Source of the DNA: Armatimonadota bacterium
GTDB taxonomy: Bacteria > Armatimonadota > SYMT01
Direction: 5' to 3'
DNA length: 64,000 nucleotides
NCBI GenBank assembly: GCA_046292385.1
Contig: JBKBRF010000006.1
Coordinates: forward strand, 32,001-96,000
In this document: one piece after another, positions 1 through 64,000 of the stretch
Layout: every line of letters starts with the position of its first letter
Position numbering within the stretch: the first letter of the stretch is position 1
The notes under the pieces: generated by a model
Told to the model about the DNA's origin: nothing
The model's input: the letters and a program-made list of their open reading frames with translations, nothing else
The model's database searches: none
Translations under genes and position numbers: made by a program

Positions 1-1
1 C

Positions 2-1093
2 GCCCCGCGCGTCCGGATCGGGGTAGGGGGTCCGCTCCCCGGTCAGGTACGGCAGGAAGATCAGCCCCTCGGAGCCGGCGGGCGCCCGCTGCGCCTCCTC
101 CGCAATGAGCTGGTAAGGATCGATCCCCAGGGCGCGCGCCACGTACATCTCCGCCCCGGCCAGCGTGTCCCGGTACCAGCGCAGAGACCCGCCCGCGGAG
201 AGCATCACGCCCATCTGGTGCCACTTGCCCGGGACGGCGTGGCAGAAGGTGTGGAGGCGGAGCTGCGGGTCGACCGCCGGCTCGTCCGAGAAGGCGAAGA
301 CGACGCCGGAGGTGCCGACGGTTGAGGAGATGATCCCCCGCTCCACGATGCCGTTTCCGACCGCCCCGGCGGCCTGGTCGCCGCCGCCGCCGACCACCGG
401 CGTCCCTTCCCTCAGGCCGGTCGCCGCCGCGCCCTCGGCACTGATCCGGGCGCTCGGCACCTGCGACTCGAAGCACTCCGGCATCCAGTCCGACGGTACC
501 TCGATCGCGTCGAGCAGCTCGGTCGCCCAGCGCCGCTCCCGCACGTGGAACATCGCCGTGCCGGAGGCGTCGGAGACCTCGGTCGCGTAGGCGCCGGTCA
601 GTTTGAGCCGCACGTAGTCCTTCGGGAGCAGCACCTTGCGGACGCGGGCATAGGTCTCCGGCTCGTGATCGCGCAGCCAGATCACCTTCGGGGCGGTGAA
701 CCCGGTCAGCACCGGGTTGCTGATCAGCTCGACCACCCGCTCCGCACCGACCATCCGCGTGATCCACTCGCACTGCGCCGCCGTGCGCTGGTCGCACCAG
801 AGCAGCGCCGGCCGCAGCACCTCGTCCCGCGCGTCCAGGAAGACCGAGCCGTGCATCTGCCCGGAAAGCCCGACGCCCTTTACCTCGTCCGCGCTGATTC
901 CCGCCTTCGACAGGACGGCGCGGACCGTCTTGCACGAGGCATCCCACCAGTGGCGCGGGTCCTGCTCCGCCCAGCCGGGGCGAGGGGTGCTGAGGGGGTA
1001 TTCTTCCGTGGCAGTGGCGAGCACCCGGCCGCTCTCGTCGATCAGAAGCGTCTTGGTGCCGGAGGTGCCGATATCGATTCCAAGCAGGGGCAT
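2..1093 (-). CDS. xylB: Xylulokinase (FGGY carbohydrate kinase), 3' end truncated by window edge
   Basis: Not in the ORF track because it has no stop in the window. Manual translation from the ATG at 1093 gives [46 protein letters not shown], followed by [30 protein letters not shown] and [11 protein letters not shown], all typical of XylB. Confidence 0.88.
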
Positions 1094-1218
1094 GGTTCTC
1101 TCCGCGGTGAGTGTCGATGTCCACCGCAGAGGTTCAGCTGCGGGGGAAGAGGTCCCTGCCCGCACCCACTCGTACTCCCACTCCTACTCGTCCTCCTATT
1201 CAGAGAGGGAGAGCAACC

Positions 1219-1341
1219 GGGCGGTTGAAACCGCGGCAACGACGGCACGAAGTCCCCCTGCGGGGACTCAGCAGGGCCTGGCTCGGGCGTCCGGAGGACG
1301 CGTGGCGGCAGGCCGAGTAGCGAGGTATTTCAATGCCTCGC
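1219..1341. repeat. REP-like palindrome cluster
   Basis: Contains GCGGTTGAAACCGC, GTCCCCCTGCGGGGAC and GTAG-CGAGGTATTTCAATGCCTCG (a GTAG foot plus hairpin). Same layout as the copies at ~28900, 47900 and 62200. Confidence 0.6.
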
Positions 1342-1406
1342 GGGTTGCCGGACAGCCAGCCGGACAACCGGAGAACCCCCCAACCCGAAATCCGTCGGAC
1401 AGGCAG

Positions 1407-1814
1407 CTACACCAGCGGCTTGGCCCAGTTCAGGATGTCCTGGGCGCAGCGCAGGTGGATGCGCGCGGAGGTCTTGTCGTAGAGCTGCGCGGGGACGCCG
1501 TCGACCGTCTCCGGATTCCGCGTGGCCATGAACTCCGGATTCAGCTCCGCGGCGGCGTTCATGATCTCCACCGGCGCGTTGAGCGAGTTGGCGAACTGGA
1601 TCAGGTTGTGCCCCTTAGGGGAGCGCTTCTGATGGTCGGTGATCGCGGCTTTCAGCGCCTTCTCCGCCGCCTGCTGGCTGAAGAAGACGCTGGCGTAATA
1701 GACCCCGGCGTCGAGGAGGGTGGTGGCGGTGGCGAGATCCGCGCGGGCCTGCGCCCAGAAGGCCATGGCTTCCTTGCGGAAGTCCTTCATTTCCGGTTCG
1801 GGTTCGCGCTCCAT
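1407..1814 (-). CDS. HEPN domain protein (stand-alone)
   Basis: 135 aa with A..DL..A, F.SQQAAEKALKA and HNL motifs of the HEPN family that normally pairs with MNT. Confidence 0.85.
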   Translation of the reverse strand: MEREPEPEMKDFRKEAMAFWAQARADLATATTLLDAGVYYASVFFSQQAAEKALKAAITDHQKRSPKGHNLIQFANSLNAPVEIMNAAAELNPEFMATRNPETVDGVPAQLYDKTSARIHLRCAQDILNWAKPLV

Positions 1815-1857
1815 CGCCCGCCTTCGGTCCTTTCTCGTGGTCTCTACTTATTAAAGA

Positions 1858-2997
1858 TTATCGGTTCCGGCCAGCCTGAAACACTTCGATCAACCGGCGC
1901 GCTGCGTCGGAGACCAGCGGGCCGGCGCCGCTCATCGCGCGCTCGAGGCTCATGGGGCCGGGAACGATCGAGGCGATTCCGCTGATTCCGGCCGCGCGGT
2001 AGTCGCCGATGTCGGAGCCGAGAGAGCCGCCCAGCGCGAGCACCGGGACCCCCGCGCGGCTCGCCCGCGCTCCAATTCCGGTGAGCGTCTTGCCGAAGGC
2101 GGTCGTCTGCCGGTCGATCTTCCCTTCGCCGGTCACAACCAGTTCTGCCCCCTGCAGGTGGCGGTCGAACCCTACACAGTCGAGCACCAGCTCCACGCCC
2201 CGCTCCATCCGCGCGCTCAGGAAGGCGAGGAAGGCGAAGCCGAGGCCGCCGGCCGCGCCAGCGCCAGGAGCGGTGCGCCAGTCTTTACCGGCCGCCTCCG
2301 CTGCCACGTTGGCGAGGTTACCGAGCGCGTCGTCGAGAAGACGAATGTCCTGGGGGCTGGCGCCCTTCTGCGGGCCGTAGACCGCCGCGGCACCCTGCGG
2401 TCCGGTCAGCGGGTTGGTCACGTCGCAGGCGAGCACGATCTCGCGGCCGGAAGGCAGCTCGAACGAGCCGCGCTCGATGCGGTGGAGGTCGAGGAGCGCC
2501 GCGCCTCCCTGGGGGAGGTGCTGCCCGAGCGAGTCGAGCAGCCGGAGGCCCAGTGCCTGCAGCATTCCGGCCCCGCCGTCGGTGGTGGCGCTGCCGCCGA
2601 GGCCGACCACGATCCGCGGGCGCTCCGTGGCGAACGCGGCGCGCAGGAGCTGCCCCGTGCCGTAGGTAGTGGCGAGCAGCGGGTCCCGCTCCTCTTCCGC
2701 CACCCGGGAAAGGCCGGAGGCCTCCGCCATCTCGACGAAGACTGTCTCGCCGTCGCCGAGCAGTCCCAGCCGCGCCTCGACCGGCTCGCCGACCGGCCCG
2801 ATTACCGTCTTGACCTGGTACTCGCCCCCGGTGGCGGTGACCAGTGCTTCGAGCGTCCCCTCGCCGCCGTCGCCGACCGGCAGCTCCACCAGCTCCGCCT
2901 CCGGCAGCGCCTGGCGCGCGCCCTCCGCCATCGCGCGGGCGACCGCCGGCGATTTCAGGCTGCCCTTGAAGCTGTCGGGCGCGAGGAGGATCTTCAT
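1858..2997 (-). CDS. glxK: Glycerate kinase (GlxK/GarK family)
   Basis: MKILLAPDSFKGSL, DGGEGT, GLGGSATTDGG, GPQKGA, GAAGG and TGEG motifs. Confidence 0.93.
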   Translation of the reverse strand: MKILLAPDSFKGSLKSPAVARAMAEGARQALPEAELVELPVGDGGEGTLEALVTATGGEYQVKTVIGPVGEPVEARLGLLGDGETVFVEMAEASGLSRVAEEERDPLLATTYGTGQLLRAAFATERPRIVVGLGGSATTDGGAGMLQALGLRLLDSLGQHLPQGGAALLDLHRIERGSFELPSGREIVLACDVTNPLTGPQGAAAVYGPQKGASPQDIRLLDDALGNLANVAAEAAGKDWRTAPGAGAAGGLGFAFLAFLSARMERGVELVLDCVGFDRHLQGAELVVTGEGKIDRQTTAFGKTLTGIGARASRAGVPVLALGGSLGSDIGDYRAAGISGIASIVPGPMSLERAMSGAGPLVSDAARRLIEVFQAGRNR

Positions 2998-4319
2998 GGG
3001 GTCTGCCCGGTGAGGTAGCTGGCAAAGACCAGGATGAAGTCGTAGAGCGCGTGGACGATGCAGGCGGTGGTGGTGTTCGTCGCCCGCCGCACCAGCCCCA
3101 GCACCGTGCCGATCAGGAAGACGATCAACAGGCCGTCGAACCCGTACTGGAACGCGTGGAGGCTGGTGAAGAAGAGGTTGGGGAGCAGGATCCCGAGGCG
3201 GGGCTGGAGCACGCCGCGCACCGCCACCTCTTCGCTGATCCCGGCTGAAAGCCCCAGGATCACCGCGCCGAGCGGGCTGATCGCCGGCGCCAGGATCTTC
3301 TCGAAGGTCTCCTGATCGGTGCGCGGGAGGCCCATCCGCTCCCAGAGCTGGAAGAAGAGCGGCTCGGTCAGCAGCAGCACCCCGGCGAGCCCGACCGCCA
3401 CCCCGATGCCGAGCGCCACCTGCCGCCCGGTGGGCCGCACCAGGCCGAGCCGCTCCAGCGCCTCGCGCCAGGTGCGGGTGACGAGAAACCCGACGGCGAC
3501 CATGCTGGCGGGGACGGTCCAGAGCACCATGTAGACCATGGAGCTGAACAGCTCTTGCGGCCCGGTCACGAAGGCGCTCTCACCGCGCTTGATCAGCTCC
3601 AGCAGCACCGGGTTTCCACCGGTAGCGATGAGCTGCCCGAAGAACATCACCACGCCGCCGAGCACCAGGGAGAGCGCGATGGCGTGCACGTGGCTGCGCG
3701 GATCGAACGGAAGCACTCCTGCCAGCAGGCGACGGACGGCGGGCATCAGCACCAGACCGGCCGCTACGACTCCCAGGAAACCCCAGGCGGCAGCGCCCGC
3801 AAGCACCGGCCAGTTCGGCGACAGGGCGGGGGACACGGCCGAGGGAGGCGGCAGAAAGGTCAGGAACACCATCAGCGCCGGCGTGGCCGCCATACTCAGC
3901 ACCATCGAGGCATGCCAGAGGTAGGCGAGCACTACGCCCCAGGTCCGCTGCACACCGATGTAGGCGAGAAATCCGAGCAGGGCGAACGGCGTGATCTGGA
4001 CGAAGACGCCAAAGTACCCCATCAACCAGGCCGCGCTCTGCTCCGCCATTGCGTGGAGCACGGCGGCCATCAGGCCCACGGCGAGCATCACGAGCAGCCA
4101 GCGGCCGACGACTCTCGAGCTCGGGGAGGGCTCCAGGTGTGCCAGGCGCCAGACCGGCGCGATCGGCGGGTGGACCGCTTCCTGCAGCTCCGCGAACTGG
4201 AAGCTCTGCTCGTGCAGCGCCGGCGCCTCGTACCTCGGTAGCGCCGCTCCGTCGCCCGTCAGGACACCGGATTCGGAGTGCGTCTCGGCGCGCTCGGTGG
4301 GGTGGGGAGACTCTGACAT
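2994..4319 (-). CDS. CPBP family intramembrane glutamic endopeptidase (CAAX/Abi) with extra N-terminal TM region
   Basis: Multi-TM protein with C-terminal SEEVAVRG, FTSLH and HALYD motifs. Confidence 0.85.
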   Translation of the reverse strand: MSESPHPTERAETHSESGVLTGDGAALPRYEAPALHEQSFQFAELQEAVHPPIAPVWRLAHLEPSPSSRVVGRWLLVMLAVGLMAAVLHAMAEQSAAWLMGYFGVFVQITPFALLGFLAYIGVQRTWGVVLAYLWHASMVLSMAATPALMVFLTFLPPPSAVSPALSPNWPVLAGAAAWGFLGVVAAGLVLMPAVRRLLAGVLPFDPRSHVHAIALSLVLGGVVMFFGQLIATGGNPVLLELIKRGESAFVTGPQELFSSMVYMVLWTVPASMVAVGFLVTRTWREALERLGLVRPTGRQVALGIGVAVGLAGVLLLTEPLFFQLWERMGLPRTDQETFEKILAPAISPLGAVILGLSAGISEEVAVRGVLQPRLGILLPNLFFTSLHAFQYGFDGLLIVFLIGTVLGLVRRATNTTTACIVHALYDFILVFASYLTGQTP

Positions 4320-4325
4320 CGACGG

Positions 4326-5339
4326 TTAGCTTCCGGCCGGCAGGCTGACGGGACGACCCTCGCGGGCGGAGCGGTAGGCGGCCTCGGCGACGATCACATT
4401 GCGCAGCCCGTGCCGGCCCGTGACCGGCGGCGGCGTGCCGTCGAGCGCTGCGTCGACGAAGAGTGACAGCTCGTGCCGGACCGGGTCGTCGTACTCCAGG
4501 CTCCCGATGCGGGTCTCGACCGGCGTCTCGCCCGGGCGCGCCAGCGTGATCGTTCCGTCCGCGGAGAAGCCGCCGCGGTACTGGAGGGTGCCTTCGGAGC
4601 CTTCGACGCTGCCGGAGAGATCGCCGAGCGCCGAGACCATGCTGGAGTGGAGGAGTCCCAGCGCGCCGCTCCGGAACCGCAGGGAGACGAAGGCGAGGTT
4701 CGGGTAGTCGCAGCCGTCTTCGCCGAAGTGCTCCGCCTCGGCGTAGACCCGCTCCACTTCGCCGCCGATCTCGCAGAGGAAGTCGATCTCGTGCGCGTTG
4801 ATCTCCATCAGGAGCCCGCCGGACAGCTCCCGGGAAGCACGCCAGCCCCGCGCGGCCGCGCCCCAACCGCCGCCCACCCGTCGCACGGAGATGCTGCGCG
4901 GGTTGCCGAGGTCGCCGCGGCGGACCCGCTCCAGCACGTAACGCCAGCACGGGTAATAGCGCAGCACCTGTCCGACCATCAGCGTCACCCCCGCGGCGTC
5001 CGCGGCGTCGAGGATCGCCTGGGAGTCGGCCGAGCTCGGCGCCAGCGGCTTCTCCACGAAGAGGTGCTTGCCGTGCGCGGCGGCGGCTTCCGCGAGCGGG
5101 CGGTGCAGGAACGGAGGGGCCGCGATAATGACGGCGTCGACATCGTCCCGTGAGAGAAGCGCGTCGGGATCTGCGTGCGCGGGCACCCGGAGCTGCTCCG
5201 ACGCCTGCGCGGCCGCCGCGGCGTCCACGTCCGCCACACCTACCAGCGCCGCGCGCTCCAGCTCCACCAGCTTCGAGCCGAGGCTGCGGCCCATCACGCC
5301 GCAGCCGAGCAGCGCCACCCTGAGTCGCTCTCGGGCCAT
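4326..5339 (-). CDS. Gfo/Idh/MocA family oxidoreductase
   Basis: GCGVMG Rossmann motif, VEKP, and GG.L.E.NAH.ID. Confidence 0.92.
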   Translation of the reverse strand: MARERLRVALLGCGVMGRSLGSKLVELERAALVGVADVDAAAAAQASEQLRVPAHADPDALLSRDDVDAVIIAAPPFLHRPLAEAAAAHGKHLFVEKPLAPSSADSQAILDAADAAGVTLMVGQVLRYYPCWRYVLERVRRGDLGNPRSISVRRVGGGWGAAARGWRASRELSGGLLMEINAHEIDFLCEIGGEVERVYAEAEHFGEDGCDYPNLAFVSLRFRSGALGLLHSSMVSALGDLSGSVEGSEGTLQYRGGFSADGTITLARPGETPVETRIGSLEYDDPVRHELSLFVDAALDGTPPPVTGRHGLRNVIVAEAAYRSAREGRPVSLPAGS

Positions 5340-5502
5340 TCAGACTCCCGTCTCCGGGCGGGCAGCCGTCGCCCGCCGCAGTCTCGTTGTGTGCCTCTTT
5401 CGACGCGCGGCCCGCATCTCCTGCGGCGACCAAGCGGAAGAGCCGCGGGCATCACACCACGCGGCTCTTCCGCCATTCAGCATCGCTCGTCCGGGCCTCG
5501 CG

Positions 5503-6804
5503 CTATTCGTACCGGAGCGCCTCGATCGGGTCGAGCCGGGAGGCCTTCATCGCGGGGTAGATCCCGAAGAAGATCCCCACCAGCGCGGAGAAGACGAACG
5601 AGATGATCATCGGCATCATCGAGAGCATCATCGGGAAGCCCATGCCGCCCTCGGAGGCCGGCCGGCCCATCCACAAGCCGGTGCCCACGCCGAGGGCGAT
5701 CCCGATGAGGCCGCCGACCAGGCTGAGCGTGACCGACTCGATCAGGAACTGGTAGAGAATGTCCCGCCGCTTGGCGCCGATCGCCTTCCGGATACCGATC
5801 TCGCGGGTCCGCTCGGTTACGGAGACGAGCATGATGTTCATAATCCCGATGCCGCCCACGATGAGGGAGACCATCGCGATCCCGGCGAGCAGCATCGTCA
5901 GGAAGCCGCTCTGCGCCGCGGCCCCCTCGGAGAGGTCGGCCTGGCTGAAGATGCGGATGTCCGGCTCGTCCTCCGGCCGCGTCTTGTGCGCCCTCGCGAT
6001 GGCGGCGTAGATCTCTTCCTGGGCGGAGGCCATCTTCGCCTCGGAGACCGCCTGCACGCTCATGCTGCCGAGGTAGTCGACCCCGAACACGCGGGTCATC
6101 GCGGTGGTGATCGGCACGGTGATCTGGTCGTCCGGGTTGCGGAACATCATGCCGCCGCGCTTCTGGATCACGCCGATCACGCGGAAGTTCTGGCCGTTGA
6201 CCTTGATGTTCTTGCCGACCGGCTGCTGCGAGCCGAAGAGCGTCTCGCGGATCTCGTCCCCGATCACCGCCACCTTCGCCTTGCGCTTGACGTCGTCTTC
6301 GTCGAACAGCTTCCCGGACGCCAGCGGCAGGTTTCGGATCTCGAAGTACTCCGGGCCGGCCCCGTAGATGGTGGTCCGGGTATTCTCGTTAGCGAACTTC
6401 ACGGTCCCGTTGCCGCGGTACTCCGGCGTCACCAGCTTGACGGAGGGGCAGGACTTCTTGACCAGCTCCACGTCTTCCATCTTCAGGTTCTGCTGGCTGC
6501 CAAGGCCCTGGCTCACGCCGCCGCGCTGCTGGCTGTTCGGCATGATCGTGAGCGAGTTGGTCCCGAGCTTGCGGATCGCGTCCTGGGTCGCCTCCGCCAC
6601 GCCCTGGCCGAGCGCCACCATCACGATCACGGAGGAGACGCCGATGATGATCCCCAGCATCGTGAGGAACGAGCGGAGCTTGTTCGCCAGGAGGCCCTGC
6701 AGGGCCACGCGGAACGCCTCCGCAAAGCCGAGACCGCTGCTCTTCCGGACCTTCTTGTCCACCGTCGGCAGCAGCGTGGGAGTGGCAGGGTTCGCGAGGC
6801 TCAT
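5503..6804 (-). CDS. MacB/FtsX-type ABC transporter permease
   Basis: [41 protein letters not shown] and PIEALRYE. Confidence 0.95.
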
Positions 6805-7550
6805 GTGGTCACCACCTCCTGCGGAAGATCCGCATCCAGGTTAGGCAGCTTCTCCAGCTCTTCCATGGCGTCTTTCGGATTCTCGATCCGCTCGTCGGAC
6901 TGCACCAGGCCGTCCTTGAACCGGATGATCCGGCTGCAGTGCTCCGCGATGTCGAACTCGTGGGTCACGATCACCACCGTCTTGCCCTCCCGGTTCAGCC
7001 GCTGGAAGATCGCCATGATCTCCTCGCCGGTCCGGGTATCGAGGGCGCCGGTCGGCTCGTCCGCCAGGATCACCACCGGATCGTTCACCAGCGCCCGCGC
7101 AATCGCCACGCGCTGCTGCTGACCACCGGAGAGCTCCGCCGGCGTGTGGTGGTGGCGGGACGCGAGACCGACCGCCTCCAGCGCCTGCATGGCGCGCTCC
7201 CGCCGGTTCGGCATTCCGCTATAGAGCATCGGCAGCTCCACCTGGCGCAGCGCGCTGGTGCGGGGGAGCAGGTTGAACTGCTGGAAAACGAAGCCGATCT
7301 TCTGGTTCCGGACGTCGGCGAGCTGGTTGTCGTTCATGCGGGAGACGTTGATCCCGTCCAGCCAGTACTCGCCGCGGACCGGCCGGTCGAGGCAGCCCAC
7401 GATGTTCATGAAGGTCGACTTGCCGGAGCCGGAGGGGCCCATGATTGCGACGAGCTCCCCCGCGCCGATCTCGATATCGACCCCGCGGAGCGCCTGCACG
7501 ATCGTGGTGCCCATCTTGTAGGTCTTCGTCAGCCCTTCGACCTTGATCAT
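6801..7550 (-). CDS. MacB/LolD-type ABC transporter ATP-binding protein
   Basis: [17 protein letters not shown] and ADEPTGALD. Confidence 0.96.
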
Positions 7551-7723
7551 CTCTTCTCCAAGCTCCCGCGCGGAGATCCCGGTAGAGGCCGGTGCCGCCG
7601 TCTAACTCCAAACCCCCTCTCCCAGACGGGAAAGGGGGTGTCTCTGTTCTGTCGCTGCCATCCCCCGACGCTCGAGGGAACCGGGTGAGGCCGCGGCCAC
7701 GACCTCACCCGCGTTTCTCTCCG

Positions 7724-9565
7724 CTAACGGCCGCCGCCGCGAGGGGCTCCGCCGCCGCCGCCGCCGGGCCGGTTCCCGGCTCCACCGGGTCCGCCGCCGC
7801 CGGGCCTGCCGCGCTGCTGGTTGCGGTTTCCGCCGAACCGGTTAAACGGATTGAACGGATTGTTCGCTTCTTCCGCCTCCGGCTGGATGGTGCGGGTAAT
7901 CACCTCGTCGCCGTCCTTGATCCCGGAGACGATCTCGGTGGTGTCCTGCCCCACCACGCCGACGACGATCTCGAACTTCTGCGGCGCGCCGTTGACTAGC
8001 TTCTCCACGTAGTAGCCGCCTTCTTCGCCTTCCTTCACGCCTTCGTTCGGAAGGGTCAGCACCTTGCGGGCTTCGTCCGTGATGAACTCGCACGTGGCGT
8101 TCATTCCCGGCTTGAACCGCGCGTCGGGCCGGCTCAGCTCCACCGTCACCGGGATCAGGGTGACGTTCTGTTCGATGATCGCCTGCGGGTCGATCCGGAT
8201 TACCCGGCCGGACACGACCACGTCCGGATAGGCGTCGACGCGCACGTCAACCCGCTGCCCCGTAGCGACCTGGCCGATGTCGGTCTCGTCCACGTTGCAC
8301 TTGATCCAGAGCCGGGAGACGTCGCCGATCTGGAGCAGGTAGTTGGTGCTGCCGATGGAGGCGCGGCTGGAGGGCACGACGGTGCCTTCTTCCACCTGCT
8401 TGGCGATAATGACCCCGGTTCGGGGCGCGGTCACCTTGGTGAAGCCGAGGTTGGTCTCTGCCTGGTTCACCGACGCGTCACTCCGCACGATCTGGGCCTT
8501 CGCAGCCACGATCTCGCGGTCGCGGACGTCGATCTGCTCCCGTTCCGCCTGGGCAGACTTCAGGTCCTGCTCCGCCTGGGCTACCGCGGCCAGCGCGGCA
8601 TCGTGCTCCTTGGCCCGCACGTCGTTCTGCACCGCGTTGGTCTGCGCCAGCGTCAGCCCCGCCTGGGCCTGCTGCTCGCGCGCCTGGTCCGCCTCGAGCC
8701 GGGCTCGGGCCTCATCGACCCGTGCTTCCATTTCCTGGATCGCCAGCCGGTTCTCCCGCTGCAGCGTGTCCTTCCGCTGCTTCGCCTGCTCGTAGCTCGC
8801 CTTCATCGACTCGAAGCGGGCGTAAGCAGCCTCGACCTCGCTCCGGGCCAGGTAGCCCTGCGAGTGCAGCTTGCGCTGCCGATCGTACGCCCGCCTGGCG
8901 ATGTCCATGTTGGCGTCGGCCTGCCGCACGTTCGACTCGACCGTCTCGACGTTCAGCGGGATGGTCACTTCCTTGAGCTGCGCCAGCGACTGCTGGAGCT
9001 GGGCGATGCTCTTCTCCGTCTGCGTGACCGCCTTCTTCGCGGAAGCGAGGGACGCCCTCGCCTGCGCGATGTTGGAGTCAGTCAGCTTCGGCTGCGCTTC
9101 CATGTTCGCGCGGGCCTGGGCGAGCCGGGCCCTAGCGGAGGCAACCGCCTGCCGGGAGGCGGCGATGCGGGCGTTGGTCTGCAGCTTCTGCTGCTTGAGA
9201 TTGGAGACCGCCTGCGCCAGGCGAGCCTGCGCGGCGCGCCGGTCGGCATCGGCCTGCTCGTACGCGGTGCGGGTGTCGGTCGGGTCGATGTCCATAATGC
9301 GCTGACCCGCCGTCACCGTGTCGCCCAGGTCGACGTAGAGACGGTCGATCCGTCCGGAGACGTTCGACTTCACGTCGACCGTCTTCCACGCCTGCACCAC
9401 GCCGGTGGCGGTGACGAAGCTCTTCACGTCACCCACGGCGGCGGTGCCGAACTCGTAGGTGACCGCCTGCTTCTCTTTTCCGCCCTTGTTCGCGAACGCG
9501 AAGCCGCCGCCGACTACCGCGGCGATGACTCCAATGATCAAAATCCAACGAATGGCCGAGCTCAT
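7724..9565 (-). CDS. Efflux periplasmic adaptor (MacA/HlyD family) with extended coiled coil
   Basis: N-terminal TM, lipoyl halves (VSGRIDRLYVDLGDTV; APRTGVI), long helical region, VDETDIG and KPGM. Confidence 0.9.
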   Translation of the reverse strand: MSSAIRWILIIGVIAAVVGGGFAFANKGGKEKQAVTYEFGTAAVGDVKSFVTATGVVQAWKTVDVKSNVSGRIDRLYVDLGDTVTAGQRIMDIDPTDTRTAYEQADADRRAAQARLAQAVSNLKQQKLQTNARIAASRQAVASARARLAQARANMEAQPKLTDSNIAQARASLASAKKAVTQTEKSIAQLQQSLAQLKEVTIPLNVETVESNVRQADANMDIARRAYDRQRKLHSQGYLARSEVEAAYARFESMKASYEQAKQRKDTLQRENRLAIQEMEARVDEARARLEADQAREQQAQAGLTLAQTNAVQNDVRAKEHDAALAAVAQAEQDLKSAQAEREQIDVRDREIVAAKAQIVRSDASVNQAETNLGFTKVTAPRTGVIIAKQVEEGTVVPSSRASIGSTNYLLQIGDVSRLWIKCNVDETDIGQVATGQRVDVRVDAYPDVVVSGRVIRIDPQAIIEQNVTLIPVTVELSRPDARFKPGMNATCEFITDEARKVLTLPNEGVKEGEEGGYYVEKLVNGAPQKFEIVVGVVGQDTTEIVSGIKDGDEVITRTIQPEAEEANNPFNPFNRFGGNRNQQRGRPGGGGPGGAGNRPGGGGGGAPRGGGR

Positions 9566-9822
9566 GCCGTAATCCTCACCACGCGGTCACCCCGGGGCGG
9601 TCCCAGATGGGGCGTGCACAAATGCGAAAGGCCGGGCGCGGCGGCCCGGAAGTCAACAAAACTGGATCTAAGGTGGAGGGGAGAGGAGCGTCCGCCATCC
9701 ATTGAGACGCCTCCGGACCGTCCGGGTTCACCGAAAAGGCTTCCTCGGCCGGCTCCAACCTTAGCATACGCACTTACGATCGACTTCGTTTGCAGGCTCC
9801 CGGTTCCCGCTGCTCGAAGCCG

Positions 9823-11298
9823 CTAGAGCCGTCCCAGCGCCCGGTTGAGCTGCGCCTGGGCGAGGTGCACGTCGTAGAGAGCCGAGATCGCGCTGTTGTT
9901 GGCGGTGGCAAACTGGACCTGCGCCTGGATCAGGTCGACCACGTCGGTCCCCGCCAGCCCCAGCTCGTACCGCGCGGTCGTCGCCTCCAGGTTCACCTGC
10001 GCGGCCTCCACCGCCAGGCGGGCCGCTTCCAGCCGCTCGCGCGCGTTGATCAGGTTCAGGTAAGCTTCCTGGACCTCCGCGGTCACATCCTTCTTTACCT
10101 GCTCCAGCTGCGCCACGTTGCTCTGGACGTTGGTTCGCGCCTCCTGCTCCCGGGCGTGGGTCAGGCCCGCGTCGAACAGCGGCAGCGAAACGACCGCGCC
10201 GACGGCGAAGTCGGCGCGCTGCAGCGGATTGTTCGGCTGCAGGTTGAAGCTGAAGCTGGTATCCAAGCGCGGCTTGCGGCCGACCCGCGCGATCGAGACG
10301 CCGGCCTGCGCCGAGCGCACCAGCGCCTCCGCCTGCACCACTTCCGGCCGCTCCCGCACCGCGACCTCGCGCAGATCCTCCACCGGAGGCACGACGTCGA
10401 ACGCCTCGCGCAGCGCCACCAGGTTGAGCGGGGGACCGACGGTGAGGCCCATCGAGTTGCGGAGCGCGTTCGCCGCCACGCGGAGATCGTTCTGGGCGGC
10501 GATCCGGTCGACCTGGCGGTTCCGGTACTCGGAAAGGACCAGCGCGCGGTCCGCTTCGGCGGCATTGTCCGCCGCGATGTTCGCCTCCACGCTGCGAAGC
10601 TGCTCCAGCGCCAGCCGCTCCTGCTCCACCCGCAGCTCCAGCAGCCGCTCGGCCCGGAGCTGTAGCAGGTAGTTCACCGTCACGTCGAACGCGAGGTTGT
10701 TCCGTACCGCCTCCAGGTTGGCTGCGGTGCTCTCCAGCCCCGCCCGCGCCTGGCGCACGGAGAAGCGGGTCAGGCCGCCGTCGAAGATGTTGTAATTGAC
10801 GCCGATGCGCGGCTGAAGCCCCTGGTCGAACTGGGTGTCGCTGGTATCCACCCGCACCCGCTGCGGCGGCTGTCCCGGAGCGCCCGGAACGGTGGTGGTG
10901 GGGGGCGGCCCGAAGAGGCCGCCGAAGTTGTTGGTGCCGCGGCCGCTGTAGCCGATCTCTCCGATGACCACGGGGAGCGTGCCGACCCGCGCCTGCCGAA
11001 TCCGCTGCCGCGCCGCTTCCACGTTCTCTTCCGCCACCGTGACGTTCGCGTGCAGTTGGTGGGCGATCTGGATCGCCTCCGCCAGGGAGACCGGCTCCAC
11101 CGCGGTGGGGGCGATCGGCTGCGGCTCCGGGGCGGGGGTGCCGGGCTGCGCGGCGGCGGGCGGCGCGGGAGGAGTAGGGGGCGGGTCCTGGGCGGGCAGC
11201 GCGGCGCGCGCCGGCGCCAGCGCTACGGCGGCGGCAACGAGGCAGGCGGGCCGCGTCCGGCCGCGGCGGTTTCTCCGTCGATTCATCCCGTGTTCCAC
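9823..11298 (-). CDS. TolC family outer membrane efflux protein
   Basis: Signal peptide, two OEP repeats (NIFDGG; LPLFDAG) and RYELG. First gene of the exporter operon. Confidence 0.9.
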   Translation of the reverse strand: MEHGMNRRRNRRGRTRPACLVAAAVALAPARAALPAQDPPPTPPAPPAAAQPGTPAPEPQPIAPTAVEPVSLAEAIQIAHQLHANVTVAEENVEAARQRIRQARVGTLPVVIGEIGYSGRGTNNFGGLFGPPPTTTVPGAPGQPPQRVRVDTSDTQFDQGLQPRIGVNYNIFDGGLTRFSVRQARAGLESTAANLEAVRNNLAFDVTVNYLLQLRAERLLELRVEQERLALEQLRSVEANIAADNAAEADRALVLSEYRNRQVDRIAAQNDLRVAANALRNSMGLTVGPPLNLVALREAFDVVPPVEDLREVAVRERPEVVQAEALVRSAQAGVSIARVGRKPRLDTSFSFNLQPNNPLQRADFAVGAVVSLPLFDAGLTHAREQEARTNVQSNVAQLEQVKKDVTAEVQEAYLNLINARERLEAARLAVEAAQVNLEATTARYELGLAGTDVVDLIQAQVQFATANNSAISALYDVHLAQAQLNRALGRL

Positions 11299-11478
11299 TC
11301 CCAGACCCGATCACCAGGTCACTCTGACGCAGCCGCCAGGCGCCGGTTCACTCGCTGTGCGATGAGCCTTGCGCTAGTGTAGTCACCATCACCGCGGCGG
11401 TCTACTGCCGACTGCGGCACCGACAGAATCGATAGTCGGCAAGGCGGGGCCGTTCGTGGACGGCAGGCGAGCGGCGGC

Positions 11479-11640
11479 TAGTCCGGAGACCGACATCCCA
11501 CTTTGCCGCGGAGCAGGCGAGCACCTTCCGGGCCGGGAGGGACTTGGCCCCGCAAGACAAGCTCAACACTTGTCGTGAGGAGGAGCCCTCGGCGGCGGCT
11601 CGGAACCCGACGGGCGTTAAACCGGGTTTCGGTCCGGTTA
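11479..11640 (-). ncRNA. Candidate structured ncRNA, 6S RNA-like rod hairpin
   Basis: The ends pair (CCGGAGACCGA..CCC with GGG..TCGGTCCGG) and there is a central hairpin GACAAG-ctcaaca-CTTGTC. About 160 nt, intergenic. Strand and identity are uncertain. Confidence 0.35.
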
Positions 11641-11778
11641 TCATTGCCGGAGCCGGGGATAACTTCCCCATAGGACCGGCGGCAGCGGGAGCGGCCACGC
11701 CGGCGGAGGAAGACGCGGGTACGAGGCATCGCGACTTCTACGCCATCCGCAGGCCAAAGCGGACCCAGGAGCGATACG

Positions 11779-11961
11779 ATGGAACGGCAACCGCAGAGGA
11801 GTGAGCTCGACCGGAGCGAGGGGCAGTGGCGTGAGGAGGTCCGTCCCGGCCTCGTCATGATTCGCCGGCGCATCCGGAAGGACGACGGCCGCTACCTGCT
11901 CTACTACGATTTCGAGCGGTCCCCGGTAACGCCGGGCGGCCCGGCAGCCAACGGAGAGTAG
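11779..11961 (+). CDS. Small hypothetical protein (RKDDGRYLLYYDF motif)
   Basis: AGGAG RBS upstream, and the stop lies 2 nt before copZ. Confidence 0.55.
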   Translation: MERQPQRSELDRSEGQWREEVRPGLVMIRRRIRKDDGRYLLYYDFERSPVTPGGPAANGE

Positions 11962-11963
11962 AC

Positions 11964-12170
11964 ATGGCGGAAGTGGCACTGCACGTCCCGGAGATGCACT
12001 GTAAGGCCTGCGAGCGGAGCATCCGCGCCGCCCTCGAGCCGGCGCCGGGCGTCGGCGAGGTGCAGGTCGACCTCTCGAGCCGTCGGGTGAGCGTGCAGTT
12101 CGACGGGGCGGCGACCGACGTCAGCGCGATCAAGCGCCGAATCGAGGACACCGGGTTCGACGTCGCTTAG
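11964..12170 (+). CDS. copZ: Heavy-metal-associated domain copper chaperone (CopZ-like)
   Basis: 68 aa with MHCKAC and a C-terminal GF. Confidence 0.88.
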   Translation: MAEVALHVPEMHCKACERSIRAALEPAPGVGEVQVDLSSRRVSVQFDGAATDVSAIKRRIEDTGFDVA

Positions 12171-12295
12171 CCCGCCAGCGGGATCGCGGAAGCCGACCAG
12201 TCAAACCGTGTCGCTCGCGCACACCGCTTGTTAGGTCCGCAAGGAATGGCGCCGGCTCTCGCGGAACAATCCGCGGGCTCTACAGAGAGCGGCCC

Positions 12296-12317
12296 TTGTG
12301 ATAAAATTCACTTGACG
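12296..12317 (+). promoter_or_regulatory. Rex (or CRP/FNR)-like operator overlapping a -35 box upstream of nuoA
   Basis: TTGTGATAAAATTCACTT at 12296-12313 overlaps TTGACG at 12312-12317. It is an AT-rich island in GC-rich DNA. Confidence 0.55.
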
Positions 12318-12358
12318 CGCCCGGCCGGGCGCTCAGGTTTGAGGGGAGATCGGGGAAC

Positions 12359-12736
12359 GTGGAGATACCGCGCGAGTACCTCTGGGCCGGCATCTTGCTC
12401 CTCATTGCCATCGGCATGGGGCTGGCAATGGTGGCGCTGCCTTCCATCGTGAGCCGCGTGCTCCGCGTCAACCGCCCGAGCGCGGCGAAAGTGGAGCCGT
12501 ACGAGTGCGGCATGCTGCCGATCGGCGGCGCGCGGGCGCGGTTCAGCGTCAAGTTCTACGTAGTCGCGATGCTGTTCATCTTGTTCGATATCGAAGCGAT
12601 CTTTCTCTACCCGTGGGCGATGGTGCACCGGTGGCTCGGCTGGTTCGGGCTGATCGAGGTGGGGATCTTCGTCGCCATCCTCCTGGTGGGGTTTGTATAC
12701 GTCTGGAAGCGGGGTGCGCTGCAATGGCAGGAATAA
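12359..12736 (+). CDS. nuoA: NADH-quinone oxidoreductase subunit A
   Basis: [19 protein letters not shown] and GALQW. Confidence 0.96.
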
Positions 12737-13248
12737 CGACGACGGTCGACGGCAAGCTGACGCTGGGTCAGCAGGTGGGCCAGCAGGGTTTCCTGCTGGC
12801 GAAGCTGGACGACCTGGTTAACCAGATCCGCGCGAACTCGATCTGGCCGCTCACCTTCGGGCTGGCGTGCTGCGCGATCGAGATGATGGCGACCGGCTCC
12901 TCCCGCTTCGACGTGGCGCGCTTCGGCGCCGAGGTGTTCCGCGCCTCGCCGCGGCAGGCGGACCTGATGATCGTGGCGGGCCGCGTGAGCCAGAAGATGG
13001 CCCCGGTGCTCCGCCAGATCTACGATCAGATGCCGGAGCCGAAGTGGGTGATCGCGATGGGCGCCTGCGCTTCTTCCGGAAACGGGATCTTCAACAACTA
13101 CGCCATCGTGCAGGGCGTGGACGAGGTGGTGCCGGTGGACGTCTACGTGCCCGGCTGTCCGCCTCGCCCGGAGGCGCTGATCTACGGGATCATGCAGCTC
13201 CAGAAGAAGATCACCCGCGCCGGGCGCAGCCTGGAAGACGTGAAGTAG
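12724..13248 (+). CDS. nuoB: NADH-quinone oxidoreductase subunit B
   Basis: [16 protein letters not shown] and PGCPPRPE. Start moved to the ATG at 12724, overlapping nuoA. Confidence 0.96.
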
Positions 13249-13266
13249 GCGGCGGCGAGACGACAC

Positions 13267-13821
13267 ATGGCTGAACAGCAAGCAACCGACACGACCGCCG
13301 CCGCGCCCGCGGCGCCGCAGATCGACGTGAGCCGCGAGCTGGAGCGGATTCGCGCCGCGCATCCGGAAGCGGTCGTCGACGTAGAGAAGGACCCGGCGCG
13401 CGGAATGGTCTGGATCCAGATCCGCCGCCGCTACGTGGTCCCGGTGCTCACCCTGCTGCGGGACGATCCGTCGCTGAAGTACACGATGCTGGCCGACCTC
13501 ACCTGCGTGGACAAGCCGTGGGAAGAGCGCCGGTTTACCGTGATCTACAACCTGCTCTCGATCCCGCACAACCGCCGGATCTTCCTGCGGGTGAAAGCGG
13601 CGGACGGTGAAGCGGTGCCCTCCGCGGTGCCGGTCCACGCCGCCGCGGACTGGGCGGAGCGCGAGGTCTGGGATCTCTTCGGCGTCAAGTTCGAGGGCCA
13701 CCCGGACCTGACCCGGATCGAGCTGCCGGACGACTGGGAGGGGCACCCGCTGCGCAAGGATTACCCCGCCGTGGGTCCGCAGCCGGTCATCCTCTACAAC
13801 GACGTGAAAGACGTGCTCTAG
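13267..13821 (+). CDS. nuoC: NADH-quinone oxidoreductase subunit C
   Basis: WAEREVWDLFG and GHPLRKDYP. Confidence 0.95.
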   Translation: MAEQQATDTTAAAPAAPQIDVSRELERIRAAHPEAVVDVEKDPARGMVWIQIRRRYVVPVLTLLRDDPSLKYTMLADLTCVDKPWEERRFTVIYNLLSIPHNRRIFLRVKAADGEAVPSAVPVHAAADWAEREVWDLFGVKFEGHPDLTRIELPDDWEGHPLRKDYPAVGPQPVILYNDVKDVL

Positions 13822-13872
13822 CCCGCATCGGCTCGACGCGACCAGAATAGCCGGGCCATCCGGAACCGTGTA

Positions 13873-15102
13873 ATGTCGAACACTACCGAAACCACCTCTG
13901 TGATGATGGGGACCATGCCGGAAAGCGGCGTGGCCGGCCAGGAGACCATGACCCTGAACATGGGTCCCCAGCACCCGTCGACGCACGGCGTGCTGCGGCT
14001 GGTCCTGGAGCTGGACGGCGAGACGGTAACCCGGTGCATCCCGCACATCGGCTATCTCCACACCGGAATGGAGAAGTCGATGGAGAACGAGCCGTACCAG
14101 CAGGCGATCGTGATCACCGACCGGATGGACTACCTGTCCGGGATGAACAACAACCTGGCGTTCTGCCTGGCGGCGGAGAGGCTCCTGGATCTGCAGGTGC
14201 CGCCGCGCGGGCAGGCGATCCGGGTGCTGATGTCGGAGCTCCAGCGCATCGCCAGCCACCTGGTCTGGCTCGGCACGCACGCGATGGACATCGGCGCGAT
14301 GTCGGTGTTCCTCTACTGCTTCCGCGAGCGCGAGATGCTCCTCAACTTCTTCGAGGAGATTGCCGGCGCCCGCCTCACGCCCTCGTACATCCGGATCGGC
14401 GGGGTGGCGCTCGACCTTCCCCCCAGCGTGGAGCCGAAGATCGCCCAGTTCCTCGGGATCTTCCCGGACCGGCTGGACGAGTACTGGACGCTGCTGGACG
14501 AGAACCCGATCTGGCGCGACCGTACGATCGGCGTGGCGCCGATGGGCGCGGACGACTGTATCCGGTACGGGGTGACCGGCCCCGTGCTCCGCGCGGCGGG
14601 CGTTCCGTTCGATCTCCGTAAGTCGAACCCCTACTGCGGCTACGAGCAGTATGACTTCGACATCCAGCTCGGCGAGAACGGCGACGTATTCGACCGGTAC
14701 CGCGTGCGGATGGGGGAGATGCGGCAGAGCATGCGGATCATCGAGCAGGTGATGCAGTCGATGCCGGACGGCGACTGCAACGCCGACGATCCGAAGATCG
14801 TGCTGCCGCCTAAGGAGCGCGTCTTCTCCGACATGGAGGCGCTGATCCACCACTTCATCCTGGTGACCCGCGGCTTCCCGGTGCCCCCGGGCGAGGCGTA
14901 CCACGCCATCGAGTCCCCCAAGGGCGAGCTCGGTTATTACATCGTCTCGGACGGCAGCGAGAAGCCGTACCGGGTGCGGGTGCGCCCCCCCTCTTTCTAC
15001 AACCTGCAGGCAATGCCGTTTATGGTGCAGGACCGCATGGTGGCCGACGTGGTGGCCGCTATCGGCAGCCTCGACATCGTGCTCGGCGAGATCGACCGCT
15101 GA
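13873..15102 (+). CDS. nuoD: NADH-quinone oxidoreductase subunit D
   Basis: GPQHPSTHGVLR, ESPKGELG and GEIDR. Confidence 0.97.
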   Translation: MSNTTETTSVMMGTMPESGVAGQETMTLNMGPQHPSTHGVLRLVLELDGETVTRCIPHIGYLHTGMEKSMENEPYQQAIVITDRMDYLSGMNNNLAFCLAAERLLDLQVPPRGQAIRVLMSELQRIASHLVWLGTHAMDIGAMSVFLYCFREREMLLNFFEEIAGARLTPSYIRIGGVALDLPPSVEPKIAQFLGIFPDRLDEYWTLLDENPIWRDRTIGVAPMGADDCIRYGVTGPVLRAAGVPFDLRKSNPYCGYEQYDFDIQLGENGDVFDRYRVRMGEMRQSMRIIEQVMQSMPDGDCNADDPKIVLPPKERVFSDMEALIHHFILVTRGFPVPPGEAYHAIESPKGELGYYIVSDGSEKPYRVRVRPPSFYNLQAMPFMVQDRMVADVVAAIGSLDIVLGEIDR

Positions 15103-15644
15103 TGCTATCCGAACAGGCCAGACAGAAGATTCGCGAGCAGATGGCCCGGTATCCGGTGCCTCGCTCCGCCCTCGGCTCCGCGCTCTACATCGCGCAGGAG
15201 GAATGCGGCGGCTGGGTGCCGCCGGAGGCGATTCACGACGTGGCGGAGGTGATGGGCCTCGAGCCGACCGACGTCCAGTCGATGATGAGCTTCTACGTGA
15301 TGTACAACAAGGAGCCGGTCGGCAAGTATCTGCTCGAGATCTGCCACAACATCTCCTGCGCGGTGATGGGCTGCGGCAAGCTGTTCGACGTGGTGCATCG
15401 CAAGTGCGGCATCGGCCCCGGCGAGACGAGCGAGGACGGTCTCTTCACGCTGAAGGGCGTGGAGTGCAGCGCGGCGTGCGGCGGCGCCCCGGTGGTGCAG
15501 GTGAACGGCATGTACCACGAGCGGATCACCCCGGAGCAGCTCGACACGCTGCTGGACCAGCTCCGCGCCGAGGGCGGCCCCCGCGAGAACCTGTACAACG
15601 CCGCGTACGCGCCGGAGACGACGCCGCGCCGCGAGGGAGCGTAG
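15102..15644 (+). CDS. nuoE: NADH-quinone oxidoreductase subunit E
   Basis: CHNISC...CSAAC [2Fe-2S] ligands. Confidence 0.95.
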   Translation: MLSEQARQKIREQMARYPVPRSALGSALYIAQEECGGWVPPEAIHDVAEVMGLEPTDVQSMMSFYVMYNKEPVGKYLLEICHNISCAVMGCGKLFDVVHRKCGIGPGETSEDGLFTLKGVECSAACGGAPVVQVNGMYHERITPEQLDTLLDQLRAEGGPRENLYNAAYAPETTPRREGA

Positions 15645-15650
15645 CGAGAC

Positions 15651-16286
15651 GTGTCCGCACTGCGCGAGCCGGACTGGCTCACGGTCGAGGACTTCTGGGC
15701 CCTGGTGGGAGACGGCGAGAAGGCCGACCTCCTCGATGGGGTGATCCACCTTGCCCCACCGGAGTCGCCGTGGATCAATCTCGCCGCGAACTGGCTCCAG
15801 TTCCTGGTAGCTGGCTACGTCTGTGACCGGCGGCTCGGCATCGTGTTCACTGGTCGAGTCGCCTTCGTGCTGAACGAATTCTGCGCTCCCGAGCCGGATA
15901 TCGCGTTCGTAGCGGCGGCTCGAATGGATGCGGTGGCTGCGGACCGGGTCTGTGGAGCGCCCGACGTGGCGATCGAGATCGTGTCCCGCGACAGCCGAGC
16001 GCGGGACTACGAGGACAAGTACCGCCTCTACGAAGAGGCTGGGGTTCGCGAGTACTGGCTGATCGATCCGATTGAGAATCGCGCGCACTTCCTCCGCCTG
16101 GCGGAGAGCGGCTTTCGGCCGGTGGAGCTGCGAGAGGGTCGCCTGTTCGAGTCCGAGGCGCTCCCGGGCTTCTGGTTGGACACCGGGTGGCTCACCTCGG
16201 AGGAGCGCCCGGACGAATACGAGTGCCTGCAGCGGATCCTGGCCGGCGGACCGGAAGAAATGAAGAGAGAGGCGACCGATGCCTGA
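15651..16286 (+). CDS. Uma2 family (DUF820) PD-(D/E)XK endonuclease-like protein
   Basis: EPDIAF, PDVAIEIVS, K..LY..AGVREYWLIDP and S..LPGF. Confidence 0.92.
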   Translation: MSALREPDWLTVEDFWALVGDGEKADLLDGVIHLAPPESPWINLAANWLQFLVAGYVCDRRLGIVFTGRVAFVLNEFCAPEPDIAFVAAARMDAVAADRVCGAPDVAIEIVSRDSRARDYEDKYRLYEEAGVREYWLIDPIENRAHFLRLAESGFRPVELREGRLFESEALPGFWLDTGWLTSEERPDEYECLQRILAGGPEEMKREATDA

Positions 16287-17604
16287 AGTACGCATTCTGC
16301 GAAAATGGGTGGACGATCCGGAGCAGCGCAAGATCGACGTGGCGCTGCAGCGCGGCTACTACACCGCGGCGCGCAAGGCGCTGCTGGAGATGCAGCCGGA
16401 TGAGCTGATCGAGATGGTCCGCGCCTCCGGTCTGCGCGGCCGCGGCGGCGCCGGCGCCCTGACGGGGATGAAGTGGGGCTTCATGCCGAAGGAGCCGACC
16501 GCCGACCGCCCCAACTACCTGATCTGCAACGCGGACGAGTCCGAGCCCGGCACCTACAACAACCGAGAGCTGATGGAGATGGATCCCCACCAGCTCATCG
16601 AGGGGATGATCATCTCCGCCTACGCCATGCGCGTGCGGACGATGTTCATCTACATCCGCGGGGAGATGGTGCTCGGCGCGAAGGTGCTCGCCGACGCGAT
16701 CGCCGCGGCCTACGCCCGTGGCTTCCTGGGCGAGAACATCTTCGGCACCAACTTCTCGACCGACCTGATCCTGCACCGGGGCGCCGGGGCCTACATCTGC
16801 GGGGAGGAGACCGCGCTGATGGACTCCCTGGAAGGCCTGCGCGGCCACCCGCGCAGCAAGCCGCCGTTCCCGGCGGTGCAGGGGCTCTACGGCAAGCCGA
16901 CCACGATCAACAACGTGGAGACGCTCTGCAACGTGCCGCACCTGGTGAACAACGGGGTGGAGTGGTACCGCTCCATGGGAACGGAGAAGAGCACCGGCAG
17001 CAAGATCTTCTCCGTGAGCGGCCACGTGAAGCGCCCCGGCAACTACGAGATCACAATGGGCACGCCGCTCCGGGAGCTGGTGTACGACATCGCCGGCGGC
17101 ATCCGGGACGACCGCGACCTGAAGGCGGTGATTCCGGGCGGCTCTTCCATGCCGATGCTCCCGAAAGAGATCGCGCTCGAGGCGAACATGGACTTCGAGA
17201 GCCTGCAGGCCGCCGGCTCGGCGGTCGGCTCCGGCGGGTTCATCGTCTTCGACGACACCACCGACATCGTGCAGGTGTGCGAAGTAATCGCGCGCTTCTA
17301 CAAGAACGAGAGCTGCGGCAAGTGCGTGCCGTGCCGCATCGGGACCGACTGGATCCACAAGATCATCCTGCGGATCATGCACGGGCACGGCCGGCCGGAG
17401 GACATCAACCTCCTCCGCGGAGTCTGCGTGAATCTGGCGGGCGAAAAGATGATGGACAGCCGCAGCTTCTGCGCGCTGGGCGACGCGGCTGCGTGGCCGA
17501 TCATCTGGGGCGGGCTGAAGCACTTCCAGGACGAGTTCGACTACTGGATTCAGCACAAGAAATCGCCCGTCGGACGAGAAGTCGGAGTGCCGGCCGTCGC
17601 GTAA
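16279..17604 (+). CDS. nuoF: NADH-quinone oxidoreductase subunit F
   Basis: GLRGRGGAG, NADESEPGT, GAGAYICGEETAL and ESCGKCVPCR. Confidence 0.97.
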   Translation: MPEVRILRKWVDDPEQRKIDVALQRGYYTAARKALLEMQPDELIEMVRASGLRGRGGAGALTGMKWGFMPKEPTADRPNYLICNADESEPGTYNNRELMEMDPHQLIEGMIISAYAMRVRTMFIYIRGEMVLGAKVLADAIAAAYARGFLGENIFGTNFSTDLILHRGAGAYICGEETALMDSLEGLRGHPRSKPPFPAVQGLYGKPTTINNVETLCNVPHLVNNGVEWYRSMGTEKSTGSKIFSVSGHVKRPGNYEITMGTPLRELVYDIAGGIRDDRDLKAVIPGGSSMPMLPKEIALEANMDFESLQAAGSAVGSGGFIVFDDTTDIVQVCEVIARFYKNESCGKCVPCRIGTDWIHKIILRIMHGHGRPEDINLLRGVCVNLAGEKMMDSRSFCALGDAAAWPIIWGGLKHFQDEFDYWIQHKKSPVGREVGVPAVA

Positions 17605-17685
17605 CGAGATAGGTTTCTAAAGGGCTTCCCGCCCGGTCCGCGCCGCCGCCGATTGGCGGTCGCGCGGTAGGATAAGCAGGCCAGA

Positions 17686-20199
17686 ATGGCAACCGAAACC
17701 CAGGCACCCAGCGTCCCGATGGTGACGCTTTCCATAGACGGACGCGAAGTCCAGGTCCCCAAGGGCACCAACGTCATCGAGGCGGCCCGCAAGCTGGGGA
17801 TTCAGATTCCGTACCTCTGCTACCACCACCAGCTCACGCCGTTCGGCGGCTGCCGTCTCTGCCTGGTGGAGGTAGAGAAGGTGCCGAAGCTGCTCGCGGC
17901 GTGCAACACGCTGGTGGCGGACGGCATGGTGGTGCGCACCACCACCTCCAAGGTACGGGAGCAGCGCTCCGGCGCGCTGGAGTTCATCCTGCTGAACCAC
18001 CCGCTCGACTGTCCCGTGTGCGACAAGGGCGGCGAGTGCGAGCTGCAGGACCGCGTCTTCGAGCACAGCAACGCGATCTCCCGCGCCACCGAGCCGAAGA
18101 TCCACATCGAGGACTACGACCTCGGCCCGCTGGTGGTGCGGAACCAGGACCGCTGCATCATCTGCAAGCGCTGCGTGAAGGTGATGGAAGAGGTGGTGGG
18201 GGACCCGGTGCTGGAATTCGGCCAGCGCGGCATCACCACCGAGGTCTACACTTTCGAGCACGAGGAGTTCCGCCCCGGCTTCTCCGGCAACACCATCCGC
18301 GTCTGCCCGGTCGGCGCGCTGATGAGCAAGCCGTTCCGGTTCACCGCCCGCCCGTGGGAGCTCCAGAAGACCCCCAGCGTCTGCAGCCTCTGCAGCGTCG
18401 GCTGCAACGTCCGCCGCGACGTGCGGGAGAACAAGCTGCTGCGCGTGGTCGGCCTGGAGAACCCGCAGGTCAACGACGGCTGGCTCTGCGACCGCGGGCA
18501 GTTTGGCTACGACTACGTGAACAGCGCGGAGCGGCTCGCGGCCCCGCTCATCCGCCGCAGCAAGGGCGGCGCGCTGGAGCCGGTCTCCTGGGATGAAGCG
18601 CTCGGCTTCGTCGCCTCCCGCCTGAAGCAGGTGAAGGAAAGCGGCGGCGCTTTCGCGGCGCTCGGCTCGGAGCGGATCTGCAACGAGGACGCCTACGTCC
18701 TGCAGCAGTTCACCCGCGAGGTGATGGGCAGCGCCCACGTAGACCACCGCGCCGGCAGCACCCGCACCGGGTACCAGGCGCAGCGGCCGACCCCCGGCGC
18801 GATCGCCGCGCTGCCGAAGGCGGACGCGGTCCTCGTGATCGGCTCCGACGTCACCGCGGAAGCGCCGGTGCTCGATCTGGTGCTGAAGCGCAGCATCCTG
18901 CCGAAGAAGTCGAAGCTGATCGTCGCCAACCCGCGCGCCACCGCGCTCGACAAGTTCGCGGCGCAGACCCTCCAGTACCTCCCCGGCCGCGAGATCGCGC
19001 TGGTGAACGCGCTGGTGCAGGCGGTCCTGGAAGAGGGCGGCGCGGGAGCCTCGCTGGCGGGCATCGACGCCGTCCGGCAGGGCCTGGGTGGAGCCACGGT
19101 GGCCCAGCTCGCCGAATCGGCGGGCGCCACTGAAGCGGCGGTGCGCCAGGCGGCGAAGACGTTCGCCGGCGCGAAGCTCGGGAGCATCCTCTACGGCCAG
19201 GCCGCGGCGGACGGCCGCGACGGCGGCTACTTCATCGCGGCGCTGCAGAACCTGGCGCAGGTAGCGGGCCAGTCCGGTAAGGACGGCCACCTGCTGCTCG
19301 AGGTGGTGCGCGAGGCGAACACCTGGGGCGTGCGCGACCTCGGCCTGCTGCCGGACACCGGTCCGGCCGGGGCGCCCGTCACGCGCGGCAAGTCGACGAG
19401 CGAGATCATCCAGGCGGCGGCCGACGGCCAGCTCCAGGCGCTCTACGTCGTGGGCGCCAACCCGGCGGTCGAGCTGCCCGGCGGTGAGAAGGTCCAGGCC
19501 GCGCTCCGCAGCGTGCCGCTCCTGGTGGTGCAGGACCTGTTCCTCACCGAAACCGCGGAGCTGGCGGACGTCGTCTTCCCCAGCGTCGACGTCTCGGAGC
19601 GCAACGCGACGCTCACCAATATCGAGGGACGCGTGCAGCGGGCGGTCCGGTCGATGGACCCGCGGGGTGCCTCCAAGGAAGACTGGCGCATCCTGTCGCT
19701 CATCGCGGAAGAGATGGGGCAGCCGCTCGGATACACCACGGCGGAAAGCGTGCTGAAGCAGATCCGCGCGGCGTTTGCGGGCAAGAACGGGCAGGGCAAG
19801 CCGGCCGGCCTGCAGCGGGTAGAGACGCCCGCCGCGCTGGGCCGCGACGCTGCCTTCCCGCTCCGGCTCTTCACCGGCCGCCTGATGTTCGACCGCAGCG
19901 CCCTGCAGGGACGCTCCACCGTCATCCCCGGCCTGGCGCCCGATCCGTTCGTGGAGATCAATCCGGCGGACGCGCAGCGCTACGGCATCGAAGCGGACAG
20001 CCTGGTCACGGTGGAGACCGCCGTGGGAGCGCTCCGGCTCACCGCCCGCGTGAGCACGTCGGTGCCGGCCGGACACGTCTTCGTCCCCGAGGGGTACTCC
20101 GAAGCCCCCGTTTCGACGCTGCTGACGGAAGGCGCGTCCGTGGTCTCGTGCCGCATCGCCGGCCCAGAAGCACGCCCGGAAGCACGCACGGAAGCATAG
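17686..20199 (+). CDS. nuoG: NADH-quinone oxidoreductase subunit G
   Basis: N1b Cys, HPLDCPVCDKGGEC, CIICKRC and the N7 motif CSLCSVGC...LCDRG, followed by a molybdopterin-like domain. Confidence 0.95.
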   Translation: MATETQAPSVPMVTLSIDGREVQVPKGTNVIEAARKLGIQIPYLCYHHQLTPFGGCRLCLVEVEKVPKLLAACNTLVADGMVVRTTTSKVREQRSGALEFILLNHPLDCPVCDKGGECELQDRVFEHSNAISRATEPKIHIEDYDLGPLVVRNQDRCIICKRCVKVMEEVVGDPVLEFGQRGITTEVYTFEHEEFRPGFSGNTIRVCPVGALMSKPFRFTARPWELQKTPSVCSLCSVGCNVRRDVRENKLLRVVGLENPQVNDGWLCDRGQFGYDYVNSAERLAAPLIRRSKGGALEPVSWDEALGFVASRLKQVKESGGAFAALGSERICNEDAYVLQQFTREVMGSAHVDHRAGSTRTGYQAQRPTPGAIAALPKADAVLVIGSDVTAEAPVLDLVLKRSILPKKSKLIVANPRATALDKFAAQTLQYLPGREIALVNALVQAVLEEGGAGASLAGIDAVRQGLGGATVAQLAESAGATEAAVRQAAKTFAGAKLGSILYGQAAADGRDGGYFIAALQNLAQVAGQSGKDGHLLLEVVREANTWGVRDLGLLPDTGPAGAPVTRGKSTSEIIQAAADGQLQALYVVGANPAVELPGGEKVQAALRSVPLLVVQDLFLTETAELADVVFPSVDVSERNATLTNIEGRVQRAVRSMDPRGASKEDWRILSLIAEEMGQPLGYTTAESVLKQIRAAFAGKNGQGKPAGLQRVETPAALGRDAAFPLRLFTGRLMFDRSALQGRSTVIPGLAPDPFVEINPADAQRYGIEADSLVTVETAVGALRLTARVSTSVPAGHVFVPEGYSEAPVSTLLTEGASVVSCRIAGPEARPEARTEA

Positions 20200-20247
20200 A
20201 TCCGGCGCTGCCGGGCTCGTTCGGGAATAGCGGAATTGGAAACGAAC

Positions 20248-21582
20248 ATGCCGTTCGAGGTCGCGGCGATCGCGGCCCTCATCAAGATCGTAGTGGCCCT
20301 CGGCTTCATCATGCTGGCGGTCCCGATGCTCGTCTGGCTCGAGCGCAAGCTCATTGCGGACTTCCAGGCGCGCGTGGGGCCCAGCCGCGTGGGACCGTTC
20401 GGGCTGCTGCAGTCGTTCGTCGACGGCATCAAGCTCCTCACCAAGGAAGCGCTGCAGCCGGCGCAGGTCGACCGGCTGCTCTACTACCTCGGCCCGGTGA
20501 TGGTGATGATCCCCGCGCTGGTGGTGGGGGCGGTGGTGCCGTTCGCCGCGCCGCTGCAGGTGGGGGACTACGTCCACCGGATGGTGATCGCCGATCTTCC
20601 GATCGGGATCCTCTTCATCCTGGCGCTCACCTCGATCAGCGTCTACGGGATCGTGCTCTCCGGCTGGTCTTCCAACAGCAAGTACTCTCTACTCGGTGCC
20701 CTCCGCTCCGCCGCGCAGATGGTGAGCTACGAGCTGCCGCTCGGTCTTAGCCTCATCGCCGGCCTGATGATCGCGAGCTGGGCCGACCCGCAGGGCCTCT
20801 TCGGCCTGAGCCTGGTGCGGGTGGTGGAGGCGCAGGACGGCGGCATTTTGAACTGGGTCGCCTTCAACTACCGCTTCGGCTTCCTCGGGCTGATCGCCCT
20901 CGTGATGTTCTACATCTGCGGCCTGGCGGAGACGAACCGCGCCCCCTTCGACCTCCCCGAGGCGGAGACGGAGCTCGTCGCCGGCTACCTTACCGAGTAC
21001 GGCGGCATGAAGTGGGCGATGTTCTTCCTGGGCGAGTACGCGGCGATGCTGAACGTCGCGGCGGTGGCGACGACCGTCTTCCTGGGCGGCTGGCACTCTC
21101 CCTATCCGGAGAGCTGGCTCCCGATCGCGGTGAACTCGCTCCCGTACATGCTGCACGGGCTGCTCTGGTTCGGGCTCAAGATCTTCCTCATCATCGTGAT
21201 CTACATGTGGATTCGCGCTACCCTGCCGCGGATGCGCTACGACCACCTGATGAGCTTCGCGTGGAAAGGGCTGCTGCCCGGGTCGCTCGTGATGATCTTC
21301 GTCGTCGCGACGATCCTCACCGCCGCGCACGCGGAGCCGCCGCCGGCAGTGCTGCTGGGCCCGGGCGCGCAGAACGACCAGCGCCAGCTCCCCGCTCCGC
21401 CGATCGAGACCCCGGGCGGAGAGCCCGGAGCCCCCGCGGGCAACGCTCCCGCGGCCAATGCTCCCGCGGCGAACACGCCCGGAGCGGCGGCACCGGTCGG
21501 GAATGCCCCGGCCGAAGCGCCTGCTAACGCTAACAACCCGGCGGCACCGGCCGGAAACGCGCCGGCGCCGGGAGGACAATAG
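20248..21582 (+). CDS. nuoH: NADH-quinone oxidoreductase subunit H with Ala/Pro/Asn-rich C-terminal tail
   Basis: ERK..Q.RVGP, AETNRAPFDLPEAE and PRMRYD. Confidence 0.96.
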   Translation: MPFEVAAIAALIKIVVALGFIMLAVPMLVWLERKLIADFQARVGPSRVGPFGLLQSFVDGIKLLTKEALQPAQVDRLLYYLGPVMVMIPALVVGAVVPFAAPLQVGDYVHRMVIADLPIGILFILALTSISVYGIVLSGWSSNSKYSLLGALRSAAQMVSYELPLGLSLIAGLMIASWADPQGLFGLSLVRVVEAQDGGILNWVAFNYRFGFLGLIALVMFYICGLAETNRAPFDLPEAETELVAGYLTEYGGMKWAMFFLGEYAAMLNVAAVATTVFLGGWHSPYPESWLPIAVNSLPYMLHGLLWFGLKIFLIIVIYMWIRATLPRMRYDHLMSFAWKGLLPGSLVMIFVVATILTAAHAEPPPAVLLGPGAQNDQRQLPAPPIETPGGEPGAPAGNAPAANAPAANTPGAAAPVGNAPAEAPANANNPAAPAGNAPAPGGQ

Positions 21583-21588
21583 ATCACC

Positions 21589-22095
21589 ATGGCACTTCAA
21601 CAGGAAGTCGTCAGCCGCCGCCGGCGGTCCACCACGCTGGGCAACATCGGCGCCCTCGTGAAGGGGCTGCTCACCACCGCCCAGGAAGCGCTGGTCGGCG
21701 AGCGGGTGACGCAGAACTACCCGGAAGATCACTACGTGCCGTTCCCGCGCTGGCGCGGCCGGCACGTGCTGCGGCGCCACGAGAATGGGCTGGAGAAGTG
21801 TGTCGGCTGCGCCCTCTGCGCCGCGGCCTGCCCGGCGCACTGCATCCGCGTCATCGCCGGGGAGAATACCGACACGCACCGCATCTCCGAGGGAGAGCGG
21901 TACGCGGAGGTGTACGAGATTCACATGCTGCGCTGCATCTTCTGCGGCTACTGCGTGGAGGCGTGTCCCACGGAAGCGCTCGGCATGACCGGCGAGTACG
22001 AGCTGGCCACGTTCAGCCGCGAAGCGCAGCTCTACGGTAAGGAGCGCCTGCTGGAGCCCGTTCCGGTGAACGACGGCTCCATGAAAGGCGACTGA
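21589..22095 (+). CDS. nuoI: NADH-quinone oxidoreductase subunit I
   Basis: CVGCALCAAACP and CIFCGYCVEACP. Confidence 0.96.
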   Translation: MALQQEVVSRRRRSTTLGNIGALVKGLLTTAQEALVGERVTQNYPEDHYVPFPRWRGRHVLRRHENGLEKCVGCALCAAACPAHCIRVIAGENTDTHRISEGERYAEVYEIHMLRCIFCGYCVEACPTEALGMTGEYELATFSREAQLYGKERLLEPVPVNDGSMKGD

Positions 22096-22238
22096 GATTC
22101 GATTTGTGCCCGGCGCGCGGCGCGTCCGCGCGCCGTTAGCCTGTTTGCTTCAGAGGCGAAGCTAGGCGTTCCCGGAAGCCCCGCTTCCCGCCTGCTCGGC
22201 CTCGTCGACCCGTAACTCAACGACGGAGTCCTGCCCGA

Positions 22239-22793
22239 ATGGGTCTGCAAATCCTCTTCTGGATACTGGCCGGGCTGTCGGTCATCACCGCCCTCACGGT
22301 GGTGATCCACCGGAATCCCATGCGCGCCGCCCTGGCGCTGGTGGTGAACTTCCTCAGCCTCGCCGTCCTCTACATCCTGCTCAACGCGCAGGTGCTCGCG
22401 GCGCTGCAGGTGATCGTCTACGCCGGCGCCATCATGGTGCTGGTGCTCTTCGTGATCCAGCTCCTCAACCTGGGCGGGGAGAACGTGCGGGAGGACCCGC
22501 TCGGCATCGGCCAGCGGCTGGCCGCCGCGCTGCTGGGCATGCTGCTGCTCGGCGGCATCATGTACGGCATCAACGCCTACGCCGGCCGCGCGCCGGCCGG
22601 CGTCTCGCCGCGGCTGCAGCAGCTGCAGCAGGCGGACATCCCGCAGATCCAGATCATCGGCTGGGACCTGTTCACCCGGTACGTCTACCCGTTCGAGCTC
22701 ACCTCGCTGCTGCTGCTGGTGGGGGTGATCGGCGTGCTGATCTTCACTCGCCGCCGCACCACCCAGGTAACCCAAAATGGCCGCAATCCCTAA
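22239..22793 (+). CDS. nuoJ: NADH-quinone oxidoreductase subunit J
   Basis: [12 protein letters not shown] and [10 protein letters not shown]. Confidence 0.95.
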
Positions 22794-23082
22794 CCATTAC
22801 TTCCTGGGCCTGGCGGCGGTGCTCTTCACCATCGGCGCGGTGGGGGTGCTGATCCGCAAGAACCCGATCGTGATCTTCATGTGCATCGAGCTGATGCTGA
22901 ACTCCGCCAACCTGGCGTTCATCACCTTCAGCCGCACGCAGGGGTACGACGGGCAGATCTTCGCATTCTTCGTGATGACTGTCGCCGCGGCGGAAGTCGC
23001 CGTCGGCCTCGGCATCATCGTCTCCATCTTCCGAGAGCGCCACGACATCAACGTGGACGAGGTCAACCTCCTCAAGGGATAG
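22777..23082 (+). CDS. nuoK: NADH-quinone oxidoreductase subunit K
   Basis: IELMLN and AAAEVAVGL. Confidence 0.96.
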
Positions 23083-23138
23083 CGTTAGGGGCGGCCGGGC
23101 ATCCGCGGATGGGCCGCCCTTCTCGATGACGGAACAAC

Positions 23139-25427
<2,289 letters not shown>

Positions 25428-25463
25428 ACGCCCTGCTTCGCCCTTCAAGTACGTGAACGCCTC

Positions 25464-27236
25464 ATGAATCCCGAAGCCGTTCTCAACCTGGTGCTGTACC
25501 TCCCGCTCGCCGGAGCCGTGCTCCTGGCGATGCTGCCGCGGGATCAGCACGCCTGGCACCGGTACACGGCGCTCGGCATCGCCATCGCCACCATGCTGGT
25601 GTCGTGGACGCTCCTGTTCGAGTTCCGGACCACCAGCGATCAGGTGTACCAGTTCGTGCTCGAGGCGGACTGGATCCCGCAGTTCGGCATCAAGTACAAG
25701 ACCGGGGTCGACGGGATCAGCTTTACCCTGATCCTGCTCACCACGCTCCTCTCGACCATCGCGGTCCTCAGCTCGTTCGACGCGATCCAGAGCCGGGTGC
25801 GGGAGTACTACCTCTGCCTGCTGCTGCTCGAGACCGGAATGCTGGGAGTGTTCATGTCGCTCGACATGATCCTCTTCTACGTCTTCTGGGAAGCGATGCT
25901 GATCCCGATGTACTTCCTCATCGGGATCTGGGGCGGGGCTCGCCGGCGCTACGCGACGATCAAGTTCGTGCTCTACACGCTGGTCGGCAGCCTCTTGATG
26001 CTGGTGGCGATCGTCTGGGTCTACTACGCCTCCGCGCAGGCGGGGACCGGCACGTTCGACATCACGCTGCTGACGGACCCGCTCGGCCCGCTGCAGGCGA
26101 CGACGGCCCTCACGCCGGACGTGCGCTTCTGGCTCTTCCTGGCGTTCACCGCGGCGTTCGCCATCAAGGTGCCGATGTTCCCGGTCCACACCTGGCTGCC
26201 GGATGCCCACGTGGAGGCGCCGACCGCCGGCTCCGTGATCCTGGCGGGCGTGCTGCTGAAGATGGGGACCTACGGCTTCGTCCGGTTCTGCATCCCGCTC
26301 TTCCCGGACGTGGCGATCGACCTGGCGCCGTGGTTCCTGGCCCTCTCCGCGATCGGCATCATCTACGGCGCGCTGATGGCCTACGTCCAGGTAGACGTCA
26401 AGCGCCTGGTGGCCTACTCCTCGGTGAGCCACCTCGGCTTCTGCGTGCTCGGGCTCTTCGCCTTCACGGTGGAGGGGGTCGGCGGCAGCGTGCTGCAGAT
26501 GATCAACCACGGCCTCAGCACCGGCGCGCTGTTCCTTCTGGTCGGAATGCTCTACGAGCGGCGGCACACCCGGGACATCGCGGCGTTCGGCGGGATCTGG
26601 AAAGTGATGCCGGTCTTCACCGCGTTCTTCCTGATCACCACGCTCTCCAGTATCGGGCTTCCGGGGCTGAACGGCTTCGTGGGTGAGTTCCTGGTACTGC
26701 TCGGCACCTGGGGTGCGCCGGTGCGTGGGGCGCAGCTCTTCACCATCCTCTCCGCAACCGGCGTCATCCTTGGCGCGATCTACATGCTCTGGATGTTCCA
26801 GCGCGTCTTCCAGGGGCCGATCACTCACGCCGAGAACCGCAAGCTGAGCGACGTGAACTGGCGAGAGATCGCCGCGGTCCTGCCGCTGATCCTGCTGATG
26901 TTCTGGATCGGCGTGCGGCCGACTACGGTGACCCGCATGTTCGACCAGGCGGTCTATACCCAGGTGGTGCAGCCGGTCGACCGCGCCCGCATGCTGCAGA
27001 ACATGCCGGAAGCCGCCCCGTTCGGCGGCCAGGGGCTGCCCCCCGGCTTTGGCGCACCTCCCGGCGGGCTCCCACCGGGCTTCGGAGCGCCTCCCGGCGG
27101 CGGGGGGCTGCCGCCCGGCCTGATGCCGCCTCCCGCTCCGGGCGGAGCCCCGGAGGGAGGCTCGGCCCCGCCTCCCGCTCCCGGCGGCGCCGGCACGGCT
27201 CCCGCGGGCGGAGCCGGTAGCGAGGGATCCCGCTGA
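25464..27236 (+). CDS. nuoM: NADH-quinone oxidoreductase subunit M with Pro/Gly-rich tail
   Basis: FYVFWE and KVPMFPVHTWLPDAHVEAPT. Confidence 0.96.
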   Translation: MNPEAVLNLVLYLPLAGAVLLAMLPRDQHAWHRYTALGIAIATMLVSWTLLFEFRTTSDQVYQFVLEADWIPQFGIKYKTGVDGISFTLILLTTLLSTIAVLSSFDAIQSRVREYYLCLLLLETGMLGVFMSLDMILFYVFWEAMLIPMYFLIGIWGGARRRYATIKFVLYTLVGSLLMLVAIVWVYYASAQAGTGTFDITLLTDPLGPLQATTALTPDVRFWLFLAFTAAFAIKVPMFPVHTWLPDAHVEAPTAGSVILAGVLLKMGTYGFVRFCIPLFPDVAIDLAPWFLALSAIGIIYGALMAYVQVDVKRLVAYSSVSHLGFCVLGLFAFTVEGVGGSVLQMINHGLSTGALFLLVGMLYERRHTRDIAAFGGIWKVMPVFTAFFLITTLSSIGLPGLNGFVGEFLVLLGTWGAPVRGAQLFTILSATGVILGAIYMLWMFQRVFQGPITHAENRKLSDVNWREIAAVLPLILLMFWIGVRPTTVTRMFDQAVYTQVVQPVDRARMLQNMPEAAPFGGQGLPPGFGAPPGGLPPGFGAPPGGGGLPPGLMPPPAPGGAPEGGSAPPPAPGGAGTAPAGGAGSEGSR

Positions 27237-28792
27237 TGTTTCCGAAGACTTCCGACGTACTGGCTATCCTGCCCCAGATCTTCGTGGCGGTCCTCGCCAT
27301 GTTCGTCCTGCTCACAGACGCGATCTGGCCCAAGGTCTCCAAGCGGGTCCTCGCCAACGTGGCGGTGCTGGGCCTGGTGCTCGTCTCCGCCTGGGTGATT
27401 GCGACCTGGCCGGGCCGCGAGGCGGTCCCCGCGCTCCAGAACATGGTGCTGAACGACCGCTACACCGCGTTCTTCAACCTGGTGATCCTGGGCGGGACCG
27501 CGCTCTCGATCTGGATGTCGATCCAGTTCCTCGACCGCGAAGGCGGGCAGATGGGCGAGTACTACGCCCTGCTGCTCTTTACGGCGGTCGGCGGGATGGT
27601 GATGGGCGCTTCGATCAACCTGATCTGCGTCTTCATCGGGCTCGAGATCCTGAGCATCGCGCTCTACATCCTGTCGGGCTACCACACGCACCGGCTGGAG
27701 AGCGATGAGGCGGCGCTGAAGTACTTCCTGCTCGGCTCCTACGCCTCCGCGTTCCTGCTCTTCGGCATCGCGCTGGTCTACGGCGCCTCCGAGTCGCTCG
27801 ACATCCGCCAGATCTCAACCAACCTCGGCAACCTGGCGGTCGGCGGCGCCGATCCATCCAAGAACTACCTGCTCCTGGCCGGGATCGCGCTGATGCTGGT
27901 CGGCTTCGGGTTCAAGGTCGCCGCCGTGCCGTTCCACATCTGGACGCCGGACGTCTACCAGGGCGCGCCGACCTCCGTCACCGCGTTCATGTCGGTGGTC
28001 GCCAAGGCGGCCGGCTTCGCGGCGTTCCTGCGGGTGATCGCCACCAGCTTCCAGGACCCGAACCTGCAGCTCCAGATCTCCGCGGTGCTCGCCTCCGTAG
28101 CGGCGCTCACGATGCTGGTGGGGAACGTGGTTGCCTGCGTGCAGACCAACCTGAAGCGGATCCTCGCCTACTCCAGCATCGCGCACGCCGGCTACATCAC
28201 TGCCGGCCTGGTGGCCGCGGTGCGGGGCGGGGGGATGTCGATGCTCGGCGACGATCCTCGCCAGAGCGCCATCGCGGCGGTGCTGTTCTACGCCGCGGGC
28301 TATACCGTGAGCAATCTGGGCGCCTTCGGCGTGCTGTTGGCGCTTCGCAAGCGCGGGGAAGAGGTGCAGGACCTAAAGGACCTCGCCGGAGTCGGCTTCC
28401 GCCACCCGTGGCTCGCCGCGCTCCTCACGCTCTTCCTGCTCTCGCTGGCGGGGCTCCCGCCGTTCGTCGGCTTCTTCGGCAAGCTCTTCCTGATCCAGGC
28501 GCTGATCGAGATGAGCAGCCCGCTGGTCTGGCTGATCGTGCTCTTCGTGCTCACCAGCGTGGTCTCGTTCTACTACTACCTGGGCCCGGTCCGCGCGATG
28601 TACATGCCGACGCCGGAAGAGGACGAGGGTGCCGTCACCACTGTCACCGCGGACGGGCACCTGAAGCTGGCGCTCGCCGTCGCCGCGATCGGCACCGTCC
28701 TGCTCGGCCTCTGGGCCGGCGGCGTGTTCGGCGTAGCGCAGCGGGTGGCGGAGAGCTTCTTCACCTCCGGTATCGCCAACACGATGCCGTAA
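27236..28792 (+). CDS. nuoN: NADH-quinone oxidoreductase subunit N
   Basis: EAALKYF, FKVAAVPFHIWTPDVYQGAPT and SLAGLPP. Confidence 0.96.
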   Translation: MFPKTSDVLAILPQIFVAVLAMFVLLTDAIWPKVSKRVLANVAVLGLVLVSAWVIATWPGREAVPALQNMVLNDRYTAFFNLVILGGTALSIWMSIQFLDREGGQMGEYYALLLFTAVGGMVMGASINLICVFIGLEILSIALYILSGYHTHRLESDEAALKYFLLGSYASAFLLFGIALVYGASESLDIRQISTNLGNLAVGGADPSKNYLLLAGIALMLVGFGFKVAAVPFHIWTPDVYQGAPTSVTAFMSVVAKAAGFAAFLRVIATSFQDPNLQLQISAVLASVAALTMLVGNVVACVQTNLKRILAYSSIAHAGYITAGLVAAVRGGGMSMLGDDPRQSAIAAVLFYAAGYTVSNLGAFGVLLALRKRGEEVQDLKDLAGVGFRHPWLAALLTLFLLSLAGLPPFVGFFGKLFLIQALIEMSSPLVWLIVLFVLTSVVSFYYYLGPVRAMYMPTPEEDEGAVTTVTADGHLKLALAVAAIGTVLLGLWAGGVFGVAQRVAESFFTSGIANTMP

Positions 28793-28815
28793 GGCCGGGG
28801 CCGCCTGGAACGCAA

Positions 28816-28850
28816 CGAGGGGAGGTTACCGTGCGGGTAACCTCCCCTCG
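28816..28850 (+). terminator. Stem-loop after the nuo operon (putative terminator)
   Basis: Perfect 15-bp inverted repeat CGAGGGGAGGTTACC-gtgcg-GGTAACCTCCCCTCG, 24 nt after the nuoN stop. The U-tract is weak. Confidence 0.6.
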
Positions 28851-28899
28851 CTCCACTTTGGCCCGTGCTGTCCGGAGTGCGATGGCGGCTGCCGGAGTC

Positions 28900-28953
28900 G
28901 CGCCTGCGACTAAAGTCGAGGCTACAGAGAGCAAAGCCCGCCTGCGCGGGCTC
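28900..28953. repeat. REP unit (GTAG-hairpin plus AGCCCGCCTGCGCGGGCT)
   Basis: GCTACAGAGAGCAAAGCCCGCCTGCGCGGGCT is nearly identical to the copies at ~47913 and ~62225. Confidence 0.7.
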
Positions 28954-29299
28954 AGACCCGCCGGTCCGAAAGGCCGGCGTTACTTCATCCGTACCCCTCT
29001 GGGAAGCTTTCGCGGGAGGTAAAGCGGCTGGTTGGCACCCCGTGGCGGCCTACCCCCCCCCCAACTCTCCCCCGTGCGGGGGACAAGCCTTCCCTGAAGT
29101 GGAAGGGGGAGTAGCAGCATCATATCCATAGCTCCCCTCTCCTCTCAGCAGAGGGGCTGAGGGTGAGGCCGCGACAGACGGACGCCCCTCTCGCCGCGGG
29201 TACCGCCTAACGCTGCCGAACGAGGGGCTCCGCTTGGCGCACCCACTCCGCACAGACCTACACGCTACACCCTAACCGCTGCACCCTGTCCGCGACCCG

Positions 29300-29788
29300 T
29301 TAACGATAGTTGATGAACTGCAGGTCGACCGGCAGATCCGCCCCGCGGAGGAGCTGGATCACCGCCTGAAGGTCGTCCTTGTTCTTGCCGGAGACGCGGA
29401 CCTGGTCGCCCTGGATCTGCGTGGTGACCTTCTTGCCGCTATCCTTGATCAGCTTGGCCACCTTCCGGGCGGTATCCGAATCGAGGCCCTGCTTCAGCTT
29501 CACGTCCTGGCGGACGGTGCCCTTGGTGGCGGGCTCGAGCTTGCCGTACTCCAGCGACTTGAGCGAGATGCCGCGCTTCACCATCTTGCCCTGGAGCACG
29601 TCCTTCAGCGCGTTCAGGCGGTACTCGTCGTCCGAGTGGAGCTTCAGCGTCTCGCCTTCCAGCTCCAGGCTGGAGACGGAGTTCTTGAAGTCGTAACGGT
29701 TCTCGATCTCCCGCTCCGTCTGCTGGATCGCGTTCTTCAGCTCCTGCATGTCGATCTTCGAGACGACATCGAATGAGTAGTCGGCCAT
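29300..29788 (-). CDS. yajQ: YajQ family cyclic-di-GMP/nucleotide-binding protein
   Basis: SFDVVS, RYDFK, IQGDQVRVSGK..DDLQ and LQFINYR. Confidence 0.95.
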   Translation of the reverse strand: MADYSFDVVSKIDMQELKNAIQQTEREIENRYDFKNSVSSLELEGETLKLHSDDEYRLNALKDVLQGKMVKRGISLKSLEYGKLEPATKGTVRQDVKLKQGLDSDTARKVAKLIKDSGKKVTTQIQGDQVRVSGKNKDDLQAVIQLLRGADLPVDLQFINYR

Positions 29789-29893
29789 CGCTCTCCTCCC
29801 TCGCAGCGGGACAGGCTGCCGGTCCTACCCCGGCGCGGTGTTACCATACCACTCGCCCGCGCGCCTGTCAGGCAGTGCGAAACCGCCCGACGC

Positions 29894-30097
29894 GTGTAAG
29901 AAAAGGAGATAAGGGGATGGAGGGGGATGGGGGGATGGAATAACCCCCTGCTCACGCGCCGTGGGGTTACCGCGGCCCCGAATTGATAAGACTACCCGGC
30001 GCCGCGCGCTCCGGGGGCTCAGCATAAACCGCTTGCCTCCACCTGGATCAAGATATCCCCTTATCCCCCTTCATCCCCGCTATCTCCTTTCTTACAC
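29894..30097. repeat. MITE-like element with GTGTAAGAAAGGAGAT / GGGGAT-rich inverted ends
   Basis: Left end GTGTAAGAAAAGGAGAT, right end ATCTCCTTTCTTACAC, with mirrored GGGGAT / ATCCCC tracts. Confidence 0.7.
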
Positions 30098-30107
30098 TTC
30101 CGAAACC

Positions 30108-31166
30108 ATGCGTTACATCCACCGGATCTACACCGCCGACCTGGGCCGCCGCCGCGAGAACGCGGAGATGCTGCCGCTCTTTGAGGACTGCATCGCCGAG
30201 CTGCCGGTGGAGGACGAAGAGCGGACGCGGCTTCGCGATTTCGTCCGGTTTCAACTGGTGGGGGAGCGGTCGCGCCGGAGCGTGGTGGAGGACTGGAAAG
30301 AACTGGACAGCTTCCAGCGCCGCGCCGGCGCCTTCGAGACGGGCGCGGCGGAGGCGCTCGACCGGCTGTGTGAGGAGATCGTCGCCGACGCCCGCGCCGC
30401 CGGAGTGGTGTTCGACGCCGTGATCACCACCACCGCCACCGGCAACCTGATGCCGGGGCTTAGCTACCGCGCGGCGCACCGGCTGGGCGACCGCGTCCGG
30501 CGCGACACGCTGATGTTCGACCTGGCGAACGTGGGATGCACCGGCAGCAGCAAGGCGCTGGCGCTGGTCCGCTCCCTCGCGGCGGAAGTGCGGCACGTGC
30601 TGCTGCTGGCGGTGGAGGTGCCGAGCACGCTTGCCGACCTGCGCTCCACCGATCCGGGCGCCTGGCAGGGGAACTGCACCTTCGGGGACGGAGCGGCCGC
30701 GCTCTGGATCTCCGGCGACTCGGAGCTCGGGCCGGAGGCGCTGGCGCTGGAGGACCTGCGGTATACGCAGCGCTCCGACACGGGGCTCGACCTCATCCGG
30801 TGGGCCTACCGGGACTACTACACCTTCGCGCTGGCGGACGAGAAGACGTTCGACCGTGACGTGCGGGAGTTCGTGGCTGAGACCCTCTCCGAAGCCGAAG
30901 CAGACTGGAAAGACGAGCCACGGTGGGCGATCCACCCCGCGGGGATCCTGCTCCTGATGCGGCTCTCGCGCAAGCTCGGGATTCCCCAGGAAGCGATCAA
31001 GCCTTCCGTGGCCCACTACCGGGAGCACAGCAACATGAGCAGCGCTAGCGTGCTCCACGTGCTGAAGCAAGTAGCGGCGGAGACGCCGCCCGGCTCCGCA
31101 ATCAACCTGCTGACGATGGGGGCCGGTTTCAACGTAGTGTATGGAAGAGTGCGGCGAGTCCGCTAG
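30108..31166 (+). CDS. Type III polyketide synthase / chalcone-synthase-like condensing enzyme
   Basis: Cys-His-Asn triad (NVGCTG, AIHPAG, SNMSS), plus FGDGAAA and GAGF. Start moved to the ATG at 30108 because the upstream extension is the repeat. Confidence 0.85.
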   Translation: MRYIHRIYTADLGRRRENAEMLPLFEDCIAELPVEDEERTRLRDFVRFQLVGERSRRSVVEDWKELDSFQRRAGAFETGAAEALDRLCEEIVADARAAGVVFDAVITTTATGNLMPGLSYRAAHRLGDRVRRDTLMFDLANVGCTGSSKALALVRSLAAEVRHVLLLAVEVPSTLADLRSTDPGAWQGNCTFGDGAAALWISGDSELGPEALALEDLRYTQRSDTGLDLIRWAYRDYYTFALADEKTFDRDVREFVAETLSEAEADWKDEPRWAIHPAGILLLMRLSRKLGIPQEAIKPSVAHYREHSNMSSASVLHVLKQVAAETPPGSAINLLTMGAGFNVVYGRVRRVR

Positions 31167-31179
31167 GGAGGCTAGGGCA

Positions 31180-31425
31180 TTGGGTCGAGAGCGCGTCCTG
31201 GAGATCATGAACGGCTATTTCGCGGAGAAGCAGCCTCCGCAGGTGCTCGCCACGCTGGAGCAGCAGTCGCCGAAGGAGCTGCTGAAGGAGAGCCTGGACG
31301 TGGTCGACTTCCTGCTCTACCTGGAGGAGGAGACCGGGTGCGAGATCGACGTCAACGCGCTGGGCGAGACGATCGTGAATCGCAACTTCGGCGAGCTTGC
31401 GGACGAGCTGGCGCGGCGGCTCTAG
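31180..31425 (+). CDS. Acyl carrier protein-like (divergent)
   Basis: Small acidic protein with LKESLDVVDFLLYLEEETG.EI, resembling ACP helix II (DSL is ESL here). A TTG start follows AGGGAGG; the alternative start is 31141. Confidence 0.7.
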   Translation: MGRERVLEIMNGYFAEKQPPQVLATLEQQSPKELLKESLDVVDFLLYLEEETGCEIDVNALGETIVNRNFGELADELARRL

Positions 31426-31620
31426 GCTGGAAAGGCGCAACGATTCGGGCCGGCCGGGGTCCTATGAGTCTGGCGTAGAGCACGCATTTCAGGGAAACTC
31501 AACCCACCCCGCCTGAGGGAGACCTCGCCAAAGCGGTTATCATAGAGTACGGGGCTCGTCTGCCCGGCGGCCGCCCGCTGTCCGCCCGCACGGCTCCGTC
31601 CGCAAGAGGTTCTGAAGCAG

Positions 31621-33063
31621 ATGATCAGCATCAAAGGCAATAAAGCACGGCTGTGTGATGGCATTACCCGCCGCGATTTTGTGCGCCTGGGGGCCATCGG
31701 CACCATGGGTCTCTCACTGCCCGCGCTGCTCCAGGCAGAGGCCGCCGCCAAGGAAGCGGCCCGCGCGGCGGGGAAGAGCTCGCCGCGTGAGAAGAACGTG
31801 ATCCTCTTCTTCCTGATGGGCGGGCAGTCCCAGCTCGACATGTGGGACATGAAGCCGAACGCGCCGGAGATGGTCCGCGGCGAGTTCAAGCCGATCAACA
31901 CCAGCGTGGACGGGATCCAGATCTGCGAGCACATGCCGGAGCTCGCCAAGCGAGCCCACAAGTTCACCATCATCCGGTCGATGACCCATCACGTGAAGAA
32001 CCACGCCCCGGCGGGGTACTTCGCTCTGACGGGCCACGTGCCGAAGCGGGACGTCAATAACTTCGGGCTCAACTTCGACGACTACCCGGCGGTCGGCTCC
32101 GTGCTCTCCCTGATGAAGCCGAGCACCCGGCCGGTGCCGTCGTACGTGCAGCTCTCGCCCTCGCTGGTGGGGGATACCGGCATCCAGATGCCGGGCTTCC
32201 ACGCCGGCGTGCTGAGCGCCAAGTACGACCCGCTGAAGGTGACGAACGACCCGAACGACCCCAGCTTCCAGGTGGAGGAGCTCTCCCTTCCGAACGGTGT
32301 GACCGACGACCGCTTCAAGGCGCGCCGGTCTCTGCTGCAGATCGTCGAGGACGAGTTCCCGCTGCTGGAGCAGTCGCCCGCGCTGGGGCGGATGGACAGC
32401 TTCTACCAGCGCGCCTTCAACATCGTCACCTCGCCGGAGGCGCGCAAGGCGTTCGACATCAACCAGGAGCCGCTGAAGCTGCGGGAGCGCTACGGCCGCA
32501 ACATCTACGCCCAGCAGCTTCTGCTGGCGCGCCGGCTGGTGGAGTCGGGGGTGCGCCTGGTGACGATCGTCTGGGGCGGCCCGATCAACGCGCCGCTCGA
32601 CTACTGGGACACGCACCAGGGCAACTTCCCCAAGCAGAAGGACAAGCTGATCCCGGTGTTCGACCAGTGCTACAGCGCGCTGATCGACGACCTGGAAGAC
32701 CGCGGCATGCTGGAGGACACGCTCGTCCTGGCGATGGGCGAGTTCGGCCGCACCCCGCGGGTGGGCCAGATCACCGCCAACGGCGGCACCGACAGCACCG
32801 GGCGCGATCACTGGCCGTTCTGCTACAGCATCACGCTCACCGGGGCCGGCATCCAGACCGGCCAGGTGATCGGCAAGAGCGACGAGACCACCTCCACCTA
32901 CGAGGAGCGGCCGGTCACGCCGCAGGACATGATCGCGACCATCTACCACGCACTGGGAGTGGATCACCACGCGGAGATGCACGACCAGTTGAACCGCCCG
33001 CTGCCGATCGTGCGGGACGGCTCGCCCGTTTACGAGCTCTGGGGCAGCCAGCCGAAGGCGTAG
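31621..33063 (+). CDS. DUF1501 domain protein
   Basis: TRRDFV, GGQSQLDMWDMKP, LLARRLVESGV, WDTH, GEFGRTP and GRDHWP. Confidence 0.92.
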   Translation: MISIKGNKARLCDGITRRDFVRLGAIGTMGLSLPALLQAEAAAKEAARAAGKSSPREKNVILFFLMGGQSQLDMWDMKPNAPEMVRGEFKPINTSVDGIQICEHMPELAKRAHKFTIIRSMTHHVKNHAPAGYFALTGHVPKRDVNNFGLNFDDYPAVGSVLSLMKPSTRPVPSYVQLSPSLVGDTGIQMPGFHAGVLSAKYDPLKVTNDPNDPSFQVEELSLPNGVTDDRFKARRSLLQIVEDEFPLLEQSPALGRMDSFYQRAFNIVTSPEARKAFDINQEPLKLRERYGRNIYAQQLLLARRLVESGVRLVTIVWGGPINAPLDYWDTHQGNFPKQKDKLIPVFDQCYSALIDDLEDRGMLEDTLVLAMGEFGRTPRVGQITANGGTDSTGRDHWPFCYSITLTGAGIQTGQVIGKSDETTSTYEERPVTPQDMIATIYHALGVDHHAEMHDQLNRPLPIVRDGSPVYELWGSQPKA

Positions 33064-33178
33064 CGGGCTGCCTTACCGATCCGGAGACGTGCCCGCGTCC
33101 CCTTCCAGGGCACGTCTCCCGCGGCTCTCCCCGCGGCCGGGCGGGCTCCCGCCCTCGAGAAGTCAGGTCTTTAGCGTT

Positions 33179-35716
33179 ATGATCGATTACCTGCTCCGTA
33201 CTCGTGGATTGCTCCTGGCAGCCGCCGCCCTGGCGCTGGGGGCCGCGGACACCGTCCAGGCGGCGCCTCGCAAGCCGGCGGCGCGCAAGCCCGCGGCCCG
33301 GAAGACCGCTGCCGCGAAACCGGCGCCGAAGCCGGCCGGTCCCCGGCTCCTGAAGGTGAGCGTCGCCCCGACCGAGCTCACGCTGGACGGGCCGCGCTCG
33401 GAGCAGGGCCTGGTGGTCACCGGCCACTACGCGGACGGCAGCGTGGCCGACGTGACCCGCGCCGCGAAGTTCCAGGTCGGCAACCCGCGCGCCGTGGCGG
33501 TCCGCCTGCACGAGAGCCGGCGGCTGGTCCGGCCGGTGGCGGACGGCAGCTCCAGGATCACGGTAACGGTTCCCGGCGCCGCTCCGGTCACGGTCTCCGC
33601 CAAAGTGCAGGAGACCGGCAAGCTCGCCCCCGTCTCCTTCAAGGACGAGGTGGTTCCCGCGCTCACCAAGCTCGGCTGCAGCATGGGCACGTGCCACGGC
33701 ACCCCCACCGGCAAGGGCGGCTTCCGCCTGAGCCTGCAGGGTTACGCGCCGGAGCTCGACTACCACACCCTGGCCCGCGAGGGAGTGCGGCGCATCAACA
33801 AGGCCGACCCGGGCCGCAGCCTGCTCCTCCTGAAGCCGCTGGCGGAGGTCCCGCACGCGGGCGGCAAGCGGCTCTACAAGGAGTACCCGGAGTTCGACGT
33901 GCTGGTCCGCTGGATCGCGGAGGGCGCCCATGAAGATCCGGAGCAGGCGCCGGAGCTGGTGAAGCTGGAGATCCTGCCGGAGCCGCGGCAACTCCTGCTT
34001 CCGAAGGCGGCGAAGCAGCAGGTGGAGGTGCGCGCGCACTTCTCCGACGGCTCCGTCCGCGACGTGACGCGCCTGACGAAGCTCGACACCAGTAATCCGG
34101 ACGCCGCCACGATCACCCGCGAAGGCCTGCTGGAGGGCGTGGAGCGCGGCGACATTGCGGTGCTGGCCCGCTACCAGCACATCCTCACCAGCTCCCGCGT
34201 CACCTTCCTGAAGAACGTCCCCGGCTTCAAGTGGAACGACCCGCAGCCGTTCAACTTCGTCGACCAGCACGTCTTCAACCGGCTGAAGCTGTTCCAGATC
34301 CCGACCAGCGACCTGGCGAGCGACCAGGAGTTCGTGCGCCGCGTCTACCTCGACAGCATCGGCCTGCTGCCGACCTCCGACGAGGTGCGCGCCTTCATGG
34401 CCGACAAGTCGCCGGACAAGCGCGCGAAGCTGATCGATCACCTCACGGAGCGCCCCGAGTTCGCCGACTACTGGGCGGTGAAGTGGGCCGACGTGCTGCG
34501 GATCCAGGACGAGACGCTCCAGAGCACCGGCGCGAAGCTGTTCCACCAGTGGGTGCGCGACAGTATCGCCGCCAACAAGCCGATGGACCAGTTCGTCCGG
34601 GAGATCGTGACGGCGACCGGGCCGAGCTTCTCCGTCGGACCGGCCAACTTCTTCCGGATGTCGGAGAAGCCCGAAGACATCGCCGAGGCAACCTCCCAGC
34701 TCTTCCTCGGCGTCCGGATGTCGTGCGCCAAGTGCCACAACCACCCGTTCGAGCGCTGGACCCAGGACGAGTACTACCAGCTGGCCGCCTTCTTCGCGCA
34801 GGTGGACCGCGGCCGCGGCAAGGGTAAGGACGAGGCGGTCATCGAGCTCGATCCGGAAGGCGAGGTGGAGCACCTGCGCACCGGTAAGGTGATGCAGCCG
34901 AAGCTCCTCGGCGCCGCGGTGGTCGACCTGCCGAAGGACCAAGACCGGCGCGTCGCTCTGGCCCAGTGGATGACCGGTAAGGACAACCCGTTCTTCGCCA
35001 AGGCGATGGTGAACCGCGCCTGGGCGAACATCATGGGCCGCGGCATCGTGGAGCCGATCGACGACTTCCGCGACTCCAACCCGCCGGTGAACGGCCCGCT
35101 CCTCGACGCGCTCGCCAAGGACTTCGTCGCCAGCGGCTTCGACTTCCGCCACCTGGTGCGGACGATCATGAAGTCGCGGAGCTACCAGCTCACCGCGAAG
35201 ACGGTGCCGCTGAACAAAGACGACCACACCTACTTCTCGCACGCGGAGGCGCGCCTGCTGACCGCGGAGCAGCTCCTCGACGCGATCAGCCAGGTGACCG
35301 CCGTCCCTGAGAAGTTCGAAGGTTATCCCGCCGGCACCCGCGCCATGCAGCTTGCCGGCACCGCCGCGCGGACTCCGTTCCTGAGAACGTTCGGCCGGCC
35401 GGACCGCAACCTCACCTGTGAGTGCGAGCGGGAGAAAGACCCCACGCTCTTCCAGGCGCTGGCGCTGATCAACGGCCGGGGCATCCACGCCAGGCTCACC
35501 AGCAGCGACGGCAGGGTGGCGGCGCTCGCCGGCTCCGACAAGCCGACCGACGCCATCGTGGAGGAGATGTATCTCACCACGCTCTCCCGCGTGCCGACCG
35601 CAAAGGAGAAGCGGGAGTGGGCCTCCCACTTCGGCAGGGCCGGGGACCGGCGCCAGGCGGTGGAAGACCTCACCTGGGTGCTGATCAATTCCAAGGAGTT
35701 CCTGTTCCGGTACTAA
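33179..35716 (+). CDS. DUF1549/DUF1553 (PSD1) protein with Ig-like domains and heme-type motifs
   Basis: Signal peptide, GCSMGTCHG, FVRRVYLD.IG, CAKCHNHPF, VNR.W...MGRG and L.AEQLLDAI. Confidence 0.9.
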   Translation: MIDYLLRTRGLLLAAAALALGAADTVQAAPRKPAARKPAARKTAAAKPAPKPAGPRLLKVSVAPTELTLDGPRSEQGLVVTGHYADGSVADVTRAAKFQVGNPRAVAVRLHESRRLVRPVADGSSRITVTVPGAAPVTVSAKVQETGKLAPVSFKDEVVPALTKLGCSMGTCHGTPTGKGGFRLSLQGYAPELDYHTLAREGVRRINKADPGRSLLLLKPLAEVPHAGGKRLYKEYPEFDVLVRWIAEGAHEDPEQAPELVKLEILPEPRQLLLPKAAKQQVEVRAHFSDGSVRDVTRLTKLDTSNPDAATITREGLLEGVERGDIAVLARYQHILTSSRVTFLKNVPGFKWNDPQPFNFVDQHVFNRLKLFQIPTSDLASDQEFVRRVYLDSIGLLPTSDEVRAFMADKSPDKRAKLIDHLTERPEFADYWAVKWADVLRIQDETLQSTGAKLFHQWVRDSIAANKPMDQFVREIVTATGPSFSVGPANFFRMSEKPEDIAEATSQLFLGVRMSCAKCHNHPFERWTQDEYYQLAAFFAQVDRGRGKGKDEAVIELDPEGEVEHLRTGKVMQPKLLGAAVVDLPKDQDRRVALAQWMTGKDNPFFAKAMVNRAWANIMGRGIVEPIDDFRDSNPPVNGPLLDALAKDFVASGFDFRHLVRTIMKSRSYQLTAKTVPLNKDDHTYFSHAEARLLTAEQLLDAISQVTAVPEKFEGYPAGTRAMQLAGTAARTPFLRTFGRPDRNLTCECEREKDPTLFQALALINGRGIHARLTSSDGRVAALAGSDKPTDAIVEEMYLTTLSRVPTAKEKREWASHFGRAGDRRQAVEDLTWVLINSKEFLFRY

Positions 35717-35779
35717 CCGGGACGGGCACTCCTACTCCTCGTTCTCCTACTCCAACGGCCGACCGGCATGGCGCGGGCG

Positions 35780-35835
35780 GTGTAAGAAAGGAAATGAGGG
35801 GATGAATTGGGGATGTGGGGAAGAGCCAGCCAGGT
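35780..35835 (+). repeat. Partial copy of GTGTAAGAAAGG/GGGGAT repeat
   Basis: GTGTAAGAAAGGAAATGAGGGGATGAATTGGGGATGTGGGG matches the starts at 29894 and 60967. Confidence 0.7.
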
Positions 35836-36040
35836 AGGCTGGCTCTTTTCTCGTCGCGCCAAGAAGAGCCCGAAGGGGGTACGGCCGTCTCCCGGAATGC
35901 GGCGCGTTACCCGCCAGGCCGCGAGGCACTGGAAGTACCTCGCTACTCGGCCTTCGGCCACGCGTCCGCCGGACGCCCACATTCGGATGCTCGGCTCGTC
36001 CTCACTCAACCTTCCACCCTGCCGGTTGGGGACAGGCAGA

Positions 36041-36108
36041 TCAGAAGCAGCCGCCCTCCGCTACGGAGGTTCGACTTTAGCCTTTAGCCTTCTGCCTTTA
36101 GCCTTAAG
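36041..36108 (-). repeat. Heptamer (AAGGCTA/AAGGCAG) repeat element
   Basis: Its reverse complement resembles 63480-63550 (AGGCAGAAGGCTAAAG..GTC(C)GAACC..TCCGT..GGGCGGC..TGCT). Confidence 0.6.
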
Positions 36109-37312
36109 GTCGGTTCCAGTAGATCTTCAGGTTGCGCGTGGCGCGGCCGGAGGCGACCAGGTCGATGCGTCCGTCGCCGTTCAGGTCGGCGGCGGTGAGG
36201 TCCTCGCACGCCATTCCGTCCTCGTCGATCGGCTTCTTCTCCCACGCCGTGCCGGCCGCGTCGGTGGGGACGTAAGCGGCCACGCCGACCTTTCCGGTGG
36301 CATCCTTGCCGCGCCATCCGATCAGCAGCTCGTCGCCGGGCTTGCCGTCGACGTCGGCGCACCAGACGCCGTGACCGTCCCGCAGCGTCGCGTCGAGCAC
36401 GCGGCGGTCCCAGAGCGGTCCCGCGCCCTCGGTGTAGACGACCACCTCGTTGCCGTGCCATGGCTCGATCGTGGCGAGGTAGCGCTTCCCGTTGGGAAGC
36501 TTGCCGAGCTTGATCTCGCTGCTTCCCCGCGGCGCCCGCGGGGACTCGTGCCCGCTGCCGAGCTTCGTCCGGCCCCACTTGCCGTCCGGGCCGCGGTCCA
36601 GCAGGAAGACCCCCTCGAACCCGGCGATCAGGATCTCCTCGGCGCGGTCGCCGTCCCACTGCACCGGCCAGAGGTTGTGGGTGACGTGGAGCGTGTCGTC
36701 GGCGATCTCCCGAGTCCACGGGTCTGTGGCCGGGTTCGCGGGGGGACGATAGACGACCACCCGCACCCCCGCGCCTTCGAACTCCGGCGCCTGGTTGCCG
36801 CGGCCGTGCAGGGGCACCATCACCAGCTCCTGCTTGCCGTCGCCGTCCACGTCGGCCCAGCGCATGCGGTGGACCGTCGGCTCCGGCTCCAGGTTCACCG
36901 GCTTCCAGGGCTGACGCGGGTCTTCCGGTCGCACCAGCCAGTGGACGCTGCCGCTTCCCACCGTGTCCGCTGGCTTCCAGAACGCGCCGAGCGCAAGCTC
37001 CGCGCGGCCGTCGCCGTCCAGGTCGGAGGCGGCGATGCAGACATTGTCTCGCGGCGTGGCGTCGCTCAGGATCGTGTGACGCTCCCAGGTCGGGTTCTGA
37101 TACCAGCGGACCTGGTTCTCATTCACCGCGATGATGTCCGGCTTGCCGTCGGCGTTCATGTCGGCCACCGTTACCGCGTAGCCGATGCTAAGCTCTGGAT
37201 CGATCGTCTGCGCCTCAAAACGGGGGAACGAGTCCTGGGCGGCGGTGAGGCTCGTGCCCACGCCGGCCAGCATCAGGGCGCCCAGGCTCCACTTGAAAGC
37301 GGTCCGCATCAA
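36104..37312 (-). CDS. Secreted FG-GAP/VCBS repeat beta-propeller protein
   Basis: Signal peptide and repeated D(M/L/V)xxDG motifs (ADMNADG, DLDGDG, DVDGDG, DLNGDG). Confidence 0.85.
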   Translation of the reverse strand: MMRTAFKWSLGALMLAGVGTSLTAAQDSFPRFEAQTIDPELSIGYAVTVADMNADGKPDIIAVNENQVRWYQNPTWERHTILSDATPRDNVCIAASDLDGDGRAELALGAFWKPADTVGSGSVHWLVRPEDPRQPWKPVNLEPEPTVHRMRWADVDGDGKQELVMVPLHGRGNQAPEFEGAGVRVVVYRPPANPATDPWTREIADDTLHVTHNLWPVQWDGDRAEEILIAGFEGVFLLDRGPDGKWGRTKLGSGHESPRAPRGSSEIKLGKLPNGKRYLATIEPWHGNEVVVYTEGAGPLWDRRVLDATLRDGHGVWCADVDGKPGDELLIGWRGKDATGKVGVAAYVPTDAAGTAWEKKPIDEDGMACEDLTAADLNGDGRIDLVASGRATRNLKIYWNRP

Positions 37313-38278
37313 TCACTCCTCTTCGAACCCGATCTCCTGTTCGATTTCCGCGTGCCGCGGCGTATCTCCTCGGGCACCTGAGCGGGACCGGAGCAGCGCC
37401 AGGTAGCGCTCCAGCTCGGGCGGGAGCGGCGACTCCATCTCCATCCGCGCGGAGGTGACCGGATGCGTAAAGACCAGGCGGAAGGCGTGGAGGAAGAGGC
37501 GGCCGAGCTCCGGCTCCGAACCGCGGCCGAACAGGTCGTCGCCGGCGATCGGGTGTCCGAAGTGCGCGCAGTGGAGGCGGAGCTGGTTGGTGCGCCCGGT
37601 CACCGGCTCCAGCTCCAGCAGCGTGTGCTCCGGGAGCCGCTCCACAACTCGCCAGCGGGTGTGCGCGGGCCGGCCGGTCTCCCGGATGCCCCACTTCGGG
37701 AACGCCTCCGGATCCGAGCCGATCGGCGCCTCCCACTCCCCGGCCTCACCCTCCGGCGCCCCATGGACGAGCGCCAGGTAGCGCTTCTCCACCTGCTTCT
37801 GCTGGAACTGCACCGTGAGCCGGGAGAGCGCGCGCTGGGTCTTCGCGATCACGATCAGGCCGGAAGTGGAGCGGTCGAGCCGGTGGACCATCCCCGGGCG
37901 GACCGGCGGCTCTGCCCCGCCCAGCACGTTGAAGTGGTGCGCCAGCGCGTTCGCCAGCGTCCCGGAGCGGTGCCGGCCGGCGGGGTGGACCACCATCCCG
38001 GCCGGCTTCTCCACCACCGCCAGCGCGTCGTCCTCGAAGTAGATCCGCAGCGGGATCTCCTCGGGAGTCATCGCGCTCTGCTCGTCCAGGTCGAGCTCCG
38101 CCGTCACCAGGTCGCCGGCCGAGACCCGCCAGCCCGCCGGACGGGGGAGGCCGTTCACGCGGACCTCTTCCCGGTCGAGCGCCAGGCGCAGCCGCATCCG
38201 GCTGAGACCCGGTATCCGCGCGCTCAGCACCCGGTCCAGCCGCTCCGTGTCCTCTCGCGGGCTCACTTCGAAGCGCAT
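37313..38278 (-). CDS. RluA/RluD family pseudouridine synthase
   Basis: S4 domain, KPAGMVVHP, VHRLDRSTSG, TGRTNQLR and LHA. Confidence 0.95.
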   Translation of the reverse strand: MRFEVSPREDTERLDRVLSARIPGLSRMRLRLALDREEVRVNGLPRPAGWRVSAGDLVTAELDLDEQSAMTPEEIPLRIYFEDDALAVVEKPAGMVVHPAGRHRSGTLANALAHHFNVLGGAEPPVRPGMVHRLDRSTSGLIVIAKTQRALSRLTVQFQQKQVEKRYLALVHGAPEGEAGEWEAPIGSDPEAFPKWGIRETGRPAHTRWRVVERLPEHTLLELEPVTGRTNQLRLHCAHFGHPIAGDDLFGRGSEPELGRLFLHAFRLVFTHPVTSARMEMESPLPPELERYLALLRSRSGARGDTPRHAEIEQEIGFEEE

Positions 38279-38480
38279 TCACCCACACCTGGCCTCCCCC
38301 AATAGCCGCCCGGTCGCTCCTCCATCGGATAATCTCCCACCGCTCCACCCAAAGGGCTAACAACAATTCGCCTGCAAGGTGCACTATGGTAGAGTGGAGC
38401 CCGACCGCCGGTCGGCCCCCCTACCTTCCTATCCGGGGCGCCGAGAGCGCCTCGATCCCTCTCTTCCCAGGAGTCACACC

Positions 38481-39038
38481 GTGAAGCTTCGCGCTGGAAT
38501 CGCGGCGACCTGCGTGGTCGCCATCGCTGGACTATCGATCGCGGCGGGCGCCGCCCCGCGCCGGGATGATTCCGGCCTGCCCGTCGACGAGGTCAAGCGC
38601 GGCCTGAAGATCGCGCCGGTGCCGCTGAACCTCAAGGGCAAGAACAAGGCGCTCGTCGGCAAGGGCAGCTACATCGTCAACGCGCAGGGCGGCTGCAACG
38701 ACTGTCACACCAACCCGTCCTACGCACCGGGCGGCAACCCGTTCGCGGGCGAGCCGGAGCAGATCAACGCGGATCACTACCTCGCCGGCGGGCAGCAGTT
38801 CGGGCCGTTCGTCTCCCGGAACCTGACGCCGGACGAGCAGGGTCGCCCCGCGGGGATGACGTTCAAGGAGTTCAAGCAGGTCCTCCGCACCGGTAAGGAC
38901 CTGAGCGGCACGACCCTGCAGGTGATGCCGTGGCCGGTCTACGGCAAGATGACCGACAAAGACCTGCGCGCGGTGTACGAGTACCTCCGCGCCATTCCGC
39001 CGGCTCAGCCCGGCACCACGCCTCCGCCGGCCGAGTAA
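38481..39038 (+). CDS. Exported monoheme cytochrome c
   Basis: GTG start after AGGAG, signal peptide, CNDCH, NLTPD and MPW. Confidence 0.85.
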   Translation: MKLRAGIAATCVVAIAGLSIAAGAAPRRDDSGLPVDEVKRGLKIAPVPLNLKGKNKALVGKGSYIVNAQGGCNDCHTNPSYAPGGNPFAGEPEQINADHYLAGGQQFGPFVSRNLTPDEQGRPAGMTFKEFKQVLRTGKDLSGTTLQVMPWPVYGKMTDKDLRAVYEYLRAIPPAQPGTTPPPAE

Positions 39039-39064
39039 CACGCAGCGATTACCGGCCAGCCAGA

Positions 39065-39100
39065 GAACGGGGAGGGTGCCGCGGAGCGCCCTCCCCGTTC
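39065..39100. terminator. Hairpin between convergent cytochrome genes
   Basis: GAACGGGGAGGGTGC-cgcgga-GCGCCCTCCCCGTTC followed by ATTTTT. Confidence 0.55.
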
Positions 39101-39109
39101 CGGATTTTT

Positions 39110-40468
39110 CTACAGCGAGCGGAGGAACGCCACCAGGTCGGCCTTTTGCTGCAGCGTAAGGTTGAGCTGGAACCGGGTGTCGTAGAACTGCACCACGTCG
39201 AGCAGCGTCGCCGCGGAGCCGTCGTGGAAGTACGGCGCCCGAGCGGCGAGGCCCCGCAGCGGGGAAACCTTGAAGCGGTCCATGTCGGACCACTTGCCGG
39301 TAATCAGGGCCCGCCCGGGATCGGTGGTGGAGCGGACCTCCCCAGTGCTCCGGTTCCGGAAGGTATAGAGCGGCACGTCGGAGCTCCGGCGCTGCGGGGC
39401 GCTCACCCCGATATCCTGCAGGACGCCCACGGAGCTGCTGCCGACGTTCGGCGCGTTGTGGCAGCTCGTACAGGTGGCGGTGACGGCGGGCGCCCCCAGC
39501 ACGTCGTTGAACCCCGCCACCCCGGTGACGGTGAACCGCTTGCGGTTGAAGATCACCTCTCCGCGCGCGACCGACTGCCGCTCAGCCCGCACCGCCTTGT
39601 TGGAAGCCCGCGACTTAGCCCACTTGGAGAAAAGCTTGAACGCGATCGGGTTGAACGGCTTGCGGCCGCCGAACGGATCGTTGATGCCGGGCTGGTACTT
39701 CTGCTTCGAGAGCAGCCTCGGACCGCCGCGGGCACCCTCCGCGGTCACCTTCCCGGCCGAGCTGTCGCGGATCTGGGCGTGGAAGAGCCCGCGCTCGAAC
39801 TTCACGATCTCGGCGAGCTGCGCGTCGGTCGGGCGGGCGCCGGCCTGCGCGTGGCCCAGGGTGGCGTCGAGCGCCTGGCTGGCCAGGTTCTGCTCCAGCG
39901 TGAAGCCCGGCGTGGTCTGCCGCCCGTCCCACATGATCGTGCTCTGGAACTTGAGGTTCGCGGCGGGGAGGGAGCGGCGGAACAGCGAGAGCTCCGCGGC
40001 GCTGGCGAAGCCGTAGGGATCGTCGACCGCCTCCAGCGTGAACTCCGCCTCCTGGGGCATCGGCAGCCCGATGCGGAAGACGCCGCGGCTCAGGAGCAGC
40101 GCGTAGGCGGACCGCTTCGCTTCCAGGGTGGAAACGTCCGCGTGCGGCGAGACGGTGCCGTCGTTGGTCCGGAAGAGCGGGTCCTCGCCGCTCGTCTCCT
40201 CGAACCGGCGCCGGGCACTGGCCGCGGAGAGCGACCATCCGTCCGACTCCGCGTGGCAGGTGTCGCAGCTTCGCCCGTTGGTGCCGAGCTGCTGGAAGAA
40301 CGGGCCGGAGGTATCGATCCGGTTCCGCTTGTTGACAGTGAGCGAGGCGCCGGTCTCATTCTCGATGGGACGGGGCGCCGTCTTCGGGCCGGCACCCGCG
40401 GCGGTAACCACCAGGGCGCCGAGGCCAGCGGAAATGCCGAGGGCGACGACGTGTCGGGGGGAAGGCAA
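39110..40468 (-). CDS. Di-heme cytochrome c peroxidase/MauG-superfamily protein
   Basis: Signal peptide, CDTCH, CTSCH, MWDGR, DPGRALITG and LRGLAARAPYFHDGS. Confidence 0.82.
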   Translation of the reverse strand: MPSPRHVVALGISAGLGALVVTAAGAGPKTAPRPIENETGASLTVNKRNRIDTSGPFFQQLGTNGRSCDTCHAESDGWSLSAASARRRFEETSGEDPLFRTNDGTVSPHADVSTLEAKRSAYALLLSRGVFRIGLPMPQEAEFTLEAVDDPYGFASAAELSLFRRSLPAANLKFQSTIMWDGRQTTPGFTLEQNLASQALDATLGHAQAGARPTDAQLAEIVKFERGLFHAQIRDSSAGKVTAEGARGGPRLLSKQKYQPGINDPFGGRKPFNPIAFKLFSKWAKSRASNKAVRAERQSVARGEVIFNRKRFTVTGVAGFNDVLGAPAVTATCTSCHNAPNVGSSSVGVLQDIGVSAPQRRSSDVPLYTFRNRSTGEVRSTTDPGRALITGKWSDMDRFKVSPLRGLAARAPYFHDGSAATLLDVVQFYDTRFQLNLTLQQKADLVAFLRSL

Positions 40469-40683
40469 GGGACAACTCCTGCGAAGCGCGGATAACAGCA
40501 GAAGCGGTTGCTCGGCCGCACTCCCAGCCTCTGATTATGGGCTTCCGGCCGTCGCATTTCCACCTCCGAACGGTCGATTTCTCTCGAGCCGTCCGTCCCA
40601 CCCATCGCAGGAGGCGCAGCTCAGGACGGCTGCCGGAGCAGCGTGAGCCCCACCGTTATCCGGCGGAGCCACCCCCAGTACGC

Positions 40684-41769
40684 TCACTGCGGCGGCTCCC
40701 AGATCTCCCACTGCACCCGCCGCAGGTCATACGCCTTCGGGTAGCGGAAGCGGCCCTTCCGCGCTCGGAGCCCGTCTTCCACCACGGCGAAGTCCAGGTC
40801 GAGGCCCTGCCGCTCCGCGGGAGTCAGCAGCCCCAGCGTCTGCTTCCGAGCCTCCGCCGGACCGGCGAGAAGCGAGGTGAGGGCGTAGAGCTGGATCACC
40901 GGCGCCTCCAGGCCCCATTCGGCTTCGCGCTGCTCGGACCTGAGCCAGTCCTTTGCGGCCCGCTGCTCAGCGCGCAGATACGCCGGGTACACCGCGCCAG
41001 CCTCCACGAAACGGCCACCCCGCCAACCCAGCACCATCGGGATGAAAGGCCCGCCCACGGTAGCATTCTTCCAGCCCGCGAAGCCGTCGTAGTCGGCCAG
41101 CAGCTCGAGCGCGTCGTCACTATCGACATCCTTCGGCTCCAGTCCGGTAATGCGTCGGGCACCGTAAGCGAGAAGACAGGCCGGCTTCGGGCCGAGGGAA
41201 TAGACGTAGTAGTTGGCCCAGATGTTATTCCCGCCGTTCCACTGGCAGAGGATCACCTCCGGCAGTCCGTCCTGCGTCAGGTCTCCGGTCCACTCCACGG
41301 AGACATCGAAGTCGGAGATGCGAGCGGCGGTTCTACCCCGTGGATCCCGGATCTCCAGGGTGGCGAGGGCGCCGTTCGGACGGTCGCGCTCGACCCACTT
41401 CCACAGCTTGCACGCACCGACTGCCTCCACCCGGAGCGGTGCTCGCGGATCCCACGAGGGCGGCTGGAAGCCGTTCGCCGCGACCCAGACGCGGCATATG
41501 GGGGAGAAGAAGACGAACGGCCACTCACGCCCGGTATAACCGTAGCTCCAGCCGTCCCGCTCCTCGGGGATAAGGCGGGGGCCAGGCCCCAGCGCCACCG
41601 GGCGTCCGAGCTCATCGGTCTGCTGACGGAGGGACGCGGCGGGCTGGCTGAAGTCGAAGACGACCGCCGCCGCACCGGCGTAGAGCAGGCCCACGACGAG
41701 CGAGAGCGCGATTCCGATGGTCAGGACGCGGAGGCGCCTAGCTGACTTCTTCTCGCGTAGTTCGTTCAT
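40684..41769 (-). CDS. Hypothetical membrane-anchored protein with DxxDG repeats
   Basis: N-terminal TM (VLTIGIALSLVVGLLY), GDLTQDGLPE and KDVDSDDALE. Likely start is the ATG at 41769. Confidence 0.55.
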   Translation of the reverse strand: MNELREKKSARRLRVLTIGIALSLVVGLLYAGAAAVVFDFSQPAASLRQQTDELGRPVALGPGPRLIPEERDGWSYGYTGREWPFVFFSPICRVWVAANGFQPPSWDPRAPLRVEAVGACKLWKWVERDRPNGALATLEIRDPRGRTAARISDFDVSVEWTGDLTQDGLPEVILCQWNGGNNIWANYYVYSLGPKPACLLAYGARRITGLEPKDVDSDDALELLADYDGFAGWKNATVGGPFIPMVLGWRGGRFVEAGAVYPAYLRAEQRAAKDWLRSEQREAEWGLEAPVIQLYALTSLLAGPAEARKQTLGLLTPAERQGLDLDFAVVEDGLRARKGRFRYPKAYDLRRVQWEIWEPPQ

Positions 41770-41992
41770 CCCCGGCGGGCCCTCCGCGCTGGCCGGTACG
41801 ACATCACGCCGCCTGAAGGGCCGCGCAAGGATACTGTTGGCGAAATCAGCTGAGCAGGATGAACACGAGCGGCCAAGCACTCCGGCGAGATTCCCCTAGC
41901 GGGGAAGCGGTGGCAAGCCACCGCACTCCACAGACTGCACCGGCGCAGTCTCCCTTTCGACGAGAGGGAATCTCTTCCGAGCTAGCCTGTGG

Positions 41993-42013
41993 AGATTCTA
42001 TGGTTCGCGTCAA
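41993..42013 (-). promoter_or_regulatory. -35 half of IS110 circle-junction promoter
   Basis: TTGACG at 42013-42008. After circularisation at CT it lies exactly 17 bp from TATGTT (43291-43286). Confidence 0.75.
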
Positions 42014-42073
42014 GCGGAAAGTTCGAGAGGAGCTCTCGCACGCAGCCCCGCGGAGCCGGCGGCGCCGAAAACA

Positions 42074-43105
42074 TCACGGGTTCGTCGCCGCCGGCTCCGC
42101 TTCGGTGGATCCTGCGGGGACCGGGGCGGGCTCACCCCGCTTCGGGCTCGCCGGCTGTCGGTAGACCCGCTCGGGGTCATACTCTTCCCCGTGCTTCACC
42201 ACCGCCCAACAGACTTTAGCGATCTTGCGGGCGACCGCATTCAACGCTGCCGTCTTCGCCAGACCTTTGGCCAACTCCCGCTCATACTGCTGGCGGAACG
42301 GACTGTCTTTGATCCGGACGTTCGACTTGGCGGCCAGATAGAGCAAGCGGCGTAGCTCGGCATCGCCTTCTTTCGTGAGGCCATACTCCCCCGCCCGCTT
42401 TCCCGATTGCCGTACCCGGATATCCAAGCCGATATACGCCACTACCTGATCCGCGTGGGCGAAGTCATGCGAGGTAAGCCGGGCCGCGAGGGCGGCGGAA
42501 ATCACGGGGCCGATGCCGGGGATCTTCCGCAGGGCCTTGGTGGCGGGGAACTTCTCCTTATCCTGCGCCCGCTGGGCGATCTGGCGATCCAGCGCCGTCA
42601 ACCGCGTCTTGAGGTCGGCGACGGCCTCGGCCAGCACGTCCGCGGCGTACGGGAGCTCGCGGCGCTGCTGCTCCAAGCTGGTGAGGGCGGACCGTAAGCC
42701 ACGGCGGGCGCGCAGGAGTTGTTCGAGAGCTTCCACGTCGGCGCTCTTCACCGGGAACGGGCGCAGCCCCTCTGCTTTGGGTCGGGAAGCGGCGAACATC
42801 GCCAGCCCCCGGGCCGCCAGGCGGTCGGTCGAAGCCCGAGTACTCAGCGAGCGGAGGTAGGCGTGCACTTTACGAGGCGGGGCCAAGAGGACGGTCCGTC
42901 CCGCTTCCCGGGCCTGGTGCACGACCAGATGGCAGTAGCGCCCGGTGGGTTCGACCACCAGGGGGACGTCCGCCGGGGTGCGGGCCAGGAGCTTCCGAAT
43001 GCCGGCCGGGGTGTTCGGCACGGAGCCTTCCCAGGCAATGCGTTCGGAAGGACGGTCGAAGAGGGCGCAGACGAGTTCGGCTTTGCTGACATCGACTCCT
43101 AACAT
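42074..43105 (-). CDS. IS110 family transposase/recombinase
   Basis: LGVDVSK, VEPTG, STDRLAA, IPGIG, RQSG, G..ELRRLLY and AVARK. The ATG at 43105 has a GGGAG RBS; the ORF track starts at 43138. Confidence 0.95.
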   Translation of the reverse strand: MLGVDVSKAELVCALFDRPSERIAWEGSVPNTPAGIRKLLARTPADVPLVVEPTGRYCHLVVHQAREAGRTVLLAPPRKVHAYLRSLSTRASTDRLAARGLAMFAASRPKAEGLRPFPVKSADVEALEQLLRARRGLRSALTSLEQQRRELPYAADVLAEAVADLKTRLTALDRQIAQRAQDKEKFPATKALRKIPGIGPVISAALAARLTSHDFAHADQVVAYIGLDIRVRQSGKRAGEYGLTKEGDAELRRLLYLAAKSNVRIKDSPFRQQYERELAKGLAKTAALNAVARKIAKVCWAVVKHGEEYDPERVYRQPASPKRGEPAPVPAGSTEAEPAATNP

Positions 43106-43127
43106 GTGGGTAGCTCCCGAGGGGTTC

Positions 43128-43280
43128 CTCTCCCGCACACTTGCGGTACATGGCCGGTCTCCTCACGCGTGAGGGCCGTGGGATTCCTCATCGGCGGTGA
43201 GAGGGAAGAGGAGGTCTTCTCCAGACGTCCGTCCCCGAAGGGCGGCAAGTGCGGATGACCTTCCTCTTCCTTCCCACCTG
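43128..43280 (-). ncRNA. Putative IS110 bridge RNA (target-binding and donor-binding loops)
   Basis: Two stem/internal-loop/hairpin modules, one with a cUUCGg tetraloop on the minus strand. Guides ATCCGCACT and TGGAG match the target; AGGAATC and GCAAG partly match the donor. The ends are approximate. Confidence 0.75.
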
Positions 43281-43505
43281 GAGCTAACATACAAGTGCGA
43301 ATGCTTGCTTTCGCGCCCCGCGCCAGCGGGGCACCGGAGAAGCTTCTCGATTTCGTCAACAGTATCCGCAAGCGCGTCACTCCGCGAAGAGTCGTGCGGC
43401 GGGACACTTCGACGGGGCTGCTGGAATGACCGTGTGCGCGGCCTCGCTTTCGTCTTGACTGTCCATTCCTGGAGGCGGGGGCGCGCTCCTTCCCGAGAGC
43501 AGCGA

Positions 43506-46500
43506 CTACCCGCGACGCGCCCAGACTTCCACGGGAACGCCGTCCCGGTCGCCGGACCAGAGCTGCTCCGTGCAGGTGCGGCGGAGCAGGTTCTTCCAGA
43601 GCTGGGCGTGGGCGAACGTCTCCTCGTCCGGGCAGAAGAGCGAGAAGACGGAGCGGGAGGCCACGAGGATCAGCTTCTGCTTGGCGCGGCTGAGCGCCAC
43701 GGTGAGGCGGCGCGGGTCGAGCAGGAACTTGCTGCTGGCGAGGAGGTACTCCGGGTCGCTCTCGGTGGCGCTGACGACGATGACGGTGCGCTCGCCGCCC
43801 TGGAACCGCTCCACGGTATCGACCGCCGACCGCGGCGGCCCGTTCTTACCCGCGACGGTGAGGAACGGGTAGGCGAGCTGGAGGTCGGCGCGCTGGGCGC
43901 GGTGCGGCACCACGATACCGAGCCCTTCCTCCGCGTCGAGCGCGTAGAGCCCCGCGTCGGAGAGCGCCTCCAGGACCGGCTCCACCAGGTCGCGCTCGAA
44001 GGCATTGCGGTTCTGGCTGGCGCGCTCGTCGTGGAGCACCACCACCAGCGGGTAATCGGGAGCGAGCACGGCGGCGACGAAGTCATCCGCCAGCTCCCGC
44101 GGCTCCAGCTGCTTGCGGCGGGCGGAGCGGTAGGGGATGCCGTCCTGCTGGTAGACCTCCCGCCGCAGGAACTCCGCCATCTCCGCGTGGAGGCGGAAGC
44201 TCTCCTCGAAGCGGATCACCGGCGGCGAGAGCGGCAGCAGGGTGAGGAAGAGCGACTCGTAGGCGCGGTACTCCTGGAAGGTGCGGCGCGGCTCCGCGGC
44301 CCAGTCGTGCTTCACGATCGGCGGCATCTGGCGGTGGTCGCCAACGACGATGAGCTGGCCGTCGGTGCGGAGCGCGAGACCGGCCATCACCGCTTCCGGC
44401 AGGTTCATCTGCGAGGCTTCGTCGAGCACCAGGCACTCCGCCAGGGCGCAGTCGAAGAGAGCCTTCGGCGATTTCTCCCGGACCATCCCGTAGATGCCGC
44501 CCGGCGTGGCGGCGGCGACGCACCACTGCTGGTCCTGCAGGGCATCGGCCGGCCTCGGATCTCCCTTCTCCCGGCGGGTCTCCTTCGCCAGCGGGATCAC
44601 GCCTTCCGGCGGCGCCTCGCGGCCGTCGATCCGGAAGAGCGGCACGTTCAGGAGGCGCGGGTCGAGGTATCGGTCGAAGAGGTCCCGCCGCTGGTCGCGC
44701 AGCTCCCGCAGCCGCTCCCGGACCTCCACGACGTTCTGGAGCAGCACGTCGGTCGCCGCGTGCGTCTTGCAGGAGACGAGGGCTCGGAGCGGCTGACACG
44801 CCGCCATCGCGCCCTGCAGCCGGGCAAAGAGGGCGAAGGCGGTGGAATAGCTCTTCCCGGTGCCGGGAGGGCCCTGCACCAGCAGCACCGGGTCGCCGCC
44901 GTGCCGGCCGATGAAGGCGCGCTTGCTCTCCTCGAAGTCGTGGAAGAGCCCCGCCGTCCGGAACGCCTCCAGCCCCTCCAGGAACCGCGCCTGCCCGGCC
45001 GCCGCTTCCGTGGGCCAGGCCACGCTCGCCGCCGCGCCCGGGGTGAGCCGCTCGTAGACGGCACTGCGCCCCGTCTGCGCGCCGCGCTCCAGCTCGCAGA
45101 GCGCCTCGACTACCTTCTTGCTCCAGTAGCCGTACCAGTTGTCCGGGGAGACGTCGAGCGAGTAGGCCATGCCTTCCCGCAGGGGCCGCTCGATCGAGCC
45201 GAAGACGAAGCCCTTCATCGCCGCGTTTCCGCGCGAGGCCTGCAGCTCTACCTCCAGCATCGCTCCGGTGATCCGGCCCGCGGCGTCCCGCTCCGGCTGG
45301 ATCTCGACCAGCTCCGCCCGCACGCCGTAGAGCATCTGCTTGGGGGTGGGGGTGAACTCCTGCCGATCCTCCTCCGGCAGCCGCTCGTCGACGGTCCAGC
45401 GAGGGTTCAGCACCACCCGCTCGCCGCGGCGGAGCGTGGTGAGCGCCAGGATCTCTTCCGCGGAGCAGTCGATCCCCTCCGTCTCCAGCCGCAGCCGCAC
45501 GCGGAGGCCTTCCTGGCTCCACTGGCAGGCGTCCCGGTCCTCTTTGGCGAGCTTCACCTTCTGCGCGTCCGGGTTCTGCTGCCGCCACTCCGCGTAGAGC
45601 CGGTCTTTCAGCAGCCGGCGGCGCTCGTTCTCCCGGTTGCGCTCCAGCACCTCGGGGTCCTGGTCTTCCGGGCAGAAGCGAGCGAGCAGCGTTTCCCCCA
45701 TCAGCACGCGGCGCTCCGGGGCGGCGTGGCGGATCGCCTTCCACTCGCCCAGCTCCACGTGCCGCTCGATCGTGACGAACTCGTCCAGCGCCTGGGCCAG
45801 CGAGCCGGCGCGCTCGCGGAACTGCGTCAGCGCCGTCAGGTCGAAGGCTCGCTTCTCCGTCAGCTTGTTGCCGCGGAAGTCGGCGGCGATCCGCTCCAGC
45901 GCTTCCAGCCGCCGCTCCTGGAATTCGCGGATCAGCTCCGGCGTGGCGGCGCGGTAGTCCGCGTAGTCGTCCCGCTTCCCGGCGGGCGGCTCCAGGTCGC
46001 CCCACGCGGCGTAGGCGTACTCCAGCGGGATCTGGCTGTTGAAGCGAGCCCGGCGCGTGTACCAGGCCTCCGCCTCCGGGTCGAGCGTGCCCCACTCGTC
46101 GAAGAGCCGGGCGCGGAACGTCTCCCGGAACGGAGCCCAGTCGAAGCCGAGGTGCGCCGCCACCGCCTGGAGCGACTGGCAGACCATCGGGTAGTTCTTC
46201 AGCTCCCGGATCTCGCGGTCGAGGAAGGTGGCGATCGGGGAGTCGAACGCCGCGAGCTGGGTCATGAAGTCGTAGAGCGCGGGCGCGGTCTCCAGCAGCG
46301 CGGAGAGGTGGCGGGAGAGCGCCTCCAGGAAGAGCCGCTGCTCGAAGCTGTTGTAGAAGACCAGGTGGACCGGCGCGGAGAGGGTGCCGTCCACCGCCGG
46401 CTCCACCAACTCGGCGACCGCCAGCAGCGTGTCGCGCATCCAGGCGGCCAGAAGCGCTCGCTCCCGCTCGGGCGTGTCGGGCGGCCCGTTGGAGAGGTGG

Positions 46501-47795
46501 ACCACGCTCCGGCTCCGTGCCGGCTCTCCGCCGGCGCAGGCGACCACCCGCGCGCCAACCAGGTAGAGCCGGTCGTGGAGGTAATCGTGCTGCGCGTCGA
46601 GGTAGATGCGGACCAGGTTCGGGTTCTGCTCCGCGTCGCAGTAGGGCAGGGAGCCGTAGCCGGAGCCGGGGATGGAGCGCGGCGCCTCCAGCGGATCGCC
46701 CTTCCACCCACGGTAGCGCCGCGCGCGGTGGATCAGCTCGTCGAGGCGCGGGCCGACCGGCCAGGTCGTCGCCGCGCGGGCGCACCGCCCCTCCTGGCCC
46801 GGCGTGGGCGAGAGACTCCAGTCCCGCGGCGCGTCCGGAGCCGCCGGCGCGGGCTCCTTCAGCGCCGCCAGCTCCGAGGCGGTAGAGATGCCGAGCCGCC
46901 GCAGCGCCGCCTTCTCACCCGCAGCCAGGTGCGGGATCAGCGCCAGGTCGTCGGTCTCGGCGCTCCACTTCAGGCAGAGCTCGTTGTAGAGGCAGCCGTC
47001 GCACTTGTAGCTCAGGTGGTAGGAGAGCTCCTCGAACGGCGCGGAGGCGATGCCGCGGGCGGTGGAAGCGGCGCCGGTCACCAGGTCGGCGACGGCATCG
47101 AGGTAGGCCTCCGGATCGGCGACGACCTCCAGCAGCGCGCCGTCCCACCCGAACCGGCGGCGGGTCTCCTCCCGCAGCGCCGCGTCGTCTCCGCCCTCTT
47201 CTCCGCGGAAAAGGAGAGCGGTCCCGATCTCCGCCGCGACCCCCGCCGAAGCGAAGAGCCGCCCCAGCATGGCGTGGTAGAAGGCGACCTGCAGCCGGTG
47301 CTCCACCCGGGCGTGCGCGGAGCTCTTGACGTCCGCGATCAGCACCTGCAGGGCGCCGTCCTCCGCGCGCTCCAGGCGCAGCAGGTCGGCGTCGCCGGTC
47401 AGCAGCCACCCCTCCACCTCTACCCGCAGACGAGGCTGCAGCAGGAGCAGGGCCTCGCCCGGAGGCAGCTCCACGGCGGCCCGCACGATGGCGGCGTTGT
47501 CGTCCTCCCGCTCCAGCGGCTCCCGCTGCTCCCCGAAGTGGACGGAGCGGAACCGCGCGCGCAGCGCCGCCTCCACTTCCCGCTCGAACTGGCGCCCGGA
47601 GCGAGTCAGCAGCGGCGGGATCGCCTGCGGCGCCACGTCGTACTCCCGCAGGAACCGGGAGCCGTGCTGCGCCTGGTGCAGCCGCAGCCGCAGGTAGCGG
47701 GAGCACTGCTCCAGCCGGACGAACTGCGAGATATCGGTGGGGCTCACCCGCAGCGGCGCGGAGGAGGGAAGGAGCGGTAGGAAGACGGGGGGCAT
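43506..47795 (-). CDS. Dna2/TM0106-like Fe-S RecB-type nuclease fused to SF1 (DNA2/NAM7) helicase
   Basis: Nuclease motifs SPTDI..C, GDADLL, ADVKSS, QVAFY and CDGCLYNELC. Helicase motifs QGPPGTGKS, DEASQ, GDHRQ, TVERFQGGE and VALSRAK. Confidence 0.85.
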   Translation of the reverse strand: MPPVFLPLLPSSAPLRVSPTDISQFVRLEQCSRYLRLRLHQAQHGSRFLREYDVAPQAIPPLLTRSGRQFEREVEAALRARFRSVHFGEQREPLEREDDNAAIVRAAVELPPGEALLLLQPRLRVEVEGWLLTGDADLLRLERAEDGALQVLIADVKSSAHARVEHRLQVAFYHAMLGRLFASAGVAAEIGTALLFRGEEGGDDAALREETRRRFGWDGALLEVVADPEAYLDAVADLVTGAASTARGIASAPFEELSYHLSYKCDGCLYNELCLKWSAETDDLALIPHLAAGEKAALRRLGISTASELAALKEPAPAAPDAPRDWSLSPTPGQEGRCARAATTWPVGPRLDELIHRARRYRGWKGDPLEAPRSIPGSGYGSLPYCDAEQNPNLVRIYLDAQHDYLHDRLYLVGARVVACAGGEPARSRSVVHLSNGPPDTPERERALLAAWMRDTLLAVAELVEPAVDGTLSAPVHLVFYNSFEQRLFLEALSRHLSALLETAPALYDFMTQLAAFDSPIATFLDREIRELKNYPMVCQSLQAVAAHLGFDWAPFRETFRARLFDEWGTLDPEAEAWYTRRARFNSQIPLEYAYAAWGDLEPPAGKRDDYADYRAATPELIREFQERRLEALERIAADFRGNKLTEKRAFDLTALTQFRERAGSLAQALDEFVTIERHVELGEWKAIRHAAPERRVLMGETLLARFCPEDQDPEVLERNRENERRRLLKDRLYAEWRQQNPDAQKVKLAKEDRDACQWSQEGLRVRLRLETEGIDCSAEEILALTTLRRGERVVLNPRWTVDERLPEEDRQEFTPTPKQMLYGVRAELVEIQPERDAAGRITGAMLEVELQASRGNAAMKGFVFGSIERPLREGMAYSLDVSPDNWYGYWSKKVVEALCELERGAQTGRSAVYERLTPGAAASVAWPTEAAAGQARFLEGLEAFRTAGLFHDFEESKRAFIGRHGGDPVLLVQGPPGTGKSYSTAFALFARLQGAMAACQPLRALVSCKTHAATDVLLQNVVEVRERLRELRDQRRDLFDRYLDPRLLNVPLFRIDGREAPPEGVIPLAKETRREKGDPRPADALQDQQWCVAAATPGGIYGMVREKSPKALFDCALAECLVLDEASQMNLPEAVMAGLALRTDGQLIVVGDHRQMPPIVKHDWAAEPRRTFQEYRAYESLFLTLLPLSPPVIRFEESFRLHAEMAEFLRREVYQQDGIPYRSARRKQLEPRELADDFVAAVLAPDYPLVVVLHDERASQNRNAFERDLVEPVLEALSDAGLYALDAEEGLGIVVPHRAQRADLQLAYPFLTVAGKNGPPRSAVDTVERFQGGERTVIVVSATESDPEYLLASSKFLLDPRRLTVALSRAKQKLILVASRSVFSLFCPDEETFAHAQLWKNLLRRTCTEQLWSGDRDGVPVEVWARRG

Positions 47796-47828
47796 AACGC
47801 TACTCGAACGAGTATTCCGAATGGGTCT

Positions 47829-48033
47829 CCGAACGAACGCGAAGACGCGAAGTCACGCGAAGGACGCGAAGGTGGAATGGAGCACGCTAACCCGCGCGCG
47901 AGTGAACTCGGCGCTACATAGAGCGAAGCCCGCCTGCGCGGGCTGGGAACGCGGTGACACGGTCTACCCAGCTTCTCCCCTTCATGTTTTCTTCGCGTCC
48001 TTCGCGCAAACTTCGCGCCTTAGCGTTCGTTCG
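47829..48033. repeat. Composite repeat: CGCGAAG-rich inverted ends around a GTAG REP
   Basis: CCGAACGAACGCGAAGACGCGAAG versus CTTCGCGCCTTAGCGTTCGTTCGG, with inner GAGTGAACTC..GCTACATAGAGCGAAGCCCGCCTGCGCGGGCT. Confidence 0.7.
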
Positions 48034-48038
48034 GTAAG

Positions 48039-50882
48039 CTACTCCTTGCCGGCTTTGAACACGTCGGTCAGGTCGCGGGTGCCGCGCTCCAGGTAGGGGA
48101 CGCCGCGCTCCATCCAGTCCGGGCGGGGCTTGCCGAGCAGGTGGTGGTCGAAAAACTCGTCCTGGTGGACCGTCCAGTGCTTCTGGTTGGCGCGGGTCCG
48201 CAGGCCGTGATCTTCGCCGTTGTAGTTGAAGAGGTAGGCCTCTTTCCCTAGCCGCCGGAGCGCGGTGAAGAACTCGATCCCCTGGTACCACGGCACGGCA
48301 CCGTCGGCGTCGTTGTGGATCGTGAGGTAGGGGGTGGTGACCTTGTCGACCCAGAAGATCGGGGAGTTCTCGATGAACTGGAGCGGGCGCTCCCACGGCG
48401 GGCCGCCGATGCGGCTCTGCGTCTTCTCATACTGGAAGGCGCGCGACATCCCGCTGCCCCAGCGGATCCCGCCGTACGCGCTGATCATGTTGGCGACCGA
48501 CGCGCCCGCCTGCGCCGCCCGGAAGAGGTGCGTCCGGGTGATCAGGTAGTTGATCTGGTAGGCGCCCCAGCTATGACCCTGGATGCCGACTCGCTCCGGA
48601 TCGGCGAGGCCCATCTCGATCACTCGCTGGACCGCGGGCAGCACGCACTTGAGCGCGCTCTCGCCTGGGTAGCCGGTGTCGTAGACGATGTCCGGCTGGA
48701 GCACCAGGTAGCCGCTGCTCACGTAGCGCGCGATGTTGATGCTGGTGCCGGGAGCGGGGGCGACATACCGGTGCAGCCCCTCGGAGCGGGTCTCGTAGAT
48801 GTAGACCATCAGCGGCAGTCGCTGGCCCGGCTGCCAGTTTTCCGGACGGGTCAGGATCCCGCGCAGCGGCTTGCCGTCGGTGCTGCGGTACTCGATCAGC
48901 TCGCTGCGGCCCCAGACGTACTTCGCCTGCTGCGGGTTCGCGTCGGTGAGTTTCCGCATCCCGGAAAAGCTCCCGTCACTCACCCAGAGGTCCGGGTACT
49001 CGTCGAACCGCTGCAGCGAGAAGAGCAGCGTCTCGCCGTCCTTCGCCTTCGAGAGGGAGCCGAACTCTTTGTCGAGCATCACCACGCGGGTGGGGCTGCT
49101 CCCCGCGGCGAGGGAGACACGATAGTAGCCGGTGGCGCGCGTCCGCTCGTCGGCGGCGGAGAGCAGCAGCGGCTGGTCTTCCGGGACGGTCCTCTGCTCC
49201 GGATCGAGGCGGACGTAGCGGAAGACGGTCTGCCGCGCGCGCCCCTCGCCGGCGGTGACGCAGCGGGTCTCGCCGGTCTCCGGGTTCGCCTCCCAGAGGT
49301 CGTACCGGTCGTAGATCAGCACGCGGCGGTCGTCTCCGGTCCAGCCGGCTACCCCGTACGGCCGCGGCATGTCCGGGGTGTCCCACGTCTCGTCGACGAA
49401 CTTGACCGGGAGCTTGCCGGTGAGGTTGACCGTCTTCCCGTCCTTCACGCGCCGGGCGTGCCACGCGCCGTCCTCGTCCGAGAAGTAGAGGACGAACTTG
49501 CCCTCGGGGGAGAGGGAGGCGCCGGAGCGGGAGCGGGTGAGCACCTTCTCGCGCGAGCCGTCCTGCTGGTCGACCAGGTAGACGTCGCTGTACCGGCCGT
49601 CCCAGGAGATCTGCGCGCGGTAAGGAACGTCGCTCTCGCCCAGGGCGTACCGCCCGGCCGGCGGAATGCTGACGGACGGGAGCTCGTCCGAGGCGAGCGG
49701 GGTGAGCTTACGATTGCGCAGGTCCCAGGTAGCGAGAAAGCTGCGGCGGCGCGCGCCGTTGGCCTGGATCTTCTGCATCGGCTGGAGGTACTCGTCCTGC
49801 CAGTGCCAGATGTCGACGTTCACCGGCTCGCCCTTCTTCGCCGGCTCCGGGGTGTCCGGCGCTACACCGAAGTAGAGGCGGTCGCCGTCGCGGGAGAAGC
49901 TGACGTTCGCGGTATCCGCCAGGCGGTGCTTCGCCGGGAAGCCGGGGGTCCCGGCGGAGACGACCTCCGCCGCGGTGCCGTTCCCCGCCTTCCAGGTGTA
50001 GAGCTTGAACGCGGGGGTCTTCGACTTCTGGTCGTCCCGGTCGCCCAGGAACGCAAGCTGCGCGCCCTCCTCGTTCCAGGCCCACTGCTTCACGCTCTGC
50101 GTGCCGGTCAGCACGGGGCGGGGAGCGCTCACCCCGTCCCGCTCGATCTTCCGCGCGAAGAGACCGTCGTTCGCGTCCGCCGCGGAGGCGACGGTGTAGA
50201 CCAGCCAGGAGCCGTCCTCGTTCCAGAGGAAGTCCGCCACCTCCGGTAGCCGCGTCTCCGCTCCGGTGCCCAGGTGGCGGAGGACCAGCTCCGTTCCGAG
50301 GGTCTTCTTCTTCGCCTCGGGGGCTGCCGCTCCGCCCTCTTTGCTCTCCTTCGCCGGAGCCGGTGCGGCGGCGGACGAGGGCGGCGTCTCTAGATGATAG
50401 GCGGCGAGATCACCCTTCTTCGCGGGAAGCCGGAAGCTCTTCACCCGCTCGATCCGCGTCAGCTTTCCATCCGCCAGCGACACGATCCCGAGCGCGCTCT
50501 TCGGCTGGTCTTCCGGCTTCTTCTTCTCCTTCTGCGCCTTCTCCAGCTCCTCTTTGTCCGGCGGGACCAGGAAGAGCACCGCGCGGCCGTCCGGCGAGAA
50601 CTGCGCGGAGGTGGCTCGCGCGTACCGGTGCTCGCGGTCATCCCGGGTGCTCCGCAGCACCAGCTCGCCGTCGCCTTCCTGCCGCCCCAGGGTGTAGAGG
50701 ACCCAGTCTCCGCCGGGGGAGAGGCGCGGACCCTGGATGGAGCGCCACTCGCTCCAGGCAGCATAGGTGAGCGGGCGCTTCGGAGCGGGCTGCTGTGCCG
50801 AGACGGCCAGCGGAGCCGCCACGCAGCCGGCGAGCAGCGCGTACGAGAGGAGAGTGCGACGGGCGGGAAGGGTGGAGCGCAT
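48039..50882 (-). CDS. Secreted S9 (prolyl oligopeptidase/acylaminoacyl peptidase) family peptidase
   Basis: Signal peptide, beta-propeller, GHSWG, DGAVP and EDHGL. Start at the ATG at 50882. Confidence 0.92.
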   Translation of the reverse strand: MRSTLPARRTLLSYALLAGCVAAPLAVSAQQPAPKRPLTYAAWSEWRSIQGPRLSPGGDWVLYTLGRQEGDGELVLRSTRDDREHRYARATSAQFSPDGRAVLFLVPPDKEELEKAQKEKKKPEDQPKSALGIVSLADGKLTRIERVKSFRLPAKKGDLAAYHLETPPSSAAAPAPAKESKEGGAAAPEAKKKTLGTELVLRHLGTGAETRLPEVADFLWNEDGSWLVYTVASAADANDGLFARKIERDGVSAPRPVLTGTQSVKQWAWNEEGAQLAFLGDRDDQKSKTPAFKLYTWKAGNGTAAEVVSAGTPGFPAKHRLADTANVSFSRDGDRLYFGVAPDTPEPAKKGEPVNVDIWHWQDEYLQPMQKIQANGARRRSFLATWDLRNRKLTPLASDELPSVSIPPAGRYALGESDVPYRAQISWDGRYSDVYLVDQQDGSREKVLTRSRSGASLSPEGKFVLYFSDEDGAWHARRVKDGKTVNLTGKLPVKFVDETWDTPDMPRPYGVAGWTGDDRRVLIYDRYDLWEANPETGETRCVTAGEGRARQTVFRYVRLDPEQRTVPEDQPLLLSAADERTRATGYYRVSLAAGSSPTRVVMLDKEFGSLSKAKDGETLLFSLQRFDEYPDLWVSDGSFSGMRKLTDANPQQAKYVWGRSELIEYRSTDGKPLRGILTRPENWQPGQRLPLMVYIYETRSEGLHRYVAPAPGTSINIARYVSSGYLVLQPDIVYDTGYPGESALKCVLPAVQRVIEMGLADPERVGIQGHSWGAYQINYLITRTHLFRAAQAGASVANMISAYGGIRWGSGMSRAFQYEKTQSRIGGPPWERPLQFIENSPIFWVDKVTTPYLTIHNDADGAVPWYQGIEFFTALRRLGKEAYLFNYNGEDHGLRTRANQKHWTVHQDEFFDHHLLGKPRPDWMERGVPYLERGTRDLTDVFKAGKE

Positions 50883-50983
50883 GGGCGGGAAACCTGAATC
50901 GCGCGCGAGGAGGGATGCCTCACTGTTGGCGAAACGGGACTGCGAGACCTCCGATGGCAACAACCGCCATTCACCCTTGATCT

Positions 50984-51030
50984 GCCGGAGTTAACTCCGG
51001 CAATTGGGCCGTCCGGGAGTTAACTCCCGG
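50984..51030. repeat. Pair of GAGTTAACTC palindromes
   Basis: GCCGGAGTTAACTCCGGC and CCGGGAGTTAACTCCCGG, related to the REP core CCGGAGTGAACTCCGG. Confidence 0.55.
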
Positions 51031-51041
51031 CCATAACACAC

Positions 51042-51860
51042 TCACTCCACGCCCTGGCAGCGCGGGCAGAAGTAAGTCGACCGTGCGTCGATCCCCTGGC
51101 GGCGCATGCGGACCGGCTCGCCGCAGGCCCGGCACGGCTCGCCGCTGCGGCCGTAGACCCAGAGCCGCTTCCCTTCGTCCAGGCCGAAGACGGTGCGCCG
51201 CGACCCGCCGGAGCGGTTGAGCGTGAGGAGCCGGTGCGACTCGGTGATCAGCCCGCGCAGCGTCTCTTCCGGAAGCTCTCCGACCCGCGCGAACGGGCTG
51301 ACCCGGCAGACGAAGAGCACTTCCGACTTGTAGATGTTGCCGACCCCCGCCAGCACTCGCTGGTTCAGGAGCGCCACGGCGATCTCGCTCTCGGGCAGCC
51401 GCTGCAGCCGGCGGAGCGCCTCCTCCGGGTCGAACTCCGGGGTGATGGCGTCGGGGCCGAGGCTGCGGAGGTCGGGATGGCGGTCGGCCTGCCATGCCGA
51501 GAGCAGCTCCACCACCGGCGCGCTGAAGCAGGGCACCACAAAGGCGTCGGTATGGATTACCACCCTGGCGTAGCGCTCCGGCTTCTGCCACTTCTCTCCG
51601 GGGCGGTAGACGTGCCAGGAGCCGGTCATCCGCATGTGCGTGTGCAGCACCAGCGGTCCGGCGGGCGGCGCCGCGCTGAAGCGGATCAGCAGGTGCTTCC
51701 CGCGCGGCTCCACCGCCTCCACGGTGCGACCGGCGACCGGGGTCCGAGAATCGACCGCCGCCACCTCCGGCACCAGCGCGTCGAACCGGGTGACCACCCG
51801 TTCGAGCAGCGCCTTGCGGAGCGTGGCGGCGGTGCGATAAATGGTGTCACCCTCTGGCAT
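51042..51860 (-). CDS. nei: Fpg/Nei family DNA glycosylase (endonuclease VIII-like)
   Basis: MPEG N-terminus, GKHL, H2TH (AGVGNIY..E) and zinc finger CRAC...CPRCQ. Confidence 0.92.
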   Translation of the reverse strand: MPEGDTIYRTAATLRKALLERVVTRFDALVPEVAAVDSRTPVAGRTVEAVEPRGKHLLIRFSAAPPAGPLVLHTHMRMTGSWHVYRPGEKWQKPERYARVVIHTDAFVVPCFSAPVVELLSAWQADRHPDLRSLGPDAITPEFDPEEALRRLQRLPESEIAVALLNQRVLAGVGNIYKSEVLFVCRVSPFARVGELPEETLRGLITESHRLLTLNRSGGSRRTVFGLDEGKRLWVYGRSGEPCRACGEPVRMRRQGIDARSTYFCPRCQGVE

Positions 51861-51884
51861 GGCGGCACCATTATACCCTTCCGG

Positions 51885-54800
51885 CTACGGAGAGATCGTC
51901 AGCTCCGCGCTTCGGACTACCTTCGCGTGGGTGGCGGTGATGGTGACCACGCCGCCCTTCTTCGCCTTCTTGCTCTTGCCCACCTGGATCACGAAGGTGG
52001 CCGAGCTCTTCCCTTTCTTGACTTTCACCTTGCCCGGTACCTTCGCCAGCTTGCCGTCGCTCGAGGTGAGCCTAACGGTGGCCGCCTTGGGCAGCGGCTG
52101 GTTGAAGACGACCGTCGCCTTCACCTTCTTGTTCGGCTTCGTGGCGCCCTTCTGCAGCCGGATCTCCAGCAGCATCAGCGGAGCGCTGCCGGCGAAGTCA
52201 ATCCCGGTGCGAGAGGGGCCGACGCTGACGCTGCGGGACGACGGCTCGAACTCGTAGCCGTCCTTCTCCGCCTTTACGGTGTAGCTTCCGGCACGCACTC
52301 CTTCCAGGCGGTAGGTGCCGTCCGCGCCGGTGGTGGCGGTGTGCGTGCCGGCGGTGACCGTCGCGCCGGAGAGCCCGTTCTTTCCGTCCCGCACGGTGCC
52401 GGAGATCGTGTAGGTGCGGACCGCGGCGGTGAACTCCAGCCCGTCCTGGCTCGGACCGACGGTGACGGAGCGCGAGGCGGGGGAGAAGTCGTACTCCGCC
52501 AGCTCCGGCGTGACCGTGAAAGTGCCGGCCGAAACCCCGGTGATGCTGAAGGTACCGTCGGCGGCGGAGACGCCCGACGCACTGCCCGCGCGGACGGTGA
52601 CGCCCTGCAGGCCCGCGCCGTTCTCCAGGATCCGCCCACTGATGACGAACATATCGGGCGGCGCGACGCTGAAGCTGACGTTCGCCGCGTCCGGCCCGAG
52701 GGTGACGCTCCGCGACGCCGGCAGGAAGGTCTTGCCGGAGAGGGAGGCGGTGACCGTGTAGTCTCCTGCCGGGAGATCCCGCAGGGTGTAGCTGCCGGTG
52801 ACGTTGGTGGTGGCGGTCCGGTCGCCGGCCGTGATCGTGACGCCGGAGAGACCGGAGGTGCCTTCCGTAACCTTCCCACTGATCGAGAAGACGGGGGAGG
52901 CGGAGAAGTCGATGCCCGCCGTGTTCGCGGAGAGGGTGACGCTGCGGTTCGCGGGGGAGAACTTATAGCCAGTCTTCGCGGGTACCACCGTGTAGGTGCC
53001 GCCCACCAGCCCGGCGATCGAGTAGCTGCCGTCCGCGGCGGTGGTGGCGGAGCTGCCGCCCGCGCTCACGGTGACGCCCCCGAGGCCTACTCCGCCCGCG
53101 GTGACGGTACCGCTCACCGTGTAGGTCACCTCGGTGGCGGTGAAGTCGACGTCGTTCCGGCTCGACCCGAGGGTAATCGACCGGGAGGTCGGATTGAAGG
53201 TGTAACGGGTGCTGGTCGGCTGCACCACGTAAGTCCCGTCCGCCAGGCCGTCCAGCACGTAGCGGCCGTCGGCCGCGGTGGTGGCGGAGCCGGCGCCGAT
53301 GTTGACGGTGATCCCGGAGAGACCGGTGCCGTTCAGCGTGATCCGCCCGCCGATGCTCTTGGAGCCGACGGCGCCGGTGAAGTCGACGCCGCTCACGTCG
53401 GCGCTGACGGTGATGCTCCGGGAGGCCGGGGTAAAGACGTAGCCGGCGCGCGCGGGCGTGACGGTATAGCTCCCGCCCTCTACCCCGGTAACGGTGTAGG
53501 TGCCGTCCGCGGCGGTGGTGGCGGTCTTCGTCCCGATCGTGACGGTGACGCCGCTCAGCCCGCTTCCGCCGGCGGTGACGGTGCCGGTGACGCGGTAGAC
53601 GGGCGCGGAGGGCAAGGCGCGGTGCACGTTCAGCCGGCCGGCGGTGACGGCCTTCCCGTTCAGCGCGCTGACCGGATCGGTGTTCTGCAGCAGCCGGTTC
53701 TTCAGGTCGGCGACCGAGAGCCCCGGCGCATAGGAGAGCAGCAGGGCGGCCGCCCCCGCCACATGGGGCGCCGCCATGGAAGTGCCGCTGGCGTAGGCGT
53801 AGCCGTTGTTTGGATAGGTGCTAAGGATCGTCACCCCCGGGGCGCCGAGCTGGACCGTTTGCGCTCCGTAGTTGGAGAAGCCGGCGAGCTGGTCGTTCCG
53901 GTTCAGCGCCGCCACGGAGACGATGTTATCGAGCTGGGTGCTGTACGCCGCCGGGTAGTCCGGGATCACGTCGTTGTTGTCGCCGATCCCGTCGTCGCCG
54001 CCGTTCCCGGCCGCGGCGACGAAGAGCATGCCGGCCTCCCGGGTGCGCTGGATCGCCTCGAAGAGAAGCTGGCTGGGCCCGCCGCCGCCCCAACTGTTGC
54101 TCGTCAGCGCGGCGCCGTTCAGGCGGGCGAAGTCGATCGCCTGGATCGCCCCGGAGGTGGTGCCGTCCCCGTTCCCGTCGAGGAACTTGAGCGGCATGAT
54201 CTTCGCCTGCTGGCAGACGCCGGTCACGCCGATCCCGTTGTTGCCCTCCGCCGCGATCGTGCCCGCGCAGTGGGTGCCGTGACCCTCGTCGTCCATCGGG
54301 TCGGCGTCGTTGTTGATGAAGTCGCGGCCGATCACCTTGCCGGTGTCGTCGCGGAAGATGTTGTCGTTCAGGTCGGGATGGTTGTAGTCCACCCCGGTAT
54401 CGATCACGGCAACCACGACCCCGGCGCCGCGGGTGATGTCCCACGCCTCCGGCGCATCGATGTCGGCATCGGCGGTCCCGCCGCCCTGCCCGCGGTTGTG
54501 GAGCCCCCAGAGCTCGTCGAAATACGGGTCGTTCGGCACCGCGGCCCGGCGGACGATGTAGTCCGGCTCCGCCACCCGCACGCTGGGATCGCGGCGGAGC
54601 TGCGCCAGCGCGCGCTCCACGTTCATGCCGGCCGCGAACTGCGCGGGCGGGATCGCCAGCCGGGCGAAGTGCGGGCTCGCCGCCTCGGCGCTGTCGACCG
54701 CCAGCCCCAGCCGCGCCACCGCGCCGAGCCGGCTCGGCACCGGCGCCCCTTCGTGGAACGCCACCAGCACCCGGTCCGGCACGTAGCCATAGCGGCCGGC

Positions 54801-54908
54801 CGGCACGCCGTCTCCGGCCGCGCCGCGCCCGGAGAGCAGCAGCGGCAGGAACAGCGCGAGGAGGAGCAGCAGGAGCGGGGAGCGACGGACGGACACGGCA
54901 GACGACAT
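51885..54908 (-). CDS. Secreted S8 subtilase with six tandem beta-sandwich repeats and a basic C-terminal domain
   Basis: Signal peptide, VIDTG, HGTHCAG and GTSMAAP, followed by six ~79-aa repeats (ISG.V...G.GLSGVTV...TAADG.Y). Confidence 0.92.
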   Translation of the reverse strand: MSSAVSVRRSPLLLLLLALFLPLLLSGRGAAGDGVPAGRYGYVPDRVLVAFHEGAPVPSRLGAVARLGLAVDSAEAASPHFARLAIPPAQFAAGMNVERALAQLRRDPSVRVAEPDYIVRRAAVPNDPYFDELWGLHNRGQGGGTADADIDAPEAWDITRGAGVVVAVIDTGVDYNHPDLNDNIFRDDTGKVIGRDFINNDADPMDDEGHGTHCAGTIAAEGNNGIGVTGVCQQAKIMPLKFLDGNGDGTTSGAIQAIDFARLNGAALTSNSWGGGGPSQLLFEAIQRTREAGMLFVAAAGNGGDDGIGDNNDVIPDYPAAYSTQLDNIVSVAALNRNDQLAGFSNYGAQTVQLGAPGVTILSTYPNNGYAYASGTSMAAPHVAGAAALLLSYAPGLSVADLKNRLLQNTDPVSALNGKAVTAGRLNVHRALPSAPVYRVTGTVTAGGSGLSGVTVTIGTKTATTAADGTYTVTGVEGGSYTVTPARAGYVFTPASRSITVSADVSGVDFTGAVGSKSIGGRITLNGTGLSGITVNIGAGSATTAADGRYVLDGLADGTYVVQPTSTRYTFNPTSRSITLGSSRNDVDFTATEVTYTVSGTVTAGGVGLGGVTVSAGGSSATTAADGSYSIAGLVGGTYTVVPAKTGYKFSPANRSVTLSANTAGIDFSASPVFSISGKVTEGTSGLSGVTITAGDRTATTNVTGSYTLRDLPAGDYTVTASLSGKTFLPASRSVTLGPDAANVSFSVAPPDMFVISGRILENGAGLQGVTVRAGSASGVSAADGTFSITGVSAGTFTVTPELAEYDFSPASRSVTVGPSQDGLEFTAAVRTYTISGTVRDGKNGLSGATVTAGTHTATTGADGTYRLEGVRAGSYTVKAEKDGYEFEPSSRSVSVGPSRTGIDFAGSAPLMLLEIRLQKGATKPNKKVKATVVFNQPLPKAATVRLTSSDGKLAKVPGKVKVKKGKSSATFVIQVGKSKKAKKGGVVTITATHAKVVRSAELTISP

Positions 54909-55030
54909 GAAGACCCCTGTAACAGCGGGAAAGAAGGCACGGAGAGACAGTGCTCCCCGGATTGTTAGACGAGCGGACGAACGCCGGGAGTTCAACGGGT
55001 TGTGAGCCGAGGTACTCTCGTGAGGGGATT

Positions 55031-55383
55031 CCGAACCCTTTCAGGAGATGAGGGGATGTGGGAACGGGGATGAGGGGGATGGGCAGCCGGTTTGAGCTGT
55101 AGCTTCCACCCAGGTTGTCCGGTCTCCCGCCTCGGCCCGGCGCCGTTCGGTTATACAGCGACGGGGATGATTATCGGTAGGGAGGCGGTCGGAGTGCGAC
55201 CGCGCGCTTCACGATACTACGCCTCGTGCCGCGCTCCCTGGCGGCGCCGCTGCCCACCGGGGAATTGCCCCGGCCCGGCTTGCCGCGGGAGAAAGAGAAC
55301 GAGAAGGAGAACGAGCTGGGTTCGGTTGGCTGCCCATCCCCACCATCTCCCCCAGAATCCCCACATCTCCTGAGAAGGTCCGG
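55031..55383. repeat. MITE-like GGGGAT element with TTTCAGGAGATG-type inverted ends
   Basis: CCGAACCCTTTCAGGAGATGAGGGGATG...CATCTCCTGAGAAGGTCCGG. The GAGAACGAG hexamer tract is shared with 61070. Confidence 0.7.
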
Positions 55384-55389
55384 CGCGAA

Positions 55390-58300
55390 TCAGGCCCTCC
55401 GCATGAAGCCGTGGATGCCGAAGGTGAAGCCGGCCTCCCGGAGAGCGGGGGCGAGCGGGGTTTCCTGCGCGGGGCGGCCGTCGACCTCTTTGATGAACAC
55501 CGCGCGGCGGGCGCCGGTCTCCACCAGGTTCGCGAGCGCGCCGGCGATCTCGGCCGCGACCTGCGCCGGCTCACGGTCCGGCAGCCCTTCGAAAAACGTC
55601 AGAAGCTGGCGCTCGGCGCGCCCCATCCAGGCGGCGAGGGCGCCGTCGACCAGCACCACCAGCGCTCCGGCGGCACGGGCGGGACGGCGGCCTTCTTCTC
55701 GCTCCGGCCAGGGGAGCGCCGCGCCGTAGGGGTTGGCGGGGTCGGTGGCGGCGAGGAGCACCGTCTGCGGCTCCTCTTCCGGGTCGCGGAGAGTCCGGAG
55801 GCGGTCGAGGGCGCCGGGGAGGGCGAACTGGGTGCCGCCGCGGCCGCTGACGAAGTAGCCGCGGCGGAGGTGGCCGCTCTCCTCCATCCGACGCAGCACC
55901 GGGTAGACGCTGGTGAAGCCGCCGGGGGTCCCCTCGGCGTGGACCGCTTCCCGCGTGAGCACGCCGTGCCGCTCCAGGAGTTGCCGCGCCGCGGCGGCCA
56001 GGCGCTCCGTGGTGCTGGGGCTGCCGAAGAGCAGGCTCTCCACCAGCGACCACCGCCCGGAGACCTCCGGCGGGAGCAGCGCGCGCGGACGCAGGCCGAG
56101 CCGGCCGTAGGTCCGACGCTCCAGTCGCCGCCGCGGGGAGCCGTACGCGCGGAGCGGCTGGAGGGTGTCGTTCGTCACCTCGCCGGCCCAGACCAGATCC
56201 CAGAGCGCCGCCGTCACCTCCGGCTGGAACTTGCCGCCGCACGCCTGGAGGAGCTGCGCGAAGAAGGAGGCGCCGCGGGTGCGGAGGTGCTCCCGGATCA
56301 GGTGGTGCAGCTCGTGGTCCGGCGCGTCGGTCCGCGCGGGGAGCAGCAGCGGCGCGTGCTCGGTCAGGTAGAGGCCGAGGCGGCCGTCCCGCTCGCCGAG
56401 AGAGCCGGCGCCGACCCACAGCACCGTCCCGGAGGCGGTGAGCATGTCGAGCTCGTGCGAGTCGTACCGTTCCAGGCGGGCCGGCAGCACGCGCGTCTCC
56501 AGGTCGGACGCCGGGATCGAGGTCCCCTGGAGCTGTTCGATCACCTCCAGCAGCGCCTCCGGTCCGCGCCGGCGCGCCCCGATCCCCTGCCACGCCAGGT
56601 AGAGCCGGCCTAGGGCGCTCTGCTCCACCGGCTCCACTTCCCGCCGCAGCCGCGCCAGCGAGCGCTGCCGCAGGGTCCGCAGCACGCCGGCATCGCACCA
56701 CTCGCGGCCGGTGCCCCCCGGGCGGAGTTCCCCCTGCACCACTCGGCCGGCGCTCTCCATCCGCTGCAGCGCCGTCAGCACCGGCCCCTCGCCGGTCCCG
56801 AGCCGCAGCGCCACCTCGTGCACGGTGAACGGCCCGTGCGTCCGGGCGTACCGCGCCACCAGGTCGCCCACCGGATCGTCGACCGGCTCCAGAAATGCGA
56901 CCGGCAATCCCGGAGGCGGGGGGATGCCGAGCGCGTCCCGGTAGCGGGCCGCGTCTTCCGCGGCGATGTACCGCTCCTCGCCGCCCACCGGCAGCCGCAC
57001 CACCCGACGCTGCCGCTCGAGCTGGGTGAGGACTTCGGCAACGGTGACCTCTTCCCGCGCGGAGCGGTGCTCCAGCTCCTCGAACGAAAGATCGCCCAGG
57101 CGCAGGAGCAGGTCGTGGAGGCCGTCGGCGTGCCGGACCCGCCGCTCCGGCGTGAGATGCTGAAGCTGCAGCTCCAGCTCCGCCAGCACGTCCGGATCGA
57201 GCAGCTCCCGCAGCTCCACCTCGCCCAGCAGCTCCCGGAGCTGGGACGGATCGACCGTCAGCGCCTGCGCCCGCCGCTCCGCCAGCGGCGCGTCGCCCTC
57301 GTACATGAAGTTGGCGACGTAGTTGAACATCAGCGACGCCGCGAACGGCGAGGGGGAGCGGGTGGTGACCGGCACCACGCGGACCGCCCGGCGGCGGATG
57401 TCGCGCAGCAGCTCCGTCAGCGCCGGGAGGTCGAACACGTCCCGCAGGCACTCCCGGTAGGTCTCCAGCACGATCGGGAAGGAGCGGTAGCGGGCGGCGA
57501 CGTTCAGCAGGTCTGCCGCGCGCTTCCGCTGCTGCCAGAGCGGCGCGCGCTGCCCCGGGTAGCGGCGGGGGAGGAGCAGCGCGCGCATTGCCGCCTCGCG
57601 GAAGCGGGAGGCGAAGAGCGCGTTGACGACGGCGGAGCCGCTCGCCTCCCGGGCGCCGCCCCCGCCGACGCTGAGCTGGCGGATCACCAGCTCTTCCAGC
57701 TCCTCCGGGTCCGGGATCACCGCCTCGACCGGCGGCGGCTCCTCCGCCTCCGCGAAGCGGGCGACGATGCCGTCGTCGGTCCAGATCAGGTCGAGCTCCT
57801 GCTCCGTCCGCTCCCGGAACATCGCCCCGATCGCCATCGCCCACGCGGAGTGAACCTTGCCCCCGAACGGGCTCAGGATGCAGACGCGCCAGTCGCCCAG
57901 CTCGTCGAGGTACCGCTCCACCACGATGGTGCGGTCGTCCGGCACCGAGCCGGTCGCCTCCGCCTGCGCCTCCAGGTAGGCAAGCAGATTGGTCGCCGCG
58001 GCGGGCGTGAGGGAGTGCGTCTCGGCCAGGAAGCGGACCGCCTCCTCCGGCGCCATGCCGCGGACGGTACGACAGAGCGCCCCGATCGCGCGGCCGAACT
58101 CGAGCGGCCGGCCGGCCGTCTCCCCATGCCAGAACGGCATCTTCCCCGGCTGCCCCGGCGCGGGGGAGACGAGGACGCGGTCGTGCGTGATCTCCTCCAC
58201 CCGCCAGGTGGTGGCGCCCAGCACGAACGTCTCTCCGGGACGCGTCTCCAGTACCATCTCCTCGTCCAGCTCGCCGACCCGCCGCGAGGGGCCCCGGCCG

Positions 58301-59958
58301 CCCCCTTCGCCGCCATCGACGAGGAAGACGCCGTAGAGCCCGCGGTCCGGTATGGCGCCGCCGTTGGTGATGACGACCCGCTTCGCCCCCTCGCGAGAGG
58401 TGAGCGTTCCCGCCAGGCGGTCCCACGTGAGGCGGGGGCGCAGCTCCGCGAACTCGTCCGACGGGTAGCGGCCGGAGAGCATGTCGAGCACGCCTTCCAG
58501 CGCGGTGGGGGAGAGCTCCGCGTACGGGGCCGCGCGCCGGACGACGGCGGCGAGCTCTTCCACCCGCCAGTCGTCCATCGAGACCATCGCCACGATCTGC
58601 TGCGCCAGCACGTCGAGCGGGTTGCGCGGGTAGCGGAGCGGCTCCACCTGCCCCTCCCGCATCCGGGCGGTGAGCGCCGCGCAGGCGAGCAGGTCGCCGC
58701 GGAACTTCGGCAGGATGATCCCCTTGCTCGGCACCCCGATCTGGTGCCCGGCCCGGCCGATCCGCTGCAGCCCGCTCGCCACGCTCGGCGGCGCCTCCAC
58801 CTGGACCACCAGGTCGATGGCGCCCATGTCGATCCCCAGCTCCAGCGTGGAGGTGGCGACGAGCGCCGGCAGCCGCCCCGCCTTGAGGTCGTCCTCGATC
58901 TGCTGCCGCTGCTCCCGCGCGATCGAGCCGTGGTGCGCGCGGACCAGCTCCTCGCCGGCCAGCTCGTTCAGCGCCGCCGCCATCCGCTCCGCCAGGCGCC
59001 GGCTGTTCACGAAGATCAGCGTGGAGGTGTGGCGGCGAATCAGGTCGAGCAGCAGCGGGTGCATCGCGGGCCAGATGCTGGTCCGCTTCTCCGCCTGCGC
59101 CGCGGGACCGCTCGGGATCTCCTCCACCTGACCCAGCTTCGCCATGTCCTCCACGGCGACTTCGACCGTGAGATCCAACTCCTTCCGCTGGCCCGCGTCG
59201 GCAATCGCCACGGGACGGGGACGGCGCTCGTCGGCGTCCGGCGAGGAGAAGAAGCCGCCGAGGAAGCGCTGTGCCTCCTCCACAGGCCGCACGGTCGCCG
59301 AGAGTCCGATCCGCTGCAGCGGGAACTGGGTTAGCTCCTCCAGCCGCTCCAGAGAGAGCGAGAGGTGCGTGCCCCGCTTGCCGCCGACCATCGTGTGGAT
59401 CTCGTCCACGATCACCCAGCGGACGCTCCGCAGCGACTCCCGGGCGTTACTGGTGAGGAGCAGGAAGAGCGACTCGGGCGTGGTGATCAGGATGTCGTCC
59501 GGATTCCGCGCGAAGCGGGCACGGTCGCGCGAGGGGGTGTCCCCCGTGCGGATGGCGACCTCCGGCGTATGGAACGGGTGGCCCATCCGCTCCGCGTATC
59601 GGGAGACCCCCACCAGCGGCGCGCGCAGGTTCCGCTCCACGTCGACCGCCAGCGCCTTGAGCGGGGAGACGTAGAGCACCCGGCACCGCTCTTGCTTCGC
59701 CGGCACCGGCTCGAACATGAGGCGATCGATAGCGGAGAGGAACGCCGCCAGCGTCTTACCGGAGCCGGTCGGCGCGAGGAGCAGGGTCGACTGCCCGGAG
59801 GCGATCAGCGGCCACGCCAGCTCCTGGGCACGGGTCGGCGCCGCGAACGAGGCGTTGAACCACGCCCGCACCGGCTCGTGGAACAGCGACAGCACCGAGC
59901 CATCCGCCGCGCCGCCCGCCCTCGCGCCCCGCCTGCCCTTCACCGCCGCCTGTTCCAT
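55390..59958 (-). CDS. lhr: Lhr SF2 DNA helicase, long form with C-terminal domain
   Basis: APTGSGKT, SPLKAL, TTPESL, DEIH, SAT, HHGS, LELGID, QRIGRAGH and a C-terminal DPANPYG. Start at the ATG at 59958. Confidence 0.95.
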   Translation of the reverse strand: MEQAAVKGRRGARAGGAADGSVLSLFHEPVRAWFNASFAAPTRAQELAWPLIASGQSTLLLAPTGSGKTLAAFLSAIDRLMFEPVPAKQERCRVLYVSPLKALAVDVERNLRAPLVGVSRYAERMGHPFHTPEVAIRTGDTPSRDRARFARNPDDILITTPESLFLLLTSNARESLRSVRWVIVDEIHTMVGGKRGTHLSLSLERLEELTQFPLQRIGLSATVRPVEEAQRFLGGFFSSPDADERRPRPVAIADAGQRKELDLTVEVAVEDMAKLGQVEEIPSGPAAQAEKRTSIWPAMHPLLLDLIRRHTSTLIFVNSRRLAERMAAALNELAGEELVRAHHGSIAREQRQQIEDDLKAGRLPALVATSTLELGIDMGAIDLVVQVEAPPSVASGLQRIGRAGHQIGVPSKGIILPKFRGDLLACAALTARMREGQVEPLRYPRNPLDVLAQQIVAMVSMDDWRVEELAAVVRRAAPYAELSPTALEGVLDMLSGRYPSDEFAELRPRLTWDRLAGTLTSREGAKRVVITNGGAIPDRGLYGVFLVDGGEGGGRGPSRRVGELDEEMVLETRPGETFVLGATTWRVEEITHDRVLVSPAPGQPGKMPFWHGETAGRPLEFGRAIGALCRTVRGMAPEEAVRFLAETHSLTPAAATNLLAYLEAQAEATGSVPDDRTIVVERYLDELGDWRVCILSPFGGKVHSAWAMAIGAMFRERTEQELDLIWTDDGIVARFAEAEEPPPVEAVIPDPEELEELVIRQLSVGGGGAREASGSAVVNALFASRFREAAMRALLLPRRYPGQRAPLWQQRKRAADLLNVAARYRSFPIVLETYRECLRDVFDLPALTELLRDIRRRAVRVVPVTTRSPSPFAASLMFNYVANFMYEGDAPLAERRAQALTVDPSQLRELLGEVELRELLDPDVLAELELQLQHLTPERRVRHADGLHDLLLRLGDLSFEELEHRSAREEVTVAEVLTQLERQRRVVRLPVGGEERYIAAEDAARYRDALGIPPPPGLPVAFLEPVDDPVGDLVARYARTHGPFTVHEVALRLGTGEGPVLTALQRMESAGRVVQGELRPGGTGREWCDAGVLRTLRQRSLARLRREVEPVEQSALGRLYLAWQGIGARRRGPEALLEVIEQLQGTSIPASDLETRVLPARLERYDSHELDMLTASGTVLWVGAGSLGERDGRLGLYLTEHAPLLLPARTDAPDHELHHLIREHLRTRGASFFAQLLQACGGKFQPEVTAALWDLVWAGEVTNDTLQPLRAYGSPRRRLERRTYGRLGLRPRALLPPEVSGRWSLVESLLFGSPSTTERLAAAARQLLERHGVLTREAVHAEGTPGGFTSVYPVLRRMEESGHLRRGYFVSGRGGTQFALPGALDRLRTLRDPEEEPQTVLLAATDPANPYGAALPWPEREEGRRPARAAGALVVLVDGALAAWMGRAERQLLTFFEGLPDREPAQVAAEIAGALANLVETGARRAVFIKEVDGRPAQETPLAPALREAGFTFGIHGFMRRA

Positions 59959-60125
59959 GCACCCACTCCCGTCCGCCCTGGCCGCAGAACTTAGTTTGAC
60001 TACATTACCCAGGACCGGGAAACCAACGTGGCGAAAGTGGCACGCGAATCGCCGTGCCGGCAAGCAATCGACCCGCCCGCGTGCTACGATTCATCTGGGA
60101 CTCACGGGAGGTCCGGAATCCGCCT

Positions 60126-60992
60126 ATGCCGCTGCGAAAGCCAACCGAGACCGGTCTTGAAGACTGCCCGCTGGCGGCGACGCAGTGGAGCGACCGCGGC
60201 CCGCGCGTGCTGCTGCTGCACGCGATCGGGTTCGACCGCCACACCTGGATGCCGGTGCTGCCGTCGCTGGAGGGGTACAGCGTGGTCGGCGTCGACCTCC
60301 CCGGCCACGGGGAGAGCGGCAAGCCGCCGGACGCGGACTACGGCCTGATCTCCCTCGGCAGCCGGATCGTGCGGTTCCTCGACGAGCTGGAGTGGGAGGA
60401 CGCGGTGCTGGTGGGGAACAGCCTCGGCGGCGGGACGGCGCTGGCCGCCGCGCTGCTGGCTCCGCATCGGGTGCGAGGACTGGCACTGCTCGGATCGGTC
60501 GGCATGCGGGGAGGGCTGCCGGCGGTCGGCCGCCTTGCCATGCTCCCGCTCGTCTCCCAGCTCGGAGGCCTGGCGCCGCTCCTGGCGATCCGCCTGGGGC
60601 TCCAGTACGCGCGCGCCCGGCGCAGCAGCCTTACGGCCGAGCGGTGCATCTCCTGCCAGGGCTACCTCGGCTCGGTCGACGGTCGGATCGCCTTCTTCCG
60701 CACCTTGCGCCAGCTCTATGGGCACGACATGGAGCGGATGATGCGCCACTACCACGAGATCCGCTGCCCCACCGCCGTCCTGCAGGGCGACCGCGACCCC
60801 CTCATCCGGCCCACCCATGCCCAGCGGCTGGTCCAGGCGATCCCCGGCGCAGAGCTGATCCACCTGCACCACTGCGGTCACTTCCCGCAAGAAGAATGCC
60901 CCGAGGAGACCGGCAACGCACTGCGAGGCTTCCTGAACCGGATTCACGCTGCGGCCCCGGCAGGAGGTGTAAGAAAGGAGATGAGGGGATGA
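60126..60992 (+). CDS. Alpha/beta fold hydrolase
   Basis: LLHAIG, DLPGHG, GNSLGG, GDRD and GHFPQEE. Confidence 0.9.
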   Translation: MPLRKPTETGLEDCPLAATQWSDRGPRVLLLHAIGFDRHTWMPVLPSLEGYSVVGVDLPGHGESGKPPDADYGLISLGSRIVRFLDELEWEDAVLVGNSLGGGTALAAALLAPHRVRGLALLGSVGMRGGLPAVGRLAMLPLVSQLGGLAPLLAIRLGLQYARARRSSLTAERCISCQGYLGSVDGRIAFFRTLRQLYGHDMERMMRHYHEIRCPTAVLQGDRDPLIRPTHAQRLVQAIPGAELIHLHHCGHFPQEECPEETGNALRGFLNRIHAAAPAGGVRKEMRG

Positions 60993-61170
60993 AACTGGGG
61001 ATATGGGGATGGGCAGCCAAACGGGCTTGGCTCCTACTCATAAGCCTACTCCAGTTCGGCTGGCCTCTGGAGAAAGAGAACGAGAAAGAGAATGAGAAGG
61101 AGCTGGGTTCGGAAGGTTCCCATCCCCCTCATCCCCGTTCCCCGTCCCCCCATCTCCTGAAAACGTTCGG
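60967..61170. repeat. Hybrid MITE-like GGGGAT element
   Basis: The left end GTGTAAGAAAGGAGATG matches 29894. The right end CATCTCCTGAAAACGTTCGG matches 55031/55383. Confidence 0.7.
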
Positions 61171-61185
61171 CCCCCCTGACGTGCC

Positions 61186-62151
61186 ATGAACTCATCCACT
61201 TTTGACGTCTTCGCGCTGGGCGAGACGATGATCCGGTTTACCCCGCGCGGGTTCACGCGCCTGGAAGAGGCGAGCGAGCTGGAGCTGCGTATCGGCGGCA
61301 GCGAGTCGAACGTCCTGGCGGCGCTCGCCCGGCTCGGCCTGCGCACCGCCTGGGGTAGCAAGCTCCCCCGCAGTCCGCTGGGGATGCTGGTGGCGCGGCG
61401 GCTGATGAGCTTCGGGATCGACGTCAGCGCGGTGAGCTGGGTCGACGACGCGCGGATGGGCCTCTACTTCATCGAGCCGGGGGCCGCGCCGCGCTCCTCG
61501 ACGGTGCTGTACGACCGCGCCGGCTCCGCCGCGAGCACGCTGACGCCGGACGACCTCGACTGGAGCGTCCTCGCGCGCTCCCGCCACCTGCACCTGACCG
61601 GCATCACGCCGGCGCTCGGGCCGGGACCGACGGAGACGGTGGCGCACGCCATCTACCAGGCGCGGAGCCAGGGGAAGACCGTCTCGTTCGACGTGAACCA
61701 CCGCGCGCGGCTCTGGTCGGCCACCACGGCCGAGGTGACGCTCCGGCCGCTGATCCGGGACCTCGACCTCCTGATCTGCCCGCTGAGCGACGCGGCCACG
61801 GTGTTCGGAATTGAGGGCGAGCCGGAGCAAGTGGCGCGAGGCCTGGGCGAGCTCACCTCCGCGCCGCTGGTCGCGCTCACCCTCGGCGGGGGCGGCGCGC
61901 TGCTGTGGGATCGGGAGCGCTTCCACCGCGCGGAGCCGTTCGCCGTCCAGGCGATCGACCGGGTGGGAGCGGGGGACGCCTTCGACGCCGGCCTGATCTG
62001 GGGCTTCCTGGCCGGCGACCCGGTGCGCGGGCTGCAGTACGGCATGGCGATGGCCGCCCTCAAGCACACCATGCCCGGCGACGAGTGCATCTCCTCACTC
62101 GCCGAGATCGAAGCGCTCCTGAGCGCCGGCCACCGCGACATCCAGCGGTGA
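61186..62151 (+). CDS. PfkB family sugar kinase (KdgK-like)
   Basis: GE.M, GGSESN, YDR..SA, TGITPA, FDVN.R..LW and DRVGAGDAF. Confidence 0.9.
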   Translation: MNSSTFDVFALGETMIRFTPRGFTRLEEASELELRIGGSESNVLAALARLGLRTAWGSKLPRSPLGMLVARRLMSFGIDVSAVSWVDDARMGLYFIEPGAAPRSSTVLYDRAGSAASTLTPDDLDWSVLARSRHLHLTGITPALGPGPTETVAHAIYQARSQGKTVSFDVNHRARLWSATTAEVTLRPLIRDLDLLICPLSDAATVFGIEGEPEQVARGLGELTSAPLVALTLGGGGALLWDRERFHRAEPFAVQAIDRVGAGDAFDAGLIWGFLAGDPVRGLQYGMAMAALKHTMPGDECISSLAEIEALLSAGHRDIQR

Positions 62152-62162
62152 TTTGAGCGTCC

Positions 62163-62257
62163 GCTTTGCCCCGGAGTGAAGGAAACGCCGGCGGCGTCGG
62201 CTTTGCCCCGGAGTGAACTCCGGGGCTACATAGAGCGAAGCCCGCCTGCGCGGGCTG
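62163..62257. repeat. REP unit with duplicated arm
   Basis: GCTTTGCCCCGGAGTGAA occurs twice, then CCCCGGAGTGAACTCCGGGGCTAC (GTAG plus palindrome on the minus strand) and AGCCCGCCTGCGCGGGCT. Confidence 0.75.
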
Positions 62258-62308
62258 AGCGGGCGGAAGGTTCGGGAATTCATCCCTCATCCTTCCGCCC
62301 TCATCCCT

Positions 62309-63340
62309 CTACCGAAGTCCCATCAGGTGCTTCACGATGAGCAGCTCGAGCGCTTCGTAGTCGCGGCGCGCGCGCAGGTCCTGCACCTCGGCGGGGTCGA
62401 CCTTTCGGGCCACTTCCACGAGCTGCAGGAAGATCTCCCGGCTGTTCTCCAGGTGGCGCCACGCGGACTCGAACGGCTGGGTGCGCATCACCTTCACGTC
62501 GAGGCCCACGTACTCGCCGTTCTGGCCGTAGCCGGCCTGCTCCAGCACCCAGACCTGATTGAACGCGCGGCGCAGATCGACCGTTCCGAACACCTTGTCC
62601 TGGTCGTACTTCAGGCCGTTCTGGTCGTTCAGGTGCACGCTCCAGAGCTTGTTGTGCCAGAGGGCGTAGGCCATCTCGTCGCTCGGGTCGAGGCCGGCGA
62701 GGATGGCGTGCGCACTCTCGATCAGGACGCCGGACCGGCTGGGATCGGCGGTCTTGTAGCAGAGCGCCAGGAAGTGGCCGGTGGTGGGGAGGTACATCAG
62801 GTCCATCGGCTCGTTCGGCTTCATCTCGCCGAGGATCCGGATCTCCTTATCGTACTCCAGCAGCGCGTTCGCGTACTCCAGCATGTAGTCGAAGCTCGCC
62901 TGGGCGTCCTTGCTCTCGCGGATGTAGGTCCCTTCCCGGGCCGGCCACCAGACGATGTCCTTCGTGCCGATCATCCGCGCGATGTCGACCGCCCGCTTGG
63001 AGCGGTCGAGGGCGTAGCGGCGCTCCTCCGCGTTGTTGGAAGTGACCGGACCGTCGACCGTCCGCGGGTCCTCCCAGAGGCGGGGCGCCACGAACTCCGC
63101 GGCGAGACCGCGGTCGTCGAGCATCTTCTTCACCTCGCCGACCGCGGCCTCCATCTGGTCGGCGGGGAGGTCGGCGGGGATGATGTCGTCATCGTGGAAC
63201 TGGATCGCCTGGAAGCCGAGCTTTACGGCCAGGTCCAGCTTCTCCTGGAACGGGCGGCTCGCGCGGACGGTGGGGCCGAACGGATCGGCGCCTTCGCTCA
63301 GGTTCCAGGGTCCAAAGGAAAATCGGTATTGCGTTGCCAT
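62309..63340 (-). CDS. xylA: Xylose isomerase (class I-like TIM barrel)
   Basis: FSFGPW..G.DPFG, FHDDD, REG, EMKPNEP and HLNDQNGLKYDQD. Start at the ATG at 63340. Confidence 0.78.
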   Translation of the reverse strand: MATQYRFSFGPWNLSEGADPFGPTVRASRPFQEKLDLAVKLGFQAIQFHDDDIIPADLPADQMEAAVGEVKKMLDDRGLAAEFVAPRLWEDPRTVDGPVTSNNAEERRYALDRSKRAVDIARMIGTKDIVWWPAREGTYIRESKDAQASFDYMLEYANALLEYDKEIRILGEMKPNEPMDLMYLPTTGHFLALCYKTADPSRSGVLIESAHAILAGLDPSDEMAYALWHNKLWSVHLNDQNGLKYDQDKVFGTVDLRRAFNQVWVLEQAGYGQNGEYVGLDVKVMRTQPFESAWRHLENSREIFLQLVEVARKVDPAEVQDLRARRDYEALELLIVKHLMGLR

Positions 63341-63462
63341 CGAGGAGAGCTCCAAACCGGCGCGCTGCCTCACACCAGCGAGAGGCGGAAGCGCCCGGGG
63401 GCCTGCGCGGCCCACATTAGATAAGCCGGGAGCCTGCCCGAACCCTCCCCCTTGGGAAGGCA

Positions 63463-63570
63463 AAAGGCCCTTAAAGGCTAAAGGCCCTTAAAGGCTAGAG
63501 GCAGAAGGCTAAAGTCCGAACCGTCCGTGCACGGGCGGCCCTGCTCCTGCTCCTACTCCTGCTCTTGCTC
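63463..63570 (+). repeat. 17-bp tandem duplication plus heptamer repeat element
   Basis: AAAGGCCCTTAAAGGCT x2 (63463-63496), then similarity to the reverse complement of 36041-36108 and CTCCTG hexamers. Confidence 0.6.
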
Positions 63571-63661
63571 GCTGGCGACCCTGGGGTTCCGGCATGTCCT
63601 CGATGGCCCGTGCTTCGCCTCGACCCTGGTTAGAACCCTACGCAGACGGATGAACGCCCGC

Positions 63662-64000
63662 TCACTCGGCCGGGTAGCGGAAGTGGTGGGTGATGGTCCA
63701 GGCTTCCAGGCAGTCTTCCTGGCGGGTGCCGCCGAGGTTGTGGATCACGAGCGGGAGGCCTTCCGCGCTCCGGACGTCCGAGAGCACCCCGCAGTGGCCC
63801 ATGCCGTTGGGCAGGTCCCAGTAGACCAGGTCGCCGGGCTGCCAGCTCTGCCTCGCCTCCCCGTCGGTGCGGGTGGGGAGGGCGCGGCCGAAGCGCTTCA
63901 GGAAGGTGATCTGGTTCGGCGTGCGGCGGTGGTCGATGTTCCGATCCGGGGCGCGCAGGCCGTACCGCTGCGGGTACTCGGCGAAGCGCCGCCGCATGTC
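63662..64000 (-). CDS. DUF1287 (YijF-like) protein, 5' end truncated by window edge
   Basis: PDRNIDHRRTPN, WQPGDLVYW..GHCG, IHNLG and HFRY. Confidence 0.85.
   Translation of the reverse strand, partial: DMRRRFAEYPQRYGLRAPDRNIDHRRTPNQITFLKRFGRALPTRTDGEARQSWQPGDLVYWDLPNGMGHCGVLSDVRSAEGLPLVIHNLGGTRQEDCLEAWTITHHFRYPAE

Follow-up and report, generated by a model that had tools for sequence, protein, structure and literature searches.

Positions 41993 to 43295 of the window, the 64,000-nucleotide stretch of an Armatimonadota contig analysed here, very probably hold an intact, bridge-RNA-guided insertion sequence of the IS110 group, inserted by CT-core recombination into a multi-copy intergenic repeat, whose joined ends would build a promoter. 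The element, its cores and the interrupted host repeat are located as follows.

41993..43295, minus strand: IS110-family insertion sequence, both CT cores included (empty-site comparison, 35 abutting flank pairs)
43294..43295, minus strand: left CT core copy (sequence and empty-site comparison)
41993..41994, minus strand: right CT core copy (sequence and empty-site comparison)
43296..43367, strand not given: left part of the host repeat, with the target hairpin (43297-43314) and a 19-nt terminal arm (43349-43367) (blastn, repeat search)
41829..41992, strand not given: right part of the host repeat, with a 19-nt terminal arm (41829-41847) (blastn, repeat search)

The ends were fixed independently of an earlier note on this DNA, by comparing the region with the element's own genome by blastn. 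Matches to the left flank stop exactly at 43294 in 43 cases, while matches to the right flank begin exactly at 41994 in 44; at 35 loci a left-flank match adjoins a right-flank match, sharing 2 bases with it, and each of these is therefore an empty site with one CT. The empty-site comparison, which the earlier note had called for, thus finds a single CT at the given ends in 35 of 35 sites of the same genome, versus a CT at both junctions of the occupied one. The element proper spans 41995-43293 (1299 bp; counting one CT core, 1301 bp); on the minus strand, the left junction reads ...GCAAGCATTCGCA-CT-TGTATGTTAGC and the right junction ...TTGACGCGAACCATAGAAT-CT-CCACAGGC. The earlier note had placed CT cores at 41994-41993 and 43295-43294, as the exact ends of an IS110 element: all its coordinates and strings are correct, the breakpoints being matched by the 35 empty sites and the family by Pfam and solved homologues. 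Its description of an element devoid of terminal inverted repeats also stands: the repeat search reveals no pair between the two ends, and when aligned without gaps, the first 25 nt and the reverse-complemented final 25 nt agree at no more than 13 of 25 positions, a score at shuffle level, reached by 270 of 5000 shuffles.

The insertion target is a hairpin within a multi-copy intergenic repeat. The repeat interrupted by the element is MITE-like and about 238 bp long; the genome contains 50 copies of the exact target 14-mer, ATTCGCACTCCACA, and the target addressed by the predicted bridge RNA is ATTCGCA-CT-CCACA.

Assignment to the IS110 group is based on the encoded protein and on the arrangement of the non-coding ends.

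42074..43105, minus strand: recombinase gene, 343 aa, ATG at 43105 (intact ORF, Pfam, homology)

The protein matches the Pfam domains DEDD_Tnp_IS110 (PF01548, 1.5e-18) in its N-terminal part and Transposase_20 (PF02371, 1.9e-21) in its C-terminal part, and is homologous to the solved recombinases of ISCro4 (4.5e-22) and IS621 (4.2e-20). The non-coding left end measures 188 nt, the right end 79 nt past the recombinase stop codon. Membership in the IS1111 group, where the guide RNA lies downstream of the recombinase gene, was considered and rejected, since the right end is just 79 nt long and all guide motifs are found in the left end.

The two ends carry the separate halves of a predicted promoter.

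42008..42013, minus strand: -35 half, TTGACG, 13 nt from the core in the right end (CTTGAC, like CCATAGAATCT, is unchanged in all 12 aligned right ends)
43286..43291, minus strand: -10 half, TATGTT, in the left end, starting 2 nt past the core (all 8 aligned left ends have TGTATG)
42050..42100, minus strand: hairpin with a 20-bp stem, over the recombinase stop codon (repeat search, 95% complementary)

Joining the right end to the left one gives the string ...CCATAGAAT-CT-TGTATGTT..., containing TTGACG, a 17-nt spacer and TATGTT, exactly as the earlier note had read it. The site scores 9 out of 12, with A2 and T6 of the -10 box, against a consensus which may not be that of the host. The match is far above chance: by the same criteria, 454 sites are found in 14.1 million strand-bases of the element's own genome (67-69% G+C), and 200,000 trials with random joins gave 90 in which a promoter-like site lay across the join. 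Past the -10 box, the joined ends continue with AGCTCC and then AGG, the predicted RNA start falling between the two. The earlier note had stated that the promoter forms only on circularisation. In silico this holds, as only the joined ends contain it, and the promoter scan of 41700-43600 as integrated yields 0 promoter-like sites; the statement needs to be qualified, as an integrated IS621 copy is reported to keep a weak read-through transcription, needed for excision (PMC13626964). A helicase-like gene in the same orientation ends 211 nt upstream, and the hairpin over the stop codon may act as a terminator or insulator of transcription upstream of the -35 box.

The same layout is found in relatives, which were drawn solely from a phylum-level sample of 401 genomes, 15 of which match at E <= 1e-30 (G000 included). 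The recombinase search of genome contigs, at one genome per species, found no relative, and within the order, represented by 8 genomes in the collection, 0 of the 7 other genomes match at E <= 1e-40. L038, L039 and weaker matches, partial or below 46% identity, were left out of the end analysis. All nine related copies with both ends identified, corresponding to five distinct elements with 48-54% protein identity, feature a split promoter of the form TTGAC[A/G/C]-17/18-TATG[G/C]T; among ten joins of flank and left end, one gives such a promoter. In L032 the right-end motif is present and the left-end terminus is not recognisable, while L047 is cut by the contig end.

The promoter-likeness of the two ends might be merely a by-product of their conservation: the right donor half-site (TGTAT) shares bases with the -10 box, the left one falls within the spacer, and both half-sites must stay conserved for guide pairing anyway. 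This explanation appears highly improbable. The 14-bp donor does not reach the TTGAC motif, which is set 13-14 nt beyond the core, yet this motif does not vary in any of the 12 right ends, where adjacent bases do. Moreover, an IS621 donor of 22 bp is reported to recombine with RNA supplied in trans, the -35 box being needed just for RNA expression (PMC11208160). A conserved promoter is therefore the preferred reading: relatives keep both halves as well as the 17-18 nt spacing, with the -35 box outside the donor site.

Transcription from the junction would first produce a bridge RNA, for which the following elements are predicted.

43127..43279, minus strand: predicted bridge RNA, about 153 nt (fold, covariation, IS621 spacing)
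43248..43256, minus strand: left target guide AUCCGCACU, in the same sense as the left half and core of the target, ATTCGCACT, with 8 of 9 matches (IS621 frame)
43217..43225, minus strand: right target guide UCUGGAG and handshake AA, the guide pairing with CTCCACA at 6 of 7 positions (IS621 frame)
43182..43189, minus strand: left donor guide GAGGAAUC, compared with donor ATAGAATC, with 5 identities and one G-T wobble (IS621 template frame)
43138..43144, minus strand: right donor guide, with proximal GCAAG, pairing with CTTGT through a G-T wobble (IS621 frame)

The start at 43279 was derived from a spacing identical to that of the mapped IS621 RNA start, and the 3' limit was set at the end of the outer stem of the donor loop. 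As a single sequence, the RNA folds at -86.5 kcal/mol (z = -3.1); the consensus fold of eight left ends contains 32 pairs, 19 of them compensated, arranged in two stem-loops with internal loops. The left end is thus predicted to encode a two-loop bridge RNA whose guides, framed as in IS621, match both target and donor. An 8 of 9 match, as featured by the left target guide, is reached by 2 of 2000 shuffled targets. For the right target guide, 383 of 2000 shuffles reach 6 of 7, which is not significant alone; in relatives, the guide at the homologous place scores 7 of 7. A lower value for L034, 5 of 7, is an artefact, as its guide falls outside the 100-nt range scanned, GGGAGAG being visible in the left end. 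The donor guides fall in invariant blocks, that of the left one, whose matches were counted by eye, being CCGATGA.GAAT; the wobble of the right donor guide has a counterpart in wild-type IS621, for which a G-T wobble is likewise reported. Together, the donor guides address the joined ends, ATAGAAT-CT-TGTAT. The first A of the handshake AA is able to pair with donor T7; the right donor guide is followed by a handshake UG, whose U is able to pair with target A7. In 8 of 9 related loci, the donor-loop handshake places a G opposite target C7, in the position of the U facing A7 here. Two guide mismatches to the copy's own site are present, at target position 3 for the left guide and 13 for the right one. 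The Rfam scan of 41500-43800 retrieved no bridge-RNA family at E <= 1; four hits to microRNA models were discarded as chance matches reflecting hairpins.

In the proposed mechanism, the two promoter halves of the integrated element, the -35 at the far right end and the -10 at the far left end, lie 1.3 kb apart, and therefore weak or read-through transcription is expected in this state. Recombinase and bridge RNA would excise the element as a circle, where right end, one CT and left end would abut, creating the sigma-70-type promoter TTGACG-17-TATGTT. Transcription would start near 43279 and generate a bridge RNA of about 150 nt, followed by the recombinase mRNA, pushing the circle towards re-insertion, with one internal loop guiding the target and the other the element's own joined ends. 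Promoter activity at the junction, the transcription start, circle formation by the studied copy and its present activity are all predictions from sequence.

Junction DNA was searched for in assemblies. The junction string has 0 matches in the element's own assembly, and the junction pattern 0 in the collection of genome contigs (one genome per species). Sequencing data from 22 runs were available, all as Logan contigs, and four runs (X1, X2, X3, X15) were compared with the region. Their contigs contain three skip joints ending at 43294, one of which, from 41992 to 43294 with 2 shared bases, has exactly the form of an empty site; neither back-joints nor starts nor ends are found in these contigs, which cannot show rare forms. 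The RNA run, X15, gives one contig, covering just 42601-42812. Two metagenome contigs from relatives, L054 (1401 bp) and L055 (1361 bp), do carry the joint of right end, CT and left end, and each features an exact terminal overlap of 127 bp, so that they represent circles assembled at 1274 bp (L054) and 1234 bp (L055). By assembly alone, a unit-length circle with such an overlap is indistinguishable from a tandem dimer, and tandem copies arranged head to tail, not free circles, might be the main place where the junction arises. There is little chance of this, given the 0 matches for the junction in genome contigs and in the element's own genome; in addition, the circle is reported as a demonstrated intermediate of IS621 (PMC13626964). 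Free circles are the more probable source of the junction.

The recombinase bears on whether the studied copy can still excise. Residues D5, E52, D94 and S234 are present, while the fourth residue of the DEDD set, at the position of IS621 D105, is Ala97 (codon 42815-42817), leaving the set incomplete. An Asp occupies the equivalent position in 119 of 119 other close homologs, and Ser92 and Val80 likewise replace residues invariant in these 119. Mutation of D105 is reported to abolish recombination by IS621, where this residue is essential; with an Ala in its place, the element copy might therefore be inactive. It may accordingly be a dead relic, with inherited ends and promoter halves, which has lost excision and in which the junction promoter never forms. 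The three substitutions, the two guide mismatches and the presence of a single copy beside 50 identical empty targets agree with this reading, which we regard as unlikely, though well worth considering. The recombinase ORF is intact over its 343 aa; so are both halves of the promoter and every RNA element. The Ala codon is common to a sister lineage, which contains seven copies with identical ends at different sites, and the 200-bp tract 42624-42823 is identical in high-depth contigs. Among the 40 of 104 variant positions listed, 22 changed codons are readable, and 13 of the 14 located in codons 58-315 are synonymous. In their first 115 nt, sister copies show four differences from the studied copy: two compensate each other, turning a G-C pair of a stem into A-U, and the others fall one in each target guide, the targets of the sister copies differing too. 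An intact element remains the preferred interpretation.

With Ala at the fourth DEDD residue, the family is yet present in eight copies in the genome. The Asp is missing in 10 of 135 cluster representatives, and in 9 of these 10 the Lys five residues earlier is missing as well; the tree requires at least four independent losses. Coupling of the two losses was evaluated by an independent-pairs test, where four pairs give p = 0.125 and are unable to reach significance. That an IS lineage transposes with a recombinase devoid of both the fourth DEDD Asp (Ala97) and an otherwise invariant Lys (Ser92) is, in our estimate, a tentative proposal with slightly less than an even chance of being right. 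If true, the Asp-Lys pair would be a dispensable second-shell module, lost together several times in the family; activity of the Ala97 protein would revise the catalytic residues required by bridge recombinases.

The split promoter built by joined ends is an already known behaviour of the IS110 family, not new biology: the statement of the earlier note that IS110 circle junctions make promoters had been published for IS621 (PMC11208160). The value of the present case is in annotation: in a lineage that is rich in G+C and poorly sampled, it offers a cleanly delimited example of a bridge RNA with an excision-activated promoter of the IS621 type, and the geometry of the split -35/-10 layout is retained to the base between E. 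coli and Armatimonadota. The 50 identical empty targets, together with a sister lineage in which two guide changes accompany a different target, could provide a natural test set for guide rules.

The closest model is IS621 of E. coli, also of the IS110 group (Durrant et al. 2024, PMC11208160; Hiraizumi et al. 2024, PMC11208158), for which these reports describe junction promoter and bridge RNA as demonstrated. The IS621 donor, ACAGTATCTTGTAT, was correctly given in the earlier note (Durrant et al. 2024, Supplementary Table 2; BridgeRNADesigner readme), as was its closeness to the junction studied here, ATAGAATCTTGTAT, identical at 12 of 14 bases. The reported IS621 junction is TTGCAG-17-TATTAT, with RNA starting 6 nt past the -10 box, between CTCC and AG; the element described here likewise features a -35 box in the right end, separated by a 17-nt spacer from a -10 box that opens at base three of the left end, with the RNA predicted to start 6 nt past the -10. 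Both have a CT core without inverted repeats, a DEDD-type RuvC-like domain with a Tnp domain containing a catalytic Ser, and a bridge RNA encoded in the left end, its target loop and its donor loop keeping the same frame in both elements. The guides correspond as well. On the target side, the left guide has 9 nt with UG after it, and the right guide ends in AG ahead of its handshake; on the donor side, the left guide has 8 nt, the last of them C, and the right guide is GCAAG. In contrast, the recombinases are distantly related (E = 4.2e-20), the target sequences are not the same, and the separate 5' stem-loop of IS621 is absent, the target-loop stem starting here about 2 nt past the predicted RNA start. 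Ala is found at the D105 position and Ser at that of the Lys two residues before D102, and the host is G+C-rich and poorly sampled. The best solved relative of the recombinase is that of ISCro4 (PDB 9t56; E = 4.5e-22, residues 2-314 aligned), with the same domain order; it features a full TDAVDAR motif, whereas the protein studied here has TDRLAAR. Insertion into multi-copy extragenic or intergenic repeats is shared, as far as the published descriptions allow the comparison, with the IS110 elements ISPpu9 and ISPpu10 of Pseudomonas putida (PMC12288879; bioRxiv 10.64898/2026.03.19.712850), which differ in host and in repeat family.

The insertion sequence at 41993-43295, minus strand, holds a 354-aa ORF, where ATG at 43105 is the likely start of a 343-aa recombinase opening with MLGVDVSK. 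The protein carries the Pfam domains DEDD_Tnp_IS110 (1.5e-18) and Transposase_20 (1.9e-21), and is homologous to the solved recombinases of ISCro4 (E = 4.5e-22) and IS621 (E = 4.2e-20). The element is a further member of the IS110 bridge-RNA group, whose mechanism is already known. Another recombinase gene of the IS110 family, only distantly related (27.5% identity), lies elsewhere in the genome at 182-1144 of C91, a contig of its own of 1413 bp. The features considered here are the following, in window coordinates:

41829-41992 and 43296-43367: remainder of the host repeat, flanking the element
41829-41847 and 43349-43367: 19-nt inverted terminal arms of the host repeat
42050-42100: hairpin with a 20-bp stem, spanning the recombinase stop codon, just upstream of the -35 half
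42830-42832, minus strand: codon of Ser92
43225-43219, minus strand: right target guide UCUGGAG, pairing 6/7 with CTCCACA
43256-43248, minus strand: left target guide AUCCGCACU, matching target ATTCGCACT at 8/9
43506-47795, minus strand: SF1-helicase-like gene, co-oriented, 211 nt upstream of the element

The hairpin at 42050-42100 is kept in the sister copies described below, with changes on both arms.

On the element strand, the left junction reads GCAAGCATTCGCA-CT-TGTATGTTAGC and the right one TTGACGCGAACCATAGAAT-CT-CCACAGGC. When 41800-43500 was compared by blastn with the window's own assembly (7.0 Mb, 91 contigs), 43 left-flank matches stopped at 43294 and 44 right-flank matches started at 41994; at 35 places the two meet and share 2 bases, and all of these places read GCAAGCATTCGCA-CT-CCACA, with CT present once. 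Because of these 35 empty sites, the element is defined as 1299 bp plus one CT. The breakpoints proposed in the earlier note agree with them, and its span of 41993-43295 is exact, bar a 2-bp ambiguity intrinsic to the duplicated core. Also borne out are the CT core, seen at both junctions, and the lack of terminal inverted repeats: a repeat search gave no pair between the element ends, and the best ungapped end-versus-end match (13/25) is equalled by 270 of 5000 shuffles. What the note had observed is confirmed to the base.

The same note had read the joined ends as a promoter formed upon circularisation. Rebuilt by script from window slices, the joint of right end and left end does give TTGACG, a 17-nt spacer and TATGTT. 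The site scores 9/12 to the consensus, with A2 and T6 present; by the same criteria there are 454 sites in the 14.1 million strand-bases of the genome. Out of 200,000 random joins, only 90 produce a site spanning the joint, and none is found in 41700-43600 as integrated, where 0.1 is expected. In the integrated state, the flank offers GCGAAA 17 nt upstream of TATGTT, matching at 3/6 positions (by eye).

The split promoter is also conserved. In a phylum-level search, 15 of 401 genomes, the window's own included, have a recombinase match at E <= 1e-30; 11 loci, at 48-54% identity, were analysed, partial or weaker matches being omitted. In all 11, as in the window, the right end features CTTGAC, followed by 4-6 variable bases and CCATAGAATCT. 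The left-end terminus TTGTATG is present in nine of the 11 loci; it could not be recognised in L032, and L047 is cut by the contig end. For all nine two-ended copies (five copies of one element in genome G133, plus L034, L035, L036 and L037) the predicted junction is TTGAC[A/G/C], 17 or 18 nt, TATG[G/C]T; flank-plus-left-end joins give any site in only one case out of 10. Guide pairing leaves the invariance of the -35 unexplained, since it falls outside the 14-bp donor site. The reading of the joined ends as a promoter is supported in silico and by this conservation.

Joined ends were also found in natural DNA. The conserved-junction pattern retrieved two metagenome contigs, L054 (1401 bp) and L055 (1361 bp), each with an exact 127-bp terminal overlap and a single recombinase gene, at 50% and 53% identity to that of the window element. 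As assemblies they are circular and of unit length, 1274 and 1234 bp. In both, right end, CT and left end follow one another at the bases predicted, with the split promoter joined, so circles or tandem joints exist for these relatives. The pattern has no match among genome contigs (one genome per species), nor has the window element's own junction string in the contigs of its own assembly.

The left end, which would encode the bridge RNA, is predicted to fold at -86.5 kcal/mol (z = -3.1). The consensus fold of eight left ends consists of two stem-loops with internal loops, where 19 of the 32 pairs show compensatory changes. The guides were placed in the frame of the IS621 template (supplement of PMC11208160). 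The 8/9 match of the left target guide is reached by 2 of 2000 shuffled targets, while the 6/7 of the right one is weak alone (383 of 2000); relatives, at the homologous places, score 9/9 and 7/7. The left donor guide, GAGGAAUC, falls within the invariant block CCGATGA.GAAT, and the right one, GCAAG, is the same as in IS621, G-T wobble included. The fit extends to the handshake bases reported by Hiraizumi et al. (PMC11208158): an A follows the right target guide, facing donor T7, and a U follows GCAAG, facing target A7. After GCAAG, 8 of 9 related loci have a G instead, which faces target C7.

Between 43265-43279, 43196-43205 and 43128-43139, two pairings of a C-rich strand, CCCUCUCACC, can be drawn by eye: one with the RNA 5' end, GGUGGGAAGG, the other with the 3' strand GCGGGAGAGG, which closes the donor loop; relatives offer an equal choice, also by eye (GGUGGUGAGG / CCUCACCACC / GGUGUGGGAGG). 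The two pairings may represent alternative folds.

The repeat interrupted by the insertion is MITE-like, intergenic and about 238 bp long, and both its arms occur at equal spacing in at least six other copies; the insertion point is one base past the hairpin GCGAAAGCAAGCATTCGC. The 14-mer ATTCGCACTCCACA has 50 exact occurrences in the genome, about half of them no further than about 250 bp from a contig end, and therefore the host repeats break the assembly. The repeat is made of modules that are also found separately, often about 250 bp or less from contig ends. Of the 50 copies of the exact 14-bp target, this IS occupies one only.

A sister IS, differing by about 7% in DNA (loci L002-L008, L012, L014, L016-L018), is present in the same genome in about 7 copies. 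Seven contig ends (C10, C14, C18, C36, C58, C60, C71) carry a left end 93-97% identical to that of the window copy, and seven others (C38, C39, C40, C47, C49, C61, C66) a right end 84-91% identical, left and right ends not being assignable to common copies. The sister interior is absent from the assembly. In the sequencing run X1 its depth is about 430-520, whereas the window copy has about 46-68 and the single-copy contig that flanks it 46; these depths agree with 7-9 sister copies.

In the left end, sister and window copies differ at four of the first 115 positions. Two of the four belong to one stem, where G-C is replaced by A-U in a compensatory change; the other two fall one in each target guide, U to C in the left and C to U in the right. 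The sister target is another hairpin, GCGG[G/A]AGC[A/G]AGCT[C/T]CCGCA-CT-CCAAA. By eye, 6 of the 7 right-end flanks offer CTCCAAA for a 7/7 pairing with the sister right guide UUUGGAG, and the left guide ACCCGCACU matches 7-8/9 in the seven left-end flanks. One base apart in each target guide, the two elements look like a natural retargeting pair. In L035:1-259 (genome G293), the right target guide pairs 7/7 with the right flank, and the left flank gives no good guide match (7/9 at a non-homologous place); this flank may have been exchanged, or the insertion may be half-matched.

The window copy and the sister contigs of high depth are identical over a tract of 200 bp (42624-42823), amid neighbouring tracts with 23-36 differences per about 300-360 bp, a pattern suggestive of gene conversion among the copies.

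In an alignment with IS621 and ISCro4, the TD..DAR motif of the window recombinase reads TDRLAAR, with Ala97 (codon 42815-42817, minus strand) at the position of IS621 D105, the fourth DEDD residue. D105 binds magnesium-coordinated waters, and mutating D11, E60, D102, D105 or S241 abolished IS621 recombination (Hiraizumi et al.). Among the window protein and its 120 closest homologs, only the former and P0001, a homolog 95% identical to it, have Ala; the other 119 all have Asp. In these two alone, an otherwise invariant Lys is also replaced by Ser92, and an otherwise invariant Ala by Val80. The seven sister copies share the Ala, as its codon falls within the identical 200-bp tract. Within codons 58-315, 13 of the 14 readable changed codons are synonymous (22 changed codons are readable in all), a count resting on the 40 of 104 variant positions listed, 25 of those 40 in the gene. 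The shared Ala and the mostly synonymous changes argue against simple decay.

A family survey took in 150 cluster representatives, of which 135 are occupied at both the Lys and the Asp column: 121 are Lys-Asp and 10 are without Asp, nine of these also without Lys. A FastTree tree was built from the 111 rows of full length (of 151). On it, 7 changes are required to account for the 8 rows without Asp, and well-supported branches force at least 4 of these changes; Lys follows the Asp state in 3-4 of 4 independent pairs, a number too small for significance (p = 0.125). Both residues are likewise lost in L035, from another genome. In the paper library searched, the titles listed for IS110, DEDD and D105 were the structural and bridge-RNA papers on IS621 and a review, with no description of natural variants among them.

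In IS621, read-through keeps the integrated copy weakly transcribed, which is required for excision, and the junction promoter raises expression once excised (Hiraizumi et al. 2026, PMC13626964). By analogy, the SF1-helicase-like gene could be a read-through source for the window element. For IS621 a 177-nt RNA has been mapped (PMC11208160), whose separate 5' stem-loop is absent in the clade of the window element. The IS621 junction, TTGCAG-17-TATTAT, with the RNA starting 6 nt past the -10 box (Supplementary Table 1, PMC11208160), has the same layout as that of the window element. The IS621 donor, ACAGTATCTTGTAT, is given correctly in the earlier note, which called the window junction close to it: the two share 12 of 14 bases.

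Follow-up and report, generated by a model that had tools for sequence, protein, structure and literature searches.

The closest described system is IS621 of Escherichia coli, which has a bridge RNA of 177 nt (Durrant et al. 2024, PMC11208160; Hiraizumi et al. 2024, PMC11208158; PDB 8wt6). In the account of Hiraizumi et al., the left donor guide (LDG) of this RNA has 8 nt, the last of them at the core C, and in the right donor guide (RDG) the bases CAAG pair with donor C8-G11, the G before CAAG is non-canonical with T12, two bases are flipped out and AU pairs with A13-T14. The same source describes synaptic complexes whose target loop and donor loop come from two different RNA molecules, and a catalytic set of D11, E60, D102, D105 and S241, in which mutation of D105 abolished recombination (PMC11208158). 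Thousands of natural bridge RNA-target pairs have already been analysed computationally, and natural IS110 elements are reported to show mostly 0-2 guide mismatches (PMC11208160). When integrated, IS621 is described as expressing its RNA weakly, and excision may rely mainly on donor-arm recognition (PMC13626964; bioRxiv 10.64898/2026.08.31.748434).

The locus examined here is an IS110-group insertion sequence of 1.3 kb, located on the minus strand at 43295-41993 of the window, by which we mean the whole 64,000-nucleotide stretch analysed (C6:32001-96000 of a 7.04-Mb Armatimonadota genome in 91 contigs). We consider it very probable that the leader upstream of its recombinase gene is a bridge RNA gene of the IS621 type. 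The boundaries were obtained by searching the element's own genome with a query that extended the element by 47 and 45 nt of flanking sequence. At more than 25 other places the two flanks abut without an element and overlap by the 2-nt CT, a single CT being present at these empty sites, and the element is therefore 1,301 bp long with one CT counted, its left end starting from TGTATG (43293) and its right end reaching ATAGAAT-CT (41993). It has no terminal inverted repeats, its insertion is site-specific and the CT core stands at both junctions (43295-43294 and 41994-41993), so that the left flank and core read ATTCGCA-CT (43302-43294) and the right core and flank CT-CCACA (41994-41988). If the ends were joined, the circle junction would read ATAGAAT-CT-TGTAT. 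The target lies within a repeat of ~240 bp with ~45-60 copies in the genome, frequently at contig ends, and the insertion point is in the 3' arm of a REP-like hairpin, GCGAA..TTCGC-ACT/CCACA, where the slash marks the break. The variant present in the window has one copy in the assembly. Its 188-nt left end contains all of the guides, and the 79-nt right end (42073-41995) contains only a hairpin across the stop codon and a -35 box. The features are collected in Table 1.

A contig from sequencing run X2 skips exactly 1,301 bases, from 41992 to 43294. This was considered as proof of excision and rejected, since ~50 empty copies of the repeat exist and the contig is explained by an empty repeat. 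A second skip, 41942-43294, was seen in run X1 (side 25).

Table 1. Features of the insertion sequence and its predicted bridge RNA, in window positions.
Feature	Position	Strand	Remark
Left target flank (LT) ATTCGCA	43296..43302	-	part of REP-like hairpin within the ~240-bp genome repeat
CT core, left copy	43294..43295	-	2-nt overlap of the abutting flanks at empty sites
Predicted -10 box TATGTT, left-end nt 3-8	43286..43291	-	TATGnT in 59/59 unique left ends
Target-loop stem, 5' strand GGTGGGAAGGAAGAGGAAGGTC	43257..43278	-	CTCTCACC contested between its first 7 nt and the donor-loop stem
Left target guide (LTG) ATCCGCACT	43248..43256	-	sense with left flank and core, 8/9
Target-loop inner stem-loop GCCGCCC-UUCG-GGGACGG, bulged A	43229..43246	-	92% paired, with covariation (helix 2)
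Right target guide (RTG) TCTGGAG	43219..43225	-	antisense to CT-CCACA, 6/7
Target-loop stem, 3' strand	43201..43216	-	fold and covariation
Donor-loop stem, 5' strand CTCTCACCGCC, shared 'mid' strand	43193..43203	-	93% paired, with covariation (helix 3)
Left donor guide (LDG) GAGGAATC	43182..43189	-	against right-end ATAGAATC: 5 Watson-Crick, 2 G-T, 1 mismatch
Donor-loop inner stem-loop CCTCAC-GC-GTGAGG within GG..CC base	43153..43180	-	helix 4 covaries
Right donor guide (RDG)	43138..43151	-	putative AU 43151-43150 (by analogy), bulge, G 43144, CAAG 43143-43140
Handshake guide U	43139	-	pairs with target A7
Donor-loop stem, 3' strand GCGGGAGAG	43128..43136	-	
IS110-family recombinase, 343 aa (DEDD_Tnp_IS110 and Transposase_20)	42074..43105	-	intact ORF
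13-bp hairpin across stop codon, right end	42052..42098	-	
Predicted -35 box TTGACG, right end	42008..42013	-	17 nt from the -10 box after end joining
Element right end (left donor ATAGAAT) and right CT core copy	41993..42001	-	
Right target flank (RT) CCACA	41988..41992	-	

The predicted protein has the two domains of this family, a RuvC-like DEDD domain at the N-terminus (DEDD_Tnp_IS110, PF01548, residues 2-149, 1.3e-18) and a Tnp domain at the C-terminus (Transposase_20, PF02371, residues 190-275, 1.7e-21), an assignment that agrees with matches to the IS621 and ISCro4 chains. The closest solved structure is that of ISCro4 (PDB 9t56; E 4.5e-22, residues 2-314), and a phmmer comparison with the IS621 recombinase (PDB 8wt6) gave a weak similarity (E 4.2e-20, residues 47-313). 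The protein has the catalytic residues D5, E52, D94 and S234. Ala stands at residue 97 (codon 42817-42815), a position that the sequence alignment equates with IS621 D105, the fourth DEDD residue. At this position Asp was found in 90/93 related loci and Ala in 3/93, the latter also occurring in two unrelated lineages (L036 and L151).

The first-pass annotation of this DNA had proposed that a two-loop bridge RNA is encoded upstream of the recombinase, and all of its stems, loops and strings are present in the minus-strand sequence where it placed them. Its target module consists of GAAGGAAGAGGAAGGTC (43273-43257) and GACCTCCTCTTCCCTC (43216-43201), with the hairpin CCGCCC-TTCG-GGGACGG between two loop strands. 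The left loop strand, compared with the left flank and core ATTCGCACT, indeed matches at 8/9, and TGGAG (43223-43219) is the exact complement of CTCCA, the longer 7-nt TCTGGAG giving 6/7. In the donor module we likewise found AGGAATC (43188-43182), GCAAG (43144-43140) and GCGGGAGAG (43136-43128). The outer stems of both modules exist, but as drawn in that annotation they overlap by 3 nt (43203-43201). With the guide lengths defined by the family of related elements (see below), the programmed site is ATCCGCA-CT-CCAGA, in agreement with the site of roughly ATCCGCACTCCA given earlier, and it differs from the actual site at 2/14 positions, one being the third base of the LTG and the other RT position +6.

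The second loop can be fitted to the element's own joined ends, with GAGGAATC facing ATAGAATC and G-CAAG facing CTTG-T. The claim that these donor segments suit ATAGAAT-CT-TGTAT, partly through G-T wobble, was borne out, and they correspond to the IS621 scheme (PMC11208158). Within the RDG, the G (43144) wobbles with T12 and CAAG pairs with CTTG. An invariant AU lies five bases upstream in the RDG, and by analogy with IS621 it may form part of this guide. The A at 43218, directly after the RTG, is in the position of the IS621 handshake guide, opposite donor T7.

The guides all lie upstream of the recombinase (43256-43138). In the seekRNA system of the IS1111 group, from work by Siddiquee et al. 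in 2024, target choice is reportedly also guided by an RNA and made by a DEDD/Ser recombinase of the same superfamily, the RNA being encoded downstream of the gene. We considered this layout for the window element and rejected it, given that its guides are all on the other side of the recombinase. A search of 41500-43800 against Rfam 15 at permissive thresholds returned no matching family, only sub-threshold noise (microRNA, CRISPR-repeat and snaR) caused by long hairpins.

In a GC-rich and repeat-rich genome, such matches between loops and flanks might arise by chance, and the right-flank match of 6/7 alone is indeed frequent (4,101/20,000 shuffles); many targets of the family are moreover C-rich and similar. 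Against this, an 8/9 sense left match followed 15-70 nt on by a 6/7 antisense right match, that is, both matches in the correct order, was found in only 13/20,000 mononucleotide shuffles of the 188-nt left end, and the family-wide excess of cognate matches described below was not reached in any of 10,000 permutations. Chance was already disfavoured and is, in our judgement, extremely improbable.

Related elements were collected from genomes and metagenomes. A search of genome contigs with the single protein gave 598 pattern matches with no relative among them; when this search was repeated with an alignment, four close loci were found (three from an Abditibacterium MAG and one from Thermomicrobiales), and the other 76 loci that it returned were distant IS110 relatives and were left out. 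No close relative was found in six genomes of the same family at E <= 1e-20. Relatives at 46-64% identity occurred in 9 of 400 sampled other genomes of the phylum, one of them the Abditibacterium MAG, and a metagenome scan added 80 loci at 43-69% identity. In all, ~100 related loci (47-69% protein identity) from Armatimonadota genomes, one Thermomicrobiales genome and metagenomes have ends in common with the window element. From the 100 loci examined, 70 had a left end with TGTATG directly after the CT and at least 150 nt before the ORF, giving 59 unique leaders; left ends were thus selected for this start, and loci with other starts (e.g. L033, L038, L129) or truncated at contig ends were excluded. 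The right end ATAGAATCT with its flank was also present in 45/70 loci. After exclusion of nine leaders longer than 215 nt, 50 leaders were aligned.

RNAalifold on these 50 leaders predicted a stem and an inner stem-loop for the first loop and, for the second module, an outer stem of nine pairs with an inner stem-loop. Double-sided changes were found in 20 of the 24 predicted pairs. Two invariant pairs within the donor loop were removed, leaving 22 pairs in four helices, and 20 of these have double-sided changes. The cells of these 22 pairs were paired in 91.0%, compared with 73.9% after shuffling (0/500 reached the observed value) and 37-44% with slid partners, and the covariation score was 0.514 compared with 0.203 for shuffled alignments. 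The covarying second outer stem is formed by CTCTCACCGC with GCGGGAGAG. These results argue for a structured RNA with two internal loops.

The first-pass annotation had suggested that covariation of the loop guides with the flanks be examined across homologous copies, and in ~50 orthologues the cognate pairs were clearly in excess. In an alignment-free form of the test, in which the best ungapped match of each flank was sought anywhere in each target module, the left 9-mer in the sense orientation scored 6.91 for cognate and 6.02 for non-cognate pairs (45 distinct flanks; 0/10,000 permutations), with a flat wrong-sense control (5.91 versus 5.90), and the right 8-mer in the antisense orientation scored 6.80 versus 5.55 (25 distinct flanks; 0/10,000 permutations), with a wrong-sense control of 5.44 versus 5.54. 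In aligned form, identity between the right flank and the reverse-complemented RTG is 1.00, 1.00, 0.95, 0.91, 1.00, 0.86 and 0.86 at +1 to +7 (22 distinct guides of 30), and falls to 0.23 from +8, the non-cognate baseline being 0.24-0.41. For the LTG, where a register shift of one was allowed in cognate and control pairs alike, identity to the left flank was 0.53-0.93 at -9 to -2 (43 distinct guides of 46), and the last core T was matched in only 0.51 of the family. From these identities we conclude that the clade reads ~7 nt, CT and 5 nt. The strands of the first loop thus follow the flanks, one in sense and the other in antisense.

The donor loop gives a different picture. The element ends AACCATAGAATCT and TGTATGGT/AT are nearly invariant in the family, as are the donor-loop strands GATGA(A/G)GAATCC and ATG..CGCAAGG, and for this reason donor pairing can be compared only with the IS621 scheme and is not testable by covariation. 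One base of this region does vary with the target: the base after CAAG, in the place of a handshake guide, pairs with target position 7 in 48/50 leaders (0/10,000 shuffles). These pairs are G:C in 45 cases and U:A in three, and all three targets with A7 have U, the window element included, although these three U:A pairs amount to two independent events at most. Guide and flank covariation, covarying helices and the handshake base, together with the junction promoter described below, support the two-loop bridge RNA proposed at the outset.

The same genome contains a sister element, variant B, represented by seven left ends (93-97% identical to those of the window's variant A) and seven right ends (84-91%) at contig ends. 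Its interior is absent from the genome's own assembly; contig C91, tried as a candidate for it, was rejected as a different IS110 element. In run X1, which has variant A without differences, A and B appeared as parallel contigs, A at a depth of ~59-68 and B, ~90% identical in the ORF, at ~426-476. By this depth there are about eight copies of variant B to one of variant A. The left guide of B is ACCCGCACT, and its seven left flanks end in TTCCGCACT (three), TCCCGCACT (three) and TACCGCACT (one); its right guide corresponds to CTCCAAA in reverse complement, and 6/7 right flanks begin with CTCCAAA. Within 43101-43299 the two variants differ at five positions: one base in the left guide (43255), one in the right guide (43224), a compensatory change from a G-C to an A-U pair in the target-loop stem (43264/43210) and one hairpin-loop base (43168), with all helices kept. 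The site ATTCGCACTCCACA, which is that of the abundant repeat and has 50 genome copies, shows two mismatches to the guides of A and three to those of B, and ATTCGCACTCCAGA, with three copies, shows one and three. Both guide bases of variant A lie closer to the 240-bp repeat than those of B. The guides of the two sister variants thus differ in parallel with the repeats that they target, a natural example of target change.

These data also bear on the possibility that the window element is a bridge RNA element by descent but now a decaying and immobile relic, with a recombinase crippled by the Asp-to-Ala change and guides that have drifted. The Ala at residue 97 replaces the equivalent of D105, which when mutated left IS621 inactive (PMC11208158), and is found in only 3/93 loci, the guides have two mismatches to the target, and there is one copy of variant A compared with ~8 of variant B. 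On the other hand, the recombinase has an intact ORF and keeps the other four catalytic residues, Ala was also found in the unrelated lineages, the A/B differences in the RNA leave every helix intact, and 0-2 mismatches are usual in natural IS110 elements (PMC11208160). Further, a unitig covering 42624-42823, including codon 97, is common to both variants with no differences and at their summed depth (512.6), from which it appears that the multi-copy variant B probably carries the same Ala and has nevertheless spread. This weakens the idea that a copy with Ala97 is simply dead. We regard a relic as unlikely, though it deserves more weight than the other alternatives.

Folding of single sequences gave z = -4.0 for the leader (196 nt; 0/200 shuffles folded as well) and z = -3.0 for its core (155 nt; 1/200 shuffles). 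The first-pass annotation had described an outer stem for each module; in the minimum-energy fold the target module forms but the outer stem of the donor module is missing. In its place, CUCUCACC pairs with GGUGGGA at the 5' end of the RNA instead of with the 3' strand. When the first 9 nt were blocked the donor stem did form, at -64.6 compared with -72.6 kcal/mol, that is, 8 kcal/mol higher. Two segments are complementary to the C-rich mid strand CTCTCACCGCC (43203-43193), one at the 5' end of the RNA and the other being the strand that follows the RDG. Because MAFFT aligned the 5' 60 columns poorly, the helix between the 5' strand and the mid strand was evaluated by comparing duplex energies of cognate and non-cognate pairs. 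Cognate energies averaged -17.8 kcal/mol for this duplex, compared with -13.6 for non-cognate pairs, and -15.8 compared with -11.5 kcal/mol for the duplex of the mid and 3' strands; in both cases 0/10,000 permutations reached the cognate mean. The two duplexes share at least 6 of 13 mid bases in 45/50 leaders, with several pair types per position, and all three segments (5' strand, mid and 3' strand) change together across the 50 orthologues. The shared strand is predicted to favour pairing with the 5' strand in 43/50 family members.

What such a shared strand might do can be considered in several ways. One RNA may have either its target-loop stem extended or its donor-loop stem closed, and never both. 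Given that the IS621 synapse takes its two loops from two RNA molecules, the shared strand may sort molecules into 'target-presenting' and 'donor-presenting' forms. Perhaps the bridge RNA of this clade is bistable by design, and the guide differences between A and B in one genome are a snapshot of natural retargeting, but we offer this combined reading as speculation and consider it rather improbable. If real in the RNA, the shared strand bears on how a single RNA supplies two loops to a two-RNA complex. Alternatively, it may couple loop formation with translation of the recombinase.

Another possibility is that the leader is merely a structured 5' untranslated region that controls translation or stability of the recombinase, its resemblance to the flanks having no guiding role. 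The leader does continue into the ORF with no terminator, in some members the G-rich 3' strand adjoins or covers the ribosome-binding site, and the two mutually exclusive helices look like a switch. Such a region, however, would not account for loop segments that follow the flanks of the orthologues strand-specifically, with flat wrong-sense controls, nor for a handshake base that tracks target position 7, and among the protein's homologues are enzymes with a demonstrated need for an RNA of this kind (PMC11208160). This explanation is therefore very improbable, and the leader is better read as a bridge RNA gene.

Expression of this RNA would depend on a promoter that is split between the two ends of the element. 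When right and left ends are joined, the predicted -35 box TTGACG and the predicted -10 box TATGTT are separated by 17 nt, and in the integrated state the sequence at the corresponding -35 position is GCGAAA. The arrangement is common to the family, with a -35 box of the TTGACx type and the TATGnT -10 box in 56 of 58 distinct right ends, at a spacing of 17 nt (46) or 18 nt (10). The sole contig from an RNA library (run X15) covers 42601-42812, within the ORF and outside the leader, and contigs cannot show RNA ends. Three runs labelled 'metatranscriptomic WGS' are probably DNA.

From the IS621 analogy a life cycle can be proposed, in which transcription, recombinase binding and recombination, as well as the way the element leaves its site, are modelled on the better-known element. 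The element would leave the chromosome and its right and left ends would join at the CT core, bringing the -35 box of the right end to its place 17 nt from the -10 box of the left end. Transcription would then start ~15 nt into the left end and give an RNA with two internal loops. The target loop would specify ATCCGCA-CT-CCAGA; in the donor loop, GAGGAAUC would read the right end and AU...G-CAAG the left end, so that together the donor guides would read the element's own joined ends, ATAGAAT-CT-TGTAT, and the U after CAAG would serve as the handshake guide for target base 7. With this RNA, the DEDD/Ser recombinase of the downstream gene would recombine the circle into the REP-like hairpin of the abundant ~240-bp repeat.

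The first-pass annotation had called this element a new, potentially reprogrammable RNA-guided recombinase ortholog, which is somewhat overstated. It is a further member of the bridge-RNA system, but that system has been known since 2024 and the element represents no new mechanism; reprogramming would be hypothetical, and the recombinase has Ala at the equivalent of D105. Durrant et al. 2024 may already list the clade among the orthologues in their supplementary tables. What is added is a documented bridge-RNA clade in Armatimonadota, one Thermomicrobiales genome and metagenome contigs, which reads ~7 nt, CT and 5 nt, and its features leave the known mechanism unchanged.

Compared with IS621, the likeness extends through the whole system: a recombinase with a RuvC-like DEDD domain, a coiled coil and a Tnp domain with the catalytic Ser; a CT core; an RNA encoded in the left end and transcribed from a promoter that the circle junction restores (here predicted); a target loop followed by a donor loop, each consisting of stem, left guide, stem-loop and right guide; left guides in sense and right guides in antisense; an LDG that ends on the core C; an RDG in which CAAG is preceded by a G wobbling with T12; handshake guides; and REP-like targets. 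Right donor bases 8-14 of IS621 (C, T, T, G, T, A, T) are the CTTGTAT of the window element (PMC11208158). There are differences as well. The right target guide has 7 nt (CT and five more) compared with four in IS621, which may interest those who search for more specific orthologues, and in only 51% of the element's family does the LTG match the last core T. The element has neither a separate 5' stem-loop nor a linker between the loops, one strand serving both stems; the bulge in its RDG is longer, and the fourth DEDD residue is Ala. The ISCro4 / IS622 bridge recombinase (PDB 9t56; bioRxiv 10.1101/2025.05.14.653916) belongs to the same family as a distant relative, and the likeness to it was drawn by protein alone. 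Finally, ISPpu10 of Pseudomonas putida is described as likewise inserting into a single conserved intergenic repeat that occurs in multiple copies, although it belongs to another host and another clade, and a 'sequence-structure dual-match' was proposed for it (bioRxiv 10.64898/2026.03.19.712850).

The inter-loop C-rich strand of the bridge RNA is complementary to the 5' end of the RNA as well as to its 3' strand, in the window and in the family alignment A2 (50 aligned leaders related to that of the element), and in the family all three segments covary. This double complementarity, with covariation of all three, suggests that the helices are mutually exclusive.

Coordinates of the features discussed in this section
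Feature	Location	Strand	Remark
Shared-strand pairing of the bridge RNA	window 43278-43272, 43203-43193, 43136-43128		three segments
Repeat copy interrupted by the IS	window 43367-43294 + 41992-41829		single copy in two parts
Gene for 1,429-aa protein	window 43506-47795	minus	immediately upstream of the ~240-bp repeat
Stop-codon hairpin	window 42098-42052		13 bp, perfect
Codon 97 of the recombinase	window 42817-42815		Ala
Doubled target-loop module	L152:208-557		metagenome leader
Right-end/left-end joints	L143:1008-1030; L158:1136-1160; L162:1053-1075		metagenome contigs

The GC-rich repeat split by the element is present in about 45-60 copies in the window's own genome, frequently at contig ends. 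A REP-like hairpin lies within it, as does a long inverted repeat, in which GCACTCCACAG is followed about 110 nt further by its complement, and consequently a second near-target, CACCGCACTCCACA, is found in the opposite orientation (51 copies).

Among related metagenome loci, the L152 leader carries a tandem pair of target-loop-like modules with differing left guides, which may reflect a left end that is duplicated or nested. In three other contigs the right end (…ATAGAATCT) runs directly into a left-end start, TGTATGG or TATATG..; these joints may represent circle junctions, copies in tandem, or a multi-copy element wrapped around during assembly. The window's own genome also holds a second, distinct IS110-family element (31% protein identity) that occupies the entire 1,413-bp contig C91 (L032) and has a right end of its own, TTGACA..ACGGTATCT. 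A copy of ACGGTATCT lies also within its leader, where it looks like the element's own left donor guide.

The recombinase stop codon is enclosed by a hairpin, GGAGCCGGCGGCG..CGCCGCCGGCTCC, which is retained with changes in the sister variant B and accounts for the microRNA-like Rfam noise.

Of 93 related loci, 3 (the window element, L036 and L151) have Ala instead of the fourth Asp of the DEDD catalytic motif; the proteins of these three share only about 50% mutual identity. Variant B probably has this Ala too, at the residue equivalent to D105 of IS621.
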